A stretch of DNA of 62,916 bases, filler included, from Candidatus Woesearchaeota archaeon (GTDB lineage: Archaea > Nanobdellota > Nanobdellia > Woesearchaeales > GCA-2685855), in assembly GCA_002685855.1 (NCBI GenBank). It is 6 parts of 6 records of this genome, joined end to end, with 100 filler letters (N's around TTAATTAATTAA, not from the genome) between each part and the next. Parts side by side here need not be neighbours in the genome. Positions count along the whole stretch, not along the records: positions 25,765 to 48,228 come from NYYS01000048.1; 5 more parts are not named here. One strand, written 5' to 3'. The notes beneath the pieces are model-generated. The model had not been told where the DNA came from. It saw only the letters and a program-made list of their open reading frames with translations, and searched no databases. This document shows positions 1 through 62,916 of this stretch, piece by piece (the first letter of the stretch is position 1; each line of letters opens with the position of its first letter). The translations under genes were made by a program, and so were the position numbers.

Positions 1-303
1 ATCTTTAATCTCATTCAAAGATTCCTGTGCTGCCTCAGCTCCCCGCTCAGGAAAACCACCGCAGCCAAGACCACGAGTAATATCCTTTCCTAAGAGAAAT
101 TTCTTATCAGACTCGATCATATTAAGATGTTGCTGATCAGTATTACACGCAATGATTTCAGCCCCACGAATACCCTTCTTATAGAGCCAATTAACCATGT
201 TGTTACCTGCCCCGCCAATTCCTATCACTTTGATGTTAGCCTGGCCTACTTCAAGACCATTCCCTTCCAAGTTCCTCTTTGCGCTGTCTACCGTGTAATT
301 CAT
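1..303 (-). CDS. ftsZ: Cell division protein FtsZ, N-terminal part (runs off window start)
   Basis: Manual minus-strand translation from ATG at 303: MNYTVDSAKRNLEGNGLEVGQANIKVIGIGGAGNNMVNWLYKKGIRGAEIIACNTDQQHL...GKDITRGLGCGGFPERGAEAAQES. This has the FtsZ motifs GxGGAGNN, NTD and TRGLGxGG. A GGGGATAGG purine tract lies upstream. Confidence 0.96.
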   Translation of the reverse strand, partial: MNYTVDSAKRNLEGNGLEVGQANIKVIGIGGAGNNMVNWLYKKGIRGAEIIACNTDQQHLNMIESDKKFLLGKDITRGLGCGGFPERGAEAAQESLNEIKD

Positions 304-522
304 TTTGTTCCTATCCCCCTTTTTTTTGGTTGATCTAATCGTGCTCTCTTTATCTATTCCATTCGGCCACATATCCTCATTAGAGAATATAGCTGTAGCT
401 AATCCCCTAGCAATTTCTGTTTACGCCAAAAACTTTATAATGAGGCAACGTCTTCTTTACTGCTATAAATGTGTAAACTAGTATTTAAAGATTTCTGTTT
501 TCTAACCTATCTTTCTCAATAT

Positions 523-1056
523 TTATTTTTCATACAGTATAATCTTCTTACCAGGATATAATCCCATGGTAGACATCTGATCAAACTGATCTGGAAGCAG
601 CGTCAAATGCCGAATATTGAAGTTATAGCGCTCCTTGATGCGTACAATAAGCTCCTTGATCTTTCCCTGATCAACCTCTTCTCCTATAATTAATAAGGAC
701 GCCTTCTCACGCTCCTCCTTTCCATGAAGGATGATAGTAAAGATTTCGGGCATCTGAGCCGCCTCTTTCACAAACTCACTTAAAGCAGACCGCTTGTCTT
801 CCAGGATCGGTTCAAGAAAGGCAGTATGATCGCTCTCACAAAACCGATACAACTTCAGATTTTTCACCTTACGCATCTCCAAAAGCCCCAAAACAACCAA
901 CTTACGACTTATCCGAAATGCGGTGGCCAACGGAACCTTACTCAATTTTGAGATCTCCCTAATCCCATACTCCTGCTCCTGATTCTGAAAAAAGAACTTC
1001 AAGATCTTCAACGTCTTCCTATCAAAGAGCGATTCAAGCAATTCCTTATTGTCCAT
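523..1056 (-). CDS. wHTH plus minimal-nucleotidyltransferase-like domain protein (probable regulator)
   Basis: N-terminal LESLFD..TLKILKFF...YGIREISKLSKVPLATAFRISRKLV is HTH-like. C-terminal IILHGK....ASLLIIG is a degenerate MNT fold. Start moved to MDNKELL, just downstream of a TATA box. Confidence 0.65.
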   Translation of the reverse strand: MDNKELLESLFDRKTLKILKFFFQNQEQEYGIREISKLSKVPLATAFRISRKLVVLGLLEMRKVKNLKLYRFCESDHTAFLEPILEDKRSALSEFVKEAAQMPEIFTIILHGKEEREKASLLIIGEEVDQGKIKELIVRIKERYNFNIRHLTLLPDQFDQMSTMGLYPGKKIILYEK

Positions 1057-1077
1057 ACTCTGATATCCTACACCTTC

Positions 1078-1121
1078 TATATAAAGTTTTCGAAAATGAA
1101 ACAATGTTCCAATTTTGAAAC
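1078..1121 (-). promoter_or_regulatory. TATA box with two adjacent imperfect palindromes (candidate operator)
   Basis: TTTATATA on the minus strand near 1078-1085, then TTTTC-N6-GAAAC (1087-1102) and GTTCC-N6-GAAAC (1106-1121). Confidence 0.4.
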
Positions 1122-1173
1122 AAACTTCCATAATGTCTGCAATCAACAGCACACAGCCAGAGAAAAAATTGTG

Positions 1174-1838
1174 CTATTTCTGATCCTTAAATTCCTCAAC
1201 ACGAAGTTCCAGATCAGCAATCCCCATAACCCTTGCTCCTAAAGCACTATCCGCATGCACCCCCAAAGTGAACCGCGAACCAGGACTCAACAGAACAAAA
1301 TACTGCTTAATCTCCTTCTCCCCATTCGAACTTTTCACATACCGCATCCCATAGGGCCCAACACCTTTGGGTCTTTATCTAAAGACAACACACCCGAATG
1401 CATATGAACAGGAACCCGGTTACCCTTATACGCTTCCCCGCTCTCAACATCAAACGAGCAGGGAAACCTATCAAACACCTTACTGTTCTCGCCTGTAATA
1501 AAGAAACCCTCCCAGGTCATCACAAGCTCATACGGCACACGTGGATGCGGCTGAATAACAGCAGCATACTCAGTTCTCTTAGGAAAATGAACACGCTCCA
1601 GACTTCCAATAGCAATAGCTGCATCCTCGCGAAGATCCAGATCAAGAACACGCCTATAGGCCCTATTATTCCATACGCTGATCATCCCACTTCTATCCCG
1701 GGATAATCCTAAAAAATGAACCCATCCTGAATCCAACTGCTCAGAATCCTGCAAACAAAGATCAAAAAGCTCACCATTTCTTCGATTAACAAGCGAATGC
1801 GTATAGAGCGTCATATTCAAAGAAAAACATCCATTCAA
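1174..1838 (-). CDS. Hypothetical protein, probably frameshifted near 1353
   Basis: The 167-aa ORF stops at 1335. The -1 frame continues GPYGMRYVKSSNGEKEIKQYFVLL...EFKDQK to a stop at 1174. Confidence 0.45.
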
Positions 1839-1849
1839 AATAAATCTTT

Positions 1850-3586
1850 CTATTGCTGATCAAACAACCGCTTTAAATCATCCAACGTAGACATATCCTT
1901 CACTCCCCGATCATCCCGCAACCTCCTCACCCTAGGAAACCGCAACGCAAACCCTGACTCATAGGTAGGACTCTTCTGAATCTCCTCAAACGCCACCTCA
2001 ATAATAACCTTTGGCTCAACCTTCACAACCTTCCCCTCCTCACTCACAACCAACGGCCTCAATAACTCCGTTACCTCAGCAAACGTTAGCTCCTCCCCTT
2101 CCAACTCCTTCAAACCCGTTCCAACCTTTCCAATAGCCAAAAAACCATCACCCTCACGAACCCCCACCAATAAACTCGTAATCCACCCCGAACGTTTACC
2201 CTCACCCCACTCACCACCCAGAATCACAACATCCAACGTCTCCATCACCGGCTTAATCTTCACACCATACCCAACCCTGCTGCCCGGCTTATAAATACCC
2301 TCAAGATTCTTCGCCATCACCCCCTCCTGACCCGCCTTCAACGCCCGCTCATAAAACTCCTCTGCAATCTTCACATCATCAGTCACACACTGCTCAGCCA
2401 AACGAATAGAACCCTTCTTCTCACTTACTACCCTCTTTAGAAGTACACGCCGTTCTTTAAACCCCTTCTCCATCACACTCTTCCCATTCTCAATAAGAAT
2501 ATCAAAAAAATGAACCTCAACAGGAAATTTTTCCGCCATCATCTCAATATCATACTTCCTCCGAATCCGTTGGGAAATACTCTGAAACGGAAGAAACCCT
2601 CCCTTTTTAACATCGATACCAATCACCTCAGCATCCAACACAAGATTCTTTCCATTAACAGAACTCTCAACAGCCCGCACAACATCAGGAAACTGTACCG
2701 TAACCTCCTCCAACCTTCGCGTAAACAAGCGAATACCCTTTCCAACATGAACCTGAATCCGAAACCCATCATACTTGAATTCAAACGCAGCAGGCCTTCC
2801 CACAATACTAAACGCATCCTCAACATCCTTAGCCTTAGGATACAACATCACCTTCAACGGCTTCCCAATCCTCGGCTGAACTTTCAAAAGGCCAGCCACC
2901 TTCTCCTCCTTAGCAATCCTGGCAACCTCCCCCCAATCGTTCACCGTATCAAACGCAGACTGCACCTTCCCCAACAACGCATTATACCCATCACGATCCT
3001 CCACCTCAATCGAACAGGAATCCTCATCATATACAATAGCAGGCTCCAAAAAAGCCCAGACAATCGCATCCCGCAACGTCCCATCCGCCACCCCCAACCG
3101 CAACGTCTCAACAACATTCCCAACAAGATACCTCGCCTCCAAAGGAGAAGCAGAACTCAACAACTCACAAATCAACGCCAACTTCCTATCCACCGCCCCC
3201 TTCCCCTCCATATCAGGCAACTTCTGAAGATTAGAAAACACCTTCTTCACACTAAGCGTCTCAGAAAACAAGGTATTCTGCCTTCTCCTCTTCAACAATG
3301 CCTCAGCAACCAAACCCAGATCCCCCCTCTTCCTCCACTCCACCTCAACTGCCTGTGCAGAAACACCACACGTACTCACCAAAGCCTTCACAACAATCTT
3401 CGAAGCCACCCCAATCTTCCGCTCATCCCACACAGGAAAAATCCTGCCCTGAACCAACAAACAAAGCTGCTCCAGCTCATCCTTCTTAGCCTTTTTCAAA
3501 ATACGAGAAATAAGAAAGGTCTTCCCCAACCGCTTCGACATACCTCCAAGAGCCTCATACAACCCAACAAGCTCAGCATAATCCAT
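1850..3586 (-). CDS. lig: ATP-dependent DNA ligase
   Basis: Motif I EFKYDGFR, EGVMAK, GEWGEGKRSG and ALRFPR, with an archaeal N-terminal DNA-binding domain. Confidence 0.97.
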   Translation of the reverse strand: MDYAELVGLYEALGGMSKRLGKTFLISRILKKAKKDELEQLCLLVQGRIFPVWDERKIGVASKIVVKALVSTCGVSAQAVEVEWRKRGDLGLVAEALLKRRRQNTLFSETLSVKKVFSNLQKLPDMEGKGAVDRKLALICELLSSASPLEARYLVGNVVETLRLGVADGTLRDAIVWAFLEPAIVYDEDSCSIEVEDRDGYNALLGKVQSAFDTVNDWGEVARIAKEEKVAGLLKVQPRIGKPLKVMLYPKAKDVEDAFSIVGRPAAFEFKYDGFRIQVHVGKGIRLFTRRLEEVTVQFPDVVRAVESSVNGKNLVLDAEVIGIDVKKGGFLPFQSISQRIRRKYDIEMMAEKFPVEVHFFDILIENGKSVMEKGFKERRVLLKRVVSEKKGSIRLAEQCVTDDVKIAEEFYERALKAGQEGVMAKNLEGIYKPGSRVGYGVKIKPVMETLDVVILGGEWGEGKRSGWITSLLVGVREGDGFLAIGKVGTGLKELEGEELTFAEVTELLRPLVVSEEGKVVKVEPKVIIEVAFEEIQKSPTYESGFALRFPRVRRLRDDRGVKDMSTLDDLKRLFDQQ

Positions 3587-3926
3587 ACCAACCCAAAGAA
3601 CAACCACTATTTAAACATTATCACTGCCGCCCACAACTACATTTTCCATACATCGCACATGTCCTCCGACACTGCATTTCAATGCCACCGCTCTTATACT
3701 CAGAACCCGAACAACTATTCACATATTCCATACAGATGAAAAAGAGACCCTCTTTAAAAACCTTATGTTGAAAAAAGGCAAATTTGACATAAAGAGCTAC
3801 ATAGAACATCTAATCTTATCTTGTAGAAAATTCTTATGATATTGATCATTCTACCTCTATCTAGTAGGATAGATTGTTCTTTTAAGAATCGAAATACATA
3901 AATAGTATGTTCTTTAAATTAAGAGT

Positions 3927-6184
3927 ATGATGAGCGCTGTGAGGGGGGTTCTTGGACTTTTTCTTGTAAGTGTGGGTTTGCTTGTTCTAGGTATGGGCGA
4001 GGTGAGCGGTGCGGGTTTATCAGAAGCGAAGTGCTATTGTGGCGAGGGTGGAGAGCCGAACTGCGTAAAAACCCCCTGTCCCTGCGGCACATCAACGTGC
4101 ATTAATTGGCACCCCACATGCGCGGAAGGTTTTTCCTGCGAATGTACTTCACCAGGAGCTAATCAATGTAATCCTACAGAAGAAGGGTGCTGTTTGAAGT
4201 TTTCTTTTGATTGGGGAAATGATGCTGCCTGCCCTGTAAATGAAGGTGGTTCTTGTTCAACCACGTGTCCGGATATCTGTTATAATGTCGAGACCTATCT
4301 TGTACGTTCGGGGGCAGGAAGCGGCACATGTAGCAATGGAGCTTGTATGGGTGGAGGAGGATGTTTTACTGAAGACAGCGAACAATGTAGACTATCTACC
4401 TCCTGCTACCAACGATGGTGTGGAGGAACAGAAGATATTACCTGCCATAAGTTGGAATCAGGCTGGCTTTGGAAGGGAACTGGGAGTGTTGGGAGCGAGT
4501 TGGATGGTGGAGCAAATGCCTGTTCAGACTTTGCTGATAATGATTGTGATGGAGACGAAGACTGCGATGATTCTGATTGTGATGGAAACCCCGCCTGCCT
4601 CGGACCTGTATGTGGAGATCTACCTGTGAGCCAGGAGAGAACTGTCCTGATGATTCTACAGGCTGTGTTGACACAATGTGTAATGAACCTACCTGTTCAA
4701 ATGGGTGTGGAGAAACACCCGTCGTAGAAGGAGGAACAGACGAGTCCTGTTTTGGAAGCAACGGATGTGCTGCAGGAATTAACTGCGAGTGTAACGGTGC
4801 TGGTGAATGTATCTCTGATTGTCGGCTCTCAAACGTTGTTATAGAAAACGACTGTGATGTCGATGGCTGCATCGAAGGAGAAGCAGTCAGAATAACCTAC
4901 ACCATAGATGGAAACTGTGGTGAAGGAAACCACATACAGGTTGATGCAGAGGACCTTAGTGGAAACTGCAAAATATCCTTTAGTGGAGAAGACATATCAG
5001 GTGTGTGGAAGAACGGCTTGAATCTGAATAGTTATCAATATCGTATTCGTATGGATGGAGATGCAATCGACTGCTGGGCAACCCAGGGAAGCAACATAAA
5101 ATGCGGAGAACTATTTGATACCCAGTCAGAATGTGAAGCCTACAGTACCTGCACAATATTCGAACCGCCCGAATGCAGACGAATAGGCAAACCCTCACCA
5201 AAAGACTGGGCAGAGTTCGACAGAACATGCATCAGAGTCGGAGGAGCACCCGGACGACAAACAACACTTTGGACTGTACCCAGTGTCCCAACACAATGTG
5301 AAGGAGTCTCAGTAAGCGCAACCAATGCTCGCATCTGGAAAGGAAACCCCGGCACAATAGCCATATCTAACGCAGTAACAGCAACAGGAGGATTCACCTT
5401 CACAGACCCCGACCCTGCACCCGCCTGCTCAGACAAATCAGGCTGGGTAACCAAAACCACCAACCATGGAACATGGGGATGCAACGAACCCATAAAATCC
5501 GGATGCGTCCGCAACGACGACAGCGACGACTACTACGACCGCCACTGCGATGAAGACAAAAAAGAACGAGTAATAGACTACTGGGTCGATAAAGAGCTTA
5601 AAGCTTGCATCACACTTGGAGACGAAGACCATTGCTGCGGAGATGATGACAGCGTCTGCCCCATGGAATATGAAGACAGGTTCGGAACCCGTATTGGTTG
5701 TGGTGGCTTCCCCGATCCTGATTGTTGTGGAGGGGAAAACACACGATGGAGAGAATGCGTGAGAACTGTGTTAAAACCTGACAGATCAGGAGAATTTATC
5801 TATCCTACGTGTGTGACTTCTACCTATGATTCTAGTTGTTGTCCCAACCCAACAGATTGTGTGTATGATGGAGTATGCTACGAAGAATTCACAATAAAAG
5901 AGATATATCCTAATGATAAACAAGAATTTTGCCATCAAGGTAAGTGGTGTCCGGAAGGCATGATCTATAACAGCTTTCAGCTCAGATGTGAGGCTGAGGA
6001 AAGGGTTTGTCACCCCGATCCCCCTGGTGATTGTAGGTATTTGCCGTTTACTGAATTATGGTATGAAGATCCGGACTGCTATTTTCCACTAGGGATGTCT
6101 TATCCAAAGGAAAAAAGTTGCTGCTTTGATTTTAGTCTTGGGGGACAGGACTTTTATAATTTGAAAGATGTTAGAATAGAATAA
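3927..6184 (+). CDS. Large secreted Cys-rich protein, split by a frameshift near 4619
   Basis: Signal peptide and DNDCDGDEDCDDSDC motif. Joining ORFs 3927-4727 and 4610-6184 by adding one T restores PVCGDSTCEPGENCPDD. Confidence 0.75.
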
Positions 6185-6188
6185 GTAT

Positions 6189-7600
6189 TTACCGTAAGAG
6201 CATGAGCTTTTTGTTTTCTCTTTTATTGTCAGTTTGTATGCCGTAAATGTAAATTCCTGAAACCACCTCTCTTCCAACCTGGTTAGTTCCATCCCACACC
6301 AGGTTATGATCTCCCCTTTGAACGTATCCATCTATCAAGGTTCTTACAAGACCGCCACGCACATCCAGGATATAGGCACGAACCTGCCCTGGTTGAGCAA
6401 GATGGAAAGGAATTGTGGTTAAAGGGTTAAAAGGGTTGGGGTGGTTTTGACCCAATAACACTGTTCCAGGAATCTTTGGTGAAGGATCTGATGGCTGTGT
6501 TATTGCTGTTGGTGGTCTGTTAGCCCAGTGACCGATCCATCGTGCTCCAGGAGGATACCCATTCATGAAATGTTGTCTTTGAAGGTCCCACCCATTCGGT
6601 AATGTATCCGATGTTGCTAAACCTTCTTTATAGACGTTCAGTAAGTATTCTTGACTACCCGTCATGTCAGGCATCTGCAAAAAGAAATGTGTACCTTCGA
6701 ATAACATATCAGTATAAGTAATTAAGTCACCGTATTGACCAATGTTTCCCTCACTAACCCAGACTTTTGCACGTTGATATTGTTTAATCCCGTCTTTTTC
6801 CCAGTAGGTTCTAGCGGCATGTGCATGATCATCTAGTTCAAATAATACTCCTGAGTTCTGCCAATCAGGAACAACCTCATACTTAAACCCGAGCTGTCCA
6901 AATAGTTGTAATGCTTTTTCCATGGGTTGATAGTAGTTAATCTCTGCCCAATGTTCGCCTACGCTGGCAACAATAGCAGCACTATCAACTTCTACAGCCA
7001 CCAGGTCAAAAGGATCATCAACAAACCACAAGTTATGATTTCCAAAATCCTGCCTTTCAGGTTCAACATTATAAGGGTGTAATGCAATGGTGCTGTCTCG
7101 AGTTACATCGATACCTAAGAAGTCTGTTGTTGCTGGAATATACACATCCAACGTGGTCTCCACGTCTTCATAGGTTCAAAGGTGTCCAACTCGCGTGTCC
7201 ACGCACGCAACGTATCCGGAACAATAGGAATTACTCGTGTTGGAAGTTCATCTCCTGGATCACTATCAAGGACTTCTACCCATTGTAGTGTGTTATAGGT
7301 AGTATCCCGAGGTGTTCCATGATCTGGTGGAACAGGGTGAACAACCTGTTGGGGACGCACCCAAAGCTCGCCCAAGTTCACTCCTGGAAAACTCGCAATC
7401 CCATCAGCACCCGTTCGTAAACTATCGCCCGCAAACTCCACCACCACATCTTCCACAGGCAAACCCGTCTGAACATGTACCGCTTTAAACTCCTTTGCCT
7501 CAGCAGATAAACTAGAAAAGGCAGCTGTAGCTGCTCCTGCAATCAATAAACTCTTTGGAAGTCGTTGAGATATTTTCCGAACCAGATTTCCAAGACTCAT
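6189..7600 (-). CDS. Secreted protein with C-terminal FlgD-Ig/T9SS type-A-like domain, split by a frameshift near 7172
   Basis: Signal peptide ending SAEA. C-terminus is LGQNHPNPFNPLTTIPF...GGLVRTL...HNLVWDGTNQVGREVVSGIYIY...KKLMLLR. Adding one T joins the two ORFs as FEPYEDVETTLD. Confidence 0.8.
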
Positions 7601-7711
7601 ACAGCTTAGAATTCCCACAAATTATAAAAACATTTCCAACAAACAATTAATAGCAATATGGTAATTAAATCATTCCTAAGGTACTCTTCGAGTAACTATA
7701 GAAAACCCATC

Positions 7712-8629
7712 CTACTCATCCACTACACCAACATCGGTCGTAGGCTCAACCTCATCAAAAAGACTATACGTAATACTATCCAGATACAAAACCCCGTTCT
7801 CAACCTCAACATTCAAAGCCAGATCAGCTCCTATGCTTTCAAACACACACGTCTCTCCACAACCCGTTATCTCGGTAAACACTTCATCATCAATAAAATA
7901 ACCCTGAAGATGAGCAATAGAACCTGCTTTTGTCACAATATCTGTCTCAGTAATATCAAAAAAGATCACCTGACTCGACACCTTATTCGCATACCCTGTA
8001 GAATCTAATGCAGTATGAAGATAAAAAGGAGCATCCCAATCATTATACCTGATAGGAACCTTCGCAACCCCACAACAGAGCTCATCTCCATCACACTCAA
8101 AAAAGATATCATTCACCGCCCATCGCGTACATAACTTTGTTGTATCATACTCAGAAACATCGGTCCCTGCAACACTATAATCAATAGCAGCAGAAGCAAA
8201 CTCAATCCCATCATCATCCTCATCAAAGCCATTCTCACCTCCATAGGCCAACGCTGTCTGAATCGGCCACCCTGAAGAAGACTCCTCAAACACAACCTCT
8301 GCCAAAGGCTCCCCAACCGTCTCCCACACAACCTTCTCACCATCAGAACTATCCACCCAAATCTTCGCAGAACCACTACCAATAAACCTGCCCTCAACAT
8401 AAAGCCTCCTGATCTTCCCTGTCTTCACCAATACAGTCGTGTCAGAAAGAACCGTACGATCCAACACCTCTGTATTCGCAGCCATAAGATTAAACCTCTC
8501 TGTAGCCTGGCCCGCAGTATCAGCATAACCTTCAGAAACCAAACCCTGTTGATTAATAAGATAGACCCCCCCTCCTACAGCAATAAGAAGAGCAATGCCC
8601 ACCACTAAAAACTTCTCCTCATCCTTCAC
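7712..8629 (-). CDS. Hypothetical acidic protein with N-terminal membrane anchor
   Basis: 305-aa ORF with an N-terminal hydrophobic helix followed by a TAGQA motif; GAGGTGA SD upstream. Confidence 0.75.
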   Translation of the reverse strand: MKDEEKFLVVGIALLIAVGGGVYLINQQGLVSEGYADTAGQATERFNLMAANTEVLDRTVLSDTTVLVKTGKIRRLYVEGRFIGSGSAKIWVDSSDGEKVVWETVGEPLAEVVFEESSSGWPIQTALAYGGENGFDEDDDGIEFASAAIDYSVAGTDVSEYDTTKLCTRWAVNDIFFECDGDELCCGVAKVPIRYNDWDAPFYLHTALDSTGYANKVSSQVIFFDITETDIVTKAGSIAHLQGYFIDDEVFTEITGCGETCVFESIGADLALNVEVENGVLYLDSITYSLFDEVEPTTDVGVVDE

Positions 8630-8765
8630 CCATTCACCTCAATCCCTAATAAGCTAGTAAGTTTAAAAACTTTTCTTGTTTCCTTTGTTCTTCAGACTCC
8701 TCAATCAAACAGCTCCCCCTCCCTCTCTACATAAAACATATAAACAACGAACTCATACGCAACCC

Positions 8766-9827
8766 ATGGGCATATTCAACAACGTTCTCAGAGCAGACCA
8801 AACGCTCTTCAAATCAGAAGAATCCCTCGCACCTGAATTCGTCCCCAAGCTCCTCCCCTTCAGAGAAGGAGAACAAAAAAGAATCGCCAGCTGTATAGCC
8901 CCTCTCCTCAACAACAGAAATGGCAGAAACGCCTTCATCGTCGGAGCACCCGGCATAGGCAAAACAGCAGCCTGCAAACACATACTCCGTGAACTCGAAG
9001 AAGAATCAGACGAAATCCACACCATCTACATCAACTGTTGGCAACGAAACACCACCTACAAGATCCTCCTCGGCATCTGTGAAGAACTCAACTACGCATT
9101 CACACAAAACAAAAAAACAGACGAACTCAGCAAAATAGCCGCAGAAATCATCAACAAAAAAGCAGCCGTCCTTGTCTTCGACGAACTCGATAAATGCGAC
9201 GACCACGACTTCCTCTACACACTCCTCGAAGACCTCTACAAAAAAAGCATCATCTGCATCACCAACTACCGATCCGCACTCCTCAACCTAGACGAACGCA
9301 TAAAATCGCGCCTCATCCCAGAAATCCTCAACTTCAAAGAATACAACGCCCAGGAAACCCACCACATCCTCAAAGAACGTACAACCTACGCCTTCTTCGA
9401 CGGTGTCTGGACATCTCCCCTCCTCCAACGCGTCGCAGACAAAACAACCCAGCTCAAAGACATCCGGACAGGACTTTTCCTCCTCAAAGAAGCCGGACTC
9501 CAGGCAGAAGAAACACAAGCAAAACAAGTAACAGACACCCACATACAAACCGCACTAACAAAACTCGACCAATTCACAATAAAAAGCAGCGCAGACCTTG
9601 AAGAAGACGAACAATTCATCCTCTCACTTGTCAAAGAAAGCCCTGGCAAGAAAATAGGAGACCTCTACCGCCTCTACCAATCAAAAGGAGGCAAAAGCAG
9701 CTACAAAACCTTCCAACGAAGAATCTCCAAACTCGGAGAAGGACACTACGTCTCCCTGGAAAAAACACACACAGGAGGCACAACAACCATAGTAAACAAA
9801 AAAATCACCGACTACACCCCGCCATAA
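8766..9827 (+). CDS. cdc6: Orc1/Cdc6 replication initiator family AAA+ ATPase
   Basis: FVPKLLPFRE, Walker A GAPGIGKT, YINCW, Walker B VFDELD and a C-terminal wHTH; start at MGIFNN. Confidence 0.93.
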   Translation: MGIFNNVLRADQTLFKSEESLAPEFVPKLLPFREGEQKRIASCIAPLLNNRNGRNAFIVGAPGIGKTAACKHILRELEEESDEIHTIYINCWQRNTTYKILLGICEELNYAFTQNKKTDELSKIAAEIINKKAAVLVFDELDKCDDHDFLYTLLEDLYKKSIICITNYRSALLNLDERIKSRLIPEILNFKEYNAQETHHILKERTTYAFFDGVWTSPLLQRVADKTTQLKDIRTGLFLLKEAGLQAEETQAKQVTDTHIQTALTKLDQFTIKSSADLEEDEQFILSLVKESPGKKIGDLYRLYQSKGGKSSYKTFQRRISKLGEGHYVSLEKTHTGGTTTIVNKKITDYTPP

Positions 9828-9906
9828 CCTATGAAGACGCCTGTGAAGAGAACATCACTGAAATAGATATAGAAACTTTTTTGAATAGAACAGGATTAAT
9901 AAACTG

Positions 9907-10074
9907 ATGCCGCTTCACCCAGATCCGGAAGAGTTCGTTCTTCATCCTCTAACTCTAAACAACACATCCCTTCTTAAAGAACTCTGCAACGAAATCAGGA
10001 AGATACCCAAAACAGGAACAAAGATCATCTCCCTCATTGGAGGACCCGCAAGCGGAAAAACAACCCTTGCACAC
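9907..10074 (+). CDS. P-loop kinase-like protein, N-terminal fragment at contig end
   Basis: IISLIGGPASGKTTLA Walker A motif, cut by the spacer. Confidence 0.6.
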
Positions 10075-10174
10075 NNNNNNNNNNNNNNNNNNNNNNNNNN
10101 NNNNNNNNNNNNNNNNNNTTAATTAATTAANNNNNNNNNNNNNNNNNNNNNNNNNNNNNNNNNNNNNNNNNNNN
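10075..10174. other. Artificial contig spacer
   Basis: N-run, TTAATTAATTAA (stops in six frames), N-run. Confidence 0.99.
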
Positions 10175-10175
10175 C

Positions 10176-11129
10176 ATCACATTCTGGTTATTCAACACAG
10201 TCGTCAAATCCGTCATCCACAACAACACCATTCCCTGGAACGACGTCATGATCAACGGCTTCGTCCTCGACCCAAAAGGAAAGAAGATGAGCAAGTCCAA
10301 AGGCAACACCATCGACCCCAAAGACATCTTAAGCAAATACGGAGCAGACTCATTACGATTCTGGGCAGCTGCAACAAAACTCGGAGACGACATCCCCTTC
10401 AAAGAAAAAGAAGTGTTATCCGGAAAAAAAACAGTTATCAAACTCTGGAACGCCTCAAAATTCACAATCAACAACCTCAAAGACTGGAACGGAGAAGAAG
10501 GACAGCAAGAAACTATTGACAAATGGATCCTCTCAAAACTCCACGACGTCATCAAAACATCAACAGAAAACTTCGAAAAATACGACTACTCAAAAACAAA
10601 AGCAGAAGTAGAAAAGTTCTTCTGGATCACCTTCTGCGACAACTATCTAGAATTAGTAAAAGAAAGAATCTACAACCCCGAAACCAGGGGAGAAAAATCA
10701 AAACAAGCAGCACAACACACCCTCTTCGCCTGTCTCCTCAACATCCTCAAACTCGCAGCACCCATAATGCCCCACATCACCGACGAAGTATACCAAAACT
10801 ATTTCAGAGAAAAAGGAGAAGAAGACAGCATCCACCTAACAGCCTGGCCAACAGCAGTACCACATTGGAAAGATGAACAAGCAGAACAAGCAGGCAACAC
10901 AGCAATAAAAATTCTTTCAGGAGTACGAAAAATAAAATCAGAAAAACAAGTCTCACTAAAAAAAGAAATCACTAAACTCACAATCGAATGCGATCAAAAA
11001 ACAAAAAAACTTATCCAACTCGTAGAACAGGATATCAAAGGAACCGTCCTCGCCCAAACCATAACCTACGGATCCGCATCCATAGAAATTGATGATAATC
11101 TAAAAATTGATGTAGAGCTTGCAGAGTAA
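10176..11129 (+). CDS. valS: Valyl-tRNA synthetase, C-terminal part
   Basis: ITFWLF, KMSKSKGN, YGADSLRFWAA, KLWNASKF and FCDNYLELVKER; archaeal-type ValRS. Confidence 0.92.
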   Translation: MTFWLFNTVVKSVIHNNTIPWNDVMINGFVLDPKGKKMSKSKGNTIDPKDILSKYGADSLRFWAAATKLGDDIPFKEKEVLSGKKTVIKLWNASKFTINNLKDWNGEEGQQETIDKWILSKLHDVIKTSTENFEKYDYSKTKAEVEKFFWITFCDNYLELVKERIYNPETRGEKSKQAAQHTLFACLLNILKLAAPIMPHITDEVYQNYFREKGEEDSIHLTAWPTAVPHWKDEQAEQAGNTAIKILSGVRKIKSEKQVSLKKEITKLTIECDQKTKKLIQLVEQDIKGTVLAQTITYGSASIEIDDNLKIDVELAE

Positions 11130-11206
11130 CATTCTTCCAAATAGAACCAACACCCCCTTAAAATCATTCCCTAACCTATTTAAAATACCTCTAATTATCC
11201 CCTACC

Positions 11207-11602
11207 ATGCTCAATACAAAATCAATTCTCGCACCAAAAAAAGAATCAGACGGCAGAAGAATATCTGTCATGTCCCGACATACCCTAAACGACGGAGTAA
11301 CTCCTCATCCCCAAATCACTAGAGAGAGCTATGACGAATGGAACAAACTCCTATCTCCACCCTCAAAACTCTTAGGAGACTACTATAAAAGAGGATTACC
11401 CTGGAAACAATTCGAACAAAGATACAGAGAACATCTAACACAGCCAAACTGTCAGGCCGAAATCCAGAACCTTGCACAAAGAAGTCTAGATTCAGTCATC
11501 ACACTCTTATGCATTGAATCCTCTCCTGAATACTGTCATAGAAGACTTCTAGCAGAAGAATGCAAAAAGTACCAGCCAACACTGATTTTAAATATTATGT
11601 AA
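11207..11602 (+). CDS. DUF488/YeaO family protein
   Basis: DGRRISVMSR, W.KLLSPP..LL, F..RY and TLLC.E.....CHRRLL motifs. Confidence 0.85.
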   Translation: MLNTKSILAPKKESDGRRISVMSRHTLNDGVTPHPQITRESYDEWNKLLSPPSKLLGDYYKRGLPWKQFEQRYREHLTQPNCQAEIQNLAQRSLDSVITLLCIESSPEYCHRRLLAEECKKYQPTLILNIM

Positions 11603-11636
11603 AGTGGAAATAATATCTCGTCTTAAGAACTATCCA

Positions 11637-13049
11637 TTACCCTCTCCGAACCTTAACCCCTTCCTTGGTATCAGACAAACTAAACCCCTTCTCCATGACC
11701 TCTAATCGCAACCGATCCGCCTCAACCCAGTCCTTATTCTTCCGTGCCTCTTCCCGCGCATCAATAAGCTTCCTCACATCCGAAGGAACCTCAACAACCT
11801 CCTCCTCAACATCCGCCAAGCCCAACCCTAAAACAGAATCAAAAAACCCTACAAGCGACAACCGTTCCCCCTCCTTCAACTCCTTATCCCGTAAAACATT
11901 CCACAACACAGCAAGACCCTGGGGTGTATTCAGATCATCACTCACAGCAGAAACAAACTCCTCCTCATACCCCACCGCCTTCTTCCCCCATTCTGCCTTC
12001 TCCACCACTGCATCTTCAACAACCGCCTTCAACTCCAGCACAATCTTCTTCAACCGTTCCAAAGACTGTTTAGCACCATCCATCGCCTCCCAGCTGAACT
12101 GCAGCGGCATCCGATACACTGCACTTAAACAAAAATACCTAAAATCCAACGCACTATACCCCTTATCAAACACCGTTTGCAACCGCAAAAACCCATCCGA
12201 AGACTTCGCCATCTTCTCCTCATTCATCACAAGAAACTCATTATGCAGCCAATATTTTACCCAAGGCTTCTTCCCTGTGGCGCCCTCTGCCTGAGCAATC
12301 TCGTTCGGATGATGCACAGGAATATGATCAATACCCCCACAATGAATATCAAACTGTTCTCCCAAATACTTCGTAGACATCGAACTGCATTCAATGTGCC
12401 AGCCCGGAAATCCCCTGCCAAAAGGAGAATCCCACTCCATCTGTCTCTTTACATCTGTTGGAGAAAACTTCCATAATGCAAAATCAGTCTTATTCTTCTT
12501 CTCACCCAGATCAACTCTCTTCCCACCTTCCAACTCATCAACTTTCAACCGTGCAAGCGCACCATATCCCTCAATCTTCGATGTATCAAAATACACTCCA
12601 TCCGATGTTGTATAAGTATATCCTTTGTCCACCAACGTCTGAACCTGTTCGATCTGCTCCTTAATATGCTCAGTAGCCTTGCACCACACATCTGGATGCA
12701 ATATATTCAACGCAGTAATATCGCTCTTGAATGCGTCTGTATAAAAAGTAGCAATATCCCAAACACTCTTCCCCTCCCGGGCCGCCCCCTTCTCCATCTT
12801 ATCCTCCCCCTCATCCGCATCACTCGTCAGATGCCCCACATCTGTAATATTCATAACATGCTTCACCTGAAGTCCATTCAATACTAAAACCCGTTTAAGT
12901 ACATCTACAAATACATAACACCGCAAATTACCTAGATGTGGATAATTATACACCGTCGGCCCACATGTATACAACCCTGCCTTTCCTGCTTCAAGAGGAA
13001 TAAACTCCTCCTTCTTCCTGCTCATCGTATTCGTAAACTTCAAAGCCAT
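11637..13049 (-). CDS. cysS: Cysteinyl-tRNA synthetase
   Basis: YTCGPTVY, HLGN, DFALWK, PGWHIECS, HHPNE and KMAKS; start MALKFTN after an AGGAGG SD. Confidence 0.97.
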   Translation of the reverse strand: MALKFTNTMSRKKEEFIPLEAGKAGLYTCGPTVYNYPHLGNLRCYVFVDVLKRVLVLNGLQVKHVMNITDVGHLTSDADEGEDKMEKGAAREGKSVWDIATFYTDAFKSDITALNILHPDVWCKATEHIKEQIEQVQTLVDKGYTYTTSDGVYFDTSKIEGYGALARLKVDELEGGKRVDLGEKKNKTDFALWKFSPTDVKRQMEWDSPFGRGFPGWHIECSSMSTKYLGEQFDIHCGGIDHIPVHHPNEIAQAEGATGKKPWVKYWLHNEFLVMNEEKMAKSSDGFLRLQTVFDKGYSALDFRYFCLSAVYRMPLQFSWEAMDGAKQSLERLKKIVLELKAVVEDAVVEKAEWGKKAVGYEEEFVSAVSDDLNTPQGLAVLWNVLRDKELKEGERLSLVGFFDSVLGLGLADVEEEVVEVPSDVRKLIDAREEARKNKDWVEADRLRLEVMEKGFSLSDTKEGVKVRRG

Positions 13050-13139
13050 ACCCCTCCTGAACAAGAGAAACCTATAAAAAACTATCTTTTTCCCCCCAAA
13101 CTTGAAAACATTTAAAAACAAAATCCCCCTCCCAAGCCA

Positions 13140-13769
13140 ATGACGCGGATAACCCCCCCAAATCAAACAGCGAGAGCCACCTTCTCCCCAGTACCCCTCA
13201 TCCAGGGCATGGCCCGAAAAGGCTGGAACCTCTACCCTTTTCCAGAAGACTGGACCTTTGAATCGGTCCTGGAACGCCTTCCCTTAACAGAAGAAGACAT
13301 CTGCCCCCCTCTCTTTAAATCAGTCCGCCACGGACCCGCACTCAAACTCGATGATGACCGCCTCTACGCAGTCCTTCCACGAGTATCACGAGCCAACTAC
13401 CCTGCAGTTGTCCTCGCAGCCAACGAATATCTTGTTCTCAGATCACAAAGTTGCAGACTTGAATACAAAAAAGATGAAGATACCCACTACTTTGTTGTGC
13501 GTGGCCTTTTCTTCTCACCTGATGATGGCTGTCTTTTCCTCAACAAACGAAAAATGATGTGGACACAACAACTCGATCCCGCCAGCGTCGTTGAAAACAT
13601 CTCGCTCCTTCCACCCTACATCGACACCCATCCCGACTTCCAGGACTTCTACAGACGAAAAAAAGTAGAACGTATCACCCCATTCACACTCCAACCTCAA
13701 ACAAGACCAACACTAACCAGACCATCAGGAAAAGTATACGACATAGAAACACGAAGACGCATAGACTGA
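13140..13769 (+). CDS. Hypothetical protein
   Basis: 209-aa ORF filling the intergenic gap downstream of a TATA-like sequence; no motif recognised. Confidence 0.6.
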   Translation: MTRITPPNQTARATFSPVPLIQGMARKGWNLYPFPEDWTFESVLERLPLTEEDICPPLFKSVRHGPALKLDDDRLYAVLPRVSRANYPAVVLAANEYLVLRSQSCRLEYKKDEDTHYFVVRGLFFSPDDGCLFLNKRKMMWTQQLDPASVVENISLLPPYIDTHPDFQDFYRRKKVERITPFTLQPQTRPTLTRPSGKVYDIETRRRID

Positions 13770-13773
13770 CTCC

Positions 13774-14370
13774 CTATTCTAAACCAAACTTCAACAGCAC
13801 CTTCTTCAACTCCTTAACATCCGTATACACAAAGGCATTCCACCCAACAGCCTTTGCACCATTCACTCCCTTCTCCTTATCATCAAAAAAAAGAAGCTCC
13901 TTTCCATCCAACCCCAGCTCAGCCATAATATGTTCATAGATCTCAGGATACGGCTTCGACACACCAATTTCAAACGACGTAAACTCCTGATGAAACAATC
14001 CATGAAGATCAAACTCCTTCCACAAATGCTGATAAAACTCCCGTGCAAGATTCGACAACGCAACCACATGCACCTTCTCCTTCAACTTACTAATCACCCC
14101 AACAAGCTCCTCATTAAGATGATCCTTCTTATAGATCATCTCCTTCAACTCGTGAACACTAAACTCCCCCTCAGTCAACTGCGAAAGCTGATAAAAATAC
14201 TCCCTCTCACTAATATGTCCTGTCTCCCACTCCCTCCAAGTAAGACGAATCGGCAACATAATATCCTCAACCCTGCACCTACACCGATCTGCAATCGTCT
14301 GATAAATCGGACGAAACGTCCCCGGCAAGAACACAACCCCTCCAACATCAAACACAACACACCGAATCAT
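13774..14370 (-). CDS. HAD-superfamily phosphatase
   Basis: Motifs FDVGGV, LSN, SKP.PEIY and FFDD. Confidence 0.92.
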   Translation of the reverse strand: MIRCVVFDVGGVVFLPGTFRPIYQTIADRCRCRVEDIMLPIRLTWREWETGHISEREYFYQLSQLTEGEFSVHELKEMIYKKDHLNEELVGVISKLKEKVHVVALSNLAREFYQHLWKEFDLHGLFHQEFTSFEIGVSKPYPEIYEHIMAELGLDGKELLFFDDKEKGVNGAKAVGWNAFVYTDVKELKKVLLKFGLE

Positions 14371-14400
14371 ACTCCTACTACACACTTCACATATAAATAG

Positions 14401-15033
14401 TTACTCATCTTTGCATTCAACAACAGAAATCTTCTTCAAACAATCTGCTACAAGCCCATCCACATCAATCTTCTGCTCCTCGACCCCAACCTGCTCCTCA
14501 CGCGATCGCGTCAACGGATGCTTCGGCCCCAGCAACGAACACAACTCAGGCCCCGTACTCAACGCAAACAAACCAAGACGCATCGACTCCTGAACCGTAT
14601 CCACCTTCTCATTACACAACAACGGACGCAGCACAGGAATACTAACACTTCTATCGATCGTATCCATATTCCACGTCGTCTGACTCCCTACCTGCCCCAA
14701 ATTCTCCCCTGTAACAAGAACATCAGCCCCCTCATCTCCTGCAATCTTCTCCGCAACACGATACATCAACCGCCTGCTCAACACATAGTACAAACGATGA
14801 TTACACTCTTTTGTCAACACCGCAAGCTCCTCCCCGCACCGAACAACCAACAACCTCGACAACTTCAGATGCCTACAAATCTTCCGAACCTTCTCCTCCT
14901 CCTGTTCATCAGTAAATGGAACACTGCTAAAATGCAAAGGAACAAGCTCAATCCCCCTCTTCATCATCTTCTGCGCAGCAACAGGACTATCAAAACCCCC
15001 GCTCAACAACAAAACCCCTTTCCTCACCCGCAT
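14401..15033 (-). CDS. thiI: ThiI-like tRNA sulfurtransferase, PP-loop domain only
   Basis: LLSGGFDSPVA, TGENLGQVGSQT and RPLL; no N-terminal THUMP domain. Confidence 0.85.
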   Translation of the reverse strand: MRVRKGVLLLSGGFDSPVAAQKMMKRGIELVPLHFSSVPFTDEQEEEKVRKICRHLKLSRLLVVRCGEELAVLTKECNHRLYYVLSRRLMYRVAEKIAGDEGADVLVTGENLGQVGSQTTWNMDTIDRSVSIPVLRPLLCNEKVDTVQESMRLGLFALSTGPELCSLLGPKHPLTRSREEQVGVEEQKIDVDGLVADCLKKISVVECKDE

Positions 15034-15272
15034 CCATACACCTCATCAGCAATCTTCCCACACTCCTCCTTACTCCGCTCACTCTTAAACCGAATCTCCC
15101 CCGTCTTCTTCACAATGAACTCCCCCCTCTCATCACGAACAACAACTGCAATCCCTCCATCAACAACAACCTCAAACCGTTTCCCCACCTTTCCAAGATC
15201 CAACCGCACAATACCATCTGCAACAATCTTCCACCTTCCTCCAACCTTGCAAGGTATAACCTTAAAGTTCAC
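15024..15272 (-). CDS. Small hypothetical protein coupled between ThiF-like and ThiI-like genes
   Basis: 82-aa ORF overlapping both neighbours by a few nucleotides. Confidence 0.7.
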   Translation of the reverse strand: MNFKVIPCKVGGRWKIVADGIVRLDLGKVGKRFEVVVDGGIAVVVRDERGEFIVKKTGEIRFKSERSKEECGKIADEVYGCG

Positions 15273-16201
15273 AACCCCACCTCCTTACAAAAAATCTTCT
15301 TCGCCTCTGCAACATTCTTCGCACGAATAAGCGCATGCGTAGCAAACAGATAAAAATCCTTGCTCCGCAAACACCCACCAAGATTCTCACATTTAATTTC
15401 ATTCTTCAATCGAGCCAGATCAAGATCCAATCCACTCATAAAAAACAGATCCTTCCCACAAGCCTTAACAACATTCTTCTCCTTCCCCTCAAGAAACCCA
15501 TACCGTCCATTGCAACAATCACACTCTTCTTTCTCTTGAACATCCAGACACTCCACATCTAAAGAAGACAACCCAACACGAACCATCCTCTTTTCTACCT
15601 TCCTTCCCGAAAGATGACAAAGCGCAAGATGCGCCTGCAATCCCCCCACAACCGTAGTTAAACTATTAAGCACACCAACACGATCACACGTCTCCAACCC
15701 CTCCACACGATCAAACACACAAGAAAAACACCCCCTACTTCCATCAATAAACCAGACACTTCCTTCATCCCGAATCCCGCCCGCATAGATCCACGCCACA
15801 CTATTCTTCCTGCAATAATCATTCAACAAAAAACGCGTCTCCATACTATCTGTACAATCAACAACCAAATCAAACCCCTCCAACAAATCAACATTCACAG
15901 AAGAAAGATCAACACACCTCCCCTCAACTTCAACATCAGAATTCATTCCCCTCAACACCCGCTCAGCAACACCTGCTTTAGGTAATCCTACATTCTCCTC
16001 CGAATATAATACCTGCCGCTGAAGATTATCCAACTCCACAACATCCCTATCCACAACCACAACACTTCCAACACCCGCTCTCACAAGCAATTGAGCACTA
16101 ACACAGCCCAATGCCCCCACCCCAACAACAATTACTCTGCTCTTCTTTAAACTATCCTGCCCCCTCCTTCCAATAACCCTTTCCTGACGAGAATATCTCA
16201 T
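15269..16201 (-). CDS. ThiF/MoeB family E1-like adenylyltransferase
   Basis: RYSRQ, GVGALG, DRDVVELDNLQRQ, DCTD, CFSC and catalytic TC motifs, plus an extra C-terminal domain. Confidence 0.93.
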   Translation of the reverse strand: MRYSRQERVIGRRGQDSLKKSRVIVVGVGALGCVSAQLLVRAGVGSVVVVDRDVVELDNLQRQVLYSEENVGLPKAGVAERVLRGMNSDVEVEGRCVDLSSVNVDLLEGFDLVVDCTDSMETRFLLNDYCRKNSVAWIYAGGIRDEGSVWFIDGSRGCFSCVFDRVEGLETCDRVGVLNSLTTVVGGLQAHLALCHLSGRKVEKRMVRVGLSSLDVECLDVQEKEECDCCNGRYGFLEGKEKNVVKACGKDLFFMSGLDLDLARLKNEIKCENLGGCLRSKDFYLFATHALIRAKNVAEAKKIFCKEVGL

Positions 16202-16276
16202 ACTCTACAGAATAAAGATCCTATTTAAATGAATAGTGATACAACTCTGACTATTTAATTATTAGCAATATAGAAA

Positions 16277-17428
16277 TTAAGTCCGGACAACAATCAACGG
16301 AACAAACATCTCTTCCTTACTCAACCCGCCATGATTCCCCACATGAACCTTAGGAGGTTCAGTCATCAACCGATCCTTCAAAATATAGTTCTCCTTCATA
16401 ATAAGCACATAATCCCCAACACGATCAAACAACTTCTTGTTCGGCTTCCCTAACCCATAATACCCCTTCTTAATCAACTCCTCTCCCTTATGCAGCCAAC
16501 ACACCTTCTTCAACCGCTGACGAACATAACGAACAAACTCTTTCTCCTTTGAAGGCCGAACATAACAGTTCTGTGTACGCATATCTCCGGCAAGAGGAAG
16601 CACAAGACACTCCTGCAGCCTCGGATGCTCCTCCAGCCAAACAACCTTCTTCTCTTCTGTATCAATCAACCCATGATCCGCAGTAACAACAACAAGAGTA
16701 TTAGTCCCCTTTATAGACTTCAAAAAAGACTGAAACGCCAATCCAATCTCATGAAAATGAGAAAACGCCTGAAGACTCTTTGTGCCAAACTCATGACACA
16801 AACTATCCACGCCCGGCCAATACGCATAAATATACTTCTTCCTTCCCCTTGCCTGAATCCCCTTCCGAATCCCACGAAACAAACCCTTCAAACTATCTCC
16901 ATTCAAAAACACCGCATCCTTTGTGAAAAAATGACTAAACTCACTCGATTGAATCTTTTTCGCAGCAACACTAAAACACTTCGCCTTCACCTGAGAAAAA
17001 AAAGAAGGCTGATCCATCAACCAATCCACAGGCAACAACAAACTCTCCCCACCATACCTATTCACATACAAAAGAATGGTACTCACCACACCCAACTCCT
17101 TCAAATAGACATGCCATCCGGTCAACGCATGCTGCTGCGGAGGAACTCCTGTCAAAAACAGAGGAATACACGCTGCAGTCGTCGAAGGAAAACAAGAAGT
17201 CATCTTCCCTTGTAAACCCTCACTAAAAACATGCTCTTTCCCATATTGCCTAAAAAACTCATACCCCATCCCATCCACAACAAGCAACACAACGTTCTTC
17301 GCCTTCGCAACCTCAGAAGCAGGAAGCAAACGCGACTCCCTATACCGAGATGTTCCACCAAGACCTTTAGCAAGAGAACTCATAAGATTAACAATACTCC
17401 CTCCCTTATAATCAGGCAACACTCTCAT
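16277..17428 (-). CDS. Alkaline phosphatase superfamily / nucleotide pyrophosphatase
   Basis: VDGMG, FPSTT, D..CH..G, TADHG and GNHGG motifs. Confidence 0.9.
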   Translation of the reverse strand: MRVLPDYKGGSIVNLMSSLAKGLGGTSRYRESRLLPASEVAKAKNVVLLVVDGMGYEFFRQYGKEHVFSEGLQGKMTSCFPSTTAACIPLFLTGVPPQQHALTGWHVYLKELGVVSTILLYVNRYGGESLLLPVDWLMDQPSFFSQVKAKCFSVAAKKIQSSEFSHFFTKDAVFLNGDSLKGLFRGIRKGIQARGRKKYIYAYWPGVDSLCHEFGTKSLQAFSHFHEIGLAFQSFLKSIKGTNTLVVVTADHGLIDTEEKKVVWLEEHPRLQECLVLPLAGDMRTQNCYVRPSKEKEFVRYVRQRLKKVCWLHKGEELIKKGYYGLGKPNKKLFDRVGDYVLIMKENYILKDRLMTEPPKVHVGNHGGLSKEEMFVPLIVVRT

Positions 17429-18087
17429 CTTTTCTTACACACAAACAAACAATGATCCTTCTCAAACGGTCCTAATTCACGATAATCAGCAACAATCATC
17501 TCCTTCTCCAACAACGCCCGAACCTCCTTAAACACCTCCTGCGGACGCTTCGAAACATCAACACTCCGTGCCTTCACAGAAAGAATACCAAACCCTCCAT
17601 GCTTCAAATACCTTGCACAATTCTTCAAAAAAATCTCGCCCTGATCCCGCTGTGCAATATCCTGCACAACAACATCAACAACAGGAACAAACAACCCATA
17701 CGAATCAGGAAGATAGGCATCCCCCAAAATAGGAATCATATTCGAACGCTTCTCACACACAAAAACAAGATCACGAACAACACGCGGCGCATGATCCAAA
17801 CAAAATACCGCTCCCTCCTTTCCAATCATATCAGAAACAAACGAAGCAGTATACCCATGACTCGCACCAAGATACAACACAACACCCCCCTCCTTTATCC
17901 CGAGCTGAGTAATGCCCTTTGCCATGGCCGCAGCGATCTTCGAACGCTGCGGAGACCACTCCCGAACCTCCCTTCCCTCAACAACCTTTACAATCTCTTC
18001 AAAATGCCGCGTGCCAGGATAAGAACTAAACGTACCAATAAACATCTTCTTCCTATTCTTTGCAATCACAACATTTGGAAAACTCAT
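17425..18087 (-). CDS. flpA: Fibrillarin-like rRNA/tRNA 2'-O-methyltransferase
   Basis: REWSPQRSKIAAA, VLYLGASHGYT, DIAQ and KARSVDV; adjacent to Nop5. Confidence 0.95.
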   Translation of the reverse strand: MSFPNVVIAKNRKKMFIGTFSSYPGTRHFEEIVKVVEGREVREWSPQRSKIAAAMAKGITQLGIKEGGVVLYLGASHGYTASFVSDMIGKEGAVFCLDHAPRVVRDLVFVCEKRSNMIPILGDAYLPDSYGLFVPVVDVVVQDIAQRDQGEIFLKNCARYLKHGGFGILSVKARSVDVSKRPQEVFKEVRALLEKEMIVADYRELGPFEKDHCLFVCKKR

Positions 18088-18701
18088 CCTAACTTCTCCT
18101 CCAACTCCTTCAACAACACATCCCCCTGAAATTCACCTTTAAAATAATCCAGACGCGCAGCTTTCATCATAACATTCGCTAACATCCGCGCAGTCTTTCC
18201 CTTCTTACTCCTCTCTGCCTTTGCAACAAGAGGATGATTAATAATATGACCATACTTCGGACACCTTGCCCCAGTTTTCAAATGACGAAACAACGCCTGT
18301 TCCGCACCCAACAACTGAATCGTACTGCTCGACATCATCGCCAACCGCTTCAAAGAGCCCGCCTCCTCCAACACCTTCCCCCCGATCCCTGCCCCTGCAA
18401 CAGCCAACATATTCGGACACTCCTTCTCCATCATCCTCTCCAGATACACCATCAACTCCTCCCGCATCCCATACAACCCATGAATCCTATTAGCCAAACT
18501 CAACATCGGAGCAAGATCCTCCTCACGAAAACTTCCACCAAGACTCTCTTTCAAATTATACTCCTTCATCAACACATCCCGCGGCTTCTCCAAAACAATG
18601 CGAACAAACGCCTCATTATCCGCCACATCCCTTCCCAACTCAGGAAAATAAAACCCATACCACTCCCGAAGCCGACGACATAACACATTGCACACCCGAA
18701 C
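18084..18701 (-). CDS. nop5: Nop5 (Nop56/58) C/D sRNP protein, partial
   Basis: LREWYGFYFPEL, STIQLLGAEQALFRHL and PKYG; 5' end cut by the spacer. Confidence 0.95.
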   Translation of the reverse strand, partial: VRVCNVLCRRLREWYGFYFPELGRDVADNEAFVRIVLEKPRDVLMKEYNLKESLGGSFREEDLAPMLSLANRIHGLYGMREELMVYLERMMEKECPNMLAVAGAGIGGKVLEEAGSLKRLAMMSSSTIQLLGAEQALFRHLKTGARCPKYGHIINHPLVAKAERSKKGKTARMLANVMMKAARLDYFKGEFQGDVLLKELEEKLG

Positions 18702-18702
18702 A

Positions 18703-18802
18703 NNNNNNNNNNNNNNNNNNNNNNNNNNNNNNNNNNNNNNNNNNNNTTAATTAATTAANNNNNNNNNNNNNNNNNNNNNNNNNNNNNNNNNNNNNNNNNN
18801 NN
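18703..18802. other. Artificial contig spacer
   Basis: N-run with TTAATTAATTAA. Confidence 0.99.
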
Positions 18803-18804
18803 GA

Positions 18805-19278
18805 AAACAGATCGGCCTTCAATACCTCAGCTGGGAACCCATGAGCGTCAAACGCGAATACGGAGAAACCATCGCCGAAACAGAACGCATACAAAAACTC
18901 CTCCAGGGAAGCGCAATCCCCATCCTCATCTGCCTCGACGTCAGCCACGGAGACCTTTCCTCTCAAAACCCTGACGACCACGACTATGCAAAATGGGTAG
19001 AAAAGTTCGCAGCAATCTCCCCACTTATCCACCTCAAACAGGTCATGGCAGGAACATCCGCCCATCTTCCCTTCACAACAGAGAACAACATGAAAGGAAA
19101 GATCAGACCCGAAACACTCCTACCTATGCTCGAAAAATACGGAGCCAAAAACGCACTCCTCCTTCTTGAACTCGCATTCAGAGAACGAGAACCAACAGAA
19201 AGCCTTATCCTACAACAACTCCAGGAATCCGCAGACTACTGGAAAAGAGGAATGAACAACCATGGAATCAACCTATGA
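18805..19278 (+). CDS. Xylose-isomerase-like TIM-barrel protein, C-terminal part
   Basis: WEPM, CLDVSHG, IHLKQ and LLEL metal-ligand pattern; frame open from the contig start. Confidence 0.7.
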   Translation, partial: KQIGLQYLSWEPMSVKREYGETIAETERIQKLLQGSAIPILICLDVSHGDLSSQNPDDHDYAKWVEKFAAISPLIHLKQVMAGTSAHLPFTTENNMKGKIRPETLLPMLEKYGAKNALLLLELAFREREPTESLILQQLQESADYWKRGMNNHGINL

Positions 19279-19981
19279 ACTCTCAATAGTCGTACCGGCA
19301 TACAACGAAGCAAAAAGCCTGCCTTCACTTATCGAACGATACAGCAAAGCAAAAGCAAACATCCCGTTCCAACTCGTCATCGTAGACAACGGATCACGCG
19401 ACGAAACAGCAGACTATCTCAAAAAAGAAACAAAAAAGAAACAGAACGGCTTCATAAAAATAGTAACTGTAAAAAAAAACATCGGCTACGGCTACGGCAT
19501 CCACCAGGGACTCAAAGCATGCGACGGAAGACTCATCGGATGGAGTCACGCAGACCTCCAATGCAGCCCCGAAGACGTCTTCAAAGGATACAACCTCTTC
19601 AGAAAGATTAACAAACGAAAAACACTCATAAAAGGAAACAGAAAAGGAAGAGACTGGAAACCACTCGTCCTCACCTACGGGCTTTCAACCTACGCCTCCC
19701 TAATCCTCCTCCATATTTTCGACGACATCAACGGACAACCCAAGATATTCCCAAGAGAACTCCTCCAAACAATGAAACGACCCCCCCTCGGATTCAGCTA
19801 CGATCTCTACATCCAATACAAAGCACTCCAAAAAGGATACAAAGTGAGAAGCTTCACCGTCGTCTTTGAACAACGCATGCACGGCATCTCAAAATGGGCA
19901 CATTCGATCTACTCAAAACTCTCAACCATACGAAGCTTCTTTGCAGACGTACTAAGAATGCGCATAGGAAAAATACGATGA
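19262..19981 (+). CDS. Glycosyltransferase family 2 (Dol-P-glycosyltransferase-like)
   Basis: SIVVPAYNE, VDNGSRD, N.GYG, ADLQ and R.HG.SKW motifs. Confidence 0.92.
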   Translation: MESTYELSIVVPAYNEAKSLPSLIERYSKAKANIPFQLVIVDNGSRDETADYLKKETKKKQNGFIKIVTVKKNIGYGYGIHQGLKACDGRLIGWSHADLQCSPEDVFKGYNLFRKINKRKTLIKGNRKGRDWKPLVLTYGLSTYASLILLHIFDDINGQPKIFPRELLQTMKRPPLGFSYDLYIQYKALQKGYKVRSFTVVFEQRMHGISKWAHSIYSKLSTIRSFFADVLRMRIGKIR

Positions 19982-20550
19982 TCATCATAAACCACAGAGT
20001 AAACACTATAGAAAAACTCAACGCCACACCAAAAGAGTGCGGAGTAGAGATAGACATCCGCCCCTACGGAAACAGATTGATCCTCCACCACGACCCCTTT
20101 CAGGACGGCGTAGACTTCGAAGAATGGCTCAAACACTACAACCATTCATTACTCGTCGCAGAAACAAAATCAGAAGGCATCGAAGAAAAAATCCTCGAAC
20201 TCATCCAAAAACACAACATCCAAAACTTCTTCCTCCTCAGCGTCACACCACCCTTCATGGTAAAATATATGAACAAAGGCCTCACAAAGATGGCCGGCCG
20301 CTTCTCAGAATGGGAAGACATCCAAACCTGTCTCAACCTCAAAGGAAAAGCAGACTGGATCTTCATCGACAACTTCACAAAACTCCCAACAGACAACAAC
20401 GCATTCCAAAAACTCAGAGAACACTTCAAGATCTGCATCGTATCACCCGAACTCCTAAAACGAGACGAAGTAGAACACACAAAACAACTCCTACAAGAAC
20501 ATCCAGTAGATGCAGTTCTCACAGACCATATAGAGAGGTGGCTACCATGA
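19978..20550 (+). CDS. Glycerophosphodiester phosphodiesterase-like protein
   Basis: IINHRVN, GVEIDIR, LHHDP, VSPEL and AVLTD; ATGA overlap with the upstream gene. Confidence 0.75.
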   Translation: MIIINHRVNTIEKLNATPKECGVEIDIRPYGNRLILHHDPFQDGVDFEEWLKHYNHSLLVAETKSEGIEEKILELIQKHNIQNFFLLSVTPPFMVKYMNKGLTKMAGRFSEWEDIQTCLNLKGKADWIFIDNFTKLPTDNNAFQKLREHFKICIVSPELLKRDEVEHTKQLLQEHPVDAVLTDHIERWLP

Positions 20551-22115
20551 AAATACTAATCCCCATGGGCGGAAAAGGCGTACGCTTCAACAGATACCTT
20601 CCCCTAAAACCCTTACTAGAACTCGACGGAAAACCGATGATCGAACACGTCGTCGACTACTTCCCGCGAGACAGCGAATTCATATTCGTCTGTCACGAAC
20701 AACACCTCGAAACAACCGATGTAAAAAAGATCCTAAATCGCATCGCACCAAACTGCACAATCGTAACCATAAATGACACCTACATGAAAGGACCTGCATA
20801 CGGAAGCCAGGTTGCCTTCGACAAAATAGCAGACGACGAAGAGGTCATTGTCAACTACTGCGACTTCATCCAGGAATGGGACTTCGAAGACTTCCAGAAA
20901 AAGATCAAAGAAAAACAACCCGACGGAGCAATCATCAGCTTCAAAGGATTCCACCCCGCATCACTCGGCGACACCTACTACTGCTACATGCAAGTCGACC
21001 AAAACAACTACATCACTGCCATAAGAGAAAAACAAAGCTTCCAGGAAGACCGCATGGCAGACTATGCATCCACCGGCACCTACTACTTCAAAACAGGAGC
21101 CCAATTCAAAAAATACGTAAAAGAACTCATCGCAGACGACGCAAACGCAGTCAAAGGAGAATTCTACATGTCTCTCCCCTTTATCTTCATGCTTCGTGAC
21201 AACCTAAAAGTCCTCAACTACGAACTCCCAAAATTCATCTGCCTCGGAACACCCCGTGATTATGAACTCTACAAGTTCTGGTCAGAATTCTTCCTCAAAC
21301 ACTCACCCAACTTTATCACCTTTGATGAACGAAACCTCAACGTCACAAACATCTTTCCCCTTGCAGGAGGAGAACGCGACTTTAAACCTGTAGGATTTAA
21401 TAACCTTAATTTCATGCTCCCCGTCATGAACAAACCCCTTATTCATTATTCGTTCCACTCAAACCCAAAAGGCGTACGCAACATCTTCATCGGACTCGAA
21501 GAACACAAAGAAGAATTTCTAAAAATACCCCTCTTCCACCAACCAAACGCAGAACTCCACTTCCTCAAAGAAAAAAAGAACGGAAACGCAGAAACAATCC
21601 TTCAAACAAAATCCCTCATCAATCCCGAAAGCCCGGTCTGCGTCTCAGGAGCAACCTACATCCTCGACTACAACGAACGAAAGATCGCACATCTCATGGA
21701 ACACCTCGAAATAGATATAATCCTATTTTCGTTCAGCCACCACGAATGCGTCCTAAGAGATCCAAACGCCTACGCCTATGCAAAGATAAAAAACAACATC
21801 GAAGTCACAGAGATCATCGAAAAACAACCCATCTCAGACAACCCCTACAACGACCAAGCACTCACAGGAACAGCAATCTTCAGACGATCAGCAGACCTCT
21901 TTGAAGCCATCGAAGAAGAAAAGAAAAAACACCCCGACAAAAAACTCTACTACCTATCTTGCTTAAATAACATCATCCCCAAAAGAAAGGTTGTCATCTT
22001 CGAAGTCGACAAGATCGTACCCATCCGCACCCTAACAAACTACAAAGAGTTCGTCTACTGGCAGGACTACTTTGACAAACGAGCATATCATCCCTATCAG
22101 AAGATGCTGCAATAA
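20547..22115 (+). CDS. Tandem two-domain sugar-phosphate nucleotidyltransferase
   Basis: MKILIPMGGKGVRF..PLKPL and a second NIFPLAGGERDF domain. The true start is 20547 (ATGA overlap), not 20037. Confidence 0.88.
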   Translation: MKILIPMGGKGVRFNRYLPLKPLLELDGKPMIEHVVDYFPRDSEFIFVCHEQHLETTDVKKILNRIAPNCTIVTINDTYMKGPAYGSQVAFDKIADDEEVIVNYCDFIQEWDFEDFQKKIKEKQPDGAIISFKGFHPASLGDTYYCYMQVDQNNYITAIREKQSFQEDRMADYASTGTYYFKTGAQFKKYVKELIADDANAVKGEFYMSLPFIFMLRDNLKVLNYELPKFICLGTPRDYELYKFWSEFFLKHSPNFITFDERNLNVTNIFPLAGGERDFKPVGFNNLNFMLPVMNKPLIHYSFHSNPKGVRNIFIGLEEHKEEFLKIPLFHQPNAELHFLKEKKNGNAETILQTKSLINPESPVCVSGATYILDYNERKIAHLMEHLEIDIILFSFSHHECVLRDPNAYAYAKIKNNIEVTEIIEKQPISDNPYNDQALTGTAIFRRSADLFEAIEEEKKKHPDKKLYYLSCLNNIIPKRKVVIFEVDKIVPIRTLTNYKEFVYWQDYFDKRAYHPYQKMLQ

Positions 22116-22116
22116 A

Positions 22117-22959
22117 ATGGCAAACCTTATCCCTATGGCAGGAATCGGAAGCAGATTCACAGACGGAGGCCACCTCTTGCCCAAAGCCCTTATTCCAGTC
22201 TCAGGAATTCCTATGATTGCAAAGGTAATCAGAGAGATGCCTCCTTCTGACAAATGGATCTTTATAGTAAGAAAAGAACACGTTGACGACTACCAGATCG
22301 ACAAAATCATAAAAAAAGAAAAACCAGAAGCGATAATCATCCTCATAGACTACACAACAGAAGGACAGGCTTGCACCTGCATGCTCGCAGAATCCCATCT
22401 CGATCCGGAAGAGGAACTCTTTATTGCCGCATGTGATAATAGTAGCCTAATTAACGAAGACAACTATAACAAACTCAAAGAAGACCCGGAAATTGACGCA
22501 ATTATCTGGACATTTACAAAACGTATCATGCTCAAAGAAAATCCTCATTCCTATGGTTGGGTAAAACTGGCTGAAGACAATCTTACTATAAAAGACATTT
22601 CTGTAAAAAAACCCATATCAGATGATCCGTACAAAGATCATGCTGTAGTGGCTAGTTTTTATTTTAAAAATTCAAAAGACTTTTTTACAGCAGCAAAACT
22701 CATGATCGAAGAAAATTATAGAATAAACAACGAATTCTATGTTGACGCAATCCCCTTATTTCTCACCAAAATCAATAAACGCTCAGTAATTTTTGATGTA
22801 GACCTCTTTCTCCTTTGGGGAGCACCCAAGGAACTCTATATCTATCAAGAGAAAGAATACTATTTCCGAAACAACATCCAACAACCCAGCATGTCTGACG
22901 AAGACAAAAGACTCTACAACGTCTGGCAACGCTATTTTAAACAAACCAGAACAAGCTAA
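22117..22959 (+). CDS. Sugar-phosphate nucleotidyltransferase
   Basis: LIPMAGIGSRF...PKALI, TEGQACT, VKKPIS and NNEFYV motifs. Confidence 0.9.
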   Translation: MANLIPMAGIGSRFTDGGHLLPKALIPVSGIPMIAKVIREMPPSDKWIFIVRKEHVDDYQIDKIIKKEKPEAIIILIDYTTEGQACTCMLAESHLDPEEELFIAACDNSSLINEDNYNKLKEDPEIDAIIWTFTKRIMLKENPHSYGWVKLAEDNLTIKDISVKKPISDDPYKDHAVVASFYFKNSKDFFTAAKLMIEENYRINNEFYVDAIPLFLTKINKRSVIFDVDLFLLWGAPKELYIYQEKEYYFRNNIQQPSMSDEDKRLYNVWQRYFKQTRTS

Positions 22960-23004
22960 TCTTCCTTACAACTATTCCTTTAAACCATCTAACACATTCA
23001 TTTT

Positions 23005-23409
23005 CTACTTCGCAAAAATATCTTTCGCTTCTTCAGGACGAATAATCTTTACCTGTTCATATTTTATTAATCTCAATAGGTGTTTGTCATAGGTAAGTAT
23101 ATATTCTGAGCTACTCTCAAGAGCACATTCAATTACCTTATTGTCATCTGGATCATCCTTAACAATATCAACCTTTATCTTTGTGGATATTATTGTTAAT
23201 ACTTGCATGAGCGTTTCAATTATCTTTTCAACTTCCTTTTTATGATATCTGAAATCTCTTTTTAACACTTCAGCAAACTCATCAAGTATCTCTTTTGTGC
23301 TAAAAATCTTGACATCATTCTCTATCAGTTTCTTCAAAAGTTTATGAGCAACACTATAATCCCACTGAGTAGCTGATATTAGAAAATTTGTATCTACAGT
23401 AATCCTCAT
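23005..23409 (-). CDS. PIN-domain toxin (VapC-like)
   Basis: VDTNFLISA, DDPDDNKVIECA and TYDKHLL motifs. Confidence 0.93.
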   Translation of the reverse strand: MRITVDTNFLISATQWDYSVAHKLLKKLIENDVKIFSTKEILDEFAEVLKRDFRYHKKEVEKIIETLMQVLTIISTKIKVDIVKDDPDDNKVIECALESSSEYILTYDKHLLRLIKYEQVKIIRPEEAKDIFAK

Positions 23410-23687
23410 TTTGCTCTTCTTGATTTGTGAATTAAACCAGGCACATCACTTTCCTTAATACCTTTTTTTGCTGCTCTTTTTGCACCTTCTCGTGCAAGCA
23501 CTCTCAACTCCCTTATCAGCTCCTCTTTTGAAGGAGTTACTATTTTTTTCAGAACAACAGAGTCCTTACTTCCAACAACAGCAAAAACAGTACCTTCATC
23601 AGCATCCATATCTTCTCGGATATTCCTGGGTATAACAATCTGTCCTTTTGATGACATTTTAATAGTTTCCACAGTCATTGAAATCAC
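23406..23687 (-). CDS. AbrB/MazE-type antitoxin
   Basis: KMSSKGQIVIPRNIRE motif; ATGA coupling to the PIN gene. Confidence 0.93.
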   Translation of the reverse strand: MISMTVETIKMSSKGQIVIPRNIREDMDADEGTVFAVVGSKDSVVLKKIVTPSKEELIRELRVLAREGAKRAAKKGIKESDVPGLIHKSRRAK

Positions 23688-23704
23688 CTCTTATAATTCT
23701 TATT

Positions 23705-23735
23705 TTCTTACTGTAAGAATATCTTATATTTAAAT
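23705..23735 (-). promoter_or_regulatory. Operator palindrome and TATA box of the AbrB-PIN operon
   Basis: Perfect TTCTTAC-T-GTAAGAA at 23705-23719, between TTTAAATA and the start codon. Confidence 0.55.
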
Positions 23736-23845
23736 CTTTTGATTTTGTACGTTAATTCGTCTGAATATATCTATTACAAAAGATCGACATTCATTGGCTT
23801 CTTTTTCCCAACAGCCTTAAAAACCCCTATGAAATCCTATCAAGT

Positions 23846-25664
23846 ATGCCTCTCTCAATTAAGCAGATCAAAGCAATAAACATCTTCTCACTTATCGTAT
23901 TAATTCTATCATTTTTCTTCCTCTTCCCCTCACCAAAAGACCTCATCGGATTCCTCCTCTACTTCCTCTTCATCCTTATTGGAGGTTACGGCATCCTTAT
24001 CTGCCTCCGCCACCCCATAAAAAACTCGATCATCCTTCTCCTCACAGCTCTCCTCGTAGGCATAACACTCAACAGCATCCTCTTCTTTATACTAAAATAC
24101 CTCAACATACCTACCCTCTATTCGCTCATCATACTCCTGTTTTTAGGAGCACTCCTCCTCATCATAAAAAAAAGAACCTTAATCTCAACCATTAGATCAA
24201 TTAAAATTTTGGAGGACCCCCTCTTTCCCTTCCTCGTCCTTATCATACTCGGTTCCTTCTTCCTCATCTCCGACTCTCTCTACACAACCAACACAGACAT
24301 CCACATTCCTGATACTGTTCACCACCTCTACCAACTCCATATCTCACAAAACATCAACACCATGAACCCTGTCCCTGACCTCTCCTACCAGGAAAAAACC
24401 TTCAAATACCATTTTGGCGTTTCCATCATGCTCAACCAACTCACTCAGTTCGTTCCCAACGACCTCCACCTCACCTACATCAGCATGACTGCATTCCTCA
24501 TCATCCTCTTCTTCCTCTTTCTCTTCGAACTCAGCAAAACCCTCAAGAAACGATCACAACGTCTCTTCTACATTCTTCTCATCGCATTCTCATCAGCAAG
24601 TATTGCAACAAGCGTCATCCTCATCACAAGCAGACTCCTTAATCTTTCCATCCCTTTCATCCCCACAGCAGAAAACATCTTCTTCCGCCTCACAAACATG
24701 ACAACCTATGGATACGGGTTTCTCTTTCTTTTTGCACTCTACATCCTCTGGAACAAAAAAGAACGAAACTACCTCCTTGAAACAATCCTCCTCACCGGCC
24801 TTGCAATCACAAAAGCATCCTTCTTTGTCTCTGTCTTCCTCGGGTATGCACTCCTCCTCTTCATAGAACTCATCACAAAAAGAAACCTAAAATACACAAT
24901 CCTCAAAAGCATGGCAGTCTGGCCCGGCGCCCTCTATATCTTCTTCTTTGTCCTCGGCACATCACCACACGACCTCTGGATCATCTTTCCCGGCGCCCTC
25001 AACATCCGATCACAAACACTTGCCCACGAATATCTCTATCTCAACGCAGCAATCTCCTTCCTCCTCGCAATCATCCTCTTCATCGGATGGGGATTCTACT
25101 ATCTCCTTCCCAAACTCAGAGAAGCTGCACAAAAACTCAAAAGAAAAACACTCAATTTCAACAGCGGAAGCTGGCTCATCTTCTCAATCATCATCACCAG
25201 CCTCCTCTTCGGAATCTTTATCACCGACGCAGTCGAAGGAAACCAGGTACAATTCATTCTTCCTGGATATGCCTTCCTCCTGCTCCTCACATTCAACAAA
25301 CTCATTCAACAACCAAAAAAAATTGTTCATGCCCTCCTCTTTCTCCTGCTCCTCTTCAACGCAGCAAGCCTCTTCACAACAAGCTTTGTCTACCCCACTG
25401 TACAAACACTCGATGCACAAGAAACACCATCATTAAACAACCCCTTTGCAAACCTAAAACAACTAGCAATAAGAGATGCCATCGCACTAACACACACAGA
25501 CCGCATCACAACCTATGTGCACCCTGCCTGCTCCTATTCAAACAACTTCATCAACGCATTACGTTTCCTTTCAACCCAATCAAAAGGAACATTCATCCAC
25601 AGCCGCTGGTACGAACCCTGCGAAAACGATCCAAGAACAACCTGGAGCACCTCAACAACCTTCA
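23846..25664 (+). CDS. Polytopic membrane protein, possibly GT-C-fold glycosyltransferase, partial
   Basis: Many hydrophobic segments and an extracytoplasmic loop with D..HH and YHFG; next to the sugar cluster; cut by the spacer. Confidence 0.6.
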
Positions 25665-25764
25665 NNNNNNNNNNNNNNNNNNNNNNNNNNNNNNNNNNNN
25701 NNNNNNNNTTAATTAATTAANNNNNNNNNNNNNNNNNNNNNNNNNNNNNNNNNNNNNNNNNNNN
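25665..25764. other. Artificial contig spacer
   Basis: N-run with TTAATTAATTAA. Confidence 0.99.
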
Positions 25765-28671
25765 TCAATCACTATCACAGAATATATTATGAACTCCTCA
25801 GCACAATACTATAACAACTATACCATCAACGTCTCACGAGCAAACCACTACAACGCCACCCGTATGGTAAATATCTCAAGCTCCCAGGGATATGTGTTTA
25901 CCTTAAATGAATCCTCAACCCCTGCCTTCCCCCAGATCCTCCCTGCAAATAACACCTTTTCTCAACAAGAATTCTCCGTCACCATCAATGTTACAGACAA
26001 CGAAGCAGAAAACCTTACCTGCAACGTCACAATAAACACCTCAACATTCAATGGCGGAGTGAACTTCACAAACAACTCCGCCGCAACCATAAGTACAAAC
26101 TACACAACAGGCTATGGAGGAGAAGGTATCTACAACTGGACCATAACCTGTCAGGACTCCTACAAAAACACAAACACCTCAAGTTATAGAAACATCACTG
26201 TAGACTCAACAAGCCCCTGGACAAACATCACCTACCCCTCCAACGGATCTTCACTTTCATCAACAGACCTTAACGTTACCTTTAACTGGAGCATCAACGA
26301 CACCTATATGAACAACTGCTCGTTCACACTAAACGGAGGAGCAAACATATCTGTAAACTGTTCAAAAGGATGGGATAATGTCACAACATTAAAAGGGCTG
26401 GCAAACAATATCACAATCTATGCTAATGACTCAGCAGGAAACGCAAACCAGACAAGTGTTACGTTTACCATGAACTCTGTACCAGGGAACCTCTCCATAA
26501 CAAGTCCTCTTAACAAAACATCTGTACTCTACAACAATCTAACATTTGTCTGGGAAGCAGTGAATGATTCGGATAATGACAGTCTCAACTACACCATGCA
26601 GATCGCCTCAAACGATGACTTTTCTACAATAGTTCATACCAAGGTCACAAACGAGACATCCTATTCAAACCAAAGCCTTCCCAACGGAACCCACTACGTA
26701 CGCCTCAAGGCATACGATGGCTATGAAAACGGAAGCTGGAACGGTGGACACCAAGTTGATATCGTCCAAGCAAGAATGTCGTTCCAGGGTCCTGCAAACC
26801 GAAGCGTAGTGCTCCCAGGGGTATCTGTCACCTTTAAAGTCCAGGAAGATAATCGCTCGGATTGGATTACTGCAGTCAACCTTACAATAACGAACGATGG
26901 ATTAAACAGTACCTATCAGATGAGTCAGAGTGGAAACTGGACCTATGCCTATACTGTCCCCGTCTTACTCGCTCCAAAAGAATTAACAGTCTATGCACAC
27001 GCCTATAACGGTACAGACCTTTTACAATCTATTAATGATACCTTGACATTGAGTGTCACAAGAACTGTCGGAGGAGCAGTTGGCGCACCTAACATCTCCT
27101 TTTTCTGTCCCCACTACAGCTATCTTGCCGTAAATAGCTCGGTTAATGTATCTTTGAAGGCAGAACTCGACACCTTAGTATTATATTTTGGAGTAAATAT
27201 AACTGACCCAGACAATGTAACCTATAATCTTACGGTTAATACAACGACAACAGACAACCTTAACTACACTCGGAACTTTACCTTCACCGCAAACGTTACA
27301 GGAAACTACACCCTTACTGCTTACACTGTTGATGTAAATAACCTGACTGATAACCTCTCGGTCCGTTTTGAGGCCTTGGCAAATACAGACATCAATGTCA
27401 CAACAACCGCAACAAACATGACCTTGCAGGATCGTTGTAGCGGAAGATTAATAAGCTCAGGAGCTGCTATCAACACACCCATTCCTATAGGTACCTATGA
27501 TCTTTCTGTTACAACAGCAAAACCAACGATCTTGTTTGGAAATGCATCTATCCTTGGAAATGTAACCCAGATCTTTGACTATATCGACTATGCTGAGACA
27601 GTAACCCCTCCAACAAGTCGAAGAGCAATAGAAACATTCATCCTCACACCAAATATGACCTTTGACAACGCAAGCATAACCTTCAACTATTCTGACTATA
27701 ACACAACAATTACCGATGAAGATAATGTCGAGTTCTGGAAATGTGACAGCCTATCAAGTTGTACCTGGAGCGAGCTCACAGCAACACTTAACACAACAAG
27801 TAATGTAATACGCGTAAATGGCCTTACAAGCTTCTCTGTCTTCATGATTGCAGAATCAACAGCGTCAACAACAACTACCACAACAACAACTATCACAACT
27901 ACCACATCTACACGAGGATCAGGAGGACTGGTAAAGATAAGCACAAATGAAGCAATAGAAGTCACCCTTCCAAGCTTCCTTGAAATGCAAGTAAATGAAG
28001 AGCTCACTATTCCTGTCCTGATTAAGAATATTGGAGAATCGACCCTATCAACAATTAGTATCGCTGTAAGTGTCAACGGATCCAATGTAAGCGTATCCTC
28101 TGATAAGACAGAGTTTGAATCTCTAGAAGCAGGAGAAAGCGGAACGTTTAATCTAAAGATAAATTCAGGAGATGCTGAAGAAACAGTAGAAGTATTCACA
28201 AAGGTTAACTCAGCGAACCCTGTAACTTCAGACTCAGCAAAACTTGTTGTGAGAGTGGTGAAAGAACGCCTCGAAGTCTACGAAGATGAAGTCATAGAAA
28301 AACTAGAATTTGTTGAAAAATTCTTCACCCAGTATCCTAACTGCAACGAATTTAACAGTATTGTTCAGGAAGCACGAGACGCAATAAACAAAGAAGATTA
28401 TGCAAAAGCAAACAGCCTGCTTGATGCTGCTCTGGATGCCTGCAAACAAGTAAATGAAATTAAAGAAGAAATAACCCTTGAAAAAATCGTAAAAAGCGGG
28501 ATAAACACCATCTTAATCATCGTCATCTTTGTCCTTGTCACCTTCGGCCTCTATCATGTCTATGATGAAAACAAACACTATGGGCGAGGGAAAAAAGGCA
28601 AGAAAAAACCAAGGAAAAAAGCAAAGAAAGTATCTAAAAAAATTACAAAACCTAAAACACCCCTTGAATAA
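25765..28671 (+). CDS. Large cell-surface glycoprotein (Ig-like repeats, Thr linker, CARDB-like domain, C-terminal TM), 5'-partial
   Basis: Very dense N-x-S/T sequons, YANDSAGN Ig-like motif, poly-Thr linker, TM helix and Lys-rich tail. Confidence 0.85.
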   Translation, partial: SITITEYIMNSSAQYYNNYTINVSRANHYNATRMVNISSSQGYVFTLNESSTPAFPQILPANNTFSQQEFSVTINVTDNEAENLTCNVTINTSTFNGGVNFTNNSAATISTNYTTGYGGEGIYNWTITCQDSYKNTNTSSYRNITVDSTSPWTNITYPSNGSSLSSTDLNVTFNWSINDTYMNNCSFTLNGGANISVNCSKGWDNVTTLKGLANNITIYANDSAGNANQTSVTFTMNSVPGNLSITSPLNKTSVLYNNLTFVWEAVNDSDNDSLNYTMQIASNDDFSTIVHTKVTNETSYSNQSLPNGTHYVRLKAYDGYENGSWNGGHQVDIVQARMSFQGPANRSVVLPGVSVTFKVQEDNRSDWITAVNLTITNDGLNSTYQMSQSGNWTYAYTVPVLLAPKELTVYAHAYNGTDLLQSINDTLTLSVTRTVGGAVGAPNISFFCPHYSYLAVNSSVNVSLKAELDTLVLYFGVNITDPDNVTYNLTVNTTTTDNLNYTRNFTFTANVTGNYTLTAYTVDVNNLTDNLSVRFEALANTDINVTTTATNMTLQDRCSGRLISSGAAINTPIPIGTYDLSVTTAKPTILFGNASILGNVTQIFDYIDYAETVTPPTSRRAIETFILTPNMTFDNASITFNYSDYNTTITDEDNVEFWKCDSLSSCTWSELTATLNTTSNVIRVNGLTSFSVFMIAESTASTTTTTTTTITTTTSTRGSGGLVKISTNEAIEVTLPSFLEMQVNEELTIPVLIKNIGESTLSTISIAVSVNGSNVSVSSDKTEFESLEAGESGTFNLKINSGDAEETVEVFTKVNSANPVTSDSAKLVVRVVKERLEVYEDEVIEKLEFVEKFFTQYPNCNEFNSIVQEARDAINKEDYAKANSLLDAALDACKQVNEIKEEITLEKIVKSGINTILIIVIFVLVTFGLYHVYDENKHYGRGKKGKKKPRKKAKKVSKKITKPKTPLE

Positions 28672-28729
28672 TATTTCTTATTCTTAAACTAGATCCTACC
28701 TTTTGAGCACACAAAACGCATGCTCATGC

Positions 28730-28852
28730 CTACATTGCTGTGTAGAAGGTGTTGTTTTCAAACATTCCTTCAGGAACGTGAGAAGTAGGATTCTTATACT
28801 GGTACCACCGTATCAGGGTGAGAAGATGTTGGTTGGATGTAAGTTGTTTCAT
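28730..28852 (-). CDS. Unannotated 40-aa small ORF
   Basis: MKQLTSNQHLLTLIRWYQYKNPTSHVPEGMFENNTFYTAM, with TTTATATA and a GAGGGGG SD upstream and a 9-bp hairpin after the stop. Confidence 0.5.
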   Translation of the reverse strand: MKQLTSNQHLLTLIRWYQYKNPTSHVPEGMFENNTFYTAM

Positions 28853-28914
28853 TGAAACCGAGCCCCCTCTTTTTTGGAGAGTGTATCTTTTCTTCTATAT
28901 AAACTTTTGGGATT

Positions 28915-29868
28915 TCAGAGCTTTAACCTCTTTTTTCCCTGATATACCTCATAGGCAAACTCAGCATCCTTTCCTCCCAGAGTGATCGAGGCAAGAGCAT
29001 TTGCAAATCGAATAGCTTCCTTTTCCGGCTTCTGATGAAGATTTCTGCCCGTCGCATTCCCCTTTGCCCCACTAATTTTTACTTCAGTATAGGTATTCTT
29101 AAGAAACTGTTTTGGATTTGTGCTTGAACCACCAGACACAACAATCCCTGTTCGTCCTGCAGCAGTCACTGCCTCTTTAAACGCAATCTCTGGCTTGCCA
29201 ATCCGCGTCTTAGGAAAGTTAAGCTTCACAAAATCACTGCCCAGACAGGCAGCAACACCTGCTGCCCCTGCAATAATATGAGGATCCTTCTCATTCTTCA
29301 CAGCCTTTCCCCGTGGATAGATCCAGAGCACAGAAAGAAGACCGTTCTGGTGAGCCTGATAGATCATCTGCGCTGCTTCATGCAGCATCACTGCCTCAAA
29401 CTCAGAACCAAGATAGAGAGTATACCCCACAGCCAGAATATTTAGTTTCCGATCCTTTTTCATCCGGACAACCTGGTCCACAGACCACATCGCAGTGCTG
29501 ATAGGTTCCTGTTGGGCAGTCTTTACAAGATTTGTCTTGGAATTCAGCTTCACCAAAAAGGGAATCTTCGGATACGATGGACCATACCTAGAAATCAGGC
29601 CAAGCTGGGACGCAAAACAGCTGATCGTGGCCTGAGACGCCACCCGAAAAAGATGCTCGGGATCATTATCATCCGTAGCAATCGGGCCATACTCTGTATT
29701 CCCAAAAAAATCCTTATTCAGATGCTCAATCTTCTGATCACCCGCCATCAACATCACATGACCTGTACGATGCGTAAACCGAAGATAATTTTTAACATAT
29801 TCTTTCTGCATTCTCCTTGGAACATCCAAAGGAACAATGACATCTTTGGCCTTTAGCTTTTTCATCAC
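28915..29868 (-). CDS. Class I (DhnA-type) fructose-bisphosphate aldolase family
   Basis: AGDQKIEH, VKLNSKT, YTLYLGSE, LWIYPRG, Schiff-base DFVKLN and ATGRN motifs. Confidence 0.9.
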   Translation of the reverse strand: MMKKLKAKDVIVPLDVPRRMQKEYVKNYLRFTHRTGHVMLMAGDQKIEHLNKDFFGNTEYGPIATDDNDPEHLFRVASQATISCFASQLGLISRYGPSYPKIPFLVKLNSKTNLVKTAQQEPISTAMWSVDQVVRMKKDRKLNILAVGYTLYLGSEFEAVMLHEAAQMIYQAHQNGLLSVLWIYPRGKAVKNEKDPHIIAGAAGVAACLGSDFVKLNFPKTRIGKPEIAFKEAVTAAGRTGIVVSGGSSTNPKQFLKNTYTEVKISGAKGNATGRNLHQKPEKEAIRFANALASITLGGKDAEFAYEVYQGKKRLKL

Positions 29869-30052
29869 ACACCTCTCCTCTCTTCCTAGACATGGTTATT
29901 TAAAAAGCTTGCTTTTTGTGACGAAAGGAAGAAGAGCTCAATAGATTTTCTCATCCAAGCTTTTCATAAATATTACAATTTTTCTGAAAGATCAACGGAA
30001 AAACCATGAACACCCTCTTAAAGAACCGTTTCCTACATAAAAAGAAGAAAGA

Positions 30053-30472
30053 ATGAGTAATAGATACTATCTAGATACCTGTATTTGGAGAGATTACTAT
30101 GAAAACAGAGAAGACAGATTTAGACCTCTCGGTCAATGGGCCTTTGAATTTTTTCGTATGGTTAAAGAAACAGAAAGTAGGGTTCTCACCTCTGATCTAA
30201 TAGTTGATGAGCTTTCCAAAGCATATAACCAAACTGAGATCTTAAAAATATTTAAAATTCTGAGTGATGAAGCACTCTTAGAAAATGTTAAAACCCAAAA
30301 GAAACAGGTAGATGAGGCAGCACGATTGAAAAGAGAAAGGAAATCACCTTTTGGAGACCTGCTCCATGCTATACTAGCAAGAGATAATGGAGCAATTCTT
30401 ATAACTCGAGACAAACACTTTGTAGAATTTGAGGATATTGTCTCTATAAGAAAACCCGAGGATTTAATCTAA
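30053..30472 (+). CDS. PIN-domain protein
   Basis: YLDTCIW, GDLLHAILA and ITRDKHF motifs. Confidence 0.9.
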   Translation: MSNRYYLDTCIWRDYYENREDRFRPLGQWAFEFFRMVKETESRVLTSDLIVDELSKAYNQTEILKIFKILSDEALLENVKTQKKQVDEAARLKRERKSPFGDLLHAILARDNGAILITRDKHFVEFEDIVSIRKPEDLI

Positions 30473-30733
30473 CCTAATGCCAAATTTTTCAGCATACTTT
30501 TTGGTGACATCTTCTCTAATCTCTTTTAACTTTCTATCATTCACACAAACCTTTGCTGCTCCTTTATGTTTAGCTAATGTTTCCATAAAAAGGGTTGTTT
30601 CAATTCTGTGGAGCTTCTCCCTGACAGCTTCTCTAATAAACTCTGTTCTGTTGTTGAAGTGGAGAGGTTGGAGAAGAGCATCAACCTCTTTTAGGATTTC
30701 TCCTTGAAGCTTAAATGAAACAATCTCCATCAT
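30464..30733 (-). CDS. Ribbon-helix-helix (CopG/NikR-like) protein, putative antitoxin
   Basis: IVSFKLQGEILKEVD.....NNRTEFIREAVREKL. Confidence 0.88.
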   Translation of the reverse strand: MMEIVSFKLQGEILKEVDALLQPLHFNNRTEFIREAVREKLHRIETTLFMETLAKHKGAAKVCVNDRKLKEIREDVTKKYAEKFGIRLD

Positions 30734-31020
30734 AATACGTGTGTAATACAATGTAGTATTTAAATCTTTTCTTTTTTACATAAAGATTGCCTTGATATGC
30801 CGTTCTATTAACACAAAAAGACTTCCTCGAAAAATCGCGAGAAACATCTATCTACCAAAAAGTATATTAAGATTCAACACATCCTTCTATCACGAGGCGA
30901 TTAATTGGATACAAATTACCCCCAAAATAACTCTTGGACTTCTTTTTCTAGTTAGTAATAGTGCACTGCTCAACAAGGTTTTTCACTGGGGATCAGACTA
31001 TCAAATCCCCGCTTCTCAGT

Positions 31021-31095
31021 ACCGAGGTAGAGGAATCAGGCTAACTCACCGTGCTCATGACTCGGAGATTGCAGGTTCAAATCCTGTCCTCGGTA
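31021..31095 (+). tRNA. tRNA-Met(CAT), initiator-like
   Basis: Acceptor ACCGAGG/CCTCGGT (A1-U72), anticodon arm CCGTG-CTCATGA-CTCGG, T arm GCAGG-TTCAAAT-CCTGT. Confidence 0.9.
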
Positions 31096-31274
31096 TCCCT
31101 ATCCTAAAAAGGTAGTTGTCCCATCCCAGGAGGCTGTGTCCTGCCACGGCCTCCGGCCGTGGGTGGCCAAAAAGAATAAATGTTTGATTAGTTTCAATAT
31201 GGTAAATAAATCAACCCTTCCAGCTACACACAACCTTTTTATATCTCCTGAGAATTGACAAGATCAGAAAAAAA

Positions 31275-32561
31275 ATGCTCGACATGAAATTTATCCGGGA
31301 AGAGAAAGATCTTGTAAAGAAAGACCTCGAAAAACGACAGGAAAAGGACAAACTCCTTCTCCTAAAAAACCTCCTAAAAAAAGATGAAGAATGGAGAAAA
31401 CTCAAGAAAGAGGTAGACGAGCTCCGCCACAGACGAAATCAAATCAGTCAACAGATCAACAAACTAAAGAAAGAGGGCAAAAAAGCTGAAAAAGAACTAA
31501 AAGAAGCAAAAGCAATCCCCAAAAAGATCATAGACACTGAATCCAAAACAGACCTTCTCAGAAAAGAGATGCACGACATCCAGATGCGCCTGCCAAACAT
31601 CATGCATGAATCAGTCCCCTATGGCAAAGACGACACAGAAAACAAAGTAGTCAGAACATGGGGAAAGATAAAAAAACCTGCATTTGAACTCAAACCACAC
31701 GGAGAACTCATGGAAGAACTCGGAGTCGCAGAGTTCGACCGGGCAGCAAAGATCTCAGGAAAAGGATTCTACTACCTCCTGGGGGATCTGGTTCTATTAG
31801 ACCAGGCACTCCTTCAGTTTGCCATCAGTAAACTCGTAAAAAAAGGCTACACCCCGGTACAACCACCTTACATGATGCGCACCGAAGCCTACGAAGGCGT
31901 CATCGACCTCGCAGACTTTGAAACCATGATGTACAAGATCCAGGACCAAGACCTCCACCTCATCGCCACGAGCGAACACCCCATGGGAGCCATCTTCATG
32001 AACGAGGTCCTTGAACCAAAAAAACTCCCCATCAAACTTGGAGGAATCAGCCCCTGCTTCAGAAAAGAGATCGGAAGCCACGGCGTAGACGAAAAAGGAA
32101 TCTTTCGCGTTCACCAGTTCAACAAGATAGAGATGTTCATCTTCTGCAAGCCTGAAGACAGCTGGAAACACCACGAAGAACTCATCGCCAATGCAGAAGA
32201 GATCTTCCAAGAACTCGAACTCCCCTACCGCATCGTCAACATCTGCACCGGAGACCTAGGAATCGTAGCAGCAAAAAAATACGATCTCGAACTCTGGATG
32301 CCCCGCGAAGAAAAATACAAAGAGGCAGTAAGCTGCAGCAACTGCACAGCCTACCAGGCAACACGACTCAACATCCGCTACCGCACAGGAGAAGGAAACA
32401 AGTTTGTACATACACTTAATTCCACCCTTGTAACCGACACCCGCCCCCTACGAGCAATTTTCGAACACCACCAGAACAAAGACGGCAGCGTCAACATCCC
32501 AAAAGCATTGCACCCTTACATGTACGGAAAGAAAAAGATCACACTACAAAGGAAATGGTAA
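31275..32561 (+). CDS. serS: Seryl-tRNA synthetase
   Basis: N-terminal coiled coil, LIATSEH, CFRKEIG...FRVHQFNKIE, SCSNCT and HTLNST. Confidence 0.97.
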   Translation: MLDMKFIREEKDLVKKDLEKRQEKDKLLLLKNLLKKDEEWRKLKKEVDELRHRRNQISQQINKLKKEGKKAEKELKEAKAIPKKIIDTESKTDLLRKEMHDIQMRLPNIMHESVPYGKDDTENKVVRTWGKIKKPAFELKPHGELMEELGVAEFDRAAKISGKGFYYLLGDLVLLDQALLQFAISKLVKKGYTPVQPPYMMRTEAYEGVIDLADFETMMYKIQDQDLHLIATSEHPMGAIFMNEVLEPKKLPIKLGGISPCFRKEIGSHGVDEKGIFRVHQFNKIEMFIFCKPEDSWKHHEELIANAEEIFQELELPYRIVNICTGDLGIVAAKKYDLELWMPREEKYKEAVSCSNCTAYQATRLNIRYRTGEGNKFVHTLNSTLVTDTRPLRAIFEHHQNKDGSVNIPKALHPYMYGKKKITLQRKW

Positions 32562-32562
32562 G

Positions 32563-32958
32563 ATGAAAAAAACACTCTTGCAAACTTCGGCCTTCCTTAT
32601 ACTTTTCTTCCTCGTTGGCTGTTTAACACAACAAAGCATTCCAGAAGAGAAAGGATGCGAAAACTGGTTCTACAGCTTCGGAGAACAGAACAGCTACACA
32701 ACCACCTACAACGTACTTCCCGAAGGAGAACAACGCTTCACAGGAACCTTTCTAACGAATACTTGCATGGGTGGAACAGGAAAACGCTGCCTTCCCTACA
32801 CCCTTGATGGCATCCCTATCTTCACCGGACCCCAAGACCACTCCCAGTTTGAAGGAAAAAAGGTAGAGATCATGGGAAAACGACGAAGAGCAGATGTTGA
32901 AGGAACAGAGATGATAGAGATCTGGCCCATCATGCTTCGCTGCGCTCCAGAAGAATAA
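32563..32958 (+). CDS. Hypothetical lipoprotein-like protein
   Basis: Signal peptide ending LVGC. Confidence 0.65.
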   Translation: MKKTLLQTSAFLILFFLVGCLTQQSIPEEKGCENWFYSFGEQNSYTTTYNVLPEGEQRFTGTFLTNTCMGGTGKRCLPYTLDGIPIFTGPQDHSQFEGKKVEIMGKRRRADVEGTEMIEIWPIMLRCAPEE

Positions 32959-33005
32959 CCTTTTCATCCCGTAACCTTTTTAAACAACCCTTTCTAAGAC
33001 AATGT

Positions 33006-33338
33006 ATGGTCTCCATACCAGGATGGGCATACATAATCATAGGCGTAGGAATAAGCTGGTACAGCTGGTTTGTAAACAAAGCCACCTACGGTAGCGGAGG
33101 AAATCCTGTTATGAAGGTGTTCTTCTGGCTGGGCGTCCTCTTCATCTTTATCGGTGTTGCAAAGATCGCAGCAGCCCGCTTCCTCAGAAAAACAGACCCT
33201 GGAGAAAGCGCCCTCTCAAACACTCTCGCTCCCAGGCAACCCATCAGACAACAAAGCGTGGTACTCTGCCCCTATTGCAAGGGAAAAACCTATGGACACG
33301 GAAACTTCTGCCATCGGTGTGGGGGTAGGCTCAGATAA
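33006..33338 (+). CDS. Two-TM protein with C-terminal zinc ribbon
   Basis: Two hydrophobic helices and CPYC...FCHRCG. Confidence 0.8.
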   Translation: MVSIPGWAYIIIGVGISWYSWFVNKATYGSGGNPVMKVFFWLGVLFIFIGVAKIAAARFLRKTDPGESALSNTLAPRQPIRQQSVVLCPYCKGKTYGHGNFCHRCGGRLR

Positions 33339-33380
33339 GCCACCAAAAGATTAATAAATCATTCTTTTTAAAAAGAAGCT

Positions 33381-34079
33381 GTGGAAACCTTAGAATGTAT
33401 CAGAACCCGAAGGAGCATCCGAAGCTTCAAAGACCAACCCATAGAATTCTACAAGATCGGACTCCTCCTGGACGCAGCAAATCACGCACCCTCCTCAGGC
33501 AATGTGCAAAACTGGCGCTACATACTCATCACAAGTAAGGACAGCATGCACCAAATATCTGCCCTAGCAGCAGGACAGGAATGCATCGCAAACGCAGCCA
33601 TACTCCTTATCGCCTGTAGCGATGATGAAGATGTAGAGATGCACTATGGCCTTCGAGGAAAGAGGCTCTACACCGTCCAAAACGTCGCAGCATCAATCCA
33701 GAACATCCTCTTAGCAGCCCACGACCTTGACCTTGGAGCTGTCTGGGTAGGCGCCTTTGACGAAGAAAAACTCTCAGCCATGCTCGGCGTCCCGCCTATT
33801 GGACGCATCCACGCACTTCTTGCAATCGGCTACCCCAACGAAGAACCCATACGCAAATATATGAAACCCCTAGAGATGCTCACCTTCTTCCGAAGCTACG
33901 GCAACAGAATAGATGATATCCACATCGTATTGCGAGATTATTCTGTCGAATGGCAGAAACAGGCAACAAAACTCAAAGACGTAGCAACAAAAGGGCTCGG
34001 AACAGGAAAAGGGTTTCTAAAGAAATCGTTAGACCTCTTTAAAGAAAAGCTTAAAGAACGAAAGAATAAAGGTAAATAA
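33381..34079 (+). CDS. Nitroreductase family protein
   Basis: RRSIRSF, APSSGNVQNW, QNILLAA...LGAVWVG and IGYP motifs. Confidence 0.93.
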   Translation: METLECIRTRRSIRSFKDQPIEFYKIGLLLDAANHAPSSGNVQNWRYILITSKDSMHQISALAAGQECIANAAILLIACSDDEDVEMHYGLRGKRLYTVQNVAASIQNILLAAHDLDLGAVWVGAFDEEKLSAMLGVPPIGRIHALLAIGYPNEEPIRKYMKPLEMLTFFRSYGNRIDDIHIVLRDYSVEWQKQATKLKDVATKGLGTGKGFLKKSLDLFKEKLKERKNKGK

Positions 34080-34145
34080 CCCCCTCTGAAACATTTTCAG
34101 AAAAAAGATAGATAGCTTTTTAACACCATCCAATTTCTCTAGCAG

Positions 34146-36008
34146 ATGGATCCCGATAGTCTTCTCTTCCCCCACAAAGAGGTACGAGCCGTCCAGAAAG
34201 AGCTCCTTGCAGCTATACAAAAAGGAATAGATGCCAAAAGAAACCTCGTCATCCACGCCCCCACCGGCCTAGGAAAGACTGCCTCATCCCTCCCAGTAGC
34301 CCTAAAAAAAGCACTCGAAGAGGATCTTGTTGTATTCTTCCTCACCTCCCGACACACACAACACCAGATAGCACTCGACACCCTCCAACTCATCAAAGAA
34401 AAGTTCAACCTTCATTTTGGCGTTGTCTCACTCATCGGAAAAAAAGGCCTCTGCCTCCAACCCGGAGTACAATCCCTAACTGCAAAAAACTTTCATGAAT
34501 TCTGCAGAGCAATGCGCGAAGACAAAAAATGCGAGTATTATGAACGCATGAAAACAAAAGAAACCGCCAGCCCTGAAGCAGAACTCGCACTCCATGATCT
34601 CGAACAAGGAACAATGGGTTCTACACGGGTCATAGAAGTAGCAGAACAACGACAACTCTGCCCCTACGAACTTAGCCTGCTCCTCGCAAAACGCGCAAAA
34701 GTCATCGTAGGAGATTATCTCTATCTGTTCTCACCAACAATACGCACATCACTCCTTGCAAAACTCGGAAGACAACTCGACCAATGCATCGTCATTGTAG
34801 ACGAAGCACACAACCTTCCAACACGAATCAAAGACGTTTCATCAGAATTCCTCACAAGCTTCATGCTCACACGTTCAAAACAAGAAGCAGAAAAATATAT
34901 CTCAGAAGAACTCCAGCAACAGATCGAACAAATAGAAACAACACTTTCAAACCTCGCACAAACCCTTAACAAAGACAACGAACGCTACATCACAAAAGAA
35001 GACCTCATCTCAACACTCCCCTTTGACATAGACACATTCATCGAAACCTGCGAAACAGCAGGAGACTCCATACGAGAAGAACAACGACAATCCTTCATCG
35101 GAAGCCTCGCACTCTTTTTCGCAGCCTGGCTCGGAGAAGACAAAGGATACACACGCATCCTCGCCAAAAAACAAGGGAGCAAAGGCGACTACCTCAGCCT
35201 CAGCTATCGCTCACTAGATCCTTCAATAGTCGGAGCAGAGGTCTTCACCAACTGCTACTCATCTGTATTAATGTCTGGCACACTCACTCCCACAACCATG
35301 TACCAGGAACTCCTCGGAGTAGACGGCCAATGCCAGGAATTCGAAAGCCCCTTCCCTCAAGACAACAAACTCAGCTTAGTCATCCCCAAAACCACAACAA
35401 AATATTCCAAACGAACTCCAGAAATGTATCGCAGCATTGCAAACACAATAAACGAACTCGCAGAAGACATAAAAGGAAACATCGCAGTCTTCTTCCCCAG
35501 CTATGCAGTCATGGGAGAGATCTACACCATCTGTTCAACATTACTCAAGAAAACGATCTTTCTCGAACAACGCAACATGACAAAAACAGAAAAAGAAGAA
35601 TTCCTAGAACGATTCAAACAGTACAACAAAGAAGGAGCAGTCCTCTTCGGAGCAATAACTGGCAGCTTCGGAGAAGGAATCGACCTCCCCGGAGACCTTC
35701 TCCACGGCGTCATCATCGTAGGACTCCCCCTCCAAAAACCCGACCTCGAAACAGAAGCCTTAATCAAATACTACGATGAAAAATTCGGCAAAGGAAACGA
35801 ATACGGCTACACCTACCCCAGCTTCCAACGCACCCTACAAGGAGCAGGAAGATGCATCCGATCAGAAACAGACCGCGGTGTAGTAATCTTCTTAGACGAA
35901 CGCTACAGTTGGCCCAACTACTACCGCTGCTTCCCCAACGAATACAACATCCGCACCACATTGCTGTATAGGAAGATGATCCAGGAGTTCTTTAAAACTA
36001 CAGAATAA
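34146..36008 (+). CDS. xpd: XPD/Rad3 family Fe-S DNA helicase
   Basis: APTGLGKT, Fe-S cysteines including CPYE, DEAHNL, SGTL, EGID and QGAGRCIR. Confidence 0.93.
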   Translation: MDPDSLLFPHKEVRAVQKELLAAIQKGIDAKRNLVIHAPTGLGKTASSLPVALKKALEEDLVVFFLTSRHTQHQIALDTLQLIKEKFNLHFGVVSLIGKKGLCLQPGVQSLTAKNFHEFCRAMREDKKCEYYERMKTKETASPEAELALHDLEQGTMGSTRVIEVAEQRQLCPYELSLLLAKRAKVIVGDYLYLFSPTIRTSLLAKLGRQLDQCIVIVDEAHNLPTRIKDVSSEFLTSFMLTRSKQEAEKYISEELQQQIEQIETTLSNLAQTLNKDNERYITKEDLISTLPFDIDTFIETCETAGDSIREEQRQSFIGSLALFFAAWLGEDKGYTRILAKKQGSKGDYLSLSYRSLDPSIVGAEVFTNCYSSVLMSGTLTPTTMYQELLGVDGQCQEFESPFPQDNKLSLVIPKTTTKYSKRTPEMYRSIANTINELAEDIKGNIAVFFPSYAVMGEIYTICSTLLKKTIFLEQRNMTKTEKEEFLERFKQYNKEGAVLFGAITGSFGEGIDLPGDLLHGVIIVGLPLQKPDLETEALIKYYDEKFGKGNEYGYTYPSFQRTLQGAGRCIRSETDRGVVIFLDERYSWPNYYRCFPNEYNIRTTLLYRKMIQEFFKTTE

Positions 36009-36085
36009 TCCCTTCTGGAACCGAAATCCTTTTATATGATTCTCTCTAAAAACAGGCTATAACTCGTGTGTGAGGTGTGTGGATT

Positions 36086-36496
36086 ATGGAAAAAAATGAT
36101 TTATTGTTGGTCTCAATTGTGGGAATTGTTGCTGTTGTAGCAGTGGTGATGCTATTCTGGGGATCTGGTGCAACTGTTGTTGATTCTGGAGGTGAGGCAC
36201 AGAATATTGCTGGTCAAGCTTTTAAAGGATCTTTGAAGGATAAACCTATTTCAATTTTTATGCAAGGAGATAACAAATGGGTATTTAATCCTGAAGAAAT
36301 GCCAAATACTCCTGAAATGTTGGGGGGGAATTGGGGTCCTTGTGATGCAGATTTAAAAGGTGTGTGTGTCGGTCAATGTTGTGGGGAAGGTCATAACCTT
36401 GTAGAATGTCAAAATAACGGTCAAGGTGGCACTATTTGTACTTGTGGTTATGCTCGTTGTGCTGGTAATCTTGTCGAAAAAGACCCCGGTCAATAG
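36086..36496 (+). CDS. Exported small protein with C-terminal 8-Cys domain (paralog 1)
   Basis: GAGGTG SD, N-terminal TM, QNIAGQAF, then GG followed by 8 Cys. Confidence 0.8.
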   Translation: MEKNDLLLVSIVGIVAVVAVVMLFWGSGATVVDSGGEAQNIAGQAFKGSLKDKPISIFMQGDNKWVFNPEEMPNTPEMLGGNWGPCDADLKGVCVGQCCGEGHNLVECQNNGQGGTICTCGYARCAGNLVEKDPGQ

Positions 36497-36651
36497 AATC
36501 TTATCTTTGTTTTTGGTTGACCTTTAAGATATAACGACCTCAAGGTTTTTAGAATGGGTTAATTTCAATAAATAGGGTGTGTTGAGGTGGAGTTTTGAAG
36601 AAATCTCCGTCTGTGTCACAAAATTAAAAAAACTTTAGTGAGGTGCGGATC

Positions 36652-37080
36652 ATGGAAAAAACAAATTTGAGTTTGATCTCGATTGTGGCTGTTGTAGCTG
36701 TTGTGGCCTTAGTGGCTCTTTATTTGGGATCTGGAAAAGGTTTCAAAACTAATGCGGTCGAATCAGGTCTTGATGAAGATGAATCACAAAATTTAGCAGG
36801 GCAAGCATATAAAAAATTTTTAGACAAGGACGAAATAGCCTTTATTACTATTGATGCAGATGGAGGATCAAAAATGTATTCTTACGAAGAATATGGAAAC
36901 CTTCCCGATCCAAAAGGGGGGAGTTGGGGTTCTTGTGACGATTGGTCCAAATGTAGTGACGACTGTTGTGCATTATCAAAAGTACCTATCAAATGCATGA
37001 CAAATGGTAACGACTATATTTGTACTTGTCTTTCGGGTAATTGTAAGCCCCTTCCTGGACTCCCTGCCCATATAGGATAG
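36652..37080 (+). CDS. Exported small protein with C-terminal 8-Cys domain (paralog 2)
   Basis: Same SD and leader, QNLAGQAY, GG and the same Cys spacing as paralog 1. Confidence 0.8.
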   Translation: MEKTNLSLISIVAVVAVVALVALYLGSGKGFKTNAVESGLDEDESQNLAGQAYKKFLDKDEIAFITIDADGGSKMYSYEEYGNLPDPKGGSWGSCDDWSKCSDDCCALSKVPIKCMTNGNDYICTCLSGNCKPLPGLPAHIG

Positions 37081-37246
37081 AATCCCTCGAAGGTTACACG
37101 ATATAAGTAACTCGGCCACTGTACGGTTTTTCCCTTTCTTTTTTTCTTCCTTCTTCTCCAATCAAAACCCCCCACCAATATACAAAAACCTATACAAAAC
37201 GAAATATTTATATACTAGTTCCTATAAAGTAAGATATGGTGGTGCC

Positions 37247-37657
37247 ATGGTCATCCTATTCGATCAGTATAATCTTCCCGAAAACATATTTGAAGTGGTC
37301 TTTGCGACCAAACAGCAGGTAATTGTTGGGAAACTCCTCATAGAGGAGATGAAGCTCAAAGATGGAGAGATGGGGAAGACAGAGATGAGCATGTTTGCAA
37401 CAGCCCTTCACGAAGGAAAACTCTTCGAAGAAGAAGACTCCCGGGTTAAAATCAAGAAAAAAAAGAGTATCAGCTACAACAAACGACAATTTTACGACAG
37501 AATCCTCACACCCATGAAAACCATGGGGCTGATCGACTACGACCTGTACAAAAAAACCTACAAGCTCAGCGAAAAATTCAATAAAAACATGATGAAAATC
37601 GGCCTCCAATGGCTCCAAGAGCTAAGACGGCCCCCACAAATATTCAAAACGAGGTGA
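37247..37657 (+). CDS. Hypothetical protein, wHTH-like
   Basis: TATA box TTTATATA upstream; FYDRILTPMKTMGLIDY..YKKTYKLS resembles a winged-helix end. Confidence 0.7.
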   Translation: MVILFDQYNLPENIFEVVFATKQQVIVGKLLIEEMKLKDGEMGKTEMSMFATALHEGKLFEEEDSRVKIKKKKSISYNKRQFYDRILTPMKTMGLIDYDLYKKTYKLSEKFNKNMMKIGLQWLQELRRPPQIFKTR

Positions 37658-37680
37658 AAACACAAACAATCAAACTCAAA

Positions 37681-37752
37681 AAAGCTCCCATTGCTTGTTT
37701 TCTACCCTCCCCAAACCCCCTAAGCATGGGAGCTTTCCTTTTTTCTCTTTAA
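37681..37752 (+). terminator. Inverted repeat followed by a T-rich tract
   Basis: AAAGCTCCCA(T)TGCTT ... AAGCATGGGAGCTTT, then CCTTTTTTCTCTTT. Confidence 0.5.
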
Positions 37753-37792
37753 TTCTCATAAACTATATAAACCGCCAGACACCAGAACCCCT

Positions 37793-39727
37793 ATGGGAAC
37801 AACCACTCAGCTTCTCGAAACACGCATAGCCTTTGTCCAACCCCTTACTAACACCCTTACCAAACTCCTCACAACAGATCTCATCTCAACCGAAGTTCGC
37901 CTCCACCTCCCAAAAAAAGAAAACCCCAAAAACTACATTGTCGAAGCCTGGTCAAACATAAAAGATGAAAAAAGAAAGAGCTTCCACAGCCACACACTCA
38001 AATTTCACAAAGAAGAAAACTCCTTCCTCGCTTTCAGAGGACACATCCGCTGCACCAACCCCGGAAGAGCCAGAATCTTCTACCGCTACAGAAAAAAAGA
38101 CCAAAAACACTGGACATGGCTCGAAGAACAGAACAAACGCACATACGCAGAAGTAGACATCCAGCCCTCCTGGATCACAAATGCCATCGTCTACAACGCA
38201 TTCGTACGCTTCTTTGGAGCAAAAAAGGTAGAACACGGAAAAATAATCCGACCCGGAACCGCAGGAACCTTCGACCACCTCAAAAAACATCTTAAAACTC
38301 TCAAAAAAATGGGCATCAACGTCCTCTACCTGAATCCCATCCACCAGATCGGAGAACTCTACCGCAACACCAACCCTCACGACCTGCTGCCAAGCTACCT
38401 CCAACCCGGCTGTCCCTACAGCATCAAAGACTACAAAAGTATCGACCCTGAACTCGCCTTCGACACAGACTATGAAAAATCTCACCTTTCCGACCCCTTC
38501 AAAGAGTTCAAACAACTTGTCAAAGAGGCACACAAACTCAAAATAAGAGTCATCATGGACCTCGTCTTTAACCACGCCGCCCATGATGCCGTATTCCAAA
38601 GACTCCACCCTGAATGGTTCCTCTACAAAGAGAACATAACAAGCTTAGATGATCCCTACATCTACCCCGAAGAGCTCAAACAAGGAAAACCATGGGGAGA
38701 CCCCAAACACACCTTCGCACCCTACGACCATGGCTACTGGTGGGAAGACACAGCACAACTCAATTGGGAATACCGCATTCCTGAAGCACCAAACAACCCC
38801 CCTCCTAACCCCACACTTAAAGAGATGTGGACCTACTTCAAAAGCATACCAAAATACTGGGTCCAGCACCTCGGCATCGACGGCTTCCGCTGCGATGTCG
38901 CCTACCGCATCCCCCCCGAATTCTGGAAAGAATGTATCGAAGAAACCCGCATCGTTGCAAAAGAATCCTACCCCGAAAACGGATCGTTCGACGACACTGT
39001 CGTATTCATTGCAGAAAGCTATGCAGACGACCTCGACGAACTCCAAAAAGCAGGATTCGTAGCCGCCTACTCAGACTACTCAAACAAACTCTACTCCCCC
39101 CTCACCCTCAAAGGATACCTTGACTACATCTACAACATCTCAGGAACATTCTTCCCCAAAGGAAGCAAATGGTTCCTCTTCCCCGAATGCCATGACTTCC
39201 ACCGCACCCCCCAAAAGATCGCAGCCCACCACAACGAATCAGAAGAAGCAGACTGCAACGCTAACAAAAGTAGATACACCCTTACCGCAACCCTGCCCGG
39301 CATCCCAATGATCTTCAACGGATTTGAAAAAATCGAATGGCACCCCGTCAACCTCTTCAGCTACAGTAGCATCGACTGGGAATCAGACAAAGACCTCACA
39401 ATCCACATCACAAAGATAAACAAAATCAGAAACAAACTCATCGCTCTCCAACAAGGAAACTATCAATACCTTGAAACAAACCAGGGCCACAACGAACACA
39501 CAAATGTTTTTGCCTATCTGCGCAGCTACCAAAATCAGCACGTACTTGTCGCAGTTAACATGAACATCACAGAACACACAAACGCAATTATCTACCTTCC
39601 AGAATGGCTCATACAAAAAAAATTCACACTTAAAGACCACATCACAGGAAAAACATACAAACGAACAGAAACAGAACTCTATATAGAATTAGAACCCGGA
39701 GATGCACACATCTTTGAACTTCAATAA
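37793..39727 (+). CDS. GH13 alpha-amylase family glycosidase
   Basis: LYLNPIH, PYSIKDY, MDLVFNH, DGFRCDVA, IAE and CHD catalytic regions. Confidence 0.92.
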   Translation: MGTTTQLLETRIAFVQPLTNTLTKLLTTDLISTEVRLHLPKKENPKNYIVEAWSNIKDEKRKSFHSHTLKFHKEENSFLAFRGHIRCTNPGRARIFYRYRKKDQKHWTWLEEQNKRTYAEVDIQPSWITNAIVYNAFVRFFGAKKVEHGKIIRPGTAGTFDHLKKHLKTLKKMGINVLYLNPIHQIGELYRNTNPHDLLPSYLQPGCPYSIKDYKSIDPELAFDTDYEKSHLSDPFKEFKQLVKEAHKLKIRVIMDLVFNHAAHDAVFQRLHPEWFLYKENITSLDDPYIYPEELKQGKPWGDPKHTFAPYDHGYWWEDTAQLNWEYRIPEAPNNPPPNPTLKEMWTYFKSIPKYWVQHLGIDGFRCDVAYRIPPEFWKECIEETRIVAKESYPENGSFDDTVVFIAESYADDLDELQKAGFVAAYSDYSNKLYSPLTLKGYLDYIYNISGTFFPKGSKWFLFPECHDFHRTPQKIAAHHNESEEADCNANKSRYTLTATLPGIPMIFNGFEKIEWHPVNLFSYSSIDWESDKDLTIHITKINKIRNKLIALQQGNYQYLETNQGHNEHTNVFAYLRSYQNQHVLVAVNMNITEHTNAIIYLPEWLIQKKFTLKDHITGKTYKRTETELYIELEPGDAHIFELQ

Positions 39728-39954
39728 TAAATAGTATTACTAGTACTATCTCCTATCTGTTAAAACTATAACAATACCGCCGAATATGTTATCATTCTAA
39801 CTATCACGACTAATCAGTTAAAAGAAAATTAGAAAAACTCATCGACATGAGAATAATTATAAGGAAAGGTGGTACGCACTCTATTCATCTAAAAGAGTTC
39901 AATAGGTAAACTATTGTCTCACTAGTTTTTATTAAAAACTTAACAGACAGAACC

Positions 39955-40911
39955 ATGTCCTTGCTCTTTCCCAACCTTACTACAATGTCCTATGCAACAA
40001 AAGCAAACAGAGAAGCAGAGTTAGAAACTCGAAAACGTTTTCAGGAATTTTTAGATCCAGAAAAACCCGACATAAAGATCACTTCATTTGCAGGAACAAT
40101 GAAAGATGATTGGGAAAAAATCACTGGTGCAGCAGCAACACTTACAAAACCACCTATTGATCCTCACAAAGAACTTGTTGATCTCAGTTATGAATTTGGA
40201 GGACGCTATGCCCCTCCCCTTCAACTTGACCTCCCTCTTATGATTGCAGGAATGAGTGCAGGAGCATTATCAGACAATGCAAAACTTGCAATACACAAAG
40301 CATTAAACATTCTCGCAACAGAACACAACATAAAACTCCTTTACAACACAGGGGAGGGAGGAGTCCTCAAACATGAAATAGAAGACCGCAACTATTTCCT
40401 TATGGCGCAAGTTGCTTCGGGCCGTTTTGCGGTTTCTCTTGAAACACTTCTTCAGGCAGATGCGATAGAGATAAAAATATCTCAGGGAGCAAAACCCGGA
40501 ATGGGTGGACTGCTTCTAGGAGAAAAAGTAAATGAATCAATAGCAGAACGAAGAAGAATACCCTTAGGAGTTCCAGCCTATTCCCCTGCAAGAAATATGG
40601 ATATTATCGGTCCGGAAGATGTTTTTTCATCCATACAACAGTACAGAATCATAACAGGAGGAAAAACACCAATCGGAATAAAAATCGCAGCAACAAACGT
40701 CTATTATGATGCAATCATAGCGTCACGAATGGCCGACTTTATCACTGTCGATGGAATGCCTGCAACAACCGGTGCAAGACCTGAGTTTGCATCCTTTCTT
40801 GGAATACCAACAATACCTGCGATAGTTGAAGCATCAAAAGGAATAGACACAATGGTTTCTGATCTATACACCGAACTCAGAAAAAACCCCTCCTTGTTCA
40901 CAGGTAGATGA
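39955..40911 (+). CDS. Glutamate synthase FMN-binding domain protein, C-terminally truncated
   Basis: MS.GALS, NTGEGG, QVASGRF, EIKISQGAKPG.GG.L.GEKV and DFITVDG; ends before the expected SGG and Cys-cluster region. Confidence 0.8.
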   Translation: MSLLFPNLTTMSYATKANREAELETRKRFQEFLDPEKPDIKITSFAGTMKDDWEKITGAAATLTKPPIDPHKELVDLSYEFGGRYAPPLQLDLPLMIAGMSAGALSDNAKLAIHKALNILATEHNIKLLYNTGEGGVLKHEIEDRNYFLMAQVASGRFAVSLETLLQADAIEIKISQGAKPGMGGLLLGEKVNESIAERRRIPLGVPAYSPARNMDIIGPEDVFSSIQQYRIITGGKTPIGIKIAATNVYYDAIIASRMADFITVDGMPATTGARPEFASFLGIPTIPAIVEASKGIDTMVSDLYTELRKNPSLFTGR

Positions 40912-40935
40912 CATCCAAAGAACTCAAAACACACG

Positions 40936-42039
40936 CTACTCAAACATCTCTGCTTTCAACTGTGTCTTAGCAGGAACATCCTCCTTCGCAGTCTTCCCAA
41001 CAATATTCCAATACTCCTTCGGAGCCATACCACCCTTCTCAGGACGCAACGCAGCAATCATCGTAGCCTGAATCTGTTCTCCCTTCCTGATATTCACCAT
41101 ACTAAACAGACTTCTCCGCATCACAAGCTTATTCTTCAGCTCAATCTCACTCGGTGTAATATCTGCATGCCCCAAAATCATCTCCTTAACAGCAGCATCC
41201 ATCTCAGAAACCTTCTGCTTACAACGATCAGTATCAGAAACAAGCTCAACAAACTCCTTAAACGACTCGGGCTCATGACTTGCCTTATGATCCGGACCCT
41301 CAGCATTTCGATCATAGGTTAAATGAGTCTCATACACAGGACAGGAATAGGCTGCCTCACAAAGTGCATACGCTTTCATACTTAACGTATGATCAGACAA
41401 CCCAATCACAAGATCAGGAAACTCCTTCTCCAACGTCTCAATCTTCCGCAAATTTGCATCTTCCTCCTTAGAAGGATACTCTGCATGACAGGCAAACAAC
41501 ACAATCTGATTATTCCCTGCCTTCTTCATACAATCAACCGCCTCCCTCACCTCCTCCAACGAAGCCATACCAATAGACATCAAAACAGGCTTCCCCTTTC
41601 GAGCAACATGATCCAGCAACGGTAAATTAGAAACATCACACGAAGCAATCTTATACGCAGCAACCCCTACCTCCTCCAACAGATCTGCACTCACCGGATC
41701 ATACGGAGTAGAAATAAACAGAATTCCTTTTTCATCACAATACTCCTTCAACAGATGGTGCTCCTGCTCACTTAACTGTTCATCATCTCTCAGCCGAGCA
41801 TACCAACTCTGCTCCTCCGGCGTATGCGCCTGATAGCCCGGCTTATCAATAGAAGGCAAACACAAATATCTTGGAATAAAACTCTGGAACTTCACCGCAT
41901 GCGCCTTGGCAGCCACAGCAGCATCGATCAACCGCTTCGCAATCTCCATATCTCTGTGATGGTTGACTCCTACCTCTGCTATGATGAAGGGTGTTCCATT
42001 GCCAATACAATATTCACCAATCTTAAATGATCCTACCAT
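40936..42039 (-). CDS. N-acetylneuraminate synthase (NeuB/PseI/LegI) family protein with SAF domain
   Basis: IIAEVGVNH, AVKFQ, KIASCD, GLSDHT, GPDH..S and RRSL motifs. Confidence 0.93.
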   Translation of the reverse strand: MVGSFKIGEYCIGNGTPFIIAEVGVNHHRDMEIAKRLIDAAVAAKAHAVKFQSFIPRYLCLPSIDKPGYQAHTPEEQSWYARLRDDEQLSEQEHHLLKEYCDEKGILFISTPYDPVSADLLEEVGVAAYKIASCDVSNLPLLDHVARKGKPVLMSIGMASLEEVREAVDCMKKAGNNQIVLFACHAEYPSKEEDANLRKIETLEKEFPDLVIGLSDHTLSMKAYALCEAAYSCPVYETHLTYDRNAEGPDHKASHEPESFKEFVELVSDTDRCKQKVSEMDAAVKEMILGHADITPSEIELKNKLVMRRSLFSMVNIRKGEQIQATMIAALRPEKGGMAPKEYWNIVGKTAKEDVPAKTQLKAEMFE

Positions 42040-42080
42040 GAGATCAGGGATGAAACATTTCTTTAAAAGGTTTTGGAAAT

Positions 42081-43508
42081 CTACTCTTTCTCGCCCATAC
42101 TCCCCAAATAGTGGCAGACAGACTTCATCCACCGCTCAGCCATTACAATATCCCACTTCTCATTCGGGCCATGATGACCATCATTAGCTAAAGAATGTGA
42201 CATCAACACCTGGGGAGCATCTGGGAACACCTTCTGAAACAGGCCGACAGAACCAATACTTCCACCAATCCCTGCATAAACAGGACGTTTTCCATGTGCA
42301 TGCTCAATTGCAGCAGCAGCCTTCTCAAACACAGGATGGCTCGTATCGATCGTAACCGCCTCAGCGACCTCATCAGGATCATACACAACCCTAATCTCAG
42401 GATGATACTTCTGAAGCTTTTCCTGAAGCTTATCTGCCATGTCTGTAGGATCCTGCCCGTTCACATACCTCATCGTAATATCCATACAAGCAGCACCCGG
42501 AATCGCGCTTCCAATATTCACTGGCCGTGTTCCATGACACTCCAAAGTGGGTCGCATCCACATCCGAGCTAATGCAGAAAATGATTGATTTGTAAAAGAC
42601 TCTCCAACACCTCCTTCATCGAGCTCCTTCTTTAAATCAAACTTCTCAGAAGTTGCTATCAAACTATTCTTTAACTCACCCTCAAGACGAGGAGTACCAT
42701 CACTAAACCCATACACCATAATCTCTCCAGTCAAAGGATTCTTGCACGTAGCATAGGCAGCATTAATCACCTCTTCAGGATTCACTGCTACTCCCCCCCA
42801 CAATCCAGAATGTAGACTCTTTTTATGAAGTTCTAATTCTATCCTTGCAGTAATGATTCCCCGAAGCGTTGTCGTCAACGTTGGTGTATCCCCAAAGAAC
42901 TTTGTATCCCCCACAAGAATAGAGGAAGGATTCTTAAGATATCCCTCTTGCTGTGCATGTTCCACAAGTTTATCAAAACCCGGCGAACCACTCTCCTCAC
43001 CTGTCTCGCACAAGAACTCAATATTCACAGGAAGACGATCATGCTCCAGAAGATACTTTATACCATGCATTGCAACAACAAAAGGACCCTTATCATCAGA
43101 GACACCTCTTCCAACAATGCGATCCTTAACAACCTGCATGTCAAACGGATCCTTCATCCCATACTCTTCTAAATGCCACTTTTCAGGCGGAGCAGGCATC
43201 ACATCCAGATGCGCATACAACAATACGGTGGGCAGGGATGGATCAACCTTAATCCTTCCAACAATCCCCGGACGATGGCTATCATTCTTCAATACATAGG
43301 AAGTAGCTCTCTCTCCAAAAATACTTTGTACCAAAGCAGCAGCAGTATCTACAACATCCTCAAGACCCTTATCGCGCTTTGCAACCTTCTCAGCATCATT
43401 TTCATCATCACAACTCGTAACACTTTTTACACCAATAATATCCTTAATATGTCCAATAATCTCATCTCTCTTAGAAGAAAAATATTCATCAACATCTTCC
43501 TGTACCAT
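42081..43508 (-). CDS. M20 family metallopeptidase (dipeptidase-like)
   Basis: YAHLDV, GRGVSDDKG, EESGS, HSG.WGG, GGSI and H.PNEK motifs. Confidence 0.92.
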   Translation of the reverse strand: MVQEDVDEYFSSKRDEIIGHIKDIIGVKSVTSCDDENDAEKVAKRDKGLEDVVDTAAALVQSIFGERATSYVLKNDSHRPGIVGRIKVDPSLPTVLLYAHLDVMPAPPEKWHLEEYGMKDPFDMQVVKDRIVGRGVSDDKGPFVVAMHGIKYLLEHDRLPVNIEFLCETGEESGSPGFDKLVEHAQQEGYLKNPSSILVGDTKFFGDTPTLTTTLRGIITARIELELHKKSLHSGLWGGVAVNPEEVINAAYATCKNPLTGEIMVYGFSDGTPRLEGELKNSLIATSEKFDLKKELDEGGVGESFTNQSFSALARMWMRPTLECHGTRPVNIGSAIPGAACMDITMRYVNGQDPTDMADKLQEKLQKYHPEIRVVYDPDEVAEAVTIDTSHPVFEKAAAAIEHAHGKRPVYAGIGGSIGSVGLFQKVFPDAPQVLMSHSLANDGHHGPNEKWDIVMAERWMKSVCHYLGSMGEKE

Positions 43509-43678
43509 GATACCACCTCATTAGTGTATAAAGAGGCAAATGGAAGGATATTATAAAACTGTCTTTTTCATATTTAAAACAAGCTCTCTTACCTATCAAC
43601 AAATCAAGCTGAAAACCCTATTTCTCTTCCAGAATCTCCCATAACTTTTTTAAATGCGGCATCTTCTCTTCTCTTTAC

Positions 43679-43783
43679 GGCGGATGTAGTATAACGGCTA
43701 GTATGCAGGTCTGTGGAACCTGAGGAGGGAGTTCGATTAACCGATACCAAGGTATCTGTTCGAAAGTCTCCCCTTCCGCCCCA
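43679..43783 (+). tRNA. tRNA-His(GTG) with encoded G-1 and CCA and a 29-nt intron at 59/60 (43738-43766)
   Basis: Anticodon arm CAGGT-CTGTGGA-ACCTG and T stem GGGAG/CTCCC. The BHB motif has central helix TTCG/CGAA with bulges ATT and AGT; splicing restores TTCGATT. Confidence 0.92.
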
Positions 43784-44026
43784 TTTTTTACTTCCTTTGT
43801 CTCCCTTGATTGTGATCTTGATATCAGGGACACCGACCCATCTGAAACAGATAGTATTGATAAATTTTAAGGGATTCTATGATTTATTTTCGATATGGTT
43901 AATAAATTCTGACTCTTCTTTCTAAAGCAATATATCTGAAAAGGATGATAAGCCCATTCCGCAATCAAATGGACTTAGAGAATATAAATTTCCTAAAAAC
44001 TTGGACGTGGAAATCAAGAAAGTGGC

Positions 44027-44548
44027 TTAATAGTTAACAAAACCAAGAAATATAATCCTGTTATTTGATTCATTAAATGTTCCTGCTATCCGTTCGCCAT
44101 TTGGACTATGCCAAACAATTTTTACTGGTTTCAAATCATCAAGCTGTTTCTCTTCAATAGCTAGATCTTCAATAATATATTTTTTATGTTTTTTAACTAA
44201 CCTATCTAAATCTTCTAAGAGAGGTGTATCTTGTCTACGCATATAGAAGATTCCGTTTTTTCCCCCACTAGAAAATCCTCTAAACCCATATTTTAATGTA
44301 ACTTCATATGCTTTCCTAACATGGTTTTCATCCCTTTTGTATAGATGTCTTTTTTCATCCCTTTTGTATTTTTCCATAAGTTCATCAGAAAATGTAAAAA
44401 AGATGTCTTGCTGGGTAATCTGGTTTATTGTTCTGGAGACAGGAACTGGGCGTTCATTTTCTAAGTATTCATCAATTGCATCCTCGAAAGAGCTTCCATT
44501 AGAATTCCTATGCGTATCAGGGGTAAAATAGTGATATTTTTTTTTCAT
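44027..44548 (-). CDS. Hypothetical AT-rich protein downstream of tRNA-His
   Basis: 173-aa ORF with composition unlike its neighbours. Confidence 0.65.
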   Translation of the reverse strand: MKKKYHYFTPDTHRNSNGSSFEDAIDEYLENERPVPVSRTINQITQQDIFFTFSDELMEKYKRDEKRHLYKRDENHVRKAYEVTLKYGFRGFSSGGKNGIFYMRRQDTPLLEDLDRLVKKHKKYIIEDLAIEEKQLDDLKPVKIVWHSPNGERIAGTFNESNNRIIFLGFVNY

Positions 44549-44766
44549 TTCATAAAAGGGAGTGCTTAAACCGTTTTAAATGTTACTATTCTGTAGTGCT
44601 CGTTTAAATTCTATTGTTTCAATATAGTAAATAATTCATTCAAACACCCCCCACCCACAAACAAACCTTTATAAACCCCCCATCACTCCCTCTAAAAAAA
44701 GCCCGAGTGAAGAGCGCAGAGGGCCTCATAGAGCTCTTTCTCTGGCATATAAGGTGAACAAGAAGA

Positions 44767-45231
44767 ATGGCAGAATTCAGACATATTGTACGCGTCGGAA
44801 ACACAGACCTCGATGGAAACAAGCCCCTTCTCATGGCACTCTGTAAAATAAAAGGAGTATCTTTAATGTTTGCTAACGCGGTCTGCTACGCAGCCCGGGT
44901 TCCAAAACAAGCCAAAACCGGCGAGCTCCCTGATACAGAGATCAAAAAGCTTGAGACCGTATTTCATAATCCAGAACAGGCAGGAATCCCAAAATGGCTC
45001 TACAACAGAAGAAAAGACTATGAAACAGGAGAAGACGTCCACCTCACAAGTTCTGACCTTGACTTCACAAAACAAAACGACATAAAACGATTACAACGGA
45101 TTAAATCATATAGAGGACTCCGACTACAATGGCGACTTCCTGTCCGCGGCCAACGCACAAAATCAAACTTCAGAAAAAACAAAGGAAAAGGCCAGGTAAA
45201 AACCAAAAAGAAAACAACTGTGAGAAAGTAA
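44767..45231 (+). CDS. rps13: 30S ribosomal protein uS13
   Basis: FRHIVRV..TDLDG, NRRKD.ETG and LPVRGQRTKSN. Confidence 0.97.
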   Translation: MAEFRHIVRVGNTDLDGNKPLLMALCKIKGVSLMFANAVCYAARVPKQAKTGELPDTEIKKLETVFHNPEQAGIPKWLYNRRKDYETGEDVHLTSSDLDFTKQNDIKRLQRIKSYRGLRLQWRLPVRGQRTKSNFRKNKGKGQVKTKKKTTVRK

Positions 45232-45232
45232 G

Positions 45233-46129
45233 ATGGGAGACCCAAGAAAAACCAGGAAAAAGTATGAAACCCCCAAGCACCCTTGGAACAAGGCAAGAAT
45301 AGATTCAGAAAAAGCCCTTGTAAAAGAGTACGGATTCCGCAGAAAAAAAGAAATCTACAAAATGGGCAGTCTTTTGAAAGCCTACAAAGACCGAGCAAAA
45401 GATCTCATTCCCAAACAAAGCGTACAAGCAGACCTTCTCAGAAACCAACTTCGATCAAAACTCATAACACTCGGACTCATATCAGAAGAATCCCAAATAT
45501 CAGAAATCTTAGGTATTGAAATAGAAGAACTCATGAATCGAAGACTCGACTCCATCTTAGTAAAAAAAGGACTTGCACGATCACCCTTACAAGCACGACA
45601 ATTCATCACACACGGACACGTCCTAGTTTCAGAAAAACCCATTACAAGTCCCTGCTATCTCGTATCAACAGAACAAGAATCTCAAGTAATCTTTCGCGCA
45701 CGATCATCTCTTTACAGCATGGATCATCCAGAACGAATGCAGCCAGAAGAGATCGCAAAAAGAATAGAAGAAAAAGAGAACGAAGAGAAACAAGCAGCAT
45801 CTTCAGAAAAAGATCAGAAAAAATCCTCTTATCCTAAGAAAAGATATCAGAAAAAAACAACTCATCCTAAGAAAGCAGAAACAAAAGAGATCAAATCAAA
45901 AGAAGTTGTAGCCCAAGAAGAAATTCCTGTAACCGTAGAAGAGATCAAAGCAAAACAGGAAGAAGCAGAACAGCATAAAACCCACACAGTAGAAACAGAA
46001 GTAAAAGAAGAACTCGAAAAAGAAACAGAAAAAGGAATAAAGGAAGAGATCGAAAAAGAAGAAGGAAAACGAGTAAACACCCCACCTGAAAAAGAAAATC
46101 CTAAAGAGGTGAACGAAGATGCTGCGTAA
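45233..46129 (+). CDS. rps4: 30S ribosomal protein uS4 with long charged C-terminal extension
   Basis: MGDPRK.RKKYETP.HPW, RRLDS and [10 protein letters not shown]. Confidence 0.96.
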
Positions 46130-46523
46130 AGACGAACCACAACGATGGGGAATCTGCCATATCTATGCCTCATACAATAATACTATTATCCACATCACAG
46201 ATATCACAGGCACAGAAACAATCGCAAGAACATCAGGCGGACAAGTAGTAAAACAACACCGCCTGGAAAGCAGCCCAAACGCAGCAATGAATGCCGCAAA
46301 AAAAGCCGGTGAAATCGCACGCGACAAAGGAGTCAACGCATTCCATGTAAAGATCAAAGCACCCGGCGGACAAAACGGTCCAAACAATCCGGGACCAGGA
46401 GCACAAGCAGCAGTACGCGCACTCTCAAGAATGGGATTCAAAATTGGAATAATTGAAGATGTCACACCTCTTCCCCACGACGGATGTAGAAAAAAAGGTG
46501 GACGAAGGGGAAGGAGGGTATAA
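46119..46523 (+). CDS. rps11: 30S ribosomal protein uS11
   Basis: [17 protein letters not shown] and [19 protein letters not shown]. Confidence 0.98.
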
Positions 46524-47303
46524 ATGAAACTTGAACTACTCAACAAAAAAGGCGAAGAACTCAACGTCCTTGTAAAAGGAGCAAACCCCATGTATATGAA
46601 CACCCTACGACGTGCAATGATCTCAGAAGTTCCTGTTATGGCAATTGAAAAGCTCGAGATCAGAAAAAACTCTTCTGCACTCTATGATGAAATTGTCGGA
46701 CACAGACTTGGCCTTCTCTCCCTCAAAACAGATCTTAAAACCTATTCAGAAAAAACAACGTGTAAATGCAAAGGAGCAGGATGTGCATCCTGCGAACTCG
46801 TCATGACACTTCAAGCAAAAGGTCCCTGCATAATCTATGCCTCAGATATTAAAAGCAAAGATCCCAAAGTAGTCCCAACCTACCCAAAAACACCCATTGT
46901 CAAACTCCTGGAAAACCAGGAAGTAGAGATAGAGATGACCGCAGTCCTTGGACGCGGCAAGGAACACACAAAATGGAGTCCCTGCCTTTCCTACTATCGC
47001 CTCTTCCCAAAGATAAGTGCCAAAGATGCACCCAACAGAGACGCAATAGTAGAAAGCTGCCCCGTAGACATCTTTGAACTCAAATCAGGAAAACTCACAG
47101 TCAATGACAAAAAAATTAAGGAATGCATCCTCTGCAATGCCTGCACAGAAACTTCAGACACAGTAAAAGTTGAAACAAAGGATGAATACCTCCTCACAAT
47201 CGAAAGCTTCGGACAACTATCCCCTAAAGATATACTTGAAAACGCAATCGAACAGCTCAACCAACAATTTGACGAAGTAGGAAAACTGGTAAAAGCTGCA
47301 TAA
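46524..47303 (+). CDS. rpoD: RNA polymerase subunit D (Rpo3)
   Basis: NTLRRAMISEVP, NSSALYDE...HRLGL, H.KW.P and a ferredoxin-like CP...CILCNAC. Confidence 0.96.
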   Translation: MKLELLNKKGEELNVLVKGANPMYMNTLRRAMISEVPVMAIEKLEIRKNSSALYDEIVGHRLGLLSLKTDLKTYSEKTTCKCKGAGCASCELVMTLQAKGPCIIYASDIKSKDPKVVPTYPKTPIVKLLENQEVEIEMTAVLGRGKEHTKWSPCLSYYRLFPKISAKDAPNRDAIVESCPVDIFELKSGKLTVNDKKIKECILCNACTETSDTVKVETKDEYLLTIESFGQLSPKDILENAIEQLNQQFDEVGKLVKAA

Positions 47304-47311
47304 AACAAAAA

Positions 47312-48163
47312 ATGAAGAAAAATAAATATGTTGCGGAAATTGTAGGTCTTAGTTTTGGTGATGGGAGCCTTACCTTTAGAAAGAACGGATCATTGAGGTA
47401 TCAACTTAGGGGTCATGTCGAAGAAAAAGTTTTTTATGACAAACATATTATTCCGCTTTTTGAGAAAAATATTGGGAAGGTAAATATCACGCATTATACT
47501 GGGAAGAAACCATATTATGGGATTTGTTCTGAAAATCAATACCTCTGTTTAGGTCTTAAATCTCTTGGAATACCTGTAGGTCCAAAGAAGGATCTAAAAA
47601 TTCCTGCGTGGATTAAATCTGATGAATCTTTTCTAAAAATGTTTCTTAGAGGTTTATTCGATACTGATGGAAGTTTGTTTTGTGGTAAAGATTATAACTA
47701 TTCTGAAAAGAAACACATTAAATTAAGAATGAGTCTAGCAAGCACTTCTTACAACCTGATTAAGGAAGTCAGTCTTTCTCTAAAGAGACTAGGCATACAT
47801 AATTTAATAATTAAACCTTACAAACAGAAGAAGAAAAACTGGAAAGATCTAAACAAAATTCAAATTGATGGCCCTAATGTTCAAGATTTTTTAAATAATA
47901 TTTCCTTGAAAAACTTCAAACATCTTTCAAAATATAAAATTTGGAAACATTTCGGTTTTTGTCCTCCACATACAAGTCTTAAACAAAGAGAAAGGATTTT
48001 AAGATCTTCAAAATATTCCTGTTCGAAATTTCCATTTATTTGTTTTGATACTGCGAGGGTGGCAGAGCCTGGTCAAAAAATTAGAGGTGAAAATCTTCTT
48101 TTTTTGACTAAATGCGCAAGTCCAATGTATTTGGAGCGTAAGGTTGAGGGCCTTGTCCCTTAG
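47312..48163 (+). CDS. Free-standing double-motif LAGLIDADG homing endonuclease; ORF overlaps tRNA-Leu
   Basis: Motifs VAEIVGLSFGDGSL and FLRGLFDTDGS; no intein splicing residues; T-rich compared with flanking genes. Confidence 0.9.
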   Translation: MKKNKYVAEIVGLSFGDGSLTFRKNGSLRYQLRGHVEEKVFYDKHIIPLFEKNIGKVNITHYTGKKPYYGICSENQYLCLGLKSLGIPVGPKKDLKIPAWIKSDESFLKMFLRGLFDTDGSLFCGKDYNYSEKKHIKLRMSLASTSYNLIKEVSLSLKRLGIHNLIIKPYKQKKKNWKDLNKIQIDGPNVQDFLNNISLKNFKHLSKYKIWKHFGFCPPHTSLKQRERILRSSKYSCSKFPFICFDTARVAEPGQKIRGENLLFLTKCASPMYLERKVEGLVP

Positions 48164-48195
48164 TGGGTGCGCGTGTTCGAATCACGTCCCTCGCA
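48053..48195 (+). tRNA. tRNA-Leu(GAG) with two introns: 21/22 (48077-48111) and 29/30 (48120-48141)
   Basis: Acceptor GCGAGGG/CCCTCGC. The spliced product gives D arm GCAGAGCCTGGTCAAATGC, anticodon arm CAAGG-TTGAGGG-CCTTG, a long variable arm and T arm GCGTG-TTCGAAT-CACGT. Confidence 0.9.
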
Positions 48196-48228
48196 TCATA
48201 CTACTATGAAAAAAATTCACAAAAACAA

Positions 48229-48328
48229 NNNNNNNNNNNNNNNNNNNNNNNNNNNNNNNNNNNNNNNNNNNNTTAATTAATTAANNNNNNNNNNNNNNNN
48301 NNNNNNNNNNNNNNNNNNNNNNNNNNNN
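48229..48328. other. Artificial contig spacer
   Basis: N-run with TTAATTAATTAA. Confidence 0.99.
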
Positions 48329-48370
48329 CCCCTGAAAAATTTTTCTATCTACCCCAAAAAACAGCCTGAT

Positions 48371-48402
48371 CTGCGGACTAAACTCCGCAGTTCTCTTTTT
48401 TT
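48371..48402 (+). terminator. Hairpin plus T tract
   Basis: CTGCGGA-CTAAAC-TCCGCAG followed by TTCTCTTTTTTT. Confidence 0.55.
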
Positions 48403-49037
48403 ACAGTAGAGATATTGGATATACCGCTTATGTTAAGAGGGGAGCGAGTGGAGGAGGCAGCCTTCATGGTTGGAACGGGGGAGTAACATTTATTGAAGAG
48501 TTTGGTTCGGATGAAGAAGATGCATTCAAGAACTATGTGGAGAGAATGTCGGGAGAAGGAGATGTTGGACGATGGATGCGCAGGTTACAACCTTGCTTTC
48601 TTGCACAGTTTTATGATAAAAGAATCTTATTTACTCATGCAGATGTTCCTATAGATGCAGGTAGTCATTCGAAGATCAGGGAGTTCACAAGAGAGTTTGC
48701 AAAACATATGTCTACGGATACGGCTGTATTTGGGGGAACACAAATAAAGTATGGAGACCGACAGTTGATACGCGGGGACACTATTTTTTGGGAACGGCGT
48801 TTTGAAGAGTTAGGTCAGAACGAGGTTGATGGTTTAGTCGAAGAATTGGGGGTGGATTATTTAGTTGTGGGTCATACACCTCATGAAAGAATTACCTCCT
48901 TTTTTGGAAAGATCTTTGATATCGACGTTGGAATGACACCACGATATGGCGAAGGTGAACCTGCTGCAATCGTTTTTAATAGAGATGGAGTGCGCGGTTT
49001 CTATGCAGATGGTGGAGAGACTCGAATAGATGAGTAG
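48402..49037 (+). pseudogene. Metallophosphoesterase C-terminal fragment (Shewanella-like phosphatase type)
   Basis: LFTHAD, VVGHTP and IDVGM motifs present. N-terminal DxH/GD/GNH motifs are absent and there is an in-frame stop at 48333. Confidence 0.65.
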
Positions 49038-49115
49038 GGGAGAAGGAGATTTAGGTTCTAATTTCATAATAATTTAAATATGATCACTGTTTTCTGTTGA
49101 ATCCTGGAACGATTA

Positions 49116-49565
49116 ATGGACCAATTGCGGATTGAAGGGCTTGAGGTTCAGCGGTATGCGCCTGATCCACAGCCCAGAGTAAAGACGCCGATGCGCATGT
49201 TGGAAACGTTAGATGTAAATTCTCCTCCTGTTGATAAAAAGGAGCTACGGGGAGGAGGACCACCTTTTCGAAAAAAAGGAATTGGAGTTAGTGGATCAGC
49301 CACACCTGAAGAACATGCTGTATTTTTTGCTTCAGTCGCATCCCCTTCACCATCAAAACCAAGAGATGTTGAGATTCTTGAAGGTATTCTTACAGAAGCG
49401 TATGATGCAGAGGTTGAGATCACACACATTGAAGATCTTCCTTTGTCCAGGAAACCGGTTCGTCAGGTCTACTTTGTGATGAACGATCTGCAGAGTCAGG
49501 TATGGGTGTTCAAAGCAGATCCTGTGCAGACCTTATTCAGGGTATGCCTTTTTCACAACATCTGA
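49116..49565 (+). CDS. Hypothetical protein, likely 3'-truncated
   Basis: ORF runs into the antisense strand of the tyrS 3' end. Confidence 0.45.
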   Translation: MDQLRIEGLEVQRYAPDPQPRVKTPMRMLETLDVNSPPVDKKELRGGGPPFRKKGIGVSGSATPEEHAVFFASVASPSPSKPRDVEILEGILTEAYDAEVEITHIEDLPLSRKPVRQVYFVMNDLQSQVWVFKADPVQTLFRVCLFHNI

Positions 49566-50549
49566 TCCTTCAAATGCTTTGCGTACAGGTTGAAGGAGGA
49601 TGTTTACCTCTTTTGCTAGGCATGCTTTGAGGTCCATGGGGTGGAGCTTTTTTTCGGCAAAGTCTTTTTCCAGGGCTTCATAGGAGTCATAGGTAAGGTT
49701 ACCGCCAAACTTTTCCGGGCGTTCGATGGTTATTGTTTCTTTTTTGAGGGGAAAGAGGACGTGTTTGAAGAATACTAATACGCCGTTCTCTTCTACTACT
49801 CCTTCTTCGCAGAAGGCTTTTTTTGCTTTTTTTAGTACTTCTTCTTCTGATTCAAGGATTCCTATTTTGGAGCTTGCATCGGATGCTGACATCTTTCCTC
49901 CGGATAGTCCAGGTAGTAAGGGTGTGAAGACTGAAAGCAGGGTTCTTCCTTTGAGTTTGGGAAGAAGTTCTCTTCCTAGCATGTAGATTCCTCTTTGGTC
50001 GACGCCTCCGTAGCTGACATCTGCATTGAGGTAGATAGGATCCAGGATCTGCATGAGTGGATAGACAAAACCGCCGAGTTTGGGGTCCTCTTTGAAGCGG
50101 ACTACCTCTGATGCTGCTCGTTTGCTTCTGTTTACTGTGACTTCACCACAGAGATGGAGGGTGTCGAGCTGGTATTCCTTTTTGAGTTGGAAGGTTGAGC
50201 CTTGGACAAAGGTGATGTTTGTTGTATCAACACCTACTGCTTTGAGCATGGCCATTGTTGCCTTTTTGTAGTATTCTGTTCTGTGTTGGAGGAGGTTCCA
50301 GGGGCATTTCATGTCGTCGAGAAATGCGTGGAGGTCTGCGATGAGGAAGGTGAACTTGAATCCTGCTTCTATGAAATCCTTGACCTTCATGAGGGGAAAG
50401 AAATGGCCAATGTGAAGCTGTCCTGTTGGTGCATAGCCTATGTAGGCGACGGGATGCTCTTTTTCCTTAATAAGCTGGAGGAGTTCGTCTTCCTGGACGA
50501 CTTCGAGGGTGTTTCTTTTTATGAGTTCGAGTTTCTCTTCTGGTGTCAT
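49533..50549 (-). CDS. tyrS: Tyrosyl-tRNA synthetase, archaeal type
   Basis: YIGYAPTG.LHIGH, ADLHA, YPLMQ..D, GGVDQ, KMSAS and LHPMDLK. Confidence 0.97.
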   Translation of the reverse strand: MTPEEKLELIKRNTLEVVQEDELLQLIKEKEHPVAYIGYAPTGQLHIGHFFPLMKVKDFIEAGFKFTFLIADLHAFLDDMKCPWNLLQHRTEYYKKATMAMLKAVGVDTTNITFVQGSTFQLKKEYQLDTLHLCGEVTVNRSKRAASEVVRFKEDPKLGGFVYPLMQILDPIYLNADVSYGGVDQRGIYMLGRELLPKLKGRTLLSVFTPLLPGLSGGKMSASDASSKIGILESEEEVLKKAKKAFCEEGVVEENGVLVFFKHVLFPLKKETITIERPEKFGGNLTYDSYEALEKDFAEKKLHPMDLKACLAKEVNILLQPVRKAFEGSDVVKKAYPE

Positions 50550-50601
50550 GGTTTGAGAAGGATGAGGGGGGATATATATGTGTTTCTGTTAGATACAGCG
50601 G

Positions 50602-50847
50602 TTAGAGGAATATAGAAAATTCTTTTTCGTCAACTTCAGCTAATTTTAAAATGCCTTTAAGTGTTCCGATTTTGAGTTCTGAATGGTTTGGTACTACTGT
50701 TCCCCTTTCTCCCAGTGGAGTTTCCTTTTTAAGTATACTATGACTTCCTTTTTGTCGCACATAATGAAACCCAAACCGATTACAAAGAACTTTTACACAT
50801 TTTTTTCCAGAAATTTTCCTAAGCTTTGACACGTTCAGCAACCTCAA
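50602..50847 (-). CDS. hicA: HicA family toxin
   Basis: GF..VRQKGSH, VVPNHSELKIGTLKGIL; exact start uncertain. Confidence 0.9.
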   Translation of the reverse strand: MRLLNVSKLRKISGKKCVKVLCNRFGFHYVRQKGSHSILKKETPLGERGTVVPNHSELKIGTLKGILKLAEVDEKEFSIFL

Positions 50848-51037
50848 AGTTCTGTAAAACAGGCAGATCCAGAGCCTTCTGAGGAAATTCCTCCAAATAG
50901 AGTTCTGTTGCTTCTTTGAGGTTTGCTATGGCTTTTTCTAATGTAGAACCTTGAGATATTGTACCAAGCTCGGCACAGGTCGCTATAAACAAGTCATCTT
51001 CTTTTTGAATAACTGCTGTTAAGGTTGCCATAGTCAT
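50819..51037 (-). CDS. hicB: HicB family antitoxin
   Basis: FIATCAELGTISQGSTLEKAIANLKEATELYLE. Confidence 0.92.
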   Translation of the reverse strand: MTMATLTAVIQKEDDLFIATCAELGTISQGSTLEKAIANLKEATELYLEEFPQKALDLPVLQNFEVAERVKA

Positions 51038-51126
51038 CTAGATTCACCTGAATTATTTAAATGTTGTGTGAACTAAAATATATGTCTTGTGCCAGGTTTT
51101 TCGAAGAATGTTCGAATAAATAGGAA

Positions 51127-51393
51127 TTATTCCAGGAAGAGGCCTTTTCTTTCCCAGACAAGAACGTTCTTCTTCCATACCCTCTTAATGCGATGAAAAG
51201 GTATCTGGTGGCTGTGGCCTTGTTCGTCGTAGATTGTGAAGGAGAAGTCTGCTGTTTTTAGTTCTTCAAGTTCATCGAGGGGGAGTTTTATGATCCTGTT
51301 CTTCACTCTATCAAGATAGCCTATAGTGTACTCTTTCGGATTCTCTTTTTTATCCCAACGGATTTTGTTGAGGAGTTCACGGATGGTTTGCAT
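51127..51393 (-). CDS. DUF504/MJ1316 family protein
   Basis: LLNKIRWD, IGYLDR, IPFHRI and VWER motifs. Confidence 0.88.
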   Translation of the reverse strand: MQTIRELLNKIRWDKKENPKEYTIGYLDRVKNRIIKLPLDELEELKTADFSFTIYDEQGHSHQIPFHRIKRVWKKNVLVWERKGLFLE

Positions 51394-51464
51394 GAGAGGA
51401 AGAATTTTGGAAGATTTTTAAGTGTTGTCATACTGTTGAGATCTCCTCTTGTTAAGCTCCGTCC

Positions 51465-51785
51465 CTATTTTTCTTTGAGTTCATTTGTCTTATAAAAAAA
51501 GTATGCGCATTCTCTTGCAGGACACAGTACATAATAGGAAAGTGCGCCATCTTCTCGTGCTTCCATCTCAATCGTTTCTCTGTCGATTCCTACTTTTAAC
51601 TTGCTGTGCGTTTCAAAAAATGCTAGAGGATAGGCCGCTATGGAAAATGCGAGGAGATAGCATGCAATTTCACTCTTCTTTTTATGCCAAAATCGTTCAA
51701 TACGATTATAGGGAAACCCCCATTCTGGATGGATGGGGCGTGCTTCTTCAGGGGCCATGTGTACTCTGTTGTCGGGGGTTGCCAT
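51465..51785 (-). CDS. Hypothetical protein with one hydrophobic segment
   Basis: 106-aa ORF with a TATA-like element upstream. Confidence 0.55.
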   Translation of the reverse strand: MATPDNRVHMAPEEARPIHPEWGFPYNRIERFWHKKKSEIACYLLAFSIAAYPLAFFETHSKLKVGIDRETIEMEAREDGALSYYVLCPARECAYFFYKTNELKEK

Positions 51786-51878
51786 AGGGTTGGGATTTCA
51801 TTTGTAGATAAAAAGGTTCTGAATATTTTCCGAAATTAGGAGCCATACTTATAAATAGATGCAGAGATTTCCTTTCTC

Positions 51879-52721
51879 ATGCTTTCTGTCACAAGCCTTA
51901 GCAGTTTTTTGTATTGTCCGAGAAAGTTGTTTCTTCAGAAGGTGTTAAAGCTTGAGGAGCCGCCTAGTCCTGCTCTTGTGTTGGGGAGTTTACGTCATGA
52001 GGTGCATGAGCGTATGGCAGAGGATGAAGAGGCGATTGTCTGTGGGATTTCTGAGTATTTGGAATATTCGGTGTTTCTAAAAAAGTTTACTGATCCTGCG
52101 TCTACTGCACTTCGGAATGGGGTGATTCGTCATAGTGGTGAGCTTCGTTTGTTTGATCTGGATCTGGCAGAGGTGTTTCGGAGGAGTTGGGGGTATCTTC
52201 TTCCGCAGATCGAGGATCGGGTGAAGCTCTTGCACAGGTTTTTGAAACGAGAAGAGGTGTATGGAGAGGAATTGTGGAAGTGTATTACGCCAAAGTTGTT
52301 GGTTGAGGAAAGAGTGAGTGATTCTGAGTTGGGGTTGCGGGGGATTGTTGATCGGATTGAGTTGTTTGATGAAGAATGGATTCCGATCGAGTTAAAGACG
52401 GGAAAGGCTCCACATCGGGGTGTGTGGCCAGGTCATGAGGCACAGATTGGTGCCTATCTTTTGTTGTTGAAGCTGGCGAAAAGGCCTGTGAGTACGGGAT
52501 TTATTCATTATCTTGATAGTGATGTGAAGCGGGCGGTTACGTTGAGTCCTTTTCTGGTTGTGCATATTCGGAAGCTTATTGGGCAGGTGAAGAACGTTCT
52601 TTCTGATTCTCTACCGCCGCCACACCTTATGCAGAAGAAGAAGTGTGATGCGTGTAGTTTAAAGGAGCAGTGTTATAATGCTAAGTTTATTGAAGATAAG
52701 ATAAGAAAAGTAAAAGGTTAG
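51879..52721 (+). CDS. cas4: Solo Cas4-family (RecB-like Fe-S) nuclease
   Basis: YCPRK, G...H, GIVDRIE, IELKTG, QIGAY and C..C.....C; no other cas genes or array nearby. Confidence 0.88.
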   Translation: MLSVTSLSSFLYCPRKLFLQKVLKLEEPPSPALVLGSLRHEVHERMAEDEEAIVCGISEYLEYSVFLKKFTDPASTALRNGVIRHSGELRLFDLDLAEVFRRSWGYLLPQIEDRVKLLHRFLKREEVYGEELWKCITPKLLVEERVSDSELGLRGIVDRIELFDEEWIPIELKTGKAPHRGVWPGHEAQIGAYLLLLKLAKRPVSTGFIHYLDSDVKRAVTLSPFLVVHIRKLIGQVKNVLSDSLPPPHLMQKKKCDACSLKEQCYNAKFIEDKIRKVKG

Positions 52722-53404
52722 TCATAAAAGTGTACTGCAAATTTGGGGTCGTGAGGTATTGCGACAGGGTTGCTGTTTCCAGGGGAGAGTTGATCTCTAA
52801 GGTCGCCTTCAAAGAGTTTTGTTGTAACTGCTCCTGTTGCGAACCCATATCGGTATCTTCTTGCACTTTTTTCATCGAGGAATTCTTCGGCATAGGGAAC
52901 AACTGATGGGAGAAGTATTGGTTCTCCTGAGGGGAGTTTTCCTTCATAGAATTCCAGAATAGATCTTCCCTGTTGGGGTCCTCGTGTGTATGCTGATGCA
53001 ATAGTATGAAGAAGTCCGCCTTTTCCAACAAGGTCGAGGTTTGCATCATAGAGCGTTACTCTTGAGACAATACCTCTCTGGAGAGGGCAATGTCCATAGT
53101 TAATAAGATGTTCCAGATGACCTCCTTGTTCAAGATTTGTAATGGCGTCAAGGAGGATGCTTTTTATCTGTCCCCGAAATTCTTCAGAAAGTTCCCTATA
53201 AAGTGTTTGGAGAGGTTCTTCACCGTCACTGGCAACGCCTCCTGGTAGGCAGAGTCCAGGACTTACGGGATGTCCGTTGTCTTTCTCATGAAAGAGAATT
53301 CTCTGGCCTGTCCTGTTATTAGGTGTTCCTCTGATCAATAAAGCGACTGATTGATAGGTTGGATTCTGCCAATCTATCTCATCAGGGTTAATTCGAGAGG
53401 TCAT
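52718..53404 (-). CDS. NUDIX hydrolase family protein
   Basis: LPGGVASDGEEPLQTLYRELSEE Nudix box. Confidence 0.8.
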   Translation of the reverse strand: MTSRINPDEIDWQNPTYQSVALLIRGTPNNRTGQRILFHEKDNGHPVSPGLCLPGGVASDGEEPLQTLYRELSEEFRGQIKSILLDAITNLEQGGHLEHLINYGHCPLQRGIVSRVTLYDANLDLVGKGGLLHTIASAYTRGPQQGRSILEFYEGKLPSGEPILLPSVVPYAEEFLDEKSARRYRYGFATGAVTTKLFEGDLRDQLSPGNSNPVAIPHDPKFAVHFYD

Positions 53405-53456
53405 ATATGTGAGAATCAGGCGACCCTTTATAAACTTTACTACTTTTAAGTGAGAA

Positions 53457-54506
53457 TTACACCTTCACAGTAAGCCGTTTGACGTGGTTAGAGACGGCCA
53501 AAATCTTTTTCCTGTTCTTTGTGCCTGCATCTACGATGGCGCCTTTTTTCCGTAGAGAGGTTACAAATGCCCTGACTTGGTGTTCTGTCATCTTGCATTT
53601 GGCTGCTAAGGCTTTGTAGGAGAGGGGTTTGGGAAGCAGGTAGAGGAGGAGCTCTCGTTCATTCTTCTTGAATTTGCGTTCAAAGCTCTTATAGTTTCGT
53701 TTTTTCTTTTCACTTTCAAGGTATTTATACTGGCTGACGTTGACACTATAGAGGCCGAGGATCTCTTTTGCCCCCCAATAGCTCACCATATAGGTTCTGT
53801 TGGTGATGAGCGGGTTGTTTTTTCCAAATTTGCGATGATGAAAATCGAAGATGTAATCCGTATATTCCAGAAGCCTTCTTGGGTTTCCGTCTGCACAGGC
53901 CACCAGGAGATTGAGGGTTTCTGAGTGGAGCTTATTGTAGATGTTCTTTCCTCTTGCATTAAGACGAATGCGAAGAATCTCTTTCATCTCTTCATCGTCA
54001 AGGGTGCGGGTCTGGATGACACGATTTCCCAGGCGCTCTTTGAAGCTGGCGGTTACATTCTTGAGTGAACGGGAGATTTGAGCAACGATAATCGACTTGA
54101 TCTTTCGGTCGTAGCTACTTTCCCATTTTCCTCTGGCTTCGAGGATAAGATCAGGGTCTGTGTCCTGAAATTCGTCGATGATGAGAACAGGCTCTTTTGA
54201 AGGGAATTTTTTGAAGGTGATCATGTCAAAGAAGCTGCGTTTCTTTTTTAATTCTTCTTCAAGATTGAACCCTGGTGGAAGATCTTGGGCATCCAGATAG
54301 ATGAATTTATGACCTGTCATCTCTTCTTGCATGCGTTTCAGAAGGGAACTCTTGCCGCTGCCAGTAAGACCATTAAGAAAGCAAACTTCTCCTTTATCGA
54401 TATGATTTCTGAGTTGTTCTTCTTGTCCTTCCAAACCAATAAGTTCGGAGTTTGGTCGTACATCTAGGGGATTTTCTTGCCAACCAAATACCTTAAACCA
54501 CACCAT
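53457..54506 (-). CDS. AAA+ ATPase with C-terminal wHTH (ExeA-like N-terminus)
   Basis: FGW.ENPL, GLTGSGKS, IIDE and GNPRRLL motifs. Confidence 0.8.
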   Translation of the reverse strand: MVWFKVFGWQENPLDVRPNSELIGLEGQEEQLRNHIDKGEVCFLNGLTGSGKSSLLKRMQEEMTGHKFIYLDAQDLPPGFNLEEELKKKRSFFDMITFKKFPSKEPVLIIDEFQDTDPDLILEARGKWESSYDRKIKSIIVAQISRSLKNVTASFKERLGNRVIQTRTLDDEEMKEILRIRLNARGKNIYNKLHSETLNLLVACADGNPRRLLEYTDYIFDFHHRKFGKNNPLITNRTYMVSYWGAKEILGLYSVNVSQYKYLESEKKKRNYKSFERKFKKNERELLLYLLPKPLSYKALAAKCKMTEHQVRAFVTSLRKKGAIVDAGTKNRKKILAVSNHVKRLTVKV

Positions 54507-54542
54507 TTTCAGATAAAATAGGACGGAGTATAAAAATATTTC

Positions 54543-55139
54543 TTAGAAATAGCGTTCAAGGGCGGTTTTTTTAAGGATTTTTCTGTTTTTTATGAAGAAG
54601 TCAACTAAGCCAATATAGCTTATGACGATCGTGGTGATGAGAAACATCTGGATCAGGATGAATAGGATATCCATATAGTTAAGAGCTATGCCCATCTTAC
54701 CAAGAAAGGACACAATAAAGACGAGAGATATGGTTATGGTCTGAAAGAGCATCTTAAGTTTTCCAGATTTTACTGCACGGACACTGATCTTATGTCGGGA
54801 TACGTAGGAGCGTATTGCACTGGTTATAATGTCTCTTGCTAAGAGGATCATAACTAGCCAGAAGGGCAAGAGGCCTATAAGGGAGAGGACGATCAGTATT
54901 GAATGGACAAGAATTTTATCTACAAGCGGGTCGAGATAGATGCCTAAGGTAGATTCCTCGCCCCATTCACGAGCAATTTTGCCATCAAGCCAATCTGTGA
55001 TGCTGGCGATGATAAAGAGAATTCCTGCAAAAAAGAGCGTTATGGGCTTGTCAAGAAGGACAAAAACCACGATGATAGGGACAAGAAAGAAGCGGAAAAA
55101 TGTTAAGATATTGGGGGTTGTCCAGATCTTATGAGCCAT
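54543..55139 (-). CDS. pgsA: CDP-alcohol phosphatidyltransferase (PgsA-like)
   Basis: PNILTFFR, TDWLDGKIAR...G..LDPLVDK and GKLK..FQ. Confidence 0.9.
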   Translation of the reverse strand: MAHKIWTTPNILTFFRFFLVPIIVVFVLLDKPITLFFAGILFIIASITDWLDGKIAREWGEESTLGIYLDPLVDKILVHSILIVLSLIGLLPFWLVMILLARDIITSAIRSYVSRHKISVRAVKSGKLKMLFQTITISLVFIVSFLGKMGIALNYMDILFILIQMFLITTIVISYIGLVDFFIKNRKILKKTALERYF

Positions 55140-55179
55140 ATTGTTTATAATAGGCGTTCATTTAAGTAGTTGTTGGTTA

Positions 55180-55929
55180 TTAGGCGGTTGAAGGGGTTAG
55201 AGCCAATGAGAAGCTAAAGGGAAGGTGGTCACTGAGATGAATAGGTTCAAGCTGGAAGTCTGTGATCCTGATTCCCTTTGAATAGATGAGGTAGTCGAGT
55301 TTTAGGTGAGGATTCCAAGTTGGAAAGGTAGGTTGGTTGTTGGTATGAATAGAGAGGTTGGTGTGGTCCAGGAAAGAATCGAGTTCCTGGGCTCCTTTGA
55401 AGAGATTAAGGTCGCCGACGATTATCTTCTTGTTTTCATCAGATTCGAGAAGTGTTTTGAACTCTTGTAATTGTTTATTTCTTGTTTTTTTAAGGAGAGA
55501 AAGATGGAGGACGTAGAGGGAAATTTGTTCTGCCCGATAGTCAAAGGTGGATTTTATTGCCATCTTTTTATGGCCGTTGCGAAAGTAGATTGGTGTTGGT
55601 TGGATGGCGAGATCTTTGGTGTGAAGGACTGCTGCCCCTAGCTTTCTGAATATAGGGAGACGTCGGATAAGCCTATTTCGATATTTGCTGAAAAAGGTTG
55701 AAGAATACTCTAGTTGTTGAGCAATATCTTTAAGGTGGTTTTTGCCTCTTGCCCGAAGAGAACCTGAATCGACTTCTACAAATGCGATGATGCTTGGCTG
55801 GATATCTTTAATTTCGTCCACAAGAGTGGTTGTCCAATCTTTCTTTACTGGCAGGAGCTGTTTTACTTGTGAAAAAAAGGATCTGCTGGGGTTTGTACCA
55901 TGTGCAATATTGTAAAATAGGAGTTTCAT
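55180..55929 (-). CDS. Endonuclease/exonuclease/phosphatase family protein
   Basis: YNI, EVD, HLSL, GDLN, TFP, LDY and SDHLP motifs. Confidence 0.9.
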   Translation of the reverse strand: MKLLFYNIAHGTNPSRSFFSQVKQLLPVKKDWTTTLVDEIKDIQPSIIAFVEVDSGSLRARGKNHLKDIAQQLEYSSTFFSKYRNRLIRRLPIFRKLGAAVLHTKDLAIQPTPIYFRNGHKKMAIKSTFDYRAEQISLYVLHLSLLKKTRNKQLQEFKTLLESDENKKIIVGDLNLFKGAQELDSFLDHTNLSIHTNNQPTFPTWNPHLKLDYLIYSKGIRITDFQLEPIHLSDHLPFSFSLALTPSTA

Positions 55930-56061
55930 GCTGTCTCTTCTTCTTTTTTCTTATATGCTCATTTAAATCTTTTTATTTTATTCACTGATTTTAACCCCAC
56001 TTTCAAGTGGCAAAAAATCTTTATTGTGGGGGAAATGGGGGTTGAGAAATCCAAAACTTTA

Positions 56062-56161
56062 NNNNNNNNNNNNNNNNNNNNNNNNNNNNNNNNNNNNNNN
56101 NNNNNTTAATTAATTAANNNNNNNNNNNNNNNNNNNNNNNNNNNNNNNNNNNNNNNNNNNN
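56062..56161. other. Artificial contig spacer
   Basis: N-run with TTAATTAATTAA. Confidence 0.99.
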
Positions 56162-56522
56162 ATCCGTCATTTACTCTTGCTTCTATGATGCCGTTTTCTG
56201 CCTGTAAATCATCAGGCGCTCCTTCGGATACAATATTATTATCGATGTGTAATTCATTATCCTCATCACACCCAATAAATACTCCCCAGATTAAGGAATC
56301 TTCATTATCTAGAAATTCACAAAACCTATTTAACTTAATTTTTAAATAATGTTCTTCCGTTTTTTGGACTTTGGACTCAATCTTTTTCATAGTTTCATTG
56401 TTGGTGTCATATGCCCCGATAATAAAATTTAACTGAGAGATCTTTCCTACTTTGTTCAAAATTTGTAGAAAATTCTTTAGACCTGCTGTTTCATTCATCT
56501 TAATTCTTAATTTTGTTGTCAT
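56162..56522 (-). CDS. Candidate immunity protein of the RHS toxin, 3'-partial
   Basis: AT-rich ORF starting 9 nt after the RHS stop, with a GGTGA SD. Confidence 0.6.
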
Positions 56523-56531
56523 TTTTTCACC

Positions 56532-59500
56532 CTACTTTTCATTATTTTTTTCCCATTGTTTTCTATTTGTATGTGTGTGGCCTGGTTCATGAACATCAGG
56601 ATATCCATGATCGGTTAAGTCAAGGTCTTTGTAAACATTCCCCTCTGCATTATACCATCTAACTTGATAAATTCTTCCATTTTCGTCGACACGAGTTAAA
56701 GTATGTTCTTCTCCAGTATAATCAAAATCGGGCAAATCCGGCTCAGCCCAAAAAGCCCATGATCCATCAGCATAGTTCTTTTTATGTGCGTTTTTGTTCT
56801 TATTGTGATTTTTTAAGGATAAAGATTGACCATCAGTAATAATGTTTCCTGGAGTTTCTAATTCTTGAGCGTTTTCAATACCTGGTTCAGTTATTGTTCC
56901 TCCTACTGTTTCAGGGATATCATTAAATTCTAGCTGATTTTCTGTTATCGTGGGTGCAGGTAATTCTTGTTCAATGTTAGGATTTTCATAAGGAAGATCA
57001 TTACTAGTTAGATCTTCAGAAACAAATTCCTCATTTATTGTCTCAGCTGCTAAAAATGTAAGATAAGCAACAGTGGTTGCAATAATACCATAAGCCGCAG
57101 CGACAACTAAACCTTCTGCAAAACAAAGATCCCAAATACAATGTCCACTAGGATCAACATACTTAACCGGGTTATTCCGAACATAACTATACCGATTCAA
57201 CTGTTGTGGATCATACGGATCTGGCAACAAGGAATCTGCACTAACAAAGATCATCAGTTCAGGATTATAATACCGAGCCTCATAATACATCAACCCAGAA
57301 TCATCCTTCTCTTTCCCTGTGAAACCAAACCGCTCCTCCCCACCCAGAAGAACCCCCCCAAACGGTAAATACTCTGTCTCCTCAACAACCTCTCCATTCA
57401 CATCTGTCACCACATGCGGGCTTCCCAGATGATCTGTATGAATAAAAAAGCTCCCAGAATCATTCTTCTTTGCAACTAAACCTGTTGAATCCCGATAATA
57501 GACTGTTTCCTCCACACCGCCATCAGGAAGAACAACCTTCACATAGTCTCCAACATAGTATGTGGTGGTGTTTTTTCCTCTCCAGTGCAAATCAACCTTT
57601 TTAACCCGGTTGCCTGTATGATCATAGGTGTTCTCTTGTATGCGTTTGTTTCCATAATAAACCTCCTTCAGCCTATTACGGCTGTCCCAAACATACCTAT
57701 GCCTTCCTTCCCGCACAATATTTCCATTGTCATCATACTCGACAAGAGCAGTATAGCTATAGTTTCCTGTCTCTGTAGGATACTGAAGAGGTGTTCCTTC
57801 CACCTCAATGTTTTTAACAGAGATCTTTCCGTTGGTTGCTTCCAGCCAAAAATAACAAACGTTTCCAACACAGTGATCGTCAAGCTGTGTTCTGTTAAAG
57901 ACAAAATGTTCTGTAGCATTAAAGACATAAGGTTCATACACCGACTTAGCCTTTTTGTAGAGACGTATACGATCAAGACTCCCATCAAAATTAAGACAGA
58001 ATCGTTCAACTGCATTCGTCCCCCATCTTGTCTGATAGCTATCTTCCCCTGCGAGAACTCCATCAACCCAGAACCGGCTTCCAAAGTCTCCCCATTGAAA
58101 GACAACATAATGCCAAACATCCGATTCCCAATGGGTTAAACCATCATACGCTGCATCAAAGATATACTCCTCACGTGCAGCTCGCATCTTTAGCCTACCA
58201 TCACCGTTTCCCTGCAGAAAGATAGATACTTTGTCTATCTCATCGCCTGGCTTCTCATCATGAAAAAGAATAGCGGAATTTGTTCGAGACCCATTAAAAG
58301 CAGAATCAAGCTTAAACCAGAATTCGAGCTGGCCTTGATCGCCCGGAATAAGTCTTGTGAACACGTTTGGTGTTTCAACTTGATACCAACCCGTACCGCA
58401 GGAAAGTTCATATCCATCTCCCTTCACGCCACCAGGAACTATCCTTGTACCAGGTTGAAGCGCTCCATGTCTGCCTCCCACAACATCCTCGATCTGCCCA
58501 GGATACATCTGTTCCCATTCAGAATACTCCAAAGGATAATAGGCCAAAGTATCAGCATCTATAAGAGGAAAATAGATCTCTCCCAGATAATATGCCTTAT
58601 CAAAATAAAGTATCGACCGGCTTGGCCAACCCGTATTCTGTTCCGGAACAAGATCAAACTCTACCTTGTCGATTGTGTCATACTCCTGAAAGTTAAGAAC
58701 AACACTATACTTTTCTCTTCCTTCAAAGCCGTGTTCGAACTCCTTTGGGTAGTAGGTAGTTCCTCCCTCGTAAAGGTTTCTTACCTCTGTAAGCGAAAGT
58801 GATCGATTAAAAATCTTTACTGCATCCAGGTTGCCAAGATAGGCAAACTCGTAGTAACCTCTTCTCCCGATATGTGTGAATCCGTGTCTCGGAATATACA
58901 AATGATCACCACGCATACTATCCTTTAATACACCATCAACATACAATGACAAGGTTCCAATCTGTGCAGACTCAGCATCATAGGTTGCAGCAAGATGATG
59001 CCATTCAGAATCATTGTATGGTGCAAAGGGTGTACTCACAAGGTAGGTTGAATCCAGCGTTTTTATTGATGATAGTAATGAAATCATTCCATCATGAAGA
59101 AAACCCACATCAAATCGGTATAGACTATTATCCCAAAAACTCATCATCGAACCCCCGTTCAACCACGTATCCTCCCGAGTCCTAAACCACAAGCTTACAC
59201 TCCAATCCTTTCCACTCCCACTAATCTCTGTTACGGGTTCAGCAAAGAAGGCATCTTCTAACTCATAAAAACCAACACTCCAACCCCCATCACTCTCCCC
59301 GCCATGAAACCGAGCACCCTCACCCACCCACACATCAGAATTCGTTGTGATTGCCTCTCTTCCCTGCCACCCATCCACCGCCACCAAACCCCTGCCTTCT
59401 TCAAAATCCCAATACCTAACACCAGAAGACAAAACATCCAGCCCCTCATTCTCATCCATCATAATTATACCCTGATCATCCTCCTGAGACCCTAACCTTC

Positions 59501-62500
59501 CTCTTTTGCCTATAGCTTCCTCCTGTGCAAGCACCCTATTCTCAACTCTATCGCTCGACACTCCTTGAACTACTCTCTCCTGAACCCTATCACTCTCCAG
59601 TTCTCGAACTACCTTCTCCCGAACTCCAGAATCCTCGAGTTCAAGAGGAACCTCTACCGCCTGCACAAACCGTCTCCCGCCATACACATCATAGCTCGAA
59701 GGAGCATGCGCCCTTCCCTCATGAAAAAACTCCACATAGCGTCCATAGTCAAACACCTTTTTCATATTCCCCAAGGCATCATACTCATACCCCAGCAAAT
59801 ACTCCCTTCCCGTACTATTCAGCCTCTCAGCACGTGTAAGCCGCTGCAGATCATCATAGCTAAACACCTGGACCGTCTCCCTCACCCCGTTTCCAATGCT
59901 GATAATGTTCCCCAGATAGTCTGTTTCATAGTCAAGATCCTGAACACCACCCGTACTAATCCTCCGCAAGCGCAGAGATACAGGATCATACTCATAGAAC
60001 GTCTGAAGACCATTCGCATAGAGTCGAAGAACCGGCCGTCCAAGTTCATCATAATCAAGATCAGAAACAACCCCTTCAATCTCTTCTAGAGTTCCTTGCA
60101 TATTGTAACGAAACACCACAGTCTCTCTGTTTGGCAACGTTAGAGACTCCACCCTATCCAAAAGATCATAGCTAAAGCCCGAGTCAAACTGTTGATCATC
60201 CAGCGTTCGTGTAGACTCAATAACACGATACCTTCGATCATACAGGAACAAATCCTTTATTTCAACATCTTCAACAGAGTCCAGCACCCCCTTCAACAAA
60301 CCATCATACACATACTCCACCACTCCCTCAGGGCTGTTCTCCCTTTCAACCCGGTTAAGCCCATCATATTCAAACCCGATCGTCACACCCTTGTTATCGG
60401 TCTGGTTCAGCACATTCCCAACAGCATCATAGCCATAGCTAACGAGTCCAAGATCAGGATCATCCATCAACGTCTTCCGCCCCAAACTATCATACTCCCA
60501 TCTGAACAGATTCTGTTCTGCATCTGTAATCGTTTCAAGCTTTCCCATCGCATCATAACTATAGGTTGTCAGATATTCCTCTTCATCGTTCACCTCTACT
60601 ACCTCAACAATCTGGTCGTAGGCATCCAGCAGATACCTTTTTTCATTCCTATGTTCATCAAAAGCAGTAATCCTTTGCCTATCAAACTCAACAGCCTTAC
60701 TTGACCCATCAGGATTTCTCATCAGGACAACACGATCCAACGCATCATACTCAAAAGACACAAAACCCACATCAGCAGGATCAGCATACTCCTTTCCCTG
60801 CGCAGAGTAGGGAAGAGAGGTCTTCCACACCCTTCCAAGGTCATCATAAAAGACATCTTTTACAATCCACCCCTCTTCTGCCATCGATCGAGTCTGTATC
60901 ATCCGTCCAAACCCATCATAGTAGGATACAACCTCTAGTGGATCTTCTTCAACACTATATCTTGCTTTTGTAACTATCTGAATAGGCATCACACTAAAAT
61001 TATAGGCGATCTCTGTTCCAGGAAGCTCTTCTGTTTCATATTCCCTAATCACCTTCTCTTTTCTTCCAAGCGCATCATACCGCCATTCAGTCGCATAGCT
61101 ATTAACATCAGTCTCCTTCACCACCTGCCAGCTCACCGGATCGTACTCGTACAAAACACTCCACCCAAACTCGTTCACTATCTCTTCAGGAAGGGTGTGC
61201 TGATACAACGCACTAAACACATATTCAGCATCGTGCATATTAGCATCGGTTTCCCTAACAAGATTCCCATAGGAATCATACGAATAACTCATAACAGGAT
61301 TCTCTCCCGTATCCAACCAGCTTTCCTGTCTTGTCAAATCCCCCTTTGTTGGAGGAACACCATACTCCTCTCCATCATACTGCATCCATGCTTCTGACAC
61401 AATCGTTCCAGTATCATCCAGCAACAGGACATTCTTTGGCCGGTCAAGAATCCACGCATCCAGATTGTAGAGATAGCTTCTTATTTCTGTACGATCATCC
61501 TGATTCACAGAAGGATCTCCATAGGAATACACCTCTTCAACATTTCCATAACTGTCATAGTCATATCCTATTCTTGTTTCAAACCCCGTCTCCTGGCCAT
61601 CATACCTGTACGTTCTCTCTTCCTCCAGCAGCGGAATCTTCATTCCATCACGCTCTTCCACCACCCAGTCAGATTCTGTTACCACCAGGGTTCTGTTTGC
61701 CTTATCAAGCACCTCTGTCCGATACTCCCGCCCCTTCAAAATGTCATCCTGGTGAAACCAGTGAACAATCTTAACACCATCCTCTCTCTTCTCAATAACC
61801 TGGTTGAAGCCGCGGAACTCCTGTTTTTCATCATCATAATAGCCGTCTCTGTAGCTTGTTGCTGCAATATCTGTGCTTCCCTGACTGTTCCCCAACCCGT
61901 TCCTACGAACAACCTCCTTTACCGTCCAGGTATTAAAAGAAAGGTCAGGAATGCTATCCCCCCCAGTATTTTCATACGAGGTTGCTCGTTCATAATCGAT
62001 AAGGATCTCTCCCCCATACCCGTTCGTAATCTTGTTCAGCAGATGCACCTTCTTTCCAGGATTAATCCAGATTGGGCTGTTCACCTTCATCCCTTCAATG
62101 ATGTCTGCATACCCATCCCCGTTCACATCAACAAAGCGAACACCGGAATCCACCCATTGTTCCTGAACCTCTTTATGGAAGTAGATGCCCTCGGGCAGGG
62201 TGTCGCTTTCAGAGAGGTTCCACTTGTTTCCGTCGTTTAGGTAAAGTCTTTTTGAACGTCTTTCTGAGTGGAAAAGTTCATCTCGTCCATCGCCATCCAG
62301 ATCGAAGATTCGAGAACCATCATTGATGAACGAGAAAGGAAGAAGGAAATTTGTAGAAAGCTTAACAAAATCACTTCCATTATTCAAATAAGCGGTTCCA
62401 GCACCAACGATGTCTGAAAGGCCATCGTTGTTAAGATCGATGATGCGTGCATACCCATCCTTCTGATTATGCCCTTCAATGAATTTCACGTTTGAGGGCA

Positions 62501-62915
62501 ACGATGTCCAATGATCTGTTTCAACAAATCTCTTTCCGTTATTTATCCAAGCTCTTCGAATAGAATGGTTTAACGCCTGCAATGCATCGATGTAACCATC
62601 ACCGTTGAGCTCGACAAGGCGTATTCCTGTCGGCCCATTGCTCACAAAGTTTGGAAAGCCCCCAAAACTGCTGATGTATTCCCACTGAGTGCCGTTATTT
62701 ATGAACGCCCCTCCGCCATTTTCCTTAACATCAACAAGACCATCACCGTTCAGGTCTGCAATGCGTTGACCCGTGTCATAATGTTCACCCACACCCGGAC
62801 CGATAAAACGAATTCTGTGATTTTCTACACCTTCACAGTCCCACCTTCCATCTGTCACCTTCATGAAGTTCGTTCTGTTGTTGAGATAGGCAACCCGTTC
62901 TGATTCTTCACCAAC
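56532..62915 (-). CDS. RHS/YD-repeat polymorphic toxin (FG-GAP/VCBS repeats, TcdB-mid-like region, two LamG domains, RHS core, C-terminal toxin), 5'-partial
   Basis: D.NGDG..D repeats, EFRGF, YD..G repeats, WHH LamG motifs, DHLGS, FTGKEKD..GLMYY.ARYY and NPVKYVDPSG; the tip has D.D.TDHG.P..H.P.H.H. Confidence 0.93.
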   Translation of the reverse strand, partial: VGEESERVAYLNNRTNFMKVTDGRWDCEGVENHRIRFIGPGVGEHYDTGQRIADLNGDGLVDVKENGGGAFINNGTQWEYISSFGGFPNFVSNGPTGIRLVELNGDGYIDALQALNHSIRRAWINNGKRFVETDHWTSLPSNVKFIEGHNQKDGYARIIDLNNDGLSDIVGAGTAYLNNGSDFVKLSTNFLLPFSFINDGSRIFDLDGDGRDELFHSERRSKRLYLNDGNKWNLSESDTLPEGIYFHKEVQEQWVDSGVRFVDVNGDGYADIIEGMKVNSPIWINPGKKVHLLNKITNGYGGEILIDYERATSYENTGGDSIPDLSFNTWTVKEVVRRNGLGNSQGSTDIAATSYRDGYYDDEKQEFRGFNQVIEKREDGVKIVHWFHQDDILKGREYRTEVLDKANRTLVVTESDWVVEERDGMKIPLLEEERTYRYDGQETGFETRIGYDYDSYGNVEEVYSYGDPSVNQDDRTEIRSYLYNLDAWILDRPKNVLLLDDTGTIVSEAWMQYDGEEYGVPPTKGDLTRQESWLDTGENPVMSYSYDSYGNLVRETDANMHDAEYVFSALYQHTLPEEIVNEFGWSVLYEYDPVSWQVVKETDVNSYATEWRYDALGRKEKVIREYETEELPGTEIAYNFSVMPIQIVTKARYSVEEDPLEVVSYYDGFGRMIQTRSMAEEGWIVKDVFYDDLGRVWKTSLPYSAQGKEYADPADVGFVSFEYDALDRVVLMRNPDGSSKAVEFDRQRITAFDEHRNEKRYLLDAYDQIVEVVEVNDEEEYLTTYSYDAMGKLETITDAEQNLFRWEYDSLGRKTLMDDPDLGLVSYGYDAVGNVLNQTDNKGVTIGFEYDGLNRVERENSPEGVVEYVYDGLLKGVLDSVEDVEIKDLFLYDRRYRVIESTRTLDDQQFDSGFSYDLLDRVESLTLPNRETVVFRYNMQGTLEEIEGVVSDLDYDELGRPVLRLYANGLQTFYEYDPVSLRLRRISTGGVQDLDYETDYLGNIISIGNGVRETVQVFSYDDLQRLTRAERLNSTGREYLLGYEYDALGNMKKVFDYGRYVEFFHEGRAHAPSSYDVYGGRRFVQAVEVPLELEDSGVREKVVRELESDRVQERVVQGVSSDRVENRVLAQEEAIGKRGRLGSQEDDQGIIMMDENEGLDVLSSGVRYWDFEEGRGLVAVDGWQGREAITTNSDVWVGEGARFHGGESDGGWSVGFYELEDAFFAEPVTEISGSGKDWSVSLWFRTREDTWLNGGSMMSFWDNSLYRFDVGFLHDGMISLLSSIKTLDSTYLVSTPFAPYNDSEWHHLAATYDAESAQIGTLSLYVDGVLKDSMRGDHLYIPRHGFTHIGRRGYYEFAYLGNLDAVKIFNRSLSLTEVRNLYEGGTTYYPKEFEHGFEGREKYSVVLNFQEYDTIDKVEFDLVPEQNTGWPSRSILYFDKAYYLGEIYFPLIDADTLAYYPLEYSEWEQMYPGQIEDVVGGRHGALQPGTRIVPGGVKGDGYELSCGTGWYQVETPNVFTRLIPGDQGQLEFWFKLDSAFNGSRTNSAILFHDEKPGDEIDKVSIFLQGNGDGRLKMRAAREEYIFDAAYDGLTHWESDVWHYVVFQWGDFGSRFWVDGVLAGEDSYQTRWGTNAVERFCLNFDGSLDRIRLYKKAKSVYEPYVFNATEHFVFNRTQLDDHCVGNVCYFWLEATNGKISVKNIEVEGTPLQYPTETGNYSYTALVEYDDNGNIVREGRHRYVWDSRNRLKEVYYGNKRIQENTYDHTGNRVKKVDLHWRGKNTTTYYVGDYVKVVLPDGGVEETVYYRDSTGLVAKKNDSGSFFIHTDHLGSPHVVTDVNGEVVEETEYLPFGGVLLGGEERFGFTGKEKDDSGLMYYEARYYNPELMIFVSADSLLPDPYDPQQLNRYSYVRNNPVKYVDPSGHCIWDLCFAEGLVVAAAYGIIATTVAYLTFLAAETINEEFVSEDLTSNDLPYENPNIEQELPAPTITENQLEFNDIPETVGGTITEPGIENAQELETPGNIITDGQSLSLKNHNKNKNAHKKNYADGSWAFWAEPDLPDFDYTGEEHTLTRVDENGRIYQVRWYNAEGNVYKDLDLTDHGYPDVHEPGHTHTNRKQWEKNNEK

Positions 62916-62916
62916 A

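Follow-up and report, generated by a model that had tools for sequence, protein, structure and literature searches.

The two-motif LAGLIDADG gene that lies between rpoD and an intron-containing tRNA-Leu(GAG) gene in this tiny marine archaeon is a mobile, free-standing homing-endonuclease gene that invaded the rpoD/tRNA-Leu(GAG) spacer, and we give a probability of about one half to the reading that its product is aimed at the anticodon arm of tRNA-Leu, with the small intron in that arm acting both as a shield and as a fellow traveller of the nuclease. The features of the locus are listed in Table 1; the window is the whole stretch of DNA that was analysed (62,916 nt).

Table 1. Features at the rpoD/tRNA-Leu(GAG) locus (positions in the window)
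Feature	Position	Strand	Basis or remark
rpoD (RNA polymerase subunit D)	46524..47303	+	Pfam RNA_pol_A_bac E 2e-17, RNA_pol_L E 4.7e-14
8-nt spacer, rpoD stop to endonuclease ATG	47304..47311		sequence
LAGLIDADG homing-endonuclease ORF, free-standing, two-motif	47312..48163	+	283 aa, ATG start; Pfam, family alignment
Conserved core, residues 1-232: two LAGLIDADG domains, ..NPKH.. helix, ..GFCPP..LKQR..IL motif	47312..48007	+	homologue alignment
Unconserved C-terminal tail, residues 233-283, and TAG stop	48008..48163	+	homologues unaligned there
tRNA-Leu(GAG) gene, two introns, 143 nt	48053..48195	+	folding, intron removal
tRNA exon 1, positions 1-21	48053..48076	+	cloverleaf
Intron 1, 35 nt, position 21/22, D-loop	48077..48111	+	relaxed BHB
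tRNA exon 2, positions 22-29	48112..48119	+	cloverleaf
Intron 2, 22 nt, position 29/30, anticodon stem	48120..48141	+	full hBHBh'
tRNA exon 3, positions 30-73	48142..48195	+	cloverleaf; holds endonuclease stop 48161-48163
rpl18e, first 23 nt, truncated at contig end	48206..48228	+	continuation in the independent contig L081
N runs around TTAATTAATTAA	48229..48329		joint of concatenated contigs, no biology

The rpoD gene closes the block rps13-rps4-rps11-rpoD, with Pfam-supported S13, S4 and S11 ORFs upstream. In same-order relatives, tRNA-Leu directly follows rpoD without an intervening ORF at 26 of 29 loci (no tRNA-Leu was resolved at the other three, L047, L049 and L054), and the endonuclease is absent from all 26 resolved loci, so that the focal ORF has to be regarded as an insertion into the usual order rps13-rps4-rps11-rpoD/tRNA-Leu/rpl18e. 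This order had been cited as that of many archaea in an earlier, sequence-only reading of the locus, which had also described a T-rich two-motif ORF that starts 8 nt after the rpoD stop and reads with its last 111 nt through the 5' part of the tRNA and both introns; all of these descriptions hold. The end coordinate 48195 of that reading is the 3' end of the tRNA and not the end of the ORF (48163).

The inserted ORF is an intact single-chain endonuclease gene with two LAGLIDADG motifs, and nuclease activity is predicted for its product. Pfam LAGLIDADG_3 (PF14528) matches residues 107-197 (E 8.3e-12, 45.6 bits against a cut-off of 22.5) and also matches the orthologues and a paralogue. The motifs are found near residue 10 (..GLSFGDGSL..) and near residue 112 (..GLFDTDGSL..), the catalytic acidic residues D17 (..GDG..) and D119 (..DTDG..) are invariant in an alignment of 23 family members, and the reading frame is uninterrupted. 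The AlphaFold model (pLDDT 84, pTM 0.81) shows the expected succession of helices and strand pairs, arranged in two alpha-beta-beta-alpha-beta-beta-alpha domains with a predicted DNA-binding saddle, and the means of ten-residue blocks range from 77 to 98 pLDDT over residues 1-230. While a phmmer search of PDB sequences at E<=1 gave no match to the endonuclease, a fold search returned 144 PDB chains at E<=0.001, the best 36 of which all belong to homing enzymes of the LAGLIDADG type, to engineered variants, to a maturase or to an intein that bears an endonuclease. Nearest are I-Tsp061I (2dch, E 8.6e-12) and I-DmoI (many entries), which are likewise two-motif, single-chain enzymes of archaea, but whose genes reside inside rRNA introns, whereas the focal gene is free-standing beside a tRNA gene. 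The composition of the ORF differs from that of its flanks, with a GC content of 0.28-0.35 against 0.42-0.47 in rps11/rpoD and an AT skew that drops from about +0.2 to +0.5 down to about 0.

ARAGORN and Rfam (E<=1) both failed to call the focal tRNA, which is apparent from folding. The precursor folds with -55 kcal/mol (z -4.0; none of 200 shuffled sequences was as good), and removal of both introns leaves a clean 86-nt tRNA-Leu(GAG) cloverleaf with all arms paired. Both inserts show a 4-bp helix between two 3-nt bulges: in case of intron 1, the helix GGUC/GACU is combined with AAA/AAA bulges and a 3-bp inner helix without an outer helix, and in case of intron 2, which begins 67 nt from the 5' end of the tRNA, the helix GCGC/GCGU is combined with AAG/AAG bulges, a 5-bp inner and a 3-bp outer helix. 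The genome encodes a tRNA splicing endonuclease (PF01974 match in G000:C25, E 1.5e-29), and about 13 of the 18 tRNA-like genes detected in it carry inserts. Two further ORFs of the genome, on C31 and C36, touch tRNAs with their 3' ends and belong to no Pfam family.

The overlap of ORF and tRNA (48053-48163) extends from exon 1 through intron 2 and includes 22 nt of exon 3, with the TAG in the variable arm, and the DNA encoding the protein's tail thus consists of the region upstream of the tRNA and of the tRNA itself. Alignments of homologues to the focal protein stop at about residue 232, and pLDDT values below 50 at residues 241-253 and 255-283 predict a disordered tail. The suggestion that the overlap merely reflects a lost stop codon does not do justice to the family, in which running into a neighboring tRNA is common: about 33 of 44 sampled members adjoin a tRNA gene, a count that is partly visual and includes 8 loci added by eye, the acceptor-plus-T-arm detector having overlooked heavily interrupted tRNAs. 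We propose that the tRNA-reading tail is a by-product of insertion tight against the tRNA, and that this predicted disordered segment is dispensable.

The distribution of the gene is that of a mobile element, as had been suspected. A search with the single focal protein found orthologues in the same slot, at 47-67% identity, in scattered lineages that comprise at least seven other organisms of different GTDB families and orders (L062, L063=G068, L065=G074, L082/83/87, L089=G436, L090=G715, L092=G509). Within the order, only 3 of 401 sampled genomes have a match of at least 47% identity, the nuclease is missing from the closest genomes as judged by rpoD (55-56% identity), and its presence requires five changes on an rpoD tree of 35 rows. 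Similarity among the orthologues exceeds that among the flanking rpoD genes (58.8% versus 47.9% identity between the focal locus and L062). Pseudogene copies exist in the family, and the orthologue at L089 is one of them, with an in-frame stop. Two orthologous loci have retained traces of the insertion. At L063, the interval from the rpoD stop to the start codon of the nuclease contains 16 nt that repeat tRNA positions 1-16 exactly, and at L083, a leftover 5' end of one tRNA-Leu type precedes the nuclease while the working tRNA behind it is of another type. These leftover fragments end at tRNA positions 16-23, which argues for a break inside the tRNA. At the focal locus, no direct repeat of the tRNA 5' end is present in 47150-48228, and the spacer contains no leftover tRNA fragment. 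Contigs of other organisms cease to match the focal sequence at 48077, the border of exon 1 and intron 1. Nuclease-free joints of 85% likeness in contigs of sequencing runs turned out to be tRNA-Leu genes of other organisms and give no indication of polymorphism within the population.

How could a nuclease be maintained next to a gene that it would attack? The only long conserved DNA stretch at the locus is the tRNA-Leu(GAG) gene in its uninterrupted form, and it is here, within the anticodon arm or close to it, that the enzyme most likely has its recognition site. The enzyme would break nuclease-free alleles, and repair from the bearing copy would bring in the gene together with adjacent tRNA sequence. 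A small BHB intron would split the recognition site in the DNA and thereby let the nuclease-side copy escape cutting, while the host splicing endonuclease would restore the tRNA at the RNA level. The protecting intron would be that at 29/30 in the focal genome, and that at 29/30 or 37/38 in relatives. Nuclease and intron could then persist and travel together, as in collaborative homing. The core of this idea, a cleavage of intron-less alleles from which intron-bearing ones would be exempt, was already part of the sequence-only reading and is a prediction here as well.

Of 27 informative nuclease-bearing alleles, 26 have an anticodon-arm intron (29/30 or 37/38), as compared to 9 of 26 nuclease-free alleles; 18 of the 27 calls were read from the C-terminal peptide tails of the orthologues and not from DNA. 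In the subset with DNA-level information, the intron is found at 8 of 9 resolved nuclease-bearing loci versus the same 9 of 26 nuclease-free ones (Fisher one-sided p 0.0065, a value that overstates the link as the alleles are related), and a phylogenetically paired test gave p 1, with only two pairs on supported branches. In three of four sister comparisons, an anticodon-arm intron is found in the nuclease-free sister too. Introns at 29/30 occur at the orthologous loci L062, L063 and L089, and although the nuclease tree requires at least five changes of the 29/30 state, along with changes of tRNA type, the association with an intron persists. Nuclease and intron are correlated across relatives, with a single exception, L090, where an intact orthologue that is basal in the nuclease tree occupies the same slot beside an intron-less tRNA-Leu(GAG). 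Of the two introns for which a mobile unit with the nuclease had been suggested, only the one at 29/30 (with its counterpart at 37/38) follows this pattern. The 21/22 intron occurs only in the focal genome among nuclease-bearing alleles, and similar D-loop introns are found in 5 of 26 nuclease-free relatives; it is probably unrelated to the nuclease and lineage-typical.

Could the gene be a mobile homing endonuclease at the tRNA-Leu locus without any role of the introns? This alternative is a real possibility, albeit one we would not bet on. The nuclease gene's own insertion, or altered bases in the site, would then provide self-protection, and the introns would stem from an intron-rich lineage or hitch-hike on a co-copied piece of tRNA. 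The high number of interrupted tRNA-like genes in the focal genome fits with such a background, as does the occurrence of introns without nuclease at 29/30 (L056), at 37/38 and in the D-loop, and the nuclease of L090 evidently sits beside an uninterrupted tRNA. At L083, a whole foreign tRNA arrived with the nuclease, and hitch-hiking is therefore possible. More distant members of the family adjoin intron-less tRNAs for Thr (in the focal genome), Ile, Lys, Leu-CAA and Leu-AAG, which implies that an intron is not generally required. However, the difference between bearing and nuclease-free alleles is large, and the association outlasts at least five changes of intron position and several of tRNA type, a pattern that would not result from a single founder cassette. 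A site spanning the rpoD/tRNA junction would fit poorly with homing across families, since the spacer upstream of the tRNA is unconserved among relatives, and the ends of the leftover fragments place the break inside the tRNA. The exons of nuclease-bearing alleles, on the other hand, are no closer to each other than to nuclease-free ones, which speaks against the intron as a fellow traveller. The focal exons are of a sequence type unlike that of the nearest rpoD relatives, but such types are scattered among nuclease-free genomes too and would not by themselves indicate that the whole tRNA was transferred with the nuclease.

Among other members of the family, two further arrangements found no support. 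A placement of inserts in the tRNA half nearest to the nuclease was not seen at the two convergent loci aligned by Rfam (L007 and L029), which have theirs in the anticodon arm and not in the 3' half, and a scan of 19 loci with a 1.6-kb span revealed no nuclease gene inside a giant tRNA intron. An enumeration of BHB candidates combined with ARAGORN on the other nuclease-adjacent tRNAs gave many conflicting solutions and was dropped.

It is highly improbable that the protein has been domesticated for a host function, for example as an RNA-folding helper or a regulator tied to tRNA-Leu, and is no longer selfish. The intact frame and catalytic residues would agree with domestication, the gene is probably co-transcribed with the rpoD operon, judging from the distance of 8 nt, and LAGLIDADG maturases do exist, bI3 maturase being among the fold matches; but a host factor would hardly be so rare and patchy in the order, absent from the nearest relatives, lower in GC than its flanks, present in pseudogene copies, and accompanied by leftover tRNA ends at two orthologous loci. 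Finally, a chimeric contig joined at the conserved tRNA is scarcely credible: the contig does end 33 nt past the tRNA 3' end, and contig C1 of the same bin does look chimeric at the same tRNA (its rpoD is a second one, 49% identical, and its tRNA 5' part differs and leaves the acceptor stem mismatched, after which the contig matches L081 at 99.8% identity), but the focal acceptor stem pairs perfectly, one contig of run X1 covers 46799-48185 without a difference, the gene order recurs in the other organisms named above, and L081, a longer and independent contig from another collection, is identical over 1427 nt and continues from rpoD through nuclease and tRNA into the L18e, L13 and S9 genes (rpl18e-rpl13-rps9).

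With the reading of a tRNA-directed nuclease shielded by an intron, the locus resembles phage collaborative homing, on which the original papers are reportedly those of Zeng, Bonocora and Shub. A free-standing endonuclease gene in such collaborative (trans) homing lies beside an ORF-less or defunct group I intron, as in case of F-CphI and the psbA intron of cyanophage S-PM2 or of T4 mobE and the I-TevIII intron (PMC6083498, PMC2790892). Common to these cases and ours are the position of the nuclease gene outside the intron and next to the intron-bearing gene, and the co-occurrence of nuclease and intron across alleles; by analogy, the intron would also split the cut site here and be co-converted. 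In contrast to the phage systems, the host is a cellular archaeon, the enzyme is of the LAGLIDADG type and its cleavage is a prediction only, and the intron is not a self-splicing group I intron but a protein-spliced BHB tRNA intron of 13-35 nt. Free-standing nucleases are also described for phage tRNA gene clusters, namely T4 SegB and the T5 tRNA-region nicking endonucleases (PMC13096335). These are likewise homing-type nucleases tied to tRNA genes that home without residing in an intron, but they are phage enzymes of the GIY-YIG or HNH type, their tRNA genes are not known to carry BHB introns, and their ORFs are not known to extend into the tRNA. As to the spread of non-canonical BHB tRNA introns in archaea, Fujishima et al. 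reportedly inferred in 2010 from intron sequence similarity that tRNA introns were gained by transposition in Thermoproteales, without naming a DNA-level agent, whereas the present locus joins a nuclease gene physically to the tRNA that bears the introns. A literature search found no published description of an arrangement of a nuclease and an intron-split tRNA-Leu.

The origin of non-canonical archaeal tRNA introns, along with their abundance in some lineages, is an old question for which, to our knowledge, no DNA-level mechanism is agreed upon, and the locus and its orthologues offer a testable route for the spread of such introns. The test system would be simple, with one enzyme of 232 residues, one target gene of 86 nt, and natural alleles that differ both in the nuclease (present or absent) and in the intron (at 29/30, at 37/38 or lacking, as in the allele of L040). 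Should the uninterrupted gene prove to be cut by the enzyme, and the intron to prevent this, collaborative homing would extend to cellular archaea and to protein-spliced introns, and the link between endonuclease and tRNA genes across the family would be explained as well. The enzymes would also represent new single-chain LAGLIDADG scaffolds with tRNA-gene targets. More generally, and only as a tentative proposal, tRNA-parked free-standing LAGLIDADG nucleases may be what creates, moves and maintains the non-canonical BHB introns of DPANN archaea, and perhaps those of other archaea: one uninterrupted tRNA gene would be the target of each nuclease lineage, only intron-split alleles would keep the nuclease, and cassettes of nuclease, tRNA part and intron would be copied between distant lineages. 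If true, such cassette copying would have reshuffled tRNA alleles and left its trace in the scattering of tRNA-Leu sequence types over the rpoD tree.

The nuclease ORF lies on a single contig of the focal genome G000 (953 kb in 66 contigs, 94% complete), beyond which the window continues with the N/TTAATTAATTAA linker and further contigs. Upstream are rps13, rps4, rps11 and rpoD, whose identities were confirmed by Pfam, and the ORF starts after a gap of 8 nt from rpoD. A contig from another collection, L081, is identical to the focal locus (0 differences over 1427 nt) and extends past tRNA-Leu into rpl18e, rpl13 and rps9. The rps4 product has a long Lys/Glu-rich C-terminal extension beyond its S4 domain. 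On a different contig of the window, two small ORFs of 81 and 72 aa overlap, and we take them to resemble a HicA/HicB-type toxin-antitoxin pair.

Coordinates of the features discussed (C, contigs of G000; L, loci of relatives)
Feature	Record	Positions	Strand	Size or site
Focal contig C48	window	25765-48228		
rps4	window	45233-46129	+	298 aa
Nuclease ORF	window	47312-48163		283 aa
tRNA-Leu(GAG)	window	48053-48195		
Predicted intron 1	window	48077-48111		35 nt, 21/22
Predicted intron 2	window	48120-48141		22 nt, 29/30
Overlapping small ORFs	window	50602-51037	-	
tRNA-like fragment	C65	1592-1649		
Complete intron-bearing tRNA	C65	2578-2695		
ORF at tRNA Arg-GCG	C31	10181-10801	+	
ORF at tRNA Phe-GAA	C36	26358-27353	-	
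Leader before nuclease	L065	1285-1490		
Leader before nuclease	L083	1024-1194		

The ORF matches Pfam LAGLIDADG_3 (E 8.3e-12) and contains both LAGLIDADG motifs, with the acidic residues D17 and D119 invariant in an alignment of 23 members. An AlphaFold model from this alignment has a pLDDT of 84, with ten-residue block means of 77-98 for residues 1-230 and values below 50 for residues ~241-283. In the PDB, its fold comes closest to I-Tsp061I (E 8.6e-12) and I-DmoI, both encoded by archaeal introns, and enzymes of the I-OnuI type and the bI3 maturase rank next; a phmmer search against PDB sequences gave no match. The C-terminal tail is unconserved and predicted to be disordered, and the GC content of the ORF is 0.28-0.35, as compared to 0.42-0.47 in its neighbours. 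A protein search found 202 related clusters at E<=1e-10, named either "LAGLIDADG family homing endonuclease" or "hypothetical", in records of Nanoarchaeota, Woesearchaeota and Pacearchaeota.

The sequence-only reading had placed a tRNA-Leu with two introns, at positions 21/22 and 29/30, behind the nuclease. At 48053-48195, neither ARAGORN nor Rfam calls a tRNA. The region nevertheless folds into an acceptor stem with all 7 bp paired, T and variable arms, an anticodon arm with GAG, and two additional hairpins (MFE -55 kcal/mol, z -4.0; 0 of 200 shuffles fold equally well), each hairpin having a 4-bp helix with a 3-nt bulge on either side. Bulge-helix-bulge (BHB) motifs are usually cleaved after the second bulged base, and both intron boundaries were placed by this rule. 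Removal of the two introns leaves an 86-nt tRNA-Leu(GAG), which ARAGORN recognises with every arm paired, and a gene for a tRNA splicing endonuclease is present in the genome; taken together, this shows that the earlier coordinates and intron positions were right. As the spliced tRNA shares 97% identity with an intron-free allele from a relative (L040), the carrier tRNA gene would closely resemble such an allele if it had no introns. In the whole genome, rated 94% complete, only ~18-20 tRNA-like genes can be detected (Rfam finds 14, and ARAGORN with default settings 6), with inserts in ~13 of 18, and many of its tRNAs are probably too interrupted for detection by standard tools.

Contig C1 of the same bin, which lies outside the window, opens with a second rpoD, 49% identical. 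The tRNA-Leu that follows differs in its 5' part, carries a 33-nt D-loop intron and no 29/30 intron, and its acceptor stem is mismatched against its own 3' half; beyond about position 28 of the tRNA, C1 is 99.8% identical to the downstream region of the focal strain (compared with L081 and window 48053-48228). Probably, either C1 was assembled into a chimera across the conserved 3' half of the tRNA, or the bin contains a second organism.

An rpoD search of 60 genomes of the same order, one per family, gave matches in 57 of 61 genomes with G000 included, and we inspected the loci of the 29 best relatives by intron-aware alignment to the spliced focal tRNA. This placed a tRNA-Leu directly behind rpoD in 26, with no space for an intervening gene, and identified no tRNA-Leu in L047, L049 and L054; one of the 26, L044, has the anticodon AAG according to ARAGORN. 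The focal locus thus carries an intact LAGLIDADG gene inserted into the rpoD/tRNA-Leu spacer. Thirteen of the 26 nuclease-free alleles have no intron, six have one at 37/38 only, five have a D-loop intron (positions 20-22; two of these also at 36/37 or 37/38, and one of the five at 59/60), one has a 12-nt intron at 29/30 (L056) and one an intron at 57/58. The spliced tRNA-Leu(GAG) genes of these relatives fall into about four sequence types, which are scattered over the rpoD tree, nuclease-free genomes included. This scatter could reflect past allele replacement, or merely a weak rpoD tree.

Orthologues occupy the same slot in nine other loci, three of them from different orders of the class. 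At >=47% identity, only 3 of 401 genomes in an order-wide sample have a nuclease match. The genomes closest to G000 by rpoD (L033, L034 and L035, 55-56% identity) all have no nuclease, and the bearers L062, L063 and L065 have rpoD identities of 47-48% but nuclease identities of 59, 53 and 47%, respectively. Nuclease presence requires 5 changes among 35 rows of the weakly supported rpoD tree. The distribution is thus patchy and cross-lineage at one and the same site, and together with the low GC content and a pseudogene copy this is what is expected of a mobile homing-endonuclease gene.

Nuclease-bearing loci, with identity to the focal nuclease and intron state of the tRNA-Leu at DNA level
Locus	Origin	Identity	Introns
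Focal	G000		21/22 and 29/30
L062	Candidatus Woesearchaeota record	59%	29/30 and 37/38
L063	G068, Candidatus Nanoarchaeia record	53%	29/30
L065	G074	47%	37/38 (13 nt)
L082, L083, L087	metagenome contigs	56-60%	37/38 (13 nt)
L089	G436, different order	53%; in-frame TAA	29/30
L090	G715, different order	47%	none
L092	G509, different order	45%	interrupted, position not placed

Inspection of the region between rpoD and the nuclease start revealed tRNA remnants at two orthologous loci. In L063, the first 16 nt of the tRNA (positions 1-16) are present as an exact copy 3 nt past the rpoD stop codon, with 6 nt separating this copy from the nuclease ATG, and the identical 16 nt recur 769 nt downstream at the start of the real tRNA. 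In L083, the 5' end of one tRNA-Leu sequence type lies 17 nt past rpoD, and the working tRNA downstream of the nuclease starts differently and has an acceptor stem whose two strands match. The resident tRNA was therefore broken at both loci, meaning that at least two acquisition events disrupted it downstream of position 16-23 and that the incoming DNA supplied tRNA sequence. In the focal window, the spacer behind rpoD showed no leftover tRNA 5' end. A leader of ~125 nt between leftover and ATG is conserved in L065 and L083; it has several short hairpins and is absent from the focal window. Elsewhere in G000, contig C65 contains a tRNA-like 5' fragment with a T arm and no matching 3' acceptor. 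A complete tRNA that carries an intron and shares this 5' end follows ~930 nt downstream, and a 192-aa ORF on the opposite strand separates the two; the fragment may be a further leftover of a tRNA-targeted insertion.

Since the nuclease ORFs extend into the tRNA, the C-terminal ends of their products also reveal its sequence. Among 31 orthologous proteins, 8 were uninformative; the remaining 23 (5 of them duplicates of the DNA loci) show an insert at 29/30 only in 2, at both 29/30 and 37/38 in 2, at 37/38 only in 16 and probably at 37/38 in 3, and none reads as an uninterrupted tRNA gene. An anticodon-arm intron is thus present in 26 of 27 informative nuclease-bearing alleles versus 9 of 26 nuclease-free alleles, a strong but imperfect association (one-sided Fisher p 1.3e-6 overall, and 0.0065 for the DNA-level loci alone with 8 of 9), which these tests overstate because the alleles are related. 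The main rival to a protective role for the introns likewise has a mobile nuclease but takes the introns as bystanders or hitch-hikers, and is favoured by the intron-less tRNA next to the orthologue in L090 and by family members that adjoin intron-less tRNAs. In three of four sister comparisons, the nuclease-free sister also has an anticodon-arm intron, and a paired test across the rpoD tree lacked power. In the nuclease tree, the focal enzyme is nested among enzymes whose neighbouring tRNA-Leu is of another type and has its intron at 37/38, and at least five changes of the 29/30 state are needed, which argues against a single founder cassette. The 21/22 intron is, among nuclease-bearing alleles, found only in the focal genome.

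Most sampled members of the family adjoin tRNA genes. G000 has a second, distant paralogue (29% identity), whose end lies 5 nt from a tRNA-Thr(UGU) gene that has no intron and is encoded on the opposite strand. Of 49 family loci examined, 44 have ORFs of 180-345 aa, and a tRNA-like gene overlaps or lies <=60 nt from the ORF 3' end in 24 of these by detector (15 same strand, 9 convergent) and lies at the 5' end in 1; 8 more were recognised by eye, giving ~33 of 44. In G000, only 3 of 686 other ORFs >=180 aa end at a tRNA-like gene. The adjoining tRNAs are of many kinds (of 25 detected, 18 exceed 95 nt and 3 are intron-free), and members of one subgroup run into tRNA-Arg(UCN) genes whose anticodon loops have inserts of 13-24 nt. 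Running into the tRNA, as the focal ORF does, is therefore habitual in the family, and the tail of this ORF would be a by-product of an insertion that directly abuts the tRNA. Two further G000 ORFs without a Pfam family, on C31 and C36, end at or inside tRNA genes.

The titles and abstract openings returned by a full-text literature search contained no description of free-standing LAGLIDADG genes adjoining archaeal tRNA genes, and passages of PMC6125680 touch only in general terms on free-standing elements and on homing-endonuclease genes located in BHB introns. Precedents come from phages, in collaborative homing (PMC2790892, PMC6083498) and in nucleases of the tRNA region (PMC13096335). At the rpoD/tRNA-Leu locus, the conserved tRNA is the only DNA similar enough between families to offer a ~20-bp site. 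We infer that the enzyme would target the anticodon-arm region of tRNA-Leu(GAG) in its uninterrupted form, and that the intron would protect the carrier allele and be co-converted.
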